NCBI GenBank assembly: GCA_900088475.1
Contig: FLMG01004374.1
Coordinates: 1-64,000, forward strand
Direction: 5' to 3'
DNA from: Hyphochytrium catenoides
Taxonomy: Eukaryota; Protista; Hyphochytriomycota
DNA: 64,000 bases
Each line of letters starts with the position of its first letter. Position 1 is the stretch's first letter. The notes beneath the pieces were generated by a model that was given only the letters and a program-made list of their open reading frames with translations, ran no database searches and was not told where the DNA came from. The translations under genes were made by a program, and so were the position numbers. Positions 1 through 64,000 of this stretch are shown in pieces.

Positions 1-443
1 CTCTCTCTCTCTCTCTTTCTTTCTCTTATTTTCCTCCCATTTTGCCGTTCATTTCCTTCTCATCCTTCGTCATCAGCCATTAGGAAGGCTCCCCTGCCCT
101 TTCACGCTTCTTCACTCCTTCCTTCCTTGAGTGATGGTCGCTCTGCCTTGCTGAGACATTCCAGATATATATTCCAAATTCAGCTCCTCTCCCTAACCAA
201 CATGGCCTTATATGAGATACAAGCACCAGCCACCAGACAGCTCCACAGTGGCTGATGTTGAGGACCATCACTCGTCATTCTGTCTCTGGACAATCACTCT
301 CTGTCCCTACTAGAGAGAGCTAACATGTATTTTCTCCTTTTCCTCTAACCTTGCGACCCTTATAAAGAAAATACAAAGACCATCACCGTCATAAAGCCAT
401 AGTCAATTTTGTCTCTTCCCTCCTCGGACCCTCAATCTTCATA

Positions 444-446
<3 letters not shown>

Positions 447-503
<57 letters not shown>

Positions 504-505
504 TT
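447..505. repeat. (CT)n microsatellite
   Basis: Directly visible CT dinucleotide run. Confidence 0.95.
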
Positions 506-613
506 CTTTTCCTCTGGCGACCTTCACTCACTCTCTCGTTCCTTTCTTGCTTTGAATGAAAAGAAGACACGCTTACTAGTGAACAGTTAGCCCATGACCT
601 CCATCCACTTACG

Positions 614-2901
614 ATGACAAGGAAAAGGAGTTATGAGGACTTGGAAGAGAGCACAGAAGGAGCTGAGCTAGGTGCGGAAGCCAGGATACTCTGGCTTCAC
701 TCTTCAAATATCCCATTTGATGGTACTGCACCTAACAGAAGGCTTGTAGAAGCCAGTAGCATAGAGAAAGAGCTTGGTGAGGCCGTATCAGGCGAGCTAG
801 CCAAGCAAGGAGCAGTAAGAGAACCAAGAACAGACCAATGTACCACCTTCTTACTGCTCAGCGGCACGACCTGCCCATAGATGGCAAGCAAGAAGATGCA
901 CTCCCTAGCTTCCAGAGCTTTCTAGGTGGACACAGCTCAGGCTACGCCTTCCTCGATGCCTGCTTCTGCATAGTCATCCCCCTTATTGCTAATGCACTTG
1001 TTCAGTTGATGAACAAACCCCATTGGTTCGCGCTCCTCTCCGTTCTGCTTCCTAGCGAGGCAGAGGAAGAGCGAGGCTTCTATGTGAGGCATGTCGTCAA
1101 CGAAACGTCTCTTGATGAAAGGGGAAAATTCATCGAGAACAATAGCCGCAGGAATGACATTCTGCAGGTAGCGCTAGGGCTTTACATCTCCAAGTTTATG
1201 TCAGCGCAACCAAAGAAGTTCTCGAAGTACTCTGTAGCACAGAAGGAAGCACGAGACTTCCTTCGCGGATGCATTGAGCTCAGTCTCTTTCATCCTGACG
1301 ATGAGAAGGTTCTGTACAATAATAGGGGGAAGGTAACCTACCAAGGAGGCGCCAAAAACATCTACGAACAGCTTCTTTCATACAGAATCACCGCCATCCC
1401 CCCGCTAGGGCTCTGGGTAGATTTGGGAAACGGCATCTCAATTAGAAGGATGGAGGGCGCCCCAGGTGGAGAGACAGCCCAGGAAGACCACAATGAAGAA
1501 GAGAAAAATGGCAACAAGGCTGGGCTTCTGGTCACAAAGACAACCTACTCCATCCGTTGTCGTCTCTGTGAGGGAGAGAAGGCCGTCAATGGCTTTATAA
1601 GCACCGCGTTGGACGAGTACAAGCGGGACATAGGCAAGAGAATAGACAACAACCGGTACTACTATGTGCTGGAGAACTCGAAGTCCTCGTCTACTACCTC
1701 GGCTCAAAATTACTCGGGAAGTCAAAATGGTGGAGCAAAAAACAACGCTACATTCCTGCGCTACGCATTATCTGATCGAAAGACCTTCGACACGCTGTGG
1801 TTCTCAGAGAAGAAGAGTGTGATGAAGCTCATTGACAACTTCATGGAAGGAAAGGGCAAGTTTTCTAAGCCTGGATTCCCTCATAAGCTAGGCTTTCTGC
1901 TATATGGTCCACCTGGCACAGGGAAGACTAGCCTGATTAAGGCGATTGCTCATTACACTGGACGCCACATCATCTCTGTCTCCTTGTCAAAAATCAAAAC
2001 CAACCAAGAGTTGATGTCTAGAATGTTTGACCTGCAGCTGCGGGTCCCAGGCCAGTCTTTCACCACCAACTATGGCTTTGAAGATGTCATCTTTGTGCTT
2101 GAGGATATTGATTGCGCCACCAAGATTGTTCTGCGTCGGGACGAACTGAAGGATGAGAATGAATTGAAGACGAAGGAGACTGACTTAGAGTCAACAAAGG
2201 GTGATCAGAAGGAAAAAGTGGAGGTTGACCGCAAACTCACGGGCCGAGAGGATGGCGACCCCGAGAAAACTGGTCTTAGCGCTGTCGATGTCATGGCAGC
2301 TGCATTTCAAAAGGCACTGTTAACCAGTATGAACGCTGATAAACTTCTAATGACACCATACAAGCTCAGAGAGACACGTCATGGGGCCCTCAACCTCTCA
2401 GGTCTGCTGAACGTCATAGATGGCGTTATCGACACTCCAGGACGTATTCTTATAATGACAACCAACCATCCTGAGAAGCTGGACCCAGCCTTAGTAAGGC
2501 CTGGCAGGGTCAACAAGCGGCTTCTGTTAGGATATATGGATGCAGTCTCCGCCATTGAGATGATTGAGCATTTCATGATGGGGGAGCTGACAGATCGGGA
2601 ACGAGACCAAGTGAAGAGCGTATTGGCTAGCAACAACGTTACACCAGCTCAGGTAGAGCAGATCTGCATTGAGGCCGATGATGGCGCGGGTGCAGTGCGG
2701 ATTCTCCAACAGCGCTTCCAAGAAACTTCAGCGGCTTCTTACTCTGAAATCTTGAATGATAAGAATGCAAAGGATGGAGAGATGGGTAAGGGGGATTCGT
2801 GCAATGACATTGCAGAAAGAATGAAGGTGACAGAAGAAGTACTGGAGGTCACCGCGCTGGTCCGTCAGGAGTCAATAGGAAAAGTCCGTCCTGCCGCTTA
2901 G
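614..2901 (+). CDS. BCS1-like AAA+ ATPase
   Basis: ORF 838-2901 has Walker A ([18 protein letters not shown]), Walker B (IFVLEDID), LNLSGLLNVIDG and sensor/SRH (MTTNHPEKLDPALVRPGRV), all typical of BCS1-type ATPases. Upstream ORF 614-880 can be joined in frame by a GT-AG intron (777-880 or 815-861), so the start is 614 or 838. Confidence 0.85.
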
Positions 2902-3238
2902 GCATATTGCCTCTCTTCCCTCTCACACAAAAATAATATGTAAATGTAATCTACGCTACTTTGAGCCACCAGACACTACGTTCTGTAAGCCCTTATTATC
3001 AACCTCTATCTCATTTTATGCATAAGCATTCTACTCATCTAGAGTCACCAACGACGGATCCGCAATAGTAACCAGTGGCGTAGCAGAAGATGAGAACTTT
3101 CTGCTAGAACCCTGAAAGATGGTGCAGATTCTAGCAGAAGCAATAACGGCGGGAAACTGAAACATGAGTGTGGCTCAAGCCTAATAACATTAGCATTGAT
3201 AGTGGAAAGCGATAATAATGATAAGATGACTCAGCTTC

Positions 3239-6200
3239 TCACTTGCTGCGATTGATGACTTTGTAGGCAAGCTTCACAAGGGCATCACGCTCCTTTGAAG
3301 GCTTGAGGTGCATCATAGCGTCACAAGCGAGCTCTGCCTGAGAAGCAGCCAGCTCTTTTGAACGCTGGAGTCCTTGGCTCTTTTGTACTAGCCGTGCAGC
3401 CTGGTAGACAAGTGCAGAGCCACGGGTAAGACGACCACAAGCCAGTGTGAGGTATGAAAAGCCAGTTTTTCGCAAAAGACATCCGTGCCGAAAGGACAAA
3501 GAAGGTAAGCGTCAACTCCTTTTGACAGCTATCGGTAAGAGTAATAATAGGTCCTTGAAGGCCATGGCAACGTACCGCCTCCACGTCTCCGTCTTCCGAG
3601 AATTTCCTTGAGATCATCTTATCTAGTTCTGGATACTCTTCTTGAGCGAAGAGCACCGGCGCAGTAGCCAAACCCTGGGCACAGCGTAATCGTTACATGA
3701 GTGATACAGACTAAACCACGATAATCGGCGTTCGTCAAAAACGTCGCCAGGAGATGGGTATGTAGTTACAACCCCGACTTCCAACGTAGTAGTACTCTGC
3801 AGAGGAGTGACACAGAGCCGTCTTTAAGGGTTTATATGGCATTGCCAGCGACAAACCTGCTTAAGGTCCGCCAGGGCGGGCTTCCCTAGTGAAGCCAAGC
3901 TGCCTTCAAAGTCCAGACAATCGTCAATGAGCTGTAGCAGGAGATATTGCACCAGGGCACGAAAGAGAAGGGAAGGCATTTGTTACAGAAGTGTTAGGTT
4001 TGGGTGAGACGAGCACTAAGCCCAGCTTGACGGCTTCAGGCGGCAGTATCTTACTTGGAACGCCAGACCAATGTGCTTTCCGTATGCAAAGGCCAGATCG
4101 CAGACCTCTGTCGAGTGCCCTGCGACCACTCCTACTGCCTGCAATGACAGGAGGGGTTGTATGAGTCTCGACGCGGAAGAAGTAACGCGTGGCACGTAAG
4201 ACTAACACAGGTTCTTTGAGGATTATTAGAGTCACTTACTCTGCAACTGTTTGCCATGAGAGATCCCGTTTTATAGTAATTTTTCCTCAGATAATATTCC
4301 ATGGGACTCAACAGGCGGCTGCCATTGCCCGAGCGCATCTGCATGACCTCTCCTTTGACCAGATGTTCGATGACAATTGATAAAATCTCAACGGCCTGGA
4401 CATAGACCCGACGCGGAAGAGGCATGTCAGCGTGAGGTTCGAGCCGTGAGAAGAGCGGAGAAGAGATGGTGTTGCCATTGTAAAATGAGCTGTGCTACCA
4501 ACAACGCCACTCAAGTAGCGCTATTCCACGGTAGATATAAAGTTTCTAAGCGATGAAGGCTAAAGCACCAACGGGCCAAAGGAGGACGGGATACAAGGGA
4601 AAAGATAGCTGTACGATAGAAGTGAACGGGGAGTACTGAGATTCTTCTGATCTCATATCCCTGGCCAGATAGCACGTGGTTCACCTCATAGTTCCTAAGC
4701 CTGGCAAGACTGACTGATGCTCGGGAGAGAAGGAAATCTCCTGCTAAAATAGCAAGCTTGTTTCCAAACACGCTGTTGACGGAGCTCATCCCTCGCCTCG
4801 TATCCGCACCATCTATAACGTCGTCGTGAAGCAAACTTGCGGTGTGGATTATCTCCCTAACCATGAGAAGGGTGTGAGCCCAACCACCATATTCTGTCAT
4901 CATGTCCTACATCTCTGTCTAAGATTCTTTAACGTTCTTTCCTTGGATGCTCTACGCCCCCCCCCCCCNNNNNNNNNNNNNNNNNNNNNNNNNNNNNNNN
5001 NNNNNNNNNNNNNNNNNNNNNNNNNNNNNTCTTCCCTCCGTCGGCTTCAAAGAAGTACCTAGCCGCGCAGAAGTTGTACGAGCACGACGAGAGAAACAGA
5101 ATTTGGTGAGCATAACCAAGCAAGTATGTGAGTGAACCTGCCACCAACCAGGCGGCTAAAGTGGCAGTACTACCCTTAACAAGTACTATCGTTAATAACA
5201 GGTACAATCTGAATGAGATGTGGTGGACAGGATCTACGGCATAGCGAACGGACACGAACACGCTGAATATGAGCCAAGAAAGAGACAGCTCTGAGACACT
5301 TAGGAAGTTAGAGTGGCAGGTCTAGAGTCAAGGTGAGCAGGCCCCCCGCAACTTACTTTGCCACCTGAGCCAGCACAGGGTGATCGCTGCCCAGCAGGTT
5401 TTTGATAGAGTCCGAGATTGAAGCGATCTCGGTGCCCACCAACTCAAAGGGGTCTGGGGCGGTTCGTAGGTTAATGTGTTCGTGACCACGGGCCCGTCTG
5501 TGGAAGTCGTGGTAAGAAGGGTGCGCAGAAAAGGAGACGAGAAGCGACAGGGTAACGTAGCGGATGACCGCCACCAGGGTCACAGCTGACAGAAGCTTTA
5601 GCGCTAACACCACATCAGCGTAAGGGCAACGGGGTTCCCACACAGCCTAGACCCTTCCCCCCTTCTCCCTCCCAAAAACACGCCGAGAGGGACCTTGTAG
5701 GAGGGTAAGATAAGCAATGGCACCGGAAGTTACCTGTTAAGATCTACTCTAAAGTCAAACATGCTACCCTTCATATGCTCAGGAGTTATAGGGTCGGCAA
5801 CTGATACAGTGGGATCATCCTATTTAACATGTCAGTCAATAGGAAGCGCAAGGGCACGCTGAGGGTCGAGAGGGGCCCCACGAAGGGAAATACGTCAAGT
5901 ACAAGAGGTTTGGCGACTGAATAACAGCAAAAACGAACGATAAACAGAGAAAGGGGAAGGCTCAGCAAAGGGATACGGCGACTAACGCTTCCCAGTAAGA
6001 AAGGATCAGTGTTATGACTAATCCCGTTCGGCAAGGCAAAAAGCGCTTGTGCTCACCACTGAAGTATATGACATCCATGTATCCTGGGCCAATTCATCAT
6101 CGAGTCTTTCTTCTGCCACCTTACGCACTTGATCCTTCAAGAGCTCTACTGCCCGCTCGCTGAAGGCAAGGCCACGCCTTTGAGCACCGACAACATTGTT

Positions 6201-6433
6201 TTGAACTAAGGAATGGAAAGGAATCGCTGTCAACACTAAAAGCATCTCTTCATTGTAGCGCGAAAGGAATCCAGACAATGACAACGTAAATATCCTATGA
6301 AGACAGTTAGTTAGTTGGGACAAAGCTGGATAGGCAAGGTTGTACGAGAGAGCGGAGACTTTTCGCTTTTGCGTATACCAGGTCGCGTCCTCAGCACTTT
6401 ACGCACTGTCCTTAGGCCCCTCGAGGTCAACAT
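3239..6433 (-). CDS. Long-chain all-trans polyprenyl (solanesyl/decaprenyl) diphosphate synthase, COQ1/SPS type, multi-exon
   Basis: Exons encode [22 protein letters not shown] (FARM), [53 protein letters not shown] (SARM), [10 protein letters not shown] and the C-terminal [13 protein letters not shown]. The probable ATG is at 6433 ([12 protein letters not shown], transit-peptide-like). An N gap at ~4969-5029 hides part of the gene and the 5' exons are tentative. Confidence 0.9.
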
Positions 6434-6959
6434 TTCCCTCAAGATGTTTGTCGGTGTCGACAAGAAGCTTCACCGGTCCCCAGAAGTTGAATGAAAGAGA
6501 GGTCGCGGTGGCCCTTTAGCCCAGATAGCAGTTGCAGCCCCTACTCTGGCCGGGAAGGTTGTCCTTCCCAATTCTTTACTTCGCACCAGCCGACACCATC
6601 AACACTGGCTCTCACGGCTTAGGGAGCGTAGGCGTAGAAGAACACAAGGTCTCGCAGCAAATGAACCCTTTGTCACCGCTAATAATTTGCTGATATTAGA
6701 GAAACCTCGCTCGATGACAATAGCTTGCAAGCTCCAAAGCAGCGATGCTGAGCTTCTTCAGACGACGTTATATAAGAAACTCTTCTCCCTTCAGGCGAAC
6801 AATTCCACCGACCAAAGAGGACGAAGTAAAGCTGGAAGAGCAAGAGCTGAGGGGAGGGCAACCCGTGAAAGTGATGAACAAAAGGCAGCGAAGTGTCAGT
6901 GTGGGGCCCGTAGTAATAAATGACGGGTGTGGCGCTGACGGTGGTTCTGAAGCAGCTGA

Positions 6960-7149
6960 AGAGAGAGACAGAACGGGAGGGAGAGAGAGAGAGAGAGAGA
7001 GAGAAGCGATGGAAATAGAGAGAGAGAAACGAAAGATATAGAGAGAGAGAAAGGAGAAAGAACGAGAGCGAGAGGGAGAGGATGAGGGAGAGAGAGTGAG
7101 AGAGAGTGAGAGATAGTGAGAGAGAGAGAGAGTGAGCGAGCAAGGGAGC

Positions 7150-7193
<44 letters not shown>

Positions 7194-7205
7194 GAAGAAG
7201 AGAGG
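6960..7205. repeat. (GA)n-rich tract
   Basis: Long, imperfect GA run between divergent genes. Confidence 0.9.
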
Positions 7206-7643
7206 AGATGGTGGTGACTGTGCGACTGTACAAGCAGTTTGCAACAGAGGAAAGAGGAGGAGGGAAAAAGTGGTGCGAATGTGTCTTTCCTCTGTTTCTC
7301 CTGGGGAAACTCTGGAGCGCTTGGTTGGTATGATTCCCCCTCGGTGAACCTTTCAAGTGCCTTGAAACCTTGACCTTCAGGAGGGAATGTTAGTCATCCA
7401 TAGTTTGCAGAGATTAATTGCCCATTGTTCCCTTGAAAGATTCCGGTGTCCCTCCTCCCCACACTACTTTTGGCAATTGGTTCATAATTCTGGGTAACTC
7501 ACCGTATTTTACTGGCAGTGAAAAGTCATGTTCGGAAGTTTGACAGAGCGAATTTAGTACTATCCTGTCAATTTCGGGAGGAGATTTTGCCTTGTAATAA
7601 TAGGAAGTTGGGGATGGCCTTTGGTGAAGAGGTGCGGTTTATA

Positions 7644-7644
<1 letters not shown>

Positions 7645-7693
<49 letters not shown>

Positions 7694-7872
7694 CCTCTCT
7701 CTTTCTCTCTTTATTTTCTCTTTCTTTCTCTTTTCTCTCTCTTTCGCTGTCTCTCTCTCTCTCTTTCTCTTTCTCTCTCCTTCGCATATACTCTCTCTGT
7801 TTCTCTTTTTCACTGTCTCTCTCGCTCTCTCGCTCTTCTTTCCATCATTCCTTCTGTCTTTCTCTCTCTTCT
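7645..7872. repeat. (CT)n-rich tract
   Basis: Long, imperfect CT run upstream of the ATAD3-like gene. Confidence 0.9.
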
Positions 7873-8208
7873 CCACCCGAAGATGTCTCTTCCTCTCTCT
7901 GCTAGTTCAACTTCGACTTCCTCACTGTTCATTCCAGCCGGTCAACCAACCACCCAGCCTCGCCCTGAGGGACACTGCCCGATGCTTCACCGTCATCAGT
8001 CTCTTTTCCTTATAAAGAAGGGTGCCCTACTTTCTTGTTAGAGACAGTCAACCGCTGCAGCACCTCGAAAGGTCATTAGTGGTCTCTCCTGAAGGCAGCA
8101 GGAAAGAGCTGGTGCAGAGCTTCATTGTCAAGTTGCTTCGCCTTCTTCACCTTGGGGCTCTTTCACTCTTGATCAAGCTCGGGAGACCCGATAGGCGAAC
8201 AGCGAGAG

Positions 8209-11200
8209 ATGAAAATCTGCAGGTCGCACGGGTCTCTCTTGATCACTCTGGCGTTGTGCCTGAGAGGCCAGCTGGCGGCCGGGGTGAATGGATCTCATGC
8301 TGCATCTAAGCCGGATGGAAGGCTCCTGTCCTACACTGAAGCCTTTGACAACATCCGTCCACATAACGTCTCCCATAGCTATGAGGTTATCAGTGTCCTT
8401 CCTCTCAAGAGCTTTGAGTTCAAGTATGACAGCATGTCAGGCCGCTCCCAGCTAGGTTTTATCGGGCCAGGTATGTGTCTCGATTATTGTCAGTCTTTCT
8501 CTCCTTTGCCTACCCCGTAGCGTTTCCATAGCATTACCTCTAGCTGATCGTTGAGTTCCACTTCGTAGCTCTCTCTTTCCTTGTGTCTCTCTCTCTTGCT
8601 TCTCGCTCTCTCTGTGTGTGTCTCTCTCGCTATTCCTACCTCTCACCTGGCTGCCGTTTCCGTTTTTCCCCGCTTACTCCTTCTTTTCGGCTTCGCTTGT
8701 CTCCTCCTGCCTTTTCCTTGGAAGTATTGCATATATCTTCAGCGTGGATTTCCTCCCAACTTCTTGCTCCAACGGCACTCGAACTCAGAGCTTTCCTTCT
8801 CATTGGATTATTGACTTCCTGTGGCTGCAACAGAGCTACGATCGGTTCTTCCACACATAATCACCGTGGTGCCAAAGAAACGTATCCCGGACCCTCGGAA
8901 CGGCCAGGCTGTGACGTTAGAGGACTATTACATTATAGACAAGAACGCCATGTTCATGCACAATGTAGCAGCTACTCAGGTGAGCTGGACAGCCTGCTTG
9001 TGGCTGGGCGTCCTTACCTTCTCCTCGATCGAACGCGTTCGGCTCGCATCTCCTACAACTCAGACTTAGAAGTTCAGAGTCTTCTTTCACGTCATACAGC
9101 TCGTTGCCCTCTATAAGCCATACTTTCTCTATTTGCATCCGTCTTGGTGTGTCCTCTCTTATTCTCAGCTGCTCTCTTTCTTTGGCTTTCTCAGTACCCT
9201 TCTTCAGCTACTCATTGTGGTCAGTAAAGGTGATCTAATGCTTTTTTCATGCTGACAGCACGCTATTGGGCGTCTCCAGAAGCTGCAGGATCGACAAATG
9301 AGCCATGGCAATACTCTTGACGTTCAGGATCAGCTCATTAAGAACCTCACTAGGTACCTTGAGCAGGTACGAGCGTCAGTCGATGGAGTAGGATAGTTTT
9401 CGTTCCTAATTTAAGCTAACAGACACCTGTAGGAGGCGTCAGTGCAGTTGGTTGAGAGGAGGAAGATAGCAGAGGCAGAGGCAGAAAAAGCTGCTTTGCA
9501 AATCAAACTGGCGGAGACGACCGAGGCCGAAGCCAGGAAGACTTTGGAGGAAAAGAAAAAGTCAGAGAAGGTATTCTTCTCGCTCCTGCCGCATCTCCAT
9601 ATCTACTCACGGACGTAAGCGCTCACTGCACTTCGATTGCTTCCATAGGAGCTGGAGGATTACAAGCTAAAGCTAGCATTGGAGCAATCTGAGAAAGAGA
9701 GGGAGGAACGGATGAAGCAAGAGATAGAGCTGGTAAGGCACTAAGACGTGAACCAGACTTAACAGCGAGAGCTTATCGTGCCATTTGTTAAAACTTAGAT
9801 TGCACTGAGAGAGCAGTCTGGCGAAAGGCTAGAGGCAAAGCGCCGGGAGACGGAGGAAGCTCTGCAGGTGTGGATGGAATATCCTCATGAATCTCTTCCC
9901 TCTGGCTGGCTACTGCCACTCTGTTCAAAGTCAGACTAATGATGCCTTCTATCGCTTGCACTATTAGAAAGAGCGGATTAAGGCGGATAAAGAAAGGGAG
10001 GAAAAGGAGAGGGAGTTGGCGCTGAAGCGCGCAGAGTTAGAGGCTGAAGCTAGAATCCGTCAGCAGAGGGAGAACGAGGATGTCGATCTGCGGATGATGC
10101 TGGCCAAGTAAGTACGGAACTTAAAAAGCATGTTGATTCCCGTAATCTGAACATGTGGCAGAGGAAGAGAGCGAGAGAAAAAGAGACTCTATTTCTTGAC
10201 AGATCAATGGGCTCCAGCCAGCTAGGGAAGAAGCTAATCTTTCTTGTTAGGGCTGAGCAGGAGCGCGTGAAGATGGTGGAAGCAATCAGGGAGATCTTTC
10301 AGCAGCTTGCCACGGGTGCCATCATACTTCTTACAGACAAACGCAAGCTAGCTGTTACTTTAGGTGAGTATAATAAGGGAACAGAGACCTGCTTCGCGGT
10401 GCACGCCCGTCAGATACACTTTCTCCGATATTCCGTTGAGTCCCCTAGTTCGGTACAGCTACCTGTGCACTCACTTGTCCAATTCTAGATGCCGACTAAA
10501 GCAGGTGCCCGTACTTCAGTAATACTGATATCCTTATTCTTCCTCCTGCAGCGTCTATCATTGCTTTAGTGGCTGGGATCTACGCATCAAGAGAGACTAT
10601 CCGCATCATAGGCCAAGTCATTGAGAAAAGACTGTCTCGTCCCTCTCTTGTACGCGAGACTTCACGCGCGACTTCACTGTCACAGCTTCTCTCCAGCTGG
10701 ATCTTCTGCTGTTGCGGGAGAAAGGGCAACTTTGATCGATTCGCGGACGTGATTCTTCCAACCGAGCTGGAGAAGAGGGTGCGGGGTCTATCCCGTTCGA
10801 TTGCAAACTCTGTGAGTGATTGGACTTCGTATCAACTCTCTCTCGCTGTGGGGCCTCTCTCTCTCTCCNNNNNNNNNNNNNNNNNNNNNNNNNTCTTTCT
10901 CTCTCTCGCTCTCTCTGTGGGTCCTCTCTCTCGCTCTCTATGGGTTCTCTCTCTCTCTCCTTGACTCTCACTCTTTCCTCCTCTCCCTCTCTTTTTAATT
11001 TCTTGACCTGTGAAATGGCTCAACGTCCCGTTCAAGGCCAAATTACATAGAGCTCCCTCTTGGCAAATGCCATGTACCCTGATGCTGCTTCCACCTACTT
11101 TGTAAAAGGATTAGTTAAGGAGGTTGCTTTGTGCCCCAGATGCTAAATTTTTGCTCTGCTTTGCCTGCAGAGGAGGAACGGTGCTCCTCTGAGGCACATC

Positions 11201-12631
11201 CTGCTCTACGGGCCACCCGGCACAGGGAAAACGATGGTGGCAAAGCGAATGGCCCAGTGTTCCGGTCTGGATTACGCTGTGATGAGCGGTGGCGACGTGG
11301 TATGGCACCACTTCACTAAGTGGGCGAGAGTAGTAGGAACACAGAGGAGGTTTGAGACTGAGGAGATAGAAGAGGCCAAAATTCTACAGCGACCGTTATC
11401 ATCAGGATATGGGACTATGAGAAATGAACGAGCTATCGTGGCTCTGCAACATTAAGGGAGACGGCTAGATCTTTCCACGATACTGATTGAACTATTATGC
11501 GTCCTCAGGGTCCTTTGGGCAAGCACGCGGTCACAGAATTGCATGCACTTTTTAACTGGGCCAACACGAGCTCCAGGGGCCTTCTTCTCTTCATCGATGA
11601 GGCCGAAGCGTTTTTGGCAAAAAGGAATACCGATATGAGCGAGCCTCTTAGGAATGTGCTGAATGCTCTGCTCTATCAGACAGGAGAGCAGTCCACCAAG
11701 TTCATGATGGTAAGCGCGGTAGAAACGTCTTAATGAAGTAGGTATGCGACAGGGAGGGCACTGTATAACGCACCAGGACCCACGAGGCCTCATCATTTTG
11801 TTCTCTGAGAGGGCGGAGGAGGGACTGAACTACTCTTTCACGCTCCTGCTAGGTGCTGGCGACTAACAGGCCCGGGGATCTGGACTCAGCAGTTAATGAC
11901 CGTGTGGATGAGTCTCTGTTATTTGACCTGCCAGGTGTGAAGACAATCAGTGCCAAGCTTCTTCCATCTCTGATTCTTTCCTTCAATCTCACGCAGTCCT
12001 CGCTCTCCGTTACTCCCCGTCCTCACTCTCTTTCGACTGCATTCTGTAACGTGTGATGGTCTACTATCGTATCTCATGTTGTCGCCTTAAACAGAGAAGC
12101 ACGAGCGTCGAGCACTGATGAAGCTTTATTTCAAGAAGTTTGTCCATGACGCACACCTCATGGGAAAGAAGAGCTGGTTGACCTCTCTGGGCCTTCAGAG
12201 AGGACCTTCAAGAATCTGCACCGCTGGGATCAGTGACAAAGTGCTGCAGGAGGTGAAGTCCATTACCGTCTTGTGTCCCTCAAAATCTAGTTCTCTCGGT
12301 AAAGGGCCACGCGTTATCATCTTCCAGCTTGCTTCTACCTAAACAAGGGCGCCTTTCCAGCTTGACTGCGCCTTCCCGCTCTTTTCCTTATCGGGCAGTC
12401 CAAATGAAGGCTGACCTTCGCCATTCTGATTGTTCTCATCCACAGGCTGCTGACAAGATTGAGAACTTTTCTGGTCGAGAGATATCTAAGCTGATGCTCA
12501 GCATGCAAGGCGCCGTCTATGCGCAAGAGGCCCCCATCTGCACCTTAAAGCTCTTCAAAAAGGTCCTAGAGCAAAAGCTCACTGAGCACGATAGGAAGGA
12601 AAAATACGACAAGACAGCCACGGCCTTTTAG
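8209..12631 (+). CDS. ATAD3-like AAA ATPase with N-terminal signal-peptide-like leader and ICA/peptidase-S74-like domain (~691 aa, 14 exons)
   Basis: Phase-compatible GT-AG exons: 8209-8470, 8834-8979, 9259-9366, 9433-9570, 9649-9732, 9799-9867, 9968-10107, 10251-10363, 10552-10811, 11171-11299, 11509-11709, 11853-11934, 12095-12252, 12446-12631. ATAD3 hallmarks present: [17 protein letters not shown] segment [101 protein letters not shown]. Confidence 0.9.
10838..10995. repeat. Intronic CT-rich repeat with assembly gap
   Basis: CT runs with a repeated ctctctcgct..ctgtggg unit flank Ns inside ATAD3-like intron 9. Confidence 0.85.
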
Positions 12632-13699
12632 CGACAAGATTTCCATTAATAAATTCTTGCTTTGACTGGCTCTTACCCACAGCAAAGCTGTGTTTAGAAC
12701 CTGGGCAGGCGTGAAGAGCTGCACAAAGCAACTAAAGCCCAGCTTTTCCCACAGACTCAGGTCTTAAATATGGCCATGGCCTTAGGTGTTCTTATCGTCA
12801 GGTGCAGCGTTACTACGAGTAAGATAGCTATAATGGACGAGGCGCCAGACCTGCCCGCCTCGATATCAATTAGTAAAGATGCAGCCTTAAGGTGATCTTT
12901 TCCGTGCTTAATAGTAGAGTTGAGCGTAATACGATCGTACCGCTGCATACAACACAGTCGCGATTAGGTCCTGCGAAGGCGACACAGGGCCTTCCTGACT
13001 CACAACGAGTCTTTGTGGGCTGTAGCTTTCCTGCCTTAGGTAAGGTTAAACGGGTAATCAGAACGAAGTAGCTTGCCTCTTCTAAGCTATCTCTTGTGCC
13101 TTAGAAGAGTCATTGCCGCTTATATTAGTTAGAAAGCTATCGGCTATGCCTCTCCCTACCCTGGCCGCACCATCCTTTGGTAAAACTCGCACTAGCCCAT
13201 TCGCTACTCCCAAAGTCTGTAGCCTGATGCCTTGCCATGCTCTCCGTAGTATATACGAATCCGTGCAGCCAACAATTTATGCGCGCAGAGAAGAAATCTC
13301 CAGCATAGGAGCGCTCTTAACCATCTCTTTCTCTGTTAACTGTGCCTTGCAGTTTCGCGAAGAGGAAGGCGACCACCCAAGTGGTAAGGAGCTAAGTATA
13401 GATTGATGCCCCATCAGGGACAGTCTAGTGTACAAACCATGAAAGACGTGTAACCAAAGTAAACGAATTGACGAGTGACGTCCCTTCCTTCTTTTCACAA
13501 TGGAAGATGGAACTGGTAGCTTCTGTTGCTGGGATCCCCGCGCGTAGGTGTGACACCTAAGAAGTGGACGTCAGTCGACGGGAACACCAAAGAGAGAGTA
13601 ACAAAAGGTAGCAGCTTGTCAAGATTGACTAGTCCTGAGTAAATGATGTAACTGACCTTGTTGCTGGCTGCTCTGACCCAAAACAAGCTCTTCAATGTC

Positions 13700-16477
13700 T
13701 GAACCTTTTACACCCACTTCTTCTCTCGAAACGTGCTCCAAGAACATCTGAGTTCGAGGGGCAAAGGCAAGCAGGTGATAAGGCCTCCAACGTTGATAAA
13801 ACAGAGCAGCAAAGTATATCCAAGGAACAAGAAAGAACGTATAACGCGAACTTTAGGCAAGTGCGTGAGAGACTGCCGTTGCGTGCAAAGAAGCAGTCTT
13901 ACATCGAGTTCCGCTTCAGTTCCTCTTGCCGGCGCCTTCATCTTCATAGCATCCGTCTCCGCGTGGCTCTGGAAGCCAATAGGACTAAAAATATTTACAG
14001 GGAGACCGAGCTTTGGTGAGGGCTGTAATCCACTCCCATCCGATGCCTGAAGATGCTGGAAGAGGTTGGAAGTTTGTGACAGATTAAGCTGGTTCAGCGT
14101 CGGGTCAAAGCCAGCGTAGGTCCCTATAAAGTGAAAGATAATCAGCCATCCTCTAGACAAAGATCAGGACAGCATGCACTAGTACATAGCAAAACCGCGA
14201 AACAGAAGGGTTAAAACAGAAGGGTTAAAGCTTAAATGTCACATCAGCACAGACTATGCGTGGAGCTATTAAACCGGTGAGTAAGGTGACATAGTGGACA
14301 GGGGAAGACATAGCAGGAAACTTCAGTGGCCTCTCCTAGGCTTACCATATATCTGGTGCAAGCTAGGCGCGTCAATGATGGGAGGAACCGCCGTCTGTGT
14401 CTGATAGAAAGGCTCAAAGGAGCTCAGACCTAGCTGCTGCGGCCAGAATGTTGTCGTGGGTCCCTGTTGCTGCATTTGTGTGGCTGGGAACCACTGCTGC
14501 GCCTGATAGTGCTGCTGAGATTGAGCAGCAGCACGTGAAGATGGTGTCGTATCTATTGCTGGTGAGGGGTTCTCTTCCTTAGGCTCAATATAACCCTGAT
14601 TATCATGCCCATGGGCGGCTCCAGAAGCCGAAGGAGCTCCATCTCCAAAAGTTCCGGCATTATCAGGCTTATTATGGGAAAACATATGCATGAGTAAGGC
14701 AAAAAACCTCAAGCCTATCGCCTTCACCTCTTACCCCTGGAACAATGTTAAGGGCTGCTAGACGAGCAGCTTGTTTGGCGTTGTTGATTTGGACTAGGCG
14801 GGCAAGTTCCGGAGGAAGGTTGGCCGGCACTGCGGGAATACCTAGTTGTCCGGGCTGTGGAGGCCCTTTGTTCTTGCTAGTGGACGTCAATCCTGGAACT
14901 AGCTTCGGCCGTCCAGGTTTGGACTTTTTCGCTGGCTTGATATTCATGGATTTCCATCTACCATACAATTACCTTTGTAAGTATCTCCTCATAACTCACT
15001 TGCCGGGACCGGCAATTGGCTAGGACTAAGAAGTTGGCTTGCGATGCTTACCTCATCTTCACAGCGTCCTCAGTGCGGCCAGGTAGTAGCTGAGCTATAT
15101 GAGACCAACGATTGCCAAGTTTCTCCTGTGCCTCTACAATGATCGCATCCTTAAGGCGGATACAAGTCGATAGGCCAAGGTTAATGCTATGGAATTGCTC
15201 GCCTTCCGGTATTCACCTACCTCTTCAGGCGTGAAGGGTCCCTTATTAATGCTAGGGTCCAGATGGTTTCGCCACCGCTCCCTACACTGCTTGGCCGTTC
15301 TGCCGGGGATAGATGCTGCTACCTGACCCCAGCTATGACAACCCCGTCGCACCATTCTCTCTAATATGCTGTGCAAAGGACATACAAACCTTCAGTGATC
15401 GGCAGGTTGATTCTCCTAGTAGTTGGCTATTCCAACCCCTTCCCTAGCAGAAATTCGCTCATGATACATTCGTGGTCACCCCCTCTAGAGATTCACCTCT
15501 TCGCTACCTCACACACTCTATAGCACGAGTAAAACAGAGCTCTCAAACTAGCTGTGGATCGCGTGACTCGTACCTATCTTCCTCGAAAGACCAGTGGCCC
15601 TTCACTAGCCCTGGTTTCAGCACCTTCCGCCACCTCTGCAGACACTGAGCGTGATTGCGTCCCGGGACCCTCGCAGCGATAGCCTTCCAGTGCCTCTCAC
15701 CGAACTCATCTACTGCGCGCTTAAGAGCTTCGTCTTGCTCCGGCGTCCATCGGCGGACGACGGTAGGAGCATCATTATCGCTATCTCTAGCGTTATCGTC
15801 ATCTCCTTCCTGTTCATCTTCATCCTCCTCCTCCTCCTCTTCTTCTGCCCCTTCAAAAGTACCCTGAGTTTGTTCTTCCTCATCAGAACCTTCATCTAGG
15901 TCTTCATCCACCTGGTAGGGGAAAGCTAGCTTAGCCGCGAGAGAAGTAGTTTGCTCATTCCATGAGCTCTTTTATACTAGCCTACCTTGACCGCCAGTAA
16001 GTCGTCCAAATCAGGAGTGAACTGTGCATTAGCACCTGAGGACGTTTTCACTCGCTCTCGGCTTCTCTCGTCTCGCTTGAGAAGTTCATAATTACTCTGA
16101 GGACGCTCACGCTTACTGAGAGACACGCTTGATGCTTCCATGACCGAGGACCGAGGCGGAGGCATCTGGATCCTATCCTGACTAGACTTCTTCTTAAGAT
16201 CAGAAGGCGTTGAGATATCGGATAGATTTGTTGCTATCATTTTCTTCCCAATCATGGCGATATCCTCTTCAGCCACGATAGAAGAGGAAGATCGCGAATG
16301 GGAAGAGTTTGTTCCCTTAAGTAAGCTTCGCGCATCTCTAAAAGCCAAGCTTCCCTCTAAGGGATGGCCGCTGTTGTCCGCTGCGGTGGTCCAAGACCTA
16401 GTCTTCTGTAGTCCTGACGCCATCTTTTCAATTTCAGCGAAACTCATCCTGGCCCGCCGAGTTGCGCTCGACATCAA
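13700..16477 (-). CDS. Three-repeat (R1R2R3) MYB transcription factor, multi-exon
   Basis: R1 RRWTPEQDEALKRAVDEFGERHWKAIAARVPGRNHAQCLQRWRKVLKP; R2 KGHWSFEED/SILERMV..WGQVAASIPGRTAKQCRERWRNHLDP; R3 KGPFTPEE/DAIIVEAQEKLGNRWSHIAQLLPGRTEDAVKMR/WK. Acidic and Gln-rich flanks. Both 5' and 3' limits are approximate. Confidence 0.88.
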
Positions 16478-18269
16478 CTGAGGCTAATGGGGTTTTCACA
16501 AGAAGGGCGGGCACTTAGTGCAAAACTCCTTGGTTCATCAGGCAGGAAGCCTGGATGCCACCTGAGTTGAGTGAACCCAACGTTACTAGTATGGGAGAGT
16601 CACCAGAACTTCAAGTCGTTTCTTGCTAAAAAGCTTCAACTACCGGGGCCTGAGAAGCTTCCTAGAAAGATAGAAAGGTATAAACGAGAGAATGGCGTCT
16701 AGCAAGCTCCTAGAACACTCTCTGCTTAGAAACTCTTTCTCAACACTATGACAATCTTACTACGGTCTTCAAATATCTATCTGCAGACTGTCTGTTTATC
16801 GATGAGACGAGCTCCACAGTGGCACGAAGACAGGCGCGATTTACAGAAACAGACCTGCGCAATTTATTTGGAGGTGTTTTCTGTCTTGACTCAGACTTAC
16901 AGAGACAGAGCGAAGAGAGACAGAAGAGACAGGACAGGTAGAGAGAAAGAGAGCCGAGATACATAAAAAAGCCCTTATTACAATAGAGTACTGGGAGAAC
17001 GACGTCAACCAGATAGGGCGATTTGGGTGAGAAGGAAAAAGAGAAACAAGAGAGAAGGGGTTTTTTACTCTGCCCTTTTTTTTGGGGGCAATGGTTCCAG
17101 GCTATAAAACACAAGGTAGAACTAGTTCTCAAATAGGCTGTGGAGCTGTTTCCGCTCCTTTCTCGCCATGTTCTTGCGGGCTGCCCTCCTAGCGGATTCT
17201 TTTCGTGGGAATCGTCAATACCCACCGGCCACCTGGCTGCCCTCATTAGAGTGAGATAAACGCTTAGGGAAAGTGCAATGGCGGAGTTATACCAACGGAC
17301 ACCATGGATTAAACCCTATTTCCTCCGATAAGACTCCGAGTAGCTCCATTGTGGGTCATGTCGTCAGGTTTAGGAAAGGTCAATATTTGTAAAATATACT
17401 CATGTTGACCCCATATTCCACATACATCTCCCAATGTCTACTATGTAGGTTATTATTCACCAGCTAAGATATGTCATTTATGCTGTTTGTTGCTGTCAAT
17501 TCCACAGGATCAGACAAGAGTTTCAATGACCCTCTCTCGTACTGGATTTCTACTGTCCCAACAGAGGGAGGAAGGGCCTGGAGAGCAAGAGGAGAGCTGG
17601 GCCGAAGGAAGAAGAAAGCCCTGAGGCTTGAAGACCGATGAGGAAAGAAGAGACAGCTTCCGCTCATCATCTCAGGGCCAGGCCGCGGCGCGGTAAAGGT
17701 CAGATGGGCCTCATTGATGGCCATGTGGATGGCTTGACGGCCAGAGGAATGGACAAGGGCGGACAATGGCTCGGAGATTGGAAGACTGAGAAATTCAATT
17801 GCTGTCCGACGTGCTCTTTCTTTAAAGTGCAGGTGTCTGTCCCTCTGATCTGAGTCTTGGTAGTTCTATGGAAGGTAATAATGACGGCGAACTGAAAATG
17901 CTCGTAGAATCACCTCTGCTCATCGACGACCTGCGAAGATAGAGTTTACCTACTTCTATGAACAGTCAAACACCACAGAGGTTATCTATTAGTGGAACAA
18001 TTCTGCATTTGAAGATGAGAGAAGATGCAGCCCAAGCTGTTGGCTGGCTCGCATGTCACTTCCTTTCTTCCCTCTCAGCTCTAGAAAACACACCAAGGGC
18101 TGCCAAGTGCCTCTTATTATCGCCCTCACCCCACGGCTATAATTTTTACACTCACGAGCCATCATCGTAGTTTCTTGTGGAGCAGGAAGTTGACCCAACA
18201 CCCTTTTTGGGGGCTTCTAGGGCTTCCTATACCCAACGCCTCATCAATGCCCATTTCGCACCTCTAATA

Positions 18270-21200
18270 CTACCGCCAAACAGGCCTTCCTTCTAGCTTC
18301 TTGGGCGTTTGTGGCCGGACAGACTTCGTGATGGAGATATTTCTAGCTATGCGCTGTTTCAAGGGGTAGTCAGAAGTTGAACTACTCTCCCCGACGTTGA
18401 AGAATAGTGAGCTTACCTTGACAAAGGCAGGAGAATCTATCGTGCGTGGCTTAAAAGTGCATTCAGCAATCTCTCGCAGCTCTTGTTCGTGAAGATGCCG
18501 CCGCCTTTTCTCCGCCAGAGCTCTGGTTTGCTTTTGCAATCTCTGTAACAGTATCCAGCGGACAGTAAGGCTCTCACAAACGTACTAGGGTACAAAATGC
18601 GCTACTGAGAACTACCAAGTAGCCTCTATAAACCTTGATCCACCCAATCCCTTCCCTTACTGCCAAACTTGCCTCCAAATATGTTTCTGGCTCAGCCAAA
18701 ACCCGGAGTTTGCCTTCAACTTTTGATGTCCTCGGGTTCAGACGAGGAGAAAATGTCACATCCTCCAATTCCTGCTGCTCTGCCTACAGCGGAGAGCACC
18801 GTGAGACGCATGCGAGGCGAGGAGCAGATGAAGCCGCAGTTGAACGTGGCTTAGAATAGAGAATTTGAAAGTTGGCCACAGAAAATGTCGAAAACAGCCG
18901 ACGGAGAGCCCGAGGCACTCGCCTTCAATCCAACAACTGAAAGTTCAGGCAACTGAGGTTTACTTTAAGAAAGTCAGCAAGCCCCGCTGACCTTTATCTT
19001 GAGGAGCTTCTTGATGGTGTCTCTCTTTAGAGAATCTCCTCTGCTCATCTCTGTAAAAGAGCGCGGTTCTCGTTGGGCACTGAGCCTGTTTATTACCGGA
19101 CGGAATGTGCATTCTGGGTGCTACGGAAGAGTTTGCTTCAGCTACAGTAAACAGATAGATAGAAGAACAAGAAGCGATCTAAGGACACCAGAGAATATAA
19201 GGGTTACCGCTGCGTTGCCCATGAGCTTGCGTGCCATATTAGTTTCTCTTTTGACAAGATCTCTTGCGTGTCTCTCAAAAAAGCTTGAATGAGTAGCGTG
19301 CCCTCGAGGCGTGCTAATCAGTTGAGGAGTGAAGGTAGGAGTCATCGATGACCGAATCTGGACCCAGAGAGCAGAGATTCATGAATGGTCAGTCTGAATT
19401 CCCATAAATATATTAAACATCATTGCCATCGTGGGTATGGGAGCTCAGAGACAAAAGTGAACTGCAAGGAAGATTAAACTGTCCAAAGCTCCATCATCTA
19501 ATGCATTTATAGGTTCCCCGTCAACGGACCTGCTCCAGATGCTTCTTCTTTCGATTGTCAAACGCTTCCTGCTTCATCAAAAACTCCCTGAAGCTTCTCT
19601 CCCTTGCTTCCATCTCTTCCACGGTGAGCCGCTTGCCAGCAGACTGTGGTCTCTGTCTCGGGGCTGACCATGGTCTCTTCGGCAAAATACCGAGGGAATT
19701 TGAAGTCGGTCGTTATGGAAGGAGTAAGAGCATTGAGTTGGAAGAGCAGAGAGCATATGTTCCCGTACACCGAAGAATGAATGAAACATTGGAGCATCAT
19801 GCAGACGTATACAAAAGGGAGGCAAGAGCTCCACCTACCGGCCTTTCGCCATACGACGGGACATCTGGCCTTTGCCAAAAGTCAGTCAGACTTCTAACAT
19901 CCCCCAAGTCATATGGATCAGCCAGAGAAGCGGGCCTCGAACGACTGTAGAGCACGGTCCAGAAACATGGTAATCATAAGCAACACTGACACATGGTTTG
20001 AAGCAGTACAGAAGCTGAAAGATCTGCCATACTTCACTTTGGGGCTTGAAAAAGCTCAACTGGAAGAGCTATCGTACCTCAATCTCTCGACTACATCAAG
20101 TGATAGGTAGTGATGAGCAGATACCATCCTCCGAGGCACCGGGTTGATCGTAGGCTTGAACGATGGGACCTCAGAGGCGGTGTCTCCAGCACGACTTGAG
20201 CGGGGCGAGCACGAACGAGAAGACGGAGCACTGCGAACTCTGGGAACAAGATCTTTGCTCCTAGGATTAATGCTAGGTCTAAAGGTGCAGGTTCGCTGGA
20301 ACTCTTCCTCCTACCAGTGTGAGCGTCAATGGGGTTTACTGGCCCTCTAAGTTCGCAAAGTCGGAAGAGGGTGAACAAAGAAGAGTAGAAGCTTAACTAA
20401 GTTGAGCTTGAGAGGGTGACTCTTCAGAACAACCGATGGTTGAACAGTAGCGGCTTACCTCCAAGAGCTTTGCGCGACGTGTAAGGCTTGCCCTAATCTT
20501 CTCTTTGGACTTGTCCTGGGATAGATTAGAGGCTTGCTCATTCTTTGCCCTTGGAACCTCCTGAAGACGACACTCGACAACGGACCTGATACAATCGCTC
20601 GCTGATAGGTATCTCATGGACATTGTGTCTGCTCCGCTCGACAATCACGGCTGAAGTCTAGGACACAGCTACTTAGAGTGATCTTATATGAGGATATGCA
20701 ACCGGTTCCCTCCCCTGCTCCTTCTATATGCACCCCTCAATTGCTTTACATGTGTCCGACGCAAGATCGCTCTAAAGGTCTCTCAGTCCTTCAATGCCAT
20801 CCTGGTTAAGAGCTTCTCTTACTTTGTTGATGCTGGGACGAAAGGTACAACCAGCAGTCTGGTTCTCAGCTTGCTGTTTCTGGAACTATGTGGAAGTTAT
20901 TGGTCACTTAAACCCTTTTAAAAGGGCATGAGAAGGGCATTCCGTACCATTTTCTCCCTTGTCTCCTTGCTTCGTTTCCATTGATAGGACCGTTCTATGA
21001 ATGGGAGATCTGGTTGTCGAGTGCTTCCATACTGAGAAGGCAGTTGCCTACTCAGGTTAAAATAGGTAAGATTCAAGACTAGCGACATGGTTATGCGACT
21101 CAATCACCTGATCTTAGGTTTAAAGGTGCACTCCTCCATCTCAGCCACCTTCCACTGCATCATTGACTGCATCTTCCGGTTTTCGTGCATGGAGTATGCG

Positions 21201-23142
21201 AACGTGCTGACAAGCCGAGTAGTCGAAGTAGAAGAGACGTCAAGATGAGCGATGGTAAAGAGAGCACATTGGTGAGACTTGCTGCAAAGAGCCAATCAGT
21301 CTCACCATTGACCAGACATGCATCGCAGGACTACTAGTAAAGGGAGATAGCAGGATCCTCTATTTGCAAATGTAGATGACCGAGTGATATGGCAGATAGA
21401 GTAGAGAGAAGAGATATGGTTGCAATGCCAGAGGGTTGCAGGTGCCAGAGTATAGCAGAGGCAAGGAGATCGAAGGGATTAAGGGGTTGCGCCAATCCTC
21501 TTGGCGTTTCTTCTGGAGAAGACGGAGCCTTATCTTGATACGGACCTCTCTCGACCAGCCCTAGACGCGCCATCGTCCAGAAGCTCTCCAAAGTTGCCTG
21601 AGTTACTCGATATTGATCTGCTCCTGGCTGACTGTGGACGTGCGCTGCCAACACTCGTGCTGCCGCTGGGAGAAAGAGCTCGTCGACGATTGATATTGAT
21701 ATCATCGATGCTATTGGCTCTGGACTTTCGAAGTCCTGTCAACGGTAGGAAGAACAGTTAGACAAGTTGACGGAAAGAAGTGTACCCAAGAAGCCCAAGG
21801 CATGGGTATTGCAGCAAACCGGATACGGCTTTAGCAAACTGCAACGACAGTGTCATAACAACCAAACAGAGCTGGAACATGAACAAAGCATCTACATTGG
21901 CAGATGGGAGATGGGGATGACATTCACGATGGTAGGAAGAAAGGACCGAGGGACGGAAAAACGCTTCAAAGGTCGACAACGGCATTTAGGTGGGACTTGC
22001 TAGTCCTGACCTTCAGGAGTCCGGGTCAGAAGGTGTCCTACAGGACTGTGGATAACGTCATTATGTTCAGGCTGCCCAGTATGACTCCCACTTCGATTCA
22101 GCAGTTGTATCGGCTGCTGGCTGTGGACAGACTTTAGAAACTCGTCTACGCTTATCCGCCGGCCACTTTTATGAGAGATGGACGTGACAATGTTGGCGGT
22201 GGAAGGACTTGGATGCAAGCTCACTAAGTTCTGACGGGGCCCAGGTGGAGGAGGCCTGAGTATAATAGTGACTCTCAGTTCCAAGAGAGAAGAGCTATTC
22301 CTCGAGAAGGGAACATGGTCCAAGAAAGAGATAAGCAAGATTGAACCTCTCTTTAGAGGGTCGGAAGTCGCGACATCTAATGTCTGAGATGCATCATAAA
22401 TAGAAGTGGTTGAAGCTTAGAATACTGTGTATGGTCATAAGTCCAATCACACAGAGCCCAGGTGAACAGAACGAGGATAATAAGTGGCTGGTCGTCGCTC
22501 TTTCTTCAAGCAACCGCACCTCGTCTCCTCTTCCTTCTCAAAGTTTACTGTCTGCTGTCGGGATTGTGGAGTTCTCATTCGCTCATCTATTAACCTCTTC
22601 ACGCGCTGTCAGTGATTTCGGTTCTATAATAAGTTATTGGATTGGCCCGTACCTGAATTATTGCTCTCCTGTCTGGGCTTTGGAAATCGGAGACAGAGGT
22701 TCGCATGTGGTGGCCAGCGGAACGAGTATTGTCTTGAGGGTCCGGCTGATCGTCATAGCGAGCATCAAGCCTCTTTCCTACATCCCTTTTTGGAGTTGAC
22801 TTTGGCGCTTCAGAGATCTATTACGCAGACAGGCGTTCAACAAAATTACTCTTCTTTTATGGCATCTCTGCGATCTATAGTCACCTTATGGTCCTCTGCA
22901 TTGACTGATCGGGGCAGAGGACCTGCTGCCTTGTTATCCTTCGAGCTTCTCTGAATCTGACAAATGACGAGATCCAATCTCTGTGAGAGGACGGGCAATT
23001 CAGAGTAGAAAGAAAGGGGTTGGTAGCGAACCTCCGTGACGCTTCTGAAAAAGTCGGCCTTGGTGATCTCATTGTCCCGAAGCTTGTGCAGCAGCGTTAC
23101 AATCTGCGCACTGGCAGAGGACTTGCCAGCTGCAGTCATCAT
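18270..23142 (-). CDS. Uncharacterised multi-exon coiled-coil protein with repeated (E)CTFxP motifs
   Basis: Exons carry MEECTFKPKI (~21120), RTCTFRPSINP (~20280), TPTFTPQL (~19335), PECTFRPVIN (~19110), EDVTFSPRLNP (~18760) and AECTFKPRT (~18455), with a Ser/Arg-rich low-complexity N-terminal half. The exact exon structure is not fully resolved. Confidence 0.7.
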
Positions 23143-23701
23143 TCAGAAAGGATGATGAATCTATAAGGGATCAACGCAACCAGAAGTCGTGAGAACTACC
23201 ATACTGCGATGCGCGGCTCTGCAGGAAGCCAAGAGGACGCTCCTGCAACAAGGGAGTGCAAATCTGGCATTCCTCCTTGTCGCACATTTCAATTGAAACG
23301 GCAAAGCTCCGGCTGTCAATCTCTGAGACCGCCGCTTCGGCTACTACATCCTTTTGCAGGTACATTTCACTTCGCCAGCAGGCGCTATCAGACTCGCGCA
23401 TCTCTGCCTGCTCCTCTACCCAGTAACCCTAAGCCGCGAGTGCTCTGAATGCCATTGGCTTATTGATCTTCATCAGCCCGACAGCTGACCGTTGACGAAG
23501 AAGTTCGCAAACTTGGAAAACCTTGTTATTGTGAAACGCAGAATTGCGCTTGTGATCACCTAGTGATTACTGAACTAGAAATAAGGGTTTGGTTACTGAA
23601 GGAAATAGCGGCAGTTCTCAGTGGATTTTTTCTGTGCCAGCGGAATCAATCTTTAACATCAATCATCAAATCTTCTCACGGCTCTTGAAGAACAAGATCA
23701 A

Positions 23702-24443
23702 CAAGGAGTCGAGGGCAGCGTCGAAGGCGTTAGAGCGGCTGATCAATGAGATGACCAGCTTTTCCAACGTGCGGGCATGCGTGATGAGGAAACGATCCAG
23801 CTCTCTCCTGGAAATCGGCACAGCTTCATCCTCCTCACTGTCAGAGGAGACATCGGGATCATGGGAATCTCCAGGAGGAGAGAAGAAGAGCAGAGTCTTT
23901 GCGTGGAAATTACCACACAGTGCGCATGAGGTCCTTTCTAATGATTTAGCGATACATTTTCTGCTCTGTTTTTCTCTCTTCTCTCTTGGTCCCTTTCAGC
24001 AAGCGATGGCCTCGGAGGTAGAACTCTTGAAGAGCTCTTTGGCAAGTAGCGTTGAGCCCGGTGGAGGTGAAGCTTCCAGGATGGCCAGCGTTGGAGTCTG
24101 GTCGCCGTAGACGACAGCACGATGAAGAGGAGGATACTCTTATGACCCTTGTCGATGGTCCTGCTGCTGAAGGGACGACGATCGTCAGGACACTGACGGT
24201 CCGGTTGGTAAGAGGCAGCGGAGAGTTGCCATTGACTTCGACGCAAAGGCTCTGCTCTTCTTCTCTCCTCCTGGAGATTCCCAGGATCCCGATGTCTCCT
24301 CTGACAGTGAGGAGGATGAAGCTGTGCCGATTTCCAGGAGAGAGCTGGATTGTTTCCTCATCACGCATGCCCGCACGTTGGAAAAGCTGGTCATCTCATT
24401 GATCAGCCGCTCTAACGCCTTCGACGCTGCCCTCTACTCCTTG
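23702..24443. repeat. 203-bp inverted repeat (arms 23702-23904 and 24241-24443, 336-bp spacer)
   Basis: Manual reverse-complement comparison found 4 mismatches over 203 bp. Confidence 0.95.
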
Positions 24444-27400
24444 ACCTCCTCCGTTACCAACCTTCGAGCAGCTCTTTCGGGTGGCTCTCCTGCCGCTAAA
24501 GATCCTGTGCATAGTTCTTCTGATTCTTCTCCTGCCGATTCTGATGATCTTTTGCGCAACTCGTCTCTGCGCCGCCGTTCTTTGGCGCGTTCGGGAGCTA
24601 ACTTCTCTTGCCCCTCCCCTCCCTCTTCTGTAACGCCTGCTGCCCCTCTGACCTCGGCTTCCTCCTCTGCTGTAGAGACGTCTGGTTTGGTCCCTGCCGC
24701 TGCTCCGGAATCTGCCTCGCGGGCCGAGCTTCTTCCTTCCATTGCTTCTCCCCCTGCGTCCCCTAATTCTCTCCTTCCTCTACCTGCTCTTGCTCCTGCT
24801 CAGTCTCCCGCCACCTTTCTTCCTCTTCCGAATTCTCCAGTGCCCGTTTGGCCAGCAGCCCGGGCTGGCGCGGCTCGCTCTTACGCTCAAGCGGCTGCCT
24901 CTGGTGCTCCTCGGCGTGTCTCTGCTCGTTCCAGGCTTCCACCGTCCGCCCGTGTATCCAGGCTTTCCTCTTCTGAAGCGGTTTCAGCCCTCCAACGGGA
25001 AAGCTTCCTTCTCGTGCTCCCTTTTACTCTTAATACCGGACGGTTTCCCACGGCAGTCTGCTGCTCTCTCTAAGGCTCTCCTCGAGAAGGCAGGAGAGCT
25101 TAGGACCCACGCAATTCGTTGGGTGTGCCCCTTTGGGGCGGCAGGTACTCAGTTAGTGGTCTTGGAGCAGGATGCCGACCGCATTGAGGGTCTCCTTCGT
25201 GAGCGCATGCATTGTAAATGCGTGTTTCGGTCGCCTTTTGCGGATGAGCTCCTTCATTCCTCGCCCTCGGGCCAAACACAAGACCTCAGAGATGCTGTTC
25301 CCGCTGTTTCTCGGCGGTATGAGGCCCAGGCTCAGGTTAGTCTGGAGCGTGATTTCCTCGCTATTAACGGATACTTCCTTCGCCTCCTGAGGCTCCTCAA
25401 GAAAGACTTTAGCCATATTTCTGGCCCCACAGGGGGAAGGTGAGCCTTCGAAGAACCGGTCTTCTGCTCCGGTAGGTCCTCCCACAGTTGTTCGGCAGGG
25501 AAAGGGTAAGCGTCCGCTGAGTACGGTTGTTGGCGAGGCTCAGCGCTGTAATTCTTTTTCGGTTTTGGCTCCACACGAGGAGGTAAATCCGGACCCTATG
25601 CAAGAGGAGTTGGTTGATGACCCTGAGAATTCTGTGGCTACGGCCTGGGATTGTGCTTCTGGCGACGCCCTTCACAATGTTAGGCCGCTCACAGGTCCGG
25701 GCGCTGCTCCTTCTTCCTCTGTGAGCAATGCCTTTCTTGTCCTGTGCCTGGTTCTGCCGCTGACTTAGCCGTCTCGCCTATTCATGTTTCGCTTATTCAG
25801 CACTTGGGTGGTGCGCGGCACCGTAACAACCCTGAAGATGTGATTTCTATCTCTTCTTTCCTTCCCTATATTGGACACGCTTACTGCCCTTCTGGTTGTG
25901 GAGCAATTCTTTCTACCCAGGACCATAAGAGAGGCCACCCTCACAAATTGTCCAGGCCCTCGCCCCTCTTCTAATCCCTTTCCCTGTCCCTCTGCTCCTC
26001 TCTCAGTTCCTGCGTCTTCGGGCGGTCGGCTGCCTGCCCCGACTTCTGCTCCGCCTTCTTCTCTTTCCCGTCCTTCTTTCCCCTTTACCCTCCAGCGTCC
26101 CCCGTTATTCCCGCCCCGCTTCGTAGAAGTGATATTCCGTCCTCTTCTCCTTCTACTCCTGCTTCTCCTTCTCCGCTCCCTGCAGCGTCTGTAGCGCCCT
26201 CTCCGTCTCCTCCTGCCGCTGCTGGGTCTTCCCCTATTCCCTCTTCCGGGACCCAATTCGTCCCTCCTTTCAGTCCTCCCCACTTAGTTCTGTTTTGTCC
26301 CATGCCCGACTCTCTCCCGGATCTTCTTTCGACTCTAATGTCTGACGTTCCTACCTTTACGTATGTCCCGGCAGCTGCTCGTCCTCTCTGCGCAGCTTCT
26401 CTCTGCCGACTCATGGATACCTGTGTTCGGGACAACTCTCTCTCAGCCTGGACTTTGTTGTTTCTGTTCCCGAAGGCTGTTTTGCGCTGGACTAGCCCCG
26501 GTCGTGGTGGGAGACGCTCCAAGCATGCTCGCTCGGCGAAGACCTCAAAACTTCTCATGGACCGCCTGGTTCGTTGGAACGAGGGGGATTATACTGCTTT
26601 ACGGGCAGAAGCAGTGCAAGGCTCGGCGCTTCCGCGCCCCAGGTCCTGTGCCGCTGAGAATATGGCCTCTAGTCAACGGGCCCCTCTAACATACGTAGGG
26701 CCCTACGTTATGCGGAGCAAGGACTTCTTTCGAAGGCGGCCCAGGCTTTAGTCTCTCTTATAGTGACCCCATCCCAATCTTCCTTTGAGTCTCTTCTCCA
26801 GAAACACCCTCCCTCTTGTTTGCCTTCTTTCCCTCCTCCTGACTCTCTTCCTTGTGCTCTTTTTCTCATTCTCTGAGGCGGAGGTTACTGCTTGTCTTCA
26901 TAGCTTTCCTACTGCCTCTTCAGGTAGTGGCTCTCGGCTACGCCCTCAGCACCTGAAGGACCTTCTTAATTGTCCTTCCCCAGAAATCCAGAAAGCCTTC
27001 CTCTCTAGTCTCTCTTCCTTTATCGACTTTTCGGTTTCTGGTCGGGCTCTCTTAGAGGTGGCTCCTTTCTTGGCTAGTGCCCTTCTCTATGGGCTCCGAA
27101 AAGATAATGGCGGTGTTCGGCCCATTGCTGGTGGCGGAACGTTTCGGCGGTTGGCTGCCACGTGCTGTTGCTTGAAGATTAAGTCTGAAGCCAGTGAGAA
27201 CCTCTCTCCTCTGCAGGTTGGGGTGGCAGTTCGCGCGGGTTCGGAAGCCATTATCCACGCAGCGAGGCGGATCGTCGATGAGCGTGGTCATGACTCAGAC
27301 CTTGTGTTGCTTAAAGTAGACTTCACTATGCCTTCAACTGTGTCAGCAGGGCGTCACTCCTTACTCAGATCCGTCTCCACTTTCCTTCTCTCTATCCGTG

Positions 27401-29492
27401 GGTGAGTTTCTGTTATGGCCAGCCTTCACATCTCTTCCATGGCCCTTTCCGCCTTTCTAGCTCCTCTGGGGTTCAACAGGGCGATCCTTTGGGCCCGTTC
27501 TTGTTTTCTCTCGTCCTACAGCCCTTGACTCTCAAGCTGCGGGAGTCCGTCCCTGATCTCCTTTCACACACATGGTATCTCGATGATGGTACCTTGATCG
27601 GCCGCCGGAGCTCTGTTCTTCAGAGCCTTCAACTCATAAATGATCTCTCCCTGTCGCTCGGGCTCTCTCTTAACCTAGCGAAGTGCGACTTATGGTGGCC
27701 TTCCGGGTCTTCCTCTTTTGAAGAATTTCCTGCCTCGGTCAAACGCGTCTCTCCCGAGGGTGTTGAACGTTTGGGAGCCCCTATTGGCTCCCCTGCTTTT
27801 GTCTCTTCCTTCTTGTCATCTTTGTTGGGCCGTCTCCTTTCCATAGAGACGCTTCTGGACCAGGTTGAAGACTTTCAAGTTTGTCTTGCTCTTTTTAGAG
27901 GCTGCCTAACTGTGGTTAAGATTAACCATCTTCTCCGCACCTGTTCCCCAGCTCTCGTTGAGGGTCAGCTTCCGGACTTTGACTTAAGGGCGAGGCAGTT
28001 TCTAAGCCGTTTAGTAGGTTGGGACTCTTTGATATCCTTCCCTGACTCGGCTTGGGACCAAGCTTCTCTTCCTATCAAGCTTGGCGGTCTGGGTCTCCTC
28101 CCAGCTACTGTTATCTCTCGTCGTGCGTTTCTTAGTTCTCTTTCAGTTTTCTTACAAGCTTGTGTCAGCACTCTTGGGCTTGCCCTCCCATCCTCTAACT
28201 AATCCACCCGCTGCTATTGAGTGCGCTCTTTCTTCCCTCTATGATGACTTCGGCTTGCAGGTGCAGTCGGAGGAGCGCCATGGCTTTCTTGCGATTGCCG
28301 AGAACTTAACAACGCAAGTTTTGCTCCCGTCTTTGGCGGCGCATCCACGACCGTCTTCTCTGTCATCCCTCTCCTTTCTTCTCGAGCTCGTCTTCGTTCT
28401 ATTTCTCTCCCTCATGCTGGAGCTTTCCTGGCCGCTCTCCCTTGTGGGGCGCTGCTGCATAAGACCCAATCCCATGTTTTATTTCGGGCTATGCTTCGGC
28501 GCTATCTTGGCCTTCCCTTCCTTCAGGCCCCTTCGGTCTGCGAGAGTTGCCGGAAACCCGATATGGATGTCCATGACCATGCGATGGTCTGTCGCACAGG
28601 TGGTGGTGCCTCCCGCCGCCATAATCGCATTCTCTCTCATTTGTGTTCTGCGGTGTCGGACGCCGGATACCGTTGCTCTCGTGAGCCCCTTCATCTGCTC
28701 TCTCGTTCTCCCTTCTCCCTCCCAGTCACAGCCTTTGTTATCTCCGTCACCCATCCTCTGCAAAAAAATACCCTTCAATATGCAGCGGATCGGTCCGGGT
28801 ATCAAATAGCTGCGGTCGAGGACCGGAAGCGCCATAAGTATCTGGCGGCATGCAATGCCCACCAGATCGACTTCCTCCCTTTGGTGTGGGAGTCTTTTGG
28901 TGGAGGGTCGGCCACTGTGGCGGGCTTTATCAACACCATCTGTGCGGCCCCAGCGGATCGAACGGCCGCAGCTGAACGCGATGTACACTTCTTTCGGCAC
29001 CGCTTGATCAGGCAAGTGTCCTCGGCTCTGCACGAGGAGGCAGCCCGAATGATTGTTTCCCGGTTGACCCCTTCTACGCCTTTTCTTGCTGCTTTCCACT
29101 CTTCTCCGCTTTCTTCTTCTTCTCCCTTGCTTTCTTTTCCTCCTTCTTCTTCTTCTCAACCTATGACCTCCCCCCCGCCTCCTGTTCCTCCTCCTGGTGA
29201 TGATGTTCAAGGGGAGAATCAAGAATTTTTCCTCCCTCGCATTATTGGTGAGAAAGTTGATCTCCCCGCGCCCTCCTCAGTGTCCACGCAGCTCTCGCTT
29301 CCTGCCCAATATCCTCCCCGGCCGCCGCCGTTGGTGGTCGGGTGATGAGGGAGCTGCTTTCTTCCTCTTTTTCTCTTTTCTGGCCTACTAGTAGTTTTCG
29401 CTCTTGTTCTTCTTGTTCGTTGTACATTTTTCATATCTTCTTTTCTAAACAGCAGTCTACTAGTCACTCCTTAATCATTGCTCGTTAATAAA
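23905..29492 (+). mobile_element. Decayed non-LTR retrotransposon, CRE/SLACS-like clade (RT plus C-terminal zinc knuckle and restriction-like endonuclease)
   Basis: Frameshifted ORF pieces: two N-terminal C2H2-like fingers (~25740-25950), AWTLLFLFPKAVLR, GGVRPIAGGGTFRRL, PLQVGVAVRAGSEAIIH, LLKVDF, GVQQGDPLGPFLFSL, WYLDDGTLIG, GLSLNLAKC, QASLPIKLGGLGL, CESC..DHAMVC..RRHN and KRHKY..FLPLVWESFGG. The 3' end is ttgctcgttaataa. The 5' boundary is approximate. Confidence 0.9.
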
Positions 29493-29886
29493 AGGCCACA
29501 TTTCCTAGATATCATTGTCTGGTTCTGAGAAAAAGATTATAAGAATAATATTAGAAGACGAGGACAGTCACAATGACCTTTTGCAAAGCGCTTTACTTCT
29601 ACAGCAGGAAAATTTTTGAACAGGTTGATGAACATTCTGTTTGGTGGATAACTATGGGCACTCATCAACAGTTGGTGGGGGCAGGAGATATGCTGGAAGT
29701 GTTTTGCACTATTTGGCTCTTAGTATCAAAAGAGCCTTACTTGTGAAAGGACTAGCTCAAAGCTTGCATCATTTTAGGCTTGCGTATACAACTTCAGACG
29801 TCACCCCTCATCCTATGCCCCCCTCCATCTACAGATGCAATCCGGAGCAACTTTTATGTGACCAGGAGAGCCACTGAAGGAAGCGG

Positions 29887-31114
29887 CTATTCCATCTTTT
29901 CCATCCGGACATTGTGCTTTTGTCTTGACCGGAATATTCTACTGCAGCTGACGAGAGCAAAGGCTGCGCCAGGGGAGGCAAAGACTGAGAACAATAGGAA
30001 GGTGAGCAATCCGAATAGACCTGCACAGACCCAAAAGACAACGTTAGCCAGACTTATAGCGAAGACCCCTCTTACGCCCCTTTAGGGAGGAGCCTTACAA
30101 AGTGGTCAAGTGAGAGATCATTAAAGAGTTCTTAGGGAGAATGGAAGAAAGATCTGAATAGGTCTATGGAAATGAAGAGTAAGACCGAAGGAGCTAATGT
30201 TCTTGTATGGATCAAAGGTGAAAACCCTTACCAGCATCCACTAGGGCTACCGCCCCTAAAGTAGCACTGACTGCCAAGTGGTCAGTTAGCAACATCTTTA
30301 CCGCGACGGGCTGGGCAACGATATCTCTTTGCAGCAAGTCCAGGAAGCCAGCCTGACCGTGCATTGCCTTCTCATAGTAGTACCCCATAATGGCCAGCAC
30401 GTAGAATAGGTAGCTTGAGCCTGCTGTGAAAGCGTAAAGCAGCTGAGTCTCAAATGAGGATCTTTCTGAATTCTGGACTCCTGACAGAACCTTGTCGTTG
30501 GCCTTGAAGGGGGTTGCAAAGAGGGAAGCGACCGGGAGTGCGAATTGGAAGACGTAGGTGTTGTAGTCCCAAAGCTTGCCCTCTGGTAAGAAAAGGAAAC
30601 CCATGGCGTTCACCAATAATAGCATAGAAGCGATCAAAATAGCCCTCACTCTGCCCTTGGAGACGACATAGCTCCCACTCGTAATCTGTGCTTGAACACC
30701 TTCTTCCGATAGAGCAAACAAAGGGAACCATAGAGCGGGTAGGATGCAGCCCGCGCCGAGAAGCTGTGATATGAAAAGCCACAAGAAGACGCATCGAACT
30801 AAACCCTTCCTGGCTCCTTTGCAGCTTGAAGCTTCGACCATGCGAACGAGCAAGGGCGGTAGACTACCCAGGAAGATTGTCCAGTTGGCTTTGCCTAAGG
30901 GAGTCTTCGTAGCCCTTCTGAACCAGGGAATGATGATCTTCATAAACGTGTCCAGACCTGGGATCCCCATAAGGTAGTGACGAGCCTGTGTGTCGTCATC
31001 AGGCTCCACAGCGCTTCTGTCAGTAGTAGGAAGGTAGTACATCATAAAGTAGCAACAAGAGGCTCCGAGGGCCACTTCTGCCAAGATCAGGAGTCGCAGC
31101 AAAAGCTTGTTCAT
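29887..31114 (-). CDS. Multi-pass membrane protein, 2 exons
   Basis: ORF 31114-30232 has several hydrophobic helices. A GT-AG intron (30231-30021) joins in phase to the exon GLFGLLTFLLFSVFASPGAAFALVSC..MEKME*. Confidence 0.75.
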
Positions 31115-32796
31115 CCTGTTCGTGTGCCCGGTTCAAAGTGTTTCTGAGCACAGCAGAAAAGTGAAAGGACCACGAGCGTCACCAAATAGTGTGAACAATC
31201 TTCTTATGAGATGGCTGGTGCCAGCAGACGATGAAGCTGAGTTCTCACTCCTCCAAAAAGACCGTGTAAGATCCACACACACACCCAGCAGTGTGATCGG
31301 TCTGCAATGAAAGCATGAACAAGAAGTAGGATTTACTGCCAGAGGGAGCTAAAAGCGTACGGGTAACTTGCACTGTTCATAGAACTAGCAGTCCCGCCTT
31401 CCATTCTTCACAGCAGAAAGAGCTGCAGGACGCTGTCTACCCCAAAGATCCCTTCCCGAAGGAAAGAATGAAGGTCCATACCGCTCTTCTGTCGCATCCT
31501 ATCCCACTTTACTTTTGGCGGGAGATGGCACAAAGACGACCATAGTGACATCTAGTCCGAGGGGAGGTCACTAACAGCCCCCTTCCTTACTATTGCCTGA
31601 AAAAGATATGCGCTACATGTGAATTGATCCACGTCCCGGCACTTACGTATATAAACCCTCTCTTGTCTCTAACAAACTACCGGGTGATGTGGCGGTCATC
31701 TGTTACAGCTGCGACTGGCTGGGTACGGGAGCGGGCGACCTGCTCCGCCGCTGGTACGGCCCCACACTGTCTCTCTATGTCGAAGGTGCCGCCCATCTCA
31801 AACCTCGCGTGAACATCGGGGATCTGGAGTAATCCAGGCCTTCGAGGTTCATAATGAAAGGGGGAACGCCGCAGGCTGGCAACAGAGCACGGAAAACCCT
31901 TCGCGTGAGGTAGTGAGAGGAACACGGCCCTGAATGGGGAGGTGGGGAGATTGGCCAGGCGGGCGGGGTGGAACGCCGTTCGCGAATACACTTTTTGTTT
32001 TCTTCTTCAATGTAAGGCAAAACAATCAGGCCAATGCTTCTTATAGTACAGTAGGAACTAGGAACCCAGCTTCATCAGTCTGCGGATAATGTGTTATTAT
32101 TGAAAGACTGTCTTTCCTTCATTTTGGCTCTACTCATGTTGGCGCAAACGGCATCTTGCTCTGCTGATTGAGATAGCCCTGTACTTACAATGAGCCGGCC
32201 TTTCTACATTCCCTGCTTTTTGAATTCTAAAGTACTACTGGCGATCCTGTGTTTGCTGGAATTGGAAGAGAATAGATCGTTGCCACTCTGCTGATATTAT
32301 AGTCTCAACCCCTCACCATCCTCCCACGGGCAGGGTTACTCTCCCCCAACACCACCTCTCGCCTCATCTTGAGGCAGACTTGTTTAGCAGTAGCACTTCC
32401 TCCGCCGCCACCTTTGGTGGTCCCACATGCTAAATGAGGGACTGCCAGGCAAAGGAAGAGAAGGATGGACGGAAAGGATAGAAGCATAAAGCACGACTCA
32501 ACACTCGTAATTGCGTTGTCAAAGTTCAAGTCAAAAGCTATCTTTATTGGAAGCGGTGCCATGAATGCTAAGGATCAAACCTGCAGGGCTTTCATCTATA
32601 AAGGCCTGCTGTTTCCCTTTTATTATGGGGCATACTAAACAGACGACCATAGTCAACAGGAGGAGTTCGTCGCGCGGGGGGAGGTGATACTATAGTGAGG
32701 ACAGAAGAGAAGACGGGAGGACGCATGTTGTGCCTGCTCTCCCTGAAAGCCATCATCAAATTGAAAACGAGCTTCCATAGTCTTTTATCTTAAAGC

Positions 32797-34449
32797 TCAG
32801 ACTCCCGGTCTGTTGGATGGAGTGATGACTGCAGGCCGATCAGAAGGAGTAAGAACTGGCTGCGGAGCTAATGTCTGCAAAACAGGAGGTGGTGGTGGTG
32901 GAGGAGAGTTGACGACAGGTCTCTCAGATGGCGAAAGGATTGGTGGAGGTGGTGGTGGTGGGATATTGACTGGAGGGGGAGGAGGTGGTGGAATGTTGAC
33001 CGGTGGAGGGGGAGGAGGTGGCACATGCACTTTGGAGTCAACTGTTCTGCATACACACTTGCAAACCTTCTGCTGAGCCTGCTGATGGTTGATAACCGGC
33101 GGCTGGTGATTGATGACTGGCGGCGGCTGGTGGACGATAACGGGGGGCTGGTGATTGATGACTGGCGGTGCCTGGTGGACGACCACAGGCGGTTGATGCT
33201 GAACGATGACCTGCTGCTGCTGGTGATTATTGAAAATCTGCTGCTGCTGGTGCTTGTTGATTATTTGCTGCTGCTGGTGCTTGTTGATTATTTGCTGCTG
33301 CTGGTGCTTGTTGATTATTTGCTGTTGCTGGTGCTTGTTGATTATCTGCTGTTGCTGATGGTTGTTGAAGATTTGCTGCTGTTGATGGTTGTTGAATATT
33401 TGTTGGTGCTTGTTGATAACCTGGTGGTTATTGAAGATCTTTTGCTGGTGGTTATTCACAATTTGCTGCTTATGCAAAAGCTGCTGGTTGTTATTGTTGA
33501 TTTGTTGGTTGTTGAAGATAATATGGCCGTTGAGGATCTGATGGTGACCGCCCCGACCTCTGCTGTGCGTTTTCCCATTACCCAAGAAGAGAGTTGCGCC
33601 ATCACCATTTCCAAGAAAGTTAGAACTGGTGCCCTCCTCCTCCGTAGGAGCGGACGTTGCACTTGTGAAGCTTGAAGCACTCTCCTCTTCTCCTGCGTTG
33701 TTGGTGTCATCTACGAGGTTGCTCGCAGATTCCTCGGCAGGCACTTCCGTCGAAGCGTCCACTGGAGCAAAGTTGTCTGCATCACCCGCGGTACTTTCCT
33801 CTTCGTCACAGTCCGCTTCTGTAGCGGCAGCGTCAGATAGCCTGCGAGATTTTCCCCCGGCCTCACCATCAGTGAAAAATGATGGATCACTAGGGAAGTC
33901 TGGGAAACCGCCTCCAATGCCTCCAAAACCTTGGTTGCCACCGTGCTGCCAGCCGTTGTTGAATATCTGCTGGTGCTGCGCCTGGCAGTGGCAGGCACAA
34001 ATCTGGTTGTTGCCACCACTCCAAGGCATCATGACGGGAGAGCTCTGCTGACCTTGGAATGAACTTTCAATGACTGGAGCTGGTGTGGGCGCCGGGGCAG
34101 ACGCAGGCTCAGGAGCGAGAGAGTCGAGAGCCATCGACTCCTGCCATTTCTCCCAGGACCAGTTTGACAAGCCATTTGCAGATGGTTGCGCGCTGCCGCC
34201 ATCAGTAGTAGACTTAGCATCAACTGCGAACGAGTTGGCGGTCCTGGCGGATCCGCTTGAAGAGGAATCTGAGTTCAATCCCATCGCTCCCACCACGACG
34301 CCTGCAACACCTGCAACAGCGAACAAAGCTACAATTCCTCCCACCATCATCTTTCTCTGTTTCAATCTGCGGGCTTGATCATCGTTCTCTTGTTGCTGGA
34401 CTTGAGGAAGCACGGCCCCAGCGTGTGGAGAGTTGACTGGGTCGTACAT
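32797..34449 (-). CDS. Type II membrane-anchored low-complexity protein with Q/N/H repeats and a polyproline tail (550 aa)
   Basis: Intronless ORF with RRLKQRK followed by TM MMVGGIVALFAVAGVAGVVVGAM, CACHC and CKCVC motifs, tandem HQQQQI(I/F)N(K/N) repeats and PPPPPPP blocks. Confidence 0.8.
   Translation of the reverse strand: MYDPVNSPHAGAVLPQVQQQENDDQARRLKQRKMMVGGIVALFAVAGVAGVVVGAMGLNSDSSSSGSARTANSFAVDAKSTTDGGSAQPSANGLSNWSWEKWQESMALDSLAPEPASAPAPTPAPVIESSFQGQQSSPVMMPWSGGNNQICACHCQAQHQQIFNNGWQHGGNQGFGGIGGGFPDFPSDPSFFTDGEAGGKSRRLSDAAATEADCDEEESTAGDADNFAPVDASTEVPAEESASNLVDDTNNAGEEESASSFTSATSAPTEEEGTSSNFLGNGDGATLFLGNGKTHSRGRGGHHQILNGHIIFNNQQINNNNQQLLHKQQIVNNHQQKIFNNHQVINKHQQIFNNHQQQQIFNNHQQQQIINKHQQQQIINKHQQQQIINKHQQQQIINKHQQQQIFNNHQQQQVIVQHQPPVVVHQAPPVINHQPPVIVHQPPPVINHQPPVINHQQAQQKVCKCVCRTVDSKVHVPPPPPPPVNIPPPPPPPVNIPPPPPPPILSPSERPVVNSPPPPPPPVLQTLAPQPVLTPSDRPAVITPSNRPGV
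33211..33400. repeat. 27-bp coding tandem repeat (~7 copies)
   Basis: Unit is approximately tgctgctgctggtgcttgttgattatt, encoding HQQQQIINK on the minus strand. Confidence 0.9.
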
Positions 34450-35429
34450 GGTGTGGAGTATGTACGTGAATCCGTGCTAAAATGTGCCGGAAGCTTTGAT
34501 CGCCTTTCTGTGGGAAGGAAAGTTGCGTTATGGGATCTTCCGACTTAGGACCTCCTGTGTGTGGGTGTAATAAAGAGAGCTTTTCTATAGGCACAGTGAG
34601 CAGGTCGGTGACGGAAGAGAAGAAAAGAAAGCTTCCCCTCACCCTTCCGGCTCCCTGCTCTCTCTTCAAGGGCCCTTAGTGTGTGTGCCACATGAAAGGT
34701 CAGGAAGGAAGTGCTTTCTCCTCCTTCACATCAAGCAAGCTAATGGACCCACCGGGTCTGTCACGGTCTCTGGCCTCAAGCAACAAGAACCAAGCATGGT
34801 TGAAATATTCCCTTCAAAGCGGAGGAAACAATAAGTTCAAGACCCAAACATCTACAGATGCTTTCCTAGCCCGAAACAAAGGCGCAGATGAAAATTACCT
34901 CCCCAGTTGGCCATCAAGTCTTCTCTGACTCTTTCTAGCGCTCTATCTAAAAGGCCTTTATGCTGGTTCGACTGTGGAGCAAACTAGAACATCTAATCCA
35001 GTCGGTAGGAAGACCCGCAAAGAGAACGAAGTGTCTCCCTAAATCCCCAAACAAAACCTATGGAGATGATGGTAGAATTTAGAACTGGGCCCTGCTCGTC
35101 TCCCTAAAGGTGTACAGTACTCTCGAAGCTGGGACTAGAAATGCGCTGTGATGTACACACTCGGGTGAGGGCGGAAAATGACCATCACATCTAAGAAACA
35201 AACCTTCCACTGGAATGTTTCCAATGCAATCTATCATCAGTACAGTACTAGTACACATGCTGCAAATGATTCCCCGAAGACGGGAATATTTCAGAAAGGC
35301 GTTACACCACCATCATCGCGTCCAAAGCTGAGGGACTGTTTGTCTTCCTAACAAGCAAAACCTCTTAACAACCCCAATCTCTAACATTTGCTCCCAAGAT
35401 CTTCTGTGGTGACCTCTTTTGTCAACGAG

Positions 35430-37250
35430 TGAATCTGAAAGCCCGTACAATGTGCGGTCGCCGGTTCTTCTTACAAGTTTCCCACGCTGTTAACGCGAAG
35501 AGAGAGAGGAGGAGGAGGCAGGAAGAAGAAGAAGGTTGTATGATCTTCTGCCAGAGCCAGAAAGACCAAAATTTCCCTGGACGGTTGGCAGAAACGGCTA
35601 TCTCTGAGCTCATAATGCTCAAGGAGTTTGAACATTCCTACTTGTAGCTGCGCGTGTTAGAAGTTGAAGAGGCAGAAACTATTATCAGCTTTATTTGTGT
35701 GCTGCATTTCTAGCACTACTTCCGATCTGCTTCCGTCTCCTTCAGGACAGGCTACCTATCTTGCGTTTTGGGAGAGGGGATACTGTGTCGTATGTCGTTG
35801 CATTTCTGCTGATTAATGAAGATGAGCAGTGTATGTCGCTTGACGAAGTGAAGATATCTTTTCGCCTCCTCCTCATAACGCTCTTCATCTATAATGGCAG
35901 CCTCTAGAGATATCCCTGGACTGCATAGTGAACCGCTTCCCTTGTAGATGTTGCGGTCTGGGTGTCCTCCTTGCTCTCTCAGTTAATCACACCATACCAC
36001 CTTCAAAAATAAGTTGTGAGACCTTCCTAGTTTGGCTGAAGGAAGTGCTATGATGCTTGTCTTTACAGGTGCTTAGGAGCGAGTCATCGTTCCAGAGTGA
36101 CTTCTCCGCACCTATCGTTGCATTAGCTAGGAGGCATTCTTTTACCTGTACTAGCTGTCGCAAGGAGCAAGGAGGATTTGCTGTTAGCGGAATCAACAGA
36201 AGTATTTCCGAGACATCATATCGACTGTTGGGGTCTTTGACATTAATGAGTAGAAGTCTTGCCTTCACAATGACTCTGGAGACTACAGAGGAGTACGCCT
36301 CAACTTCTTCGGAAGGTTCTATAATCTCATGCTGCAGGGCTAATAATTTGTATAAAAGAATAAGTCACACTTATTACTCTCGAAAGCTGGTCTATCTTAC
36401 AGTAGTAAGGGACGTTGACAAACAGACTTTGTTATCGCCATCGCATGTTCCCAATCTCGCGTTTGAAGAAAAAGGTCTAAAAGTCAATGGAGGCAAGGTA
36501 GTAACGTACAAGGCGGTCCCGCGGAGAGAACGCTTGCTGATGGGGCCACAGCATAAAGTTAGGGAGTAGACAAGGGTGATCATGGCTGTTATGCCCCATC
36601 AAAGATTAGGGTTTCTAGATCAGAAGAGCTTGCTTTCAGCTAGGTGTTACAGGGTAACCATACGGAGCAGCAGTGACAACCAACTGCCTCTGAAAAAGAG
36701 TATCATCATGTAATTACTTTGCCGCTGTGAACCATCTTGGTTGTTGCTCCTCCCACGCTAAATGGATGAACCAAATATTACTCCAGGTAAAGCTGCAAGC
36801 CCTCTTATGATGAGAATGAGGTTGTCGGAGATCAAAGGTCAGACACTGATGATAGAAAAAGGTTAATAATGGAGGAGGAGCCCATCATCAACCTCTCATA
36901 ATATATACTCTTCTCTAGTAGCTGTCTTCCTTCTTTCTTGTCTTCGCTCTCCGATTCTACTTTGTTATTGATGGCTCGTGCTGAGGAAGTCTTTTCCGAT
37001 TCTCAATGCCTTGATTGAAGAAAGAGGTTGGATCTCTTGCACCTTTCTCTCGTGCCACGAGTTAGTTGCACCAGAGAGGGAGAGAAGAACTGTACAACGG
37101 TGAAGACGAGCTTTCCTCTGACCGTTCTCATCCTCCATTCGGGAAGGAAACTCTAGGAAGCAATCTGACTGTTGTTTGGCTCCCATATTAGATAATCACT
37201 ACTCAGTAACCATCTAGAGTCAAAGTATCTGATGTCAGGAGAAGTAGTAA
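35430..37250 (-). CDS. Possible uncharacterised multi-exon gene or pseudogene
   Basis: Several stop-free protein-like segments are bounded by plausible GT/AG sites (~36583-36400, ~36330-36146, ~35970-35757, ~35646-35470). No family was recognised. Confidence 0.3.
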
Positions 37251-37658
37251 TACAGTCGTATAGCTCCATCTTCCCAGAGATTGAGATCGTATTATTGCTT
37301 CATCAGCTGACCCAGATGTCAACTCAAGAAGCTCACATTCTTCCGTACAGCAGCAGCTTATCTGAAGCTTTCATCTGAAGATCATCGTGCTTCTGCTTCG
37401 CTTGTCTAGCCTTCTCATCATCGCCTTCGTGAAACCTGTCGTCCCGGGACCCGTCACCTCAGATCTTCCGCCAAGAGCTGAAACATTGAAGGTAGAACCG
37501 GCATTGGCACTCCGCTTTCCGAGTACTCAGCCCCACCTGGGAGGACTCTATTCAATCGTCCCTTCCAAACTTTCTTCCGTCATTGCTTTCTCAACGCTTC
37601 TAAAGGGAAATATTGGAGGTCTCTTTACTAGCACCTTGCCTGGCTGCTACAAGAAGAT

Positions 37659-38285
37659 ATGGCTGCGTGGAAACCTGCTCGCGGGTCGTGGCAATTGGGG
37701 GCACTTCTCTTCTCCATTTATGCGTTTATTACTTTATGTGCAGGAGAAGAGGAGGGCCCTATATTGAACGTATCTGAGACCTCGGCACCAGTGCGCGGAC
37801 TTGTCAAGGTAAGCCTGTCTGTCGGACGGCAAGAGTGTCCGCTTTCTGAACTTCTCTGTTATTGGCAGTCCTGTCCAGCATGTAGGCTCAATGTCTTGCC
37901 ACAAGTAAGGGAGTTTCTGAAAGGACAGCACGGCATTAGACTCTATGAGAATGTGGAGATCTCGTGGATCCGAGGCCATAACCCCGACTTGTACCTGCTA
38001 AACGAGAAGGATGAGGAGATCGAAAAGATTGATCTGTCGCCCTATTCCTTCGAGGAACTCCACGAATTGCTACAAAGCAAAGGCTTTAGGCAGAGGGAAG
38101 GCTCATTGGACGATGTCGAGCAGTCGATGGTCGCCGCGCAGAACGCATATCATCCTCTATCTCTAGCCGTTTTGCTTCTAAGCGTCTTCGGTGTAGCAGC
38201 TTTGGCTGGTGTTATCTATACAGTTCGCGAAAACTCGGCGCGACAGCAGAGATATAGACGGCTAGACCAGGACTCGCCCTTATAG
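37659..38285 (+). CDS. Selenoprotein M/F (Sep15/SelM) family, Cys homolog, with signal peptide and C-terminal TM
   Basis: Removing a 60-nt GT-AG intron (37809-37868) gives RGLVKSCPACRLNVLPQVREFLK..YENVEISWIRGHNPDLYLLNEKDEEIEKIDLS..EELHELLQSKGF, which matches the SelM pattern. C-terminal LAVLLLSVFGVAALAGVIY is hydrophobic. Confidence 0.85.
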   Translation: MAAWKPARGSWQLGALLFSIYAFITLCAGEEEGPILNVSETSAPVRGLVKVSLSVGRQECPLSELLCYWQSCPACRLNVLPQVREFLKGQHGIRLYENVEISWIRGHNPDLYLLNEKDEEIEKIDLSPYSFEELHELLQSKGFRQREGSLDDVEQSMVAAQNAYHPLSLAVLLLSVFGVAALAGVIYTVRENSARQQRYRRLDQDSPL

Positions 38286-38870
38286 GGAAGCGCAAGAGGC
38301 CAACGCTATCAAAGGTTTGCATGGCTTGCTCTCAAGTCTCGGAGAAGCCTCAGCCTTTCTTCTTCTGCTTGGAAAGGAGCATAACTGAGCCAAAGGGTGC
38401 TTCTCCTTTGATAGAGGAGAAGCCCCGTCAGGTCGCGACCTCCTGAGGGGCGTCACGGCCACCTACCTTCTAATGGACTCAGCTTCTCTTCGCCAGACTT
38501 AGCTTAGCCCACGCCGCTGTTGGCCAGGAATCACGTGAGGCGCTGCAGATGCATGTAGCACTTCTCTTCTGCTTTACGCTACGTGTAGACCTCCAAGCTG
38601 ATGGGAAATAGAAGTGCTCAGCTTTGAAGGTCTCTGCAAAGTCTTTCGTGCTGCCTTCCAAACCCCCTACCGGTGTAAGCCTGCCCAATTGTCTTGCCGG
38701 CTCGACCCTACGTAATAATTTACTGCGTTGACGAGTGCTGTTTATTAAATGAGGTCATAGTCTATATCTACATGCCCTAACTATGGTACGAGCCTCTGTT
38801 TACACTGAAAAAGCGTAAGGAACTGAATGAGCGGTAAGAGGAAAAAACAGGAGAGAGCAGTAGAGAGCAT

Positions 38871-41598
38871 TTAACGAGAATATGTACTGCCCTGCTTCCT
38901 CTTTCCTGCCAATCTGTGCTTAGCCAGCTTAGGTCCTGCCTTCCTGTCGCTCTCCCCAGCTCGAGCCATAATGTTCAGCTCACGCTGCTGCTTTCTTTGA
39001 ACCTTTACAGCTAATGCCTTCTGTCTATCACTGGAGAAGGCAGTCTGCTTGGCTGCAGTGCTCGGTGGCTGGCTATGACCTCGAGTTCTAGATCTAGAAC
39101 GATCTGTTTTGTGAACCTTCGCGGTCTCTTCTCCCTCCACCTCCATGCTGTCTCCGCCATCCCGCGTCACAGATCTACCTCGTTTCCTCCCTCTTGCCTC
39201 TTCACCTGGAGCAGACTTCTTCTTGTTTCTGGGGATGGTTGACCTGTTCTTGTTCTTCTCCATGCGGTGTCGGTTGACCAAGATCTGCTTCTTCTCTCTT
39301 ATTTGCCTTTTGGAGAGAGGGAGTAATTTAGGACCATCACATTTGCCAATAAGACGAGGAGTTGAAGAGGGCTGGTACGAAGATAACAGAGTCATATGCA
39401 TGTGGCCATGATCGCAGAGAAATGGGTACAAACGAAGTGCGAGACCCGCAGCTTCACTTACTTGACAAGTTTCCTCTGCTCCTCGTCCACCTCACTCTCC
39501 TCATCCATCTCTTCGTCCGTATTGGCCTCTTCCTCTCTCTCCAGCTCCTCAAGCCTCTTCAAAATATCCGGATCCACAAAGTCCGCAATATTCTTCCCGT
39601 CAATGATTTCTGGGACAAAGTCCGTGCGGTGTTCGCTGTTTTTGAGCATGTACTGCTTCGTGAAGTCAGCCGAGTACACACCAGGGCCACCATTCTCCCA
39701 CATTAGGTCCTTCTCGGTCTTCCTCGGTTCAACTAAAAGGACAGCAGTGTTAGATAGGCACATGTATGCATGTATGGGAAGGCCGTAAGGAGGAGACTCT
39801 GGATTAGGTAGTCCAAGCGAGAGACACTCACCGGTAGCCCCATCTTCTTTGCTTCTCCTGACAGAATCAGGAATGCAAACCTCCCTCACTTTGTTATCAC
39901 GAGGGGCGGGTAGGGCCACTGTCAATCGGTTGACCACATCTGTAACCTTTTTGCCTTTGACCTACGCAGAAAGATCGCAGCAGAAGGTCAAGGTGGTTAA
40001 ACAGACGAGTAGTGAGGGTGAAGAAGGCTCCGTCTTAGACAGCACCTCCTATGGTGCGCGGGATATTGGCCAGAACGAAAAAGAAAACTATCCTGCCGAC
40101 AACTAGAAGCTAGGCAACTGCCTTGGAAAGGAGTCTATAGAATAGGTGTGAACTAGATGGAGAAAGTACCTTGGAGTCTACGCGATGCTCAAGGAGATCA
40201 TCGCACGCGACGGTCCGAACATTATTTAGACCCTCCTCCGAGTGGTTGCTCATCTGGAGCATCTTTGCGTTGGAGTCCGACACAGCCTTCTCAATCAGTT
40301 CGCGCTTCTCTGGCAATAAATTATTGTATGCCAGCTACGAGTAGGAAGAGGAGACAGTAGAATGAGTTACCATAATCCATACATCAGTGGCACACAACTC
40401 CCTACAGACGCCAACCATGAATAATCGCCTCAGATCTAAATGCCTCAACACCATGAGCTCAGAGCCCACTTCAGGAGATTGAAACCATTTTTTGTCTCGT
40501 CATAGGCGCTCTCACGTTCGGTTCCCCACACGTCCACATCTTGGATGCCCCCCATCTTCTCCATTATAAGCGTATTCTTACCTGATCAATCTTGTTGATT
40601 ACGATGATGAGAGGCTTGTTAGCGAATAAAGGTCTGATGTTGTTGAAGAGGCTGACTTGTTGCTCCACTGGGTAGCCACACTGCTCCGAGATGTCAATGA
40701 AAAAGAGTACAGATGCTTGAAGGTGTGCAAGAGCCGTCACTGCCTGCATCTCAATAGTGTTGCGCTCTTCCAGAGGATGGTCGAGGATACCAGGGGTATC
40801 AATCACCTGCCATCGCAAGTATTTATAGTCCATATGGCCCACATACAAAGACTTGGTCGTGAACGCGTAGGGCTGCACTTCAACGTTGGCCCTGGTGACT
40901 TTGTTCATAAAACTGGACTTGCCAACATTGGGAAATCCTGTGACCAAAAGTGTTCTGGTGTTTGGATCAATAGAAGGAAGCCTGGCAAGATGCTTGCGTA
41001 CTTCTTCCAAGTAGGCTAAACTTTGCTTCTGATTCCTCATAATAGTACACATACGCCCCAGTGCCGCTCTCTTAAGCTGCTTGCAGCGGTAAAGAGAGTC
41101 TCCAAACTTAAGCATCTTAAGATAATCCTTGGCCAACTGGTCGATGAGGGCTCTAGCTGTGTTGATCTGTCCCAGCGCCAGCTTATAGTGATCGCGGTCA
41201 TACAATATATTAATAAGGTCGGCGTAGAAAGGGTGGATATCCTAAGAGAAGAGGGAAAAGTGCATGTAAGCGCACGCCTTCTGACAACAAGAAGGAAGCC
41301 TTGTGAATACACTTACATCCAGGCGTGGAAAGTCATTTATGATCTGAGAAAGCTTTTCGCTATAGGTCTGCTGCGTAAACTTTACTTTTCTCATATAAAA
41401 GGCTAGGATTGAGTAGCGAGGTTAGCTTTGTTCACAGCTGCTCAACAGAAGGGTCGTGCCCCTACCTCTAATCCTGGATATTGAGAATTGTGGGTGAATA
41501 ACCGTGGGAGTCTTTCTCTGCGTCCTTGTGAGGACAATGTCCACGAAGTCCGTGGCGGTAGGGACCGGTTGAATCTTCTTAAAGTTGTAGACCACCAT
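38871..41598 (-). CDS. NOG1: Nucleolar GTP-binding protein 1, multi-exon
   Basis: [115 protein letters not shown] and the C-terminal [12 protein letters not shown]. Confidence 0.96.
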
Positions 41599-42329
41599 CT
41601 TTCCCAAGGCAGAAGGCTAGAGGTAGCAGAAGGGCCTAGATCAAAGGCTCCGCCAACAGGAGCGCAGCTACGGCACACACACTATGCGAGCTTCAGCACT
41701 GGCCCCGCTACGTTAGTTAGCGGCCCGGTAGAGTAGAAGTGCTGAAGCTGGAGAGCCTGCCAGGCCTTCTGATTGCTTGGCGGATGGCTCTAGCTTCCTG
41801 CACTGCACCAAGTGAGACGCTGCCCAGGTATAAATAAGGGCATGGCACGGGACAGGAGGAGGAGAGCATCGCTGCCTGCTGATCCGAGGCAAGCTGTGGG
41901 GAAATCGCTGGAGGAGACTGGCCCAACCAACCAAAAGAAACTAACAGAGCAAAAATATCAACATTTGATTTCAGCGTAGTTATTGATCATGATCCCGTCC
42001 AGTAACTGGATACAGTCGCTAACCGTAACAGAGCTTCCCCCTTCCAATTCTGAAGATTTTATCTGCAGATATTTCTGCTTGAGACTCGCACAACATTCTG
42101 ATTGCCCTCTCCTTGTGCAGGCGCATGCCTAGTTTTCATGACCTTGTCTCGTCATCAGGGGCATAGAGGACGCTAGAATCCAATATGATCCGAAAGGCCT
42201 GAGTTCATCCTCCTACTTGCCAACGTAGGCCAGCCAGCATAGCAAGTGGCTGCATATGAGCTATGACAAAAGTTTACCCGAGTACCTGTGCGGTGGGGAA
42301 GTGTCAATGAATGGTCTTTAGAGTGTTAA

Positions 42330-43842
42330 GTGTGGAGGAAGATGGCGATGGACGGTCTAAGTAGGGACACTGTCAAGGCTATTCAGCTTATGAAACGTGA
42401 TCTCGACAACGCTAAGAAGGAGAATGTCGAGCTCCAAGACATAGTGACTGTGCTCCAGGATCAGTGCCGTGATCTTAAGCTCAAACTTGGTGCCAAAGAA
42501 AATCTGGACGAGTGTCTTCTTAACAGTAAGGAGTCTGCGCTCAGTCGTCTCCACGAAGAGCTGAGCGGCTTGCAGGGACAGGTAACATTAGAGTCGCCTT
42601 CTCGGTTTCTTTGTGTCATAACGTGAGGATCGTCTTTCTTGGGCGGTAGGCGAAACGCTGGCAGCTGGAGAGAGACGTAGCTATACAAGATAGGAAGAGG
42701 TTAGAACAGGAGCTTAAGCAGCTCAAAGGAGAATGTTCGTCTCTTCAACGTGCATTAAAAAAACTGAATAATGAGATCGACGTTCTGCGGATAAGGAAGG
42801 AGGAAGAGTCAGTGGGTGTCGACTTATATAATGGAGAGTGTGACGACTTAACCAAACAAGATGAGGCCGGAGATGCCGTTGAGCACCTGAGAACGAACCT
42901 TAGAAGTGAGTTATCACTAAGGAAAGACCTTCAACCTCAAGCTGATCTTGCCGAGGGCCAGCCTAGAGAACTTGAGAAGGGAGGTATCGCGGCTCTACCA
43001 GCCTCGCGATACTCCGAGTTCCTTGAACGCATATCTAGCCTAGAAGCAGATCTGTCTGGTGAGAAGAGATGATAGTATTGGCTAAGCTCCGCATGGAAGA
43101 AGTAACCAGAACGCTCATGATAGAGGCCCTGCAGACCAAGACTCAGCTTGCTGCTCAGCTCGTGAACCTTCAGAAAGTGTTACTGGAAAGGAGTTCTCAG
43201 GTGAGGAAGAAACACATGTTTAACAGTCCTAAGGAAGCACTACTTTCCGTACAAATGTCACTGACGGCTCCGCTTCCCTCTGCTAGGCCATGAGCAACTC
43301 AGCAGCTGGGGAGAGCAAGGAAGTTGTCGATGGGAAAGGCTCCACTCTGCCACGGCCTCCGTCACCCAGATCTCAATCCTCTGAGTGGAGAATGGAGTAC
43401 TCAGGGCACCCGGCACCTCCATTTGCCATCGACTCTCCAGTAATTCAACATCTTCTGGACACTTGGACCGTACCTACGAGAGAGAAGGAGGTATAATCAA
43501 AGCACTCTTGGCTTTCGAGAGTTCCTTTCTGTCTTTTTGATACTACTTTTGGCATTCTCTTTCCTCCTTGCAAATTTCGTTGCGTAGCTTTCATCTCATT
43601 TTTCGTTTTATCAGTACATGGCCTGGTGGCTTCGGCATGTAACAGAAGGCGGAAGCGTTGAATGCACGGAGTTCGGTCCTTCAATTGTGCTGTTGGGCAT
43701 CCCGCCAGAAGTCCGCGATGGCTTCCTCACTCTCGTCGTCCCACTAGTACGACAGAGGGAAGACATTGAAGTCTCGGTCCGTGTACGTGATTCAGTTGGC
43801 GAAACTTCGGACTTGATTATTCAGGTGATGCAAAGCTACTGA
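42330..43842 (+). CDS. Uncharacterised coiled-coil protein with a globular C-terminal domain, multi-exon
   Basis: Heptad-rich exons precede PFAIDSPVIQHLLDTWT/YMAWWLRHV..GIPPEVRDGFLTLVVPLVR, with GT-AG boundaries. The start is uncertain. Confidence 0.6.
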
Positions 43843-44076
43843 CAGTAACATATATGATCTATTGAATATTTAAGGCAGAGACGACTGTCGCAATCAGGGT
43901 CAGTAACTTTGAGATAAGGCCGAGGGCTTACAGGCTCTGACCCACCTCGCATTTGACGCTAGTCGTTGCTTGAGTTAGCTGCGTAATTATTCTAAGGGGC
44001 CTCTAGACGATGGCCGCACATTGTTAATGTAAATATGACAAGCACAGAGAGTGGTGCCACCCTGCTTCGCACTAGT

Positions 44077-44128
44077 CTGTGAATAGTCCCTTGCCAGGAG
44101 ACCTGTGAATAGTCCCTTGCCAGGAGAC
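44077..44128. repeat. Exact 26-bp tandem duplication
   Basis: ctgtgaatagtcccttgccaggagac occurs twice in tandem. Confidence 0.95.
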
Positions 44129-44218
44129 CAGCGCGTAGCGCGGTGGATGTCTATGGACACATTTCGTTGCTGTTCTCAGCTAGATGGAATAGCCGACATA
44201 TGTCCCCATCATGTACCG

Positions 44219-47200
44219 CTAAAGGCCTGAGCTATTGCAGAGATGTTTGGTGAAGTGGGAGACATGCTGGAGGTAGTCGGATATGGGTTCTAAAGAGTCT
44301 GCAGCTTCATCATTTAGAAGAGAATGGAGACTGACAACTCCATCGACCCTCTCAAAAGCCAGGATGGCTCCAGAGCCACTGAGCGTCAGCCGGCAGCCGT
44401 CTTCGAATTCTAAGTGAAGATCTCCTTCTCCATTTACTCGTCCCTTTCCGATACCTCTCAAAATAGTCCACGGTGAAAATTGCGACACGGAGTGCGGCAC
44501 CTCGCTAAACTCTCCAGAGACCTCTTCCATTGCTACCGAGGGAATCTGGCTGTGAAAGCTGTCTTCCGTAAGGGATAAAGTTAGATCTTCCTGCTTTTTA
44601 CCGGGTCCTGAAGCAGAATTTTCGGGCTCCTCATGCCCGAGATCCTTGAACTTTTCCTCGCTAGGGTCTTTGATGCATAAGTCCGCTAGTAGTGAGGCGG
44701 TTGGGTCGTCTTTGGCACTTGCGCAGTCTTCATCTGAATTTAGGTCTTCACGTAAGGGTTCCGAAGCATCAAATAAATATCTCCTGGCAAAGTCTTCCTC
44801 CTCGTCCTCTAAGCCTCCTTTGCGAGATGGGACAGGAGACGCATTCACTGAAGAGGAAAGGAAACTTCTCTCACTCTCGACTATCTGGAGGTGAGCTTGG
44901 AACTGCTGGTCTAGAGTAATCAAAGCTTTCACCTCCTTCGTCGCCAGTCTTTCTTCACCCTCCTTGTCAAGATCTAAGGAGGCTTGTAGTAGAGTCTGAC
45001 TGACTCCAATCAGTGGAAGAAGAGTGGCAGGTAGGCTGCTCATCCAGCTTCCGGCTGTTGGGAACACATGGCAGTAGGTGCAGGTTAAAGGACAGTTCAT
45101 AGTAGCCATTAAGGAGAAGGAGGGCCAACTTACCCTTGTCCGATGTGTCAAGACGCCACGTGGCCCGGCCGTCGACCGTCTTAATCTCCACAACTTCCTC
45201 GTCAAGCATGTAATGTATCGTGGTTCCACAATCAAAAGTCACATGGAATTCTGGTAGGTTTGACCTTCGCCATAGGCTGCTTGACGCCTTTTTGGCTCTG
45301 AAGTGATTTCTGGTCACCGAGGTAGAGGATTGAATCTCTGCGCTAATGATGACAGCTGGCAGACGGCGAGCCTGTGCGAAAAGTACCTCGGCAATTACGT
45401 CAAAATGCTTTCTGTAGGGCTCCGAGGAACTAGAAAGGGACAAGATCTTGTCACCTTCGTCCCTTCTTTTGCTGTACGGAAGGAATGTCACGGTGCAAGA
45501 GTCTGGCTTATTCTGTTCTAGAGTCAACTTCAGACCATCAACGGGAAACGAGGCGTCTAGGACGCCTCCGTCCTTCAGCTGAATTTCGACCCCACCACTT
45601 CTTTCCAGGAAGGGGGGAAGATCCTTTAGTTCTCGGATGATCCTCGATAGTGACCACTTGCTCTTCTGTTTCGGTTCCTCTGTCTCCTCTGACCGGGGCA
45701 AAGAGGAATCACTTTCAGAGTTCCTTTTTCCTCTGCTCTTCCTTGCGGACTTTCCGTGCTTATGTCTCTCCGTCACAATTCCCCTTGGTCTCCTCTGGAC
45801 TCTAGGTTGAGAGTAGTGCGAGGTGTCCGGGTCCTCTAGCTGAATATTACGCACTGCCTCCCCAGGTTGATTGGTGCAATTGCATGGATGTTGCCGAGCA
45901 CCTGCCCATGGTGGCCAGTAAGGGGCAAACCATTGTTGTCCGTAAACTTCATCGCGACTCAATCTTCCTCTCTTCTCTCTTTTCTGATGGTATCTTTGGC
46001 CTTGCCTGCCCCTAGGGCGGCGCTCTGAGAACGTATCATCTTCCGCAGGAATGGGGGTAGAGCCCATGCCTTTTCCGACTCTTCTTCTTTCTGCCGTTGC
46101 GATATCGTGGAAAGTCGACTCGTGCTCATCATCCGTGGAGCATGAGGAGGAGGAGGCTCTCCCGGTTCTCCTGCTACAGCGTTTGTTGTCCTCTTTCTGG
46201 GTATTACCTTTTCTAATGTAATGCTTCGGTCCTGAGGCCCTTGGTTGTGCTCTGTCAATAGTCATCCGACGAGGCTCCTCTGTCTCTGATGCAGACAGGC
46301 CTCTTGTCTTCAACTCAACGAAGGGTGATCTATTTGTCTCTTCAAGTGCCATTAGTTCCTGTCGGTTCATAAGGAACGGATGGCGAAGAATATCTTCAGG
46401 CTTCAACCGCTTGTCGGGGTCCTGTACTGACAGTTAGTACTCAAAATGTAGGAATGAGTGACATGTCAGTTAAGTGAAGATTCTGACCTTGCATAACAGA
46501 CCCTGCAGAAGAGATCTAGCTGCTTCTGAAAGCCACTCAGGAAGGACATAAGCCATCGAGCTAACATTGCTCAGCGTATCACTACGAAGTGATTAGAGTT
46601 GAGGTTATTTAAGAAACGGAAGGTACATCAGCCAGGAATCAGCTGCAGATATAGATACGAGAAGTCATTTATGCAAATTAGAGCGATGCCAAAACGTATA
46701 CAGCTCCCTTACCTGACCACCGAACCCTGAAACGGCGCTTTTCCTACCAAGAGAGTGTACATCATACAGCCTAAGGACCATAGGTCGGCAGCCAATCCAT
46801 GGGCAACTCTGTTTACTATCTCGGGGGCGATGTAGTTTGGAGTGCCACAAAGCGTGTAGTGCTCTTCATCCAGCTCACTGTAGGCAATGTAGATAACTAT
46901 TAGTTGCACTGGTCAAGAGTACAAAAGAAGGAAGCGCGGAGCTTTCAAAGGTTAGCCTGATATCATGCTCGGAGGAAAGGTTGGAAAAGAAGTGTGATGC
47001 CTGGGTTGTCTTACAGTTGTACGGCCAACCCAAAATCACAGATCTTGACTTTATTATCCTCTGTAAGCAAGATATTCGAGAGCTTTAGGTCTCGGTGCAT
47101 GATTCTGCTGCTATGAAGATACTGGACGCCTTGCACGAGCTTGGAGTCGTTGACGGTGAGAAGCGTCAAAGAGTAACTTTTGCACATGGGGAGGGAGCTC

Positions 47201-47728
47201 ACCTGCCGCAATATCTCGCGCACCTCATCTTCCGTCTTCTTTCCTGATGCGGAAGCTCTCAGATCCCTATGGAGGTCGCCCTTCTTGCAGAGCTCAAGCA
47301 CCATGTAAACGCGCTCTTCATCCTCGAAAAAGTTCTGTGATCAAAAGGTTGATATTGAGTTCCTTTGATGACGAGTATGTCGAGCCATTAACTCACACTG
47401 AGAGCTACGATCGCTGGATGCTTCAGCCTTGAATGAAGGCGTATCTCATTTATAATCCGAGCAGAGATATTTCTTTCGTGTATCAAACTCTTTTCAATGG
47501 TCTTCAAGGCAACCTCCTTCCCACTTTGGACAAGGTGGTTAGTCTTACGCTTATAGTCTGCCCCTTCTTCAGCTCACCTCGCATGTTCCTTTGCCCAGTA
47601 GACCGTAGCGAAACCACCTTTACCAATGATTTGCCCGACGTGGTAGTCCTGAATGGATACGTGTTTACTTTCAGAGCAAAGCAAGGAGTCAATGAATTAA
47701 GGAGTTAACAAGTTACCTCGATCGCCAT
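44219..47728 (-). CDS. PLK4: Polo-like kinase 4 (SAK)-like Ser/Thr kinase, multi-exon
   Basis: [104 protein letters not shown]. The C-terminal [23 protein letters not shown] resembles polo box 3. ORFs 44967-46406 and 44219-45235 are joined by an intron near 45132-45055. Confidence 0.85.
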
Positions 47729-48489
47729 TGATGAGTGTAGAAGAAGCAAGTCGTTTACTTCCTCTTAACTGGTGTAGCTCTTTTGATTAGCGGGAGCTAG
47801 TCGGCTGATGGCCCCCATTCCGTGACCGCGTCAAACAACCGTCAGGCTTTGTCTTCTTGCTCGTCGGCGGCGGCCGTTCGTCTTTGATAATCAACCACAG
47901 CGGAACAATGGCTGGGAGTGACAGGAGTGACGGCTGCTACGCTGACTAAGTGGCAGGTTGACTAAAGCGAACGTGGCGGTGCTGTCTAAGGTCCAAGCCT
48001 TCGCCTTGAAGCTTCGTCGTTATTATCAGCTGTCAGTGGCATTGCTGACGGCTGACGGCTGCCGCTCTGCCCCTCGACCTGCTTGTGCTCCCTCGTCATC
48101 CATCGTTCAAAACCGAACGGACCAAAAGACCGCGAAATTAACATGACTATCACCTCATTACCTCGGTCATATCCAGAATCCTTACGTTTTAGGGCCTTGG
48201 GTTTAGGAATAAGTCATCCGAGTTCGAACTTGGTGTTCAGCTCCTCTGTCCTCCCACTCCAAGACAGCCATAACTACTGCCATAGCCACTGCGCTACTAC
48301 CGGAGATCAGTTCTCATGAGGGCTTCAGACATTGAGGATGTGGTTCTGCGTCATTCAGCCAGGAGCTGTTGCTGGAACTCTTCGATAATAATATGTAGAA
48401 GCAGAGTTTACCTCAGATTCATTTGGGCTTCTTGCATTAGATCGCGGGGTTTACTTCCAAACAGCAATGGAAGTTATTACAGGTTAGAG

Positions 48490-49150
48490 AAGTGCGAGCT
48501 TTGGGCTCCCTCGATCGTGTCTGTGAAGCACCGCAGGTCATGACTGACAAGGTTGCAGCTGTGGGCTTGTCCCTTAATTCCCAGAAGTGCGAGCTTTATT
48601 GCCCCTCACCATCTCAGGGGCTAGGCTGGCCAGCCTCCCCTGCGGATATTGTTCGCTGTATGGTATTGGAATCCTTGGTTGCACGATGGAATCTACGGAC
48701 TATGAATCGGACTAGAGAGAGTGTGGGCATCATAAAGGAGAATTGCTGGGGAAGAGTAGCAAAGGCCGATCCAGCGTGCAGTTGCGGAAAATGCTCCAGT
48801 ACAGCAGCTAGCTACATGGACTGTACACTTACAGGTGCTGCTGTCTGGAGTACTGTTCTCGAATATCTTTTCCTTTATGGTAGGCCGCAGTCTCCTTTGC
48901 ACAGGCAATCTATTGCTCATAGGAGTGGCAACAAGATGTATTCAATAACAGTCCCCTCTTTTGGATGCTTTTACTCGCCCCTCCCATTGTCTCTTCTATC
49001 TCCTCCATCCTACGATGATAAGCGCCCGCATGCTTCCCTTTGATCTGACTAATGAAGAGATTGCTCCTAGCGCCTCGATGGCTGCTCCTGGGGCTCAGTG
49101 GCCACCGTCAGTGCATGATGGCCCAACCCTAACTCTACGCTAGGAGAAAG
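48490..49150 (+). mobile_element. Highly decayed CRE-like RT relic
   Basis: GSLDRVCEAPQVMTDKVAAVGLSLNSQKCELYCPS parallels GRRSSVLQSLQLINDLSLSLGLSLNLAKCDLWWPS in the element at ~27600. The limits are vague. Confidence 0.55.
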
Positions 49151-49504
49151 CCCATAACCTTGGTGATGCTGTTCGACGAGGCAGTGATTCTTTTATTAAA
49201 GGCGAGTTAGATGTTGAGTCCCTCATATTTGTTGCTGGCAGCTGCTACTGATCCGCAATGTCTGCCACCCACCACAAGTTGATGATGCCCACAAGTCCTA
49301 AGCCTAGAGGGACGCTGAGCACGGAGGGCCATCTTTTGCAAGGGCATCCGTCTGACGGTTAATCTACTCCTCTTTCATCTCGTTGTCCTCACCATCTGTC
49401 AGATATTGACATCTTCTTAAGCTTCGTCTTGTCCTACTACTGCTGCTGCTGCTGCAGTCGGCGTAAAGCATTAGTAGCGGTGGCCGCGGTCGCCGCCGCG
49501 TTCA

Positions 49505-60765: not shown

Positions 60766-63220
60766 CAATGAGCAGCAGCGATGGTGTGTGATAGGAGTAG
60801 TTTCTACTCTTTTATGATTATAGTCTATCGATGATGGTACTGTCTGCTCCCTATCCGCTCCTCCTTTGCTGCTGGAAGCTCTAGCTCTTCTTCTTAGAAT
60901 GAACTACCAGCAACTCGTGGTGTTGCTCAATAGTAGAACTCCGTCAACATCGCAAGATACCATTTTACTTTAGCTAGCCATGTAACGACTTCCCACGTCA
61001 CTGCCAGGTAGTTATTGTTATTGCTGCCCAAGAGCCGATCCCCATCTGTCGACTAGCTCCAGGATCTTGATAAGAGCAGTCACTTTTTTTTATTATCTAT
61101 TATCATGGTGGCCGCCGTTCCACAGGACTTCGACCATCATAAGAAGATGTATATAGGCAGGAGACGACAATAGCTGATGGCATGCCTTTAGTTACTTCTC
61201 CCTAGGACAGTTGCACTACTACCCCTCTTCTCGTTGAAAATTTTTCTTTCACAACGAGTTTGATGTGGAGGCTACTAGCTGCCTTTTGGAGCGAGGTCAC
61301 CCGAAGCGCAATAACAAACCTGGATTAGATCAAAGGAGAAATGGCAGAAGAGAGGAGCTGACAATTGAAGAGCAGCAGCAGAGAGCCAGCTGACAGCTGA
61401 CAGCAATCGAAACTAGATGAGTATAATATGCGAGTTCATTCTGATAAGGTCAGACTCAATCTTGCAGCTCCTTGTCAATTCACTCCTCCCTCAGCACTTC
61501 TTCTTCTCAGTCACCACCCCTCCATTCACTCTACAGATGCGTTTGAACAAAGTGGGGGTAGACAATAGAAAGTCTATGACGAGAGGAGGAAGGTCCAACC
61601 AGAAGAGATGTTACAACTTCAGTCCTCCACCACCCTACCCTGGTCCTCCGCATCCCGTCGCTGTTGCTTGTAGTACGACTAGTGTAGGTGGTGGTGGCAG
61701 CAGAAGGGAGAAGGAGCCACCGAAGCTGCTGGCACGCAGCAGATAAAGCGCGTGACGGAAAAAAACAAAGAGGACCCCAACAAGGAGAGCAAGGCGTGGA
61801 GATCACCACTTCCAAGTGCGGCTTTATAGTCGCTTCTGTAGTTCTTCCTGCCAGGAGCTCTACCCACCATATTCCTACCACCAGACGATTTATTATACTG
61901 TAGGAGGCAAACTATGAAAGTCCTTGATGGTCCTCGATGGTGGACAGGAAGGTCTATGCTGTCAGCTGTTTACTACACCACCGTCTTATCAGCACTGAAC
62001 AGGAGATGATGACGGTGGTGAGGCAGTCATGAAAGAACGACGACTGTTAGTCATCTCAGGTCTCAGTCAAGACTTGAAGGCACTGGTTCCTAGTGCTTCT
62101 CCAATCATCAACCCACCAAGTCGTTGGTGCCCGGGTCGGAACCACAATAGACAAGATCGGTCACCGTATAGAACTGGGCCAACTATAGAACTAAAGGACT
62201 ACTTTCGAGGCGCTTGGTTGGTGGATACTGGCCGCCAACTTTTTTTGCTGATTTCTTGATAAATAGAAGCTGGTTCGCAAACCCCGAATTGGACGCATTA
62301 CTTTATTCATAGTAGTCCACATCCGTGGGAAACCATTGAGAATGGCGAACTATTAATAGTCTTGAATGCTAAGAAAGAAGCACCAATCACAGGAAGACGG
62401 AGCTATATACAGTTATACCGGAGGTATTATCTACAGGCCGTTGGCAACAAGTGAGCCTCATATCGTCGCTTTATGGTTAATTGCTGTTTTGGATATGGGC
62501 ACGATTGGTCAGAATATTGTTGACTATGCTCAGCCAAGGAAGAGAATGCTTGACAGTATTATGACCTCGCCTGCCTAGGGATAAAGGCCCAATTACATAT
62601 TGCTGTTCCGCGCACTACTACGAGAGAGGTATGGCGGCCACCGCACGGGTTGTGGGTGACAAGAGGTCAGCGCCAACCTTATAATAATCAGTGTGAAGAG
62701 GGCCAGCTGCTGCCTGCTGATGATTGATCCCTGCCGTCCTTCCCTGCTGGGAAGAGTTTCGCCTTTGCCATTGAGACTGAGGGGGAAAGACGAAGGACAG
62801 AGACCTTTCCCAGAGCTTGTTTCAGTTAAGTGAGAGGAGGCACTAGGAACCTCACTTTCCGGTGTAGCTTGTCGCGTCCGTGGGCAGTGCAGGGGCGGTG
62901 CAATAGCATATCAAAACGTTCCGTCGCTGTCGAGTTGTTGAGCGCAAGACAGCCCTCCTCATGGAAGTTGAGACCCGATAAACTGACCGTAACGGACAAT
63001 CCTGATCCTCACTTAGAGTACTCGTGAGTGTCGCTACCTAGAGGGGAAGGATGTGGTGGTGGCTGTGGCTCGGCCTCAAGACTGCGGTCATATGCAGTGT
63101 GATCGGTTCGGTCCTGGTCTTCTTTGCAGGACCGTTGCTGTCCTTAGCGCTGAGGTATTCCTTCTTGCTTTATCTGTGAGGCGTCGATACAGCAGGAAAC
63201 TAACAGCTGTACCATCTCAG

Positions 63221-64000
63221 CTTTGTGCCGAAGCAGTATTTGAAATCAAGACTGAAGATTCGCGTGGCGTGGAATAAAGGTCAGTTCTTCATAGCAAGCT
63301 CGGTGCTTCGTGACCAGCGACCTCGCTCACATCTTCTCCCCTGGTGCAGTATATTTCGCTCTCGAGGATCTCGATCTAGGGAAGGCAGTCCTCGGGATCA
63401 TCTCCCCCTTCGTGCCACTTCCTTTCTCCATTACAAGGCTGCGCCTTAAGCATGCGTCTATCTTGATACCTCTCGACGTGCTAAAAGGTGGCAGCATTAA
63501 GCTGAATGCCTCCGGTCTATCCGTGGACCTGGTATCTCATACCGAAGCCTATTGGAATCCTTCTCTGCTTCAGGTCTGAACTATGGTGGACTTTCAGCTC
63601 AGCGGGGTAAGCTAATTGACGCTTCACCTGCCATGATAGAACAAGGATCGCTTAGCGAAGGCTGTGGAGGCTGCAAGAGCAGCGAGAATCGCTGAGGCCA
63701 ATACCTGGTGGATGACCATTCTCCAGAAGTTAGATGGCATCGTAAGGATCTACCCACTTCTACCTTTCTATGGATTTAGTCCCACTCGTTTTATCTTCTA
63801 TATTTCTGTTATCTTACAAGCTTGATATTGTTAGGCGAAGAGCAACGATGTAATCAAAAAGTTTGAAAGTGAGCGGGCTGCGCAATTGAAGGCGGAGAAT
63901 CCAATCGCTGCTTGGAAGCGCACTCTGGACAGCATCATTGACAATCTCATGATTGAGAGTTCTGACATCAATATTAGATTGCTGGTAGCGAAGCAGTGCA
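63221..64000 (+). CDS. 5' part of a VPS13/chorein-N (bridge-like lipid transfer) family gene, running off the window
   Basis: Exons FALEDLDLG..LPFSITRLRLKHASILIP..IKLNASGLSVDL and AWKRTLDSIIDNLMIESSDINIR resemble the chorein-N consensus (LPxxV..G.I..L.L.IPW; IIDNLQI.I..IHIR). The start codon was not located. Confidence 0.55.

Follow-up and report, generated by a model that had tools for sequence, protein, structure and literature searches.

A predicted stramenopile form of ATAD3 with a putative non-cleaving intramolecular chaperone domain at its N-terminus in Hyphochytrium catenoides

Animals, plants, and Plasmodium all depend on ATAD3, an essential protein that is also encoded by a human disease gene. 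The least is understood about its N-terminal half, which protrudes from the inner membrane. For the human and Plasmodium proteins, the site is known to be the mitochondrial inner membrane, with a matrix-facing ATPase. ATAD3 is mitochondrial in Plasmodium, a two-membrane model exists for the human protein, and in fungi ATAD3 can be lost from mitochondria (PMC13249166). The intramolecular chaperone (ICA) domain is known from MYRF, whose catalytic dyad is formed by S587 and K592. Either of the substitutions S587A and K592A abolishes MYRF cleavage, and trimerization of the protein is driven by a C-terminal triple coiled coil (PMC8326128).

Here, we analyzed a locus in a 64,000-nucleotide stretch of Hyphochytrium catenoides DNA (contig FLMG01004374.1, positions 1 to 64,000; referred to as the window), in which a single open frame assembled from 14 exons extends on the plus strand from an ATG at 8209 to a TAG at 12629–12631 (8209–12631; all coordinates below refer to this strand). 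The predicted protein begins with a signal-like hydrophobic N-terminus, which is followed in this order by an ICA domain (aa 41–147), a helical ATAD3_N stalk of ~200 aa, one transmembrane helix, and a complete AAA ATPase. An earlier note on this DNA had proposed a 14-exon ATAD3 gene that stays in phase from the N-terminal domain to the ATPase. This reading held, as the exons form one frame with GT-AG at all junctions and the homologs are colinear, and the spliced peptide that the note had given for exons 1–3 was reproduced exactly. With moderate confidence, we regard the locus as an intact and constrained 14-exon gene encoding the stramenopile form of ATAD3, which would carry a non-cleaving ICA trimerization cap and would most likely be mitochondrial.

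The front end of the protein is encoded by three small exons. Exon 1 (8209–8470; aa 1–87 plus one base, with the start codon and the donor GTATGT) contains the hydrophobic signal-like N-terminus (8209–8283; aa 1–25) and the first half of the ICA domain (from 8329; aa 41), exon 2 (8834–8979; aa 88–136) its middle, and exon 3 (9259–9366; aa 137–172) the C-terminal ICA helix, which continues into the stalk helix beyond the domain end at ~9291 (~aa 147). Searched singly against Pfam, exon 1 had no S74 match and exon 2 matched only MYRF_ICA, in its final 16 aa (E = 0.018). A phmmer search of exon 1 against the PDB returned no match, and a comparison of exons 1–3 with PHROGs yielded nothing useful. 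Four of the 12 matches from a search with exon 1 were repeat proteins (turtle tenascin-X, PKD, cadherin, WD40) and were discarded as spurious. Since the exon pieces of the window do not reach the Pfam cut-offs for S74 and MYRF_ICA, it is the family profile and the structural model of a relative that support the ICA assignment; structure prediction and database searches were run on the closest relatives, and profiles made from these relatives served to test the window model.

The family profile matched the crystal structure of the MYRF ICA domain (7dc3) with E = 2e-13, or 3.8e-18 when any window sequence was left out, and the ICA domain of the phage T5 tail fiber with E = 1e-3, or 6e-6 without window sequence. 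Some relatives (e.g., P0009) pass the Pfam cut-offs for ICA domains, whereas most members remain below the thresholds. In a language-model search, 99 of 100 feature matches were Peptidase_S74. The AF2 model of the closest relative's ICA domain had a pLDDT of 95.4. The top 12 PDB structural matches of this predicted domain were all ICA domains (7dc3, 3gw6, 4uw8, 3gud), its top 11 matches among Swiss-Prot models were all MYRF or MYRF-like (MYRFL) proteins, with TM 0.72 for the MYRF models, and the matching AFDB clusters were Peptidase S74 or MYRF proteins. Hence, residues 41–147 of the window protein are predicted to form an ICA-fold domain, and the proposal of the earlier note that exons 1–3 encode an ICA domain of the MYRF/phage-tailspike type is borne out by both the profile and the structural matches.

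The same note had labeled the domain "ICA, peptidase S74", of which the ICA fold and profile stand, but the peptidase does not, because the Ser-Lys dyad is missing. Among 130 non-redundant sequences, the position of the catalytic Lys is occupied by Tyr (91 sequences), Leu (20), Phe (13), or Ile (6) and never by Lys; the window protein has Phe46 at this place. The position of the catalytic Ser is not conserved in the same set, and the Pfam S74 matches of the relatives start at profile position 8–11, past the dyad. The ICA domain begins 15–50 residues from the initiator Met and only a hydrophobic segment precedes it, so that a trimeric beta-helix or fiber passenger upstream of the domain is absent. 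An active S74 peptidase, which cleaves itself as in MYRF or the endosialidases and thereby releases a short N-terminal peptide or which processes substrates in trans, would share the ICA/S74 fold and profile, and Ser41 of the window protein happens to align with the catalytic Ser. However, Phe46 in place of the Lys, the lack of a Lys in all 130 relatives, the unconserved Ser position, the late start of the S74 matches, and the loss of MYRF cleavage upon substitution of either dyad residue (PMC8326128) make such an activity highly improbable. The absence of the dyad across the family argues that the ICA domain is not a peptidase and would instead be a non-cleaving trimerization cap.

The remainder of the protein corresponds to ATAD3. 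The helical ATAD3_N stalk is encoded by exons 4 (9433–9570; aa 173–218), 5 (9649–9732; aa 219–246), 6 (9799–9867; aa 247–269), and 7 (9968–10107; aa 270–316) and ends in exon 8 (10251–10363; aa 316–354), where the transmembrane helix starts (10345–10363 and, in exon 9, 10552–10589; aa 348–366). Exon 9 (10552–10811; aa 354–440) continues with the conserved motif RPSLVRETS and a linker. ATAD3_N (PF12037) was found directly before the transmembrane helix, with exon 7 matching Pfam positions 149–191 (E = 6e-4) and exon 9 the end of the domain (28 bits, compared with a gathering cut-off of 25); the relatives score 79–136 bits. After intron 9 (10812–11170), the AAA domain starts in exon 10 (11171–11299; aa 441–483; Pfam AAA, 34 bits) with the Walker A motif GPPGTGKT (11210–11233), and its core lies in exon 11 (11509–11709; aa 484–550), which also matches Pfam AAA and contains the Walker B motif LLLFIDE (11581–11601). 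The stretch with sensor-1 and the arginine finger (11859–11909) is located in exon 12, the AAA lid in exon 13, and the C-terminal helices in exon 14 (12446–12631), which ends with the stop codon. Both Walker motifs, sensor-1, and the arginine finger are intact (ATNRP...DRVD present). For the exon 12/13 junction, the preferred choice (exon 12, 11853–11934; exon 13, 12095–12252) gives a product of 691 aa and the alternative (exon 12 end at 11936, exon 13 start at 12100) one of 690 aa; these scored 759.4 and 752.6 bits, respectively, against a full-length family profile built without the window sequence. Among the best 120 matches, plant ATAD3 proteins ranked next after the ICA-bearing relatives, with 42–44% identity across ~70% of the length, and the only stramenopile proteins of ≥550 aa that lacked the ICA domain were split models. 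Apart from the ICA domain, Pfam detected only ATAD3_N and AAA; the layout of the MYRF family, in which an NDT80-type DNA-binding domain precedes the ICA domain and a transmembrane segment and a C-terminal lumenal domain come after it, is not seen.

Several observations bear on whether these parts belong to one gene. A profile built from relatives only scored 128 bits against model residues 41–147 and aligned across the exon 1/2 and 2/3 junctions without indels, which confirms both junctions. The window protein is colinear along its entire length with P0003 (47.8% identity), P0018 from Aphanomyces astaci (43.5%), and the chrysophyte-type P0010 (36.7%). Intron 9 contains an assembly gap (10869–10893) flanked by CT-rich/poly-C low-complexity sequence, which no contig from three public DNA runs bridges; their contigs end at 10832 or 10868, in one run with a poly-C tail, and resume at 10894. 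The homolog alignments are free of indels at the junction across this intron (aa 440|441), and thus the gap seems to cost no coding sequence. In the comparison of the window with the independent DNA runs, all 12 listed indels fell within predicted introns and all eight listed exonic substitutions, exons 1 and 2 included, were synonymous. Of the positions conserved in the family, the window protein also keeps 38 of the 41 that are invariant and 56 of the 61 that are near-invariant. We infer the splicing of the 14-exon gene. The model could be an artifact if exons 1–2 (or 1–3) were a separate small gene or if two genes were separated by a break concealed in the gap; the listed runs included no RNA, the public DNA runs leave the gap unbridged, and the database searches did not recover the protein of the window itself. 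Nevertheless, the full-length colinearity with 172 relatives, among them complete transcriptome ORFs, the lack of indels at the junctions including the gap-spanning one, the GT-AG borders at every junction, and the synonymous nature of all listed exonic substitutions leave very little room for this explanation.

The fusion of ICA, ATAD3_N, and AAA was found in 172 of 194 long relatives, and the named ones are all stramenopiles. In these 172 full-length relatives the three domains occur in one protein, in agreement with the earlier assignment of exons 1–2 to the same gene as ATAD3. The carriers comprise water molds (oomycetes), brown algae, diatoms, and golden algae, and include transcriptome-derived complete ORFs. 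A word-based search with the N-terminal domain of P0003 alone retrieved just three near-identical proteins; hence, profile and whole-protein searches were needed. The phylogenetic tree contained clades of oomycetes, of diatoms with Triparma, of brown algae, and of chrysophytes, and the window protein was sister to the oomycetes (SH-aLRT 98). As the gene tree matches the species tree, the sequences point to an ancient, vertically inherited fusion. The suggestion of the earlier note that similar architectures may exist unannotated in other protists was correct in that the fusion occurs throughout the stramenopiles, but databases partly annotate it automatically. Because the ICA domain is spread over three small exons and most members do not reach the Pfam thresholds for it, databases mostly fail to show the architecture. 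In the literature, we found no paper that describes an ICA-ATAD3 fusion, combines ATAD3 with "intramolecular chaperone", connects ATAD3 to stramenopiles, or mentions PITG_19005.

How the cap may act is suggested by the predicted structure. In the full-length AF2 monomer of the closest relative, the final ICA helix runs unbroken into a 126-residue helix; the helices span residues 132–257 and 265–351 and are followed by the transmembrane helix (354–389) and the AAA domain. Homotrimerization of the ICA domain is presumed here from its fold and from MYRF, and since the C-terminal helix of the MYRF ICA domain drives the formation of a triple coiled coil, we propose a three-stranded ATAD3 stalk. The ICA domain would act solely as a non-cleaving trimerization nucleus that zips the stalk into three-stranded rods on the membrane side opposite to the ATPase. 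It is plausible, as the earlier note had pictured, that a trimer on one side of the membrane would face an AAA ring across it; two trimeric stalks may serve each AAA hexamer, which would place threefold stalks on a sixfold ring.

We propose a mitochondrial placement because the ATAD3 proteins of animals, plants, and Plasmodium are presumed orthologs. The transmembrane helix would then cross the mitochondrial inner membrane, so that the ATPase would lie in the matrix and the ICA-capped stalk would occupy the intermembrane space, and the N-terminal hydrophobic segment may hold the stalk tip at the outer membrane. Nearly all full-length members, however, possess a signal-peptide-like N-terminus, in which a short, charged n-region is combined with a hydrophobic core (8–15 residues) and a small-residue motif, which speaks for entry into the ER and against mitochondrial import. 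If this segment were a cleaved ER signal peptide, the protein would belong to the secretory pathway (ER, nuclear envelope, or plasma membrane) as a type I membrane protein with a lumenal or extracellular ICA-capped trimeric stalk and a cytosolic AAA ATPase, and ATAD3 would have moved away from mitochondria. Such a relocation would fit with the N-termini of brown-algal and chrysophyte-type proteins, which end in small-residue motifs followed by acidic residues, with the basic residues after the transmembrane helix on the ATPase side, and with the loss of ATAD3 from mitochondria in fungi (PMC13249166). An N-x-S/T motif is also present in ~112 of the 130 sequences, just upstream of which the oomycetes carry additional NVT motifs. 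We no longer read the conserved motif as pointing to N-glycosylation, because D-T-T occupies the equivalent place in cytosolic MYRF; the conserved N/D-x-S/T is therefore probably a structural helix cap. Furthermore, the ATAD3_N and AAA parts resemble a mitochondrial ATAD3 ortholog (42–44% identity to plants), a canonical stramenopile ATAD3 is absent among the matches listed, and in the window protein and the oomycetes basic residues flank the hydrophobic core on both sides. A hydrophobic core with basic flanks also fits a mitochondrial outer-membrane anchor. We consider the secretory pathway a less likely alternative and the mitochondrial inner membrane the most likely site. Still more doubtful is the elaborated form of the alternative, in which stramenopile ATAD3 is a threefold-on-sixfold machine whose non-catalytic ICA cap and ~30-nm trimeric stalk lie in the lumen of the secretory pathway (ER or nuclear envelope) or at the cell surface and are driven by a cytosolic AAA ring. 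If true, ATAD3, which is thought to be strictly mitochondrial, would have been relocated, and this would be the first ICA domain that serves as a permanent N-terminal assembly cap.

In a supergroup that comprises oomycete pathogens of plants and animals, diatoms, and kelps, the tip of ATAD3 would be a well-understood and structurally defined trimerization module. The stramenopile form offers a natural experiment for learning in which oligomeric state the ATAD3 stalk exists and how far it reaches, and it poses a testable question of location. As judged from these sequences, it would also widen the known uses of ICA domains in eukaryotes, from the self-cleaving release switch of MYRF to a retained, non-catalytic assembly cap.

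The predicted protein shares with ATAD3 from human (ATAD3A), plants, and Plasmodium (PfATAD3, PF3D7_0707400) the ATAD3_N helices, the single transmembrane helix, a PSLVRETS-type motif, and the C-terminal AAA domain, which contains both Walker motifs (A and B) as well as the arginine finger. However, a proline-rich motif stands at the start of animal ATAD3A, and the plant and Plasmodium proteins have no ICA domain; the plant matches lack the N-terminal domain, where the stramenopile protein has a signal-like hydrophobic segment and an ICA fold. The ICA domain itself is most similar to that of MYRF (PDB 7dc3; Pfam PF13884 and PF13887), which is both the best profile match (E = 3.8e-18) and the best structural match (TM 0.64–0.73, extending over the complete domain with the C-terminal helix of the triple coiled coil). 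In MYRF, the dyad cuts the protein and frees the upstream DNA-binding domain, and the ICA domain follows a beta-helix in the middle of the protein and faces the cytosol at the ER, whereas here the domain is N-terminal and has neither dyad nor passenger. The ICA domains of phages (endosialidase K1F, 3gw6; T5 L-shaped fiber, 4uw8/8hqz; GA-1, 3gud) have the same fold, with E = 6e-6 for the T5 profile. The phage domain sits at the C-terminus, acts as the chaperone by which a trimeric fiber is folded, and is then cut off, in contrast to the N-terminal, apparently retained domain followed by an alpha-helical stalk in the window protein. By analogy only, the proposed arrangement also resembles the SUN-domain proteins of the LINC complex, in which a globular trimer tips a long, lumen-spanning trimeric coiled coil with a single transmembrane segment, but there is no kinship in sequence or fold, and SUN proteins have no ATPase.

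The predicted ICA-ATAD3 gene, which joins an intramolecular chaperone (ICA) domain to an ATAD3-type ATPase, comprises 14 exons on the + strand (8209-12631) in one open frame with GT-AG at every junction, and 2076 of its 4423 bases are exonic. Four junctions had small in-frame ambiguities, which were resolved by aligning homologues. For the exon 12/13 junction, the family profile scored 759.4 bits when exon 12 ended at 11934 and exon 13 began at 12095 (GT...AG between them) vs 752.6 bits for 11936/12100; the former was preferred, and the predicted protein is therefore 691 aa long. Pfam ATAD3_N was matched by exon 9 (28 bits; cut-off 25) and exon 7 (E=6e-4), and Pfam AAA by the translations of exons 10 and 11. 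The gene retains an intact Walker A (11210-11233, +) and Walker B (11581-11601, +), and the stretch with sensor-1 and the arginine finger (11859-11909, +) is likewise intact. Hydropathy analysis revealed only two hydrophobic segments, at aa 8-26 and the transmembrane (TM) segment at aa 348-366.

Elsewhere in the window, an intronless 687-aa ORF just upstream (838-2901, +), with a hydrophobic N-terminal stretch and a central AAA domain (Pfam, 69 bits), resembles BCS1-like AAA proteins and has no relation to the ATAD3 gene except for the AAA fold. A full-length signal recognition particle RNA lies at 31679-31980 (+; Rfam Metazoa_SRP, 145 bits, E=2.6e-37), and a 421-aa single-exon ORF at 54426-55691 (+) carries the lipoyl and 2-oxoacid dehydrogenase acyltransferase domains of an E2 subunit, its closest atlas clusters being eukaryotic.

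Taken singly, the window's exons gave weak ICA signals: Pfam returned no S74 match for exon 1, and MYRF_ICA matched the 16 C-terminal residues of exon 2 with E=0.018. In a protein-language-model search with exon 1, 99 of 100 matches were Peptidase_S74 clusters (score 0.83, a lead only), and an exhaustive HMMER search with the same exon retrieved eight true relatives; four further matches were repeat proteins and were rejected as spurious. A profile built from the relatives' N-domains matched the MYRF ICA crystal structure 7dc3 (E=2e-13), as did a deeper profile of 56 sequences excluding the window sequence, over the whole domain (E=3.8e-18); the latter also matched the ICA domain in the L-shaped tail fibre of phage T5 (E=6e-6). 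Searched with the relatives-only profile, the spliced window protein scored 128 bits at aa 41-147, and neither of the domain's two internal exon junctions showed an indel. The AlphaFold model of the closest relative's ICA domain (pLDDT 95.4) had only ICA structures among its best 12 PDB matches (MYRF 7dc3, endosialidase 3gw6, T5 4uw8, GA-1 3gud) and only MYRF or MYRF-like ICA regions among its best 11 Swiss-Prot model matches (TM ~0.72). Among AFDB clusters, oomycete orthologues came first, followed by MYRF and 'Peptidase S74 domain-containing' proteins. The ICA alignment given in the earlier note was correct; its observation of the fusion is confirmed, and its interpretation is supported.

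Public DNA runs, whose sequences depart from the window at numerous positions, allowed the frame to be tested by variation. All 12 listed indels fell in predicted introns, with exons making up 47% of the span. The substitutions listed for the gene numbered 37, of which only eight were exonic (exons 1, 2, 7, 10, 12, 13 and 14); all eight were synonymous and at third positions. Of the invariant positions in a 64-sequence family alignment, the window protein retains 38 of 41, and of the near-invariant ones 56 of 61. We conclude that the gene is intact and evolves under purifying selection, and that exons 1-2 belong to it. Contigs from three public DNA runs cover all exons, and none bridges the assembly gap at 10869-10893 inside intron 9 (10812-11170): they end at 10832 or 10868 (in one case with a run of C) and resume at 10894. 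The protein junction across the gap (aa 440/441, ...SRSIANS followed by [21 protein letters not shown]) is indel-free against four full-length relatives, and apparently no coding sequence was lost. CT-rich low-complexity tracts, which are dispersed simple repeats, occur at 7560-7900 (upstream region), 8560-8640 (intron 1) and 10840-10980 (intron 9) and probably caused the gap. Contig depth rose ~3- to 18-fold at such tracts (bins 8562-8715 and 10872-11025), and joints linking 8604 and 8628 to 10894 and 10944 were judged spurious.

Among the matches listed from a profile and a whole-protein search, 194 relatives were 550 aa or longer, and 172 of these carried the ICA domain; the remainder consisted of plant ATAD3, split gene models and unrelated repeat proteins. 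No database match was the window's own protein, the best identity being 47-48%. All named carriers among these matches were stramenopiles, including oomycetes (Phytophthora, Pythium, Globisporangium, Plasmopara, Albugo, Aphanomyces, Saprolegnia, Achlya) as well as Ectocarpus, Scytosiphon, Ascophyllum, Chrysoparadoxa, Thalassiosira, Triparma, Spumella and Ochromonadaceae. The architecture is lineage-wide and extends beyond this genome; the earlier note had suspected that similar ones exist in other protists. Several relatives are complete transcriptome ORFs, and therefore have ICA and ATPase on one mRNA. Precomputed PF13884 or PF13887 annotations exist for about a dozen orthologues, and one orthologue is auto-named 'Peptidase S74 domain-containing protein'; most orthologues show ATAD3_N and AAA only. 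In a plant-rooted maximum-likelihood tree, oomycetes, brown algae, chrysophytes, and diatoms together with Triparma each formed a clade, and the window protein was sister of all oomycetes (SH-aLRT 98). This pattern indicates vertical inheritance of a fusion older than the split between the oomycete lineage and photosynthetic stramenopiles.

Two database relatives from ENA contigs outside the window, P0009 and P0023, contain an ICA domain of the same subtype that exceeds both Pfam cut-offs (S74 and MYRF_ICA) and is placed C-terminally after an acidic low-complexity N-terminus, without a signal-like segment or ATAD3 part; they are either a second architecture or transcript fragments. The AFDB matches A0A1V9ZHT7, D0MTD8 and A0A397DAF5 (229-578 aa, named 'Peptidase S74 domain-containing') are presumably oomycete, judging from their accession numbers, in which case ICA folds may serve more than once in the lineage. 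P0058 from Thraustotheca clavata (1050 aa), in which ~420 aa with a 2OG-Fe(II) oxygenase domain (PF13640) precede ICA-ATAD3, is probably an annotator's merger of two adjacent genes.

MYRF cleaves itself through the dyad S587 and K592 (S911 and K916 in endosialidase), and alanine at either position abolishes cleavage (PMC8326128). None of 130 non-redundant family members has lysine at the catalytic position (Y 91, L 20, F 13, I 6), and the serine position is unconserved; the window protein has S41 and F46 at the aligned positions. In relatives, matches to Pfam S74 begin past the dyad, at profile position 8-11. The domain begins only 15-50 residues past the start codon, which leaves no passenger for it to fold or release. 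Fold and profile are thus those of the ICA family, and its catalytic and positional hallmarks are missing. The domain is a predicted pseudo-peptidase, and the S74 label of the earlier note holds for fold and profile but not for peptidase activity.

Human and Plasmodium ATAD3 are mitochondrial proteins (PMC13249166), and because of this orthology, with 42-44% identity of the ATAD3 part to plant ATAD3, we regard a mitochondrial location as moderately probable. Nearly all members have a signal-peptide-like segment at the N-terminus, which would target them to the ER as type I membrane proteins of the secretory pathway, a location we consider rather unlikely. Basic residues flank the hydrophobic core on both sides in the window protein and oomycetes, an arrangement that also fits an outer-membrane anchor. 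The N/D-x-S/T motif conserved in the family also occurs in cytosolic MYRF and is therefore no evidence for glycosylation, a reading that we dropped.

The chief driving force of MYRF trimerisation is a triple coiled coil of the C-terminal ICA helix (PMC8326128). In the full-length model of the closest relative, this helix runs unbroken for 126 residues (132-257), followed by a helix at 265-351, a TM helix at 354-389 and the AAA domain. The ICA domain may act as a permanent trimerisation cap that would assemble the ATAD3 stalk as three-stranded rods across the membrane from the ATPase; a hexameric AAA ring would then bear two such rods. Our literature search found no paper that links ATAD3 to stramenopiles, to S74 or to an intramolecular chaperone, and a 2026 Plasmodium study, self-described as the first on ATAD3 in a unicellular organism, does not mention an ICA-type domain (PMC13249166). 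Going by this search, ICA-ATAD3 is a previously undescribed form of the ATAD3 family.
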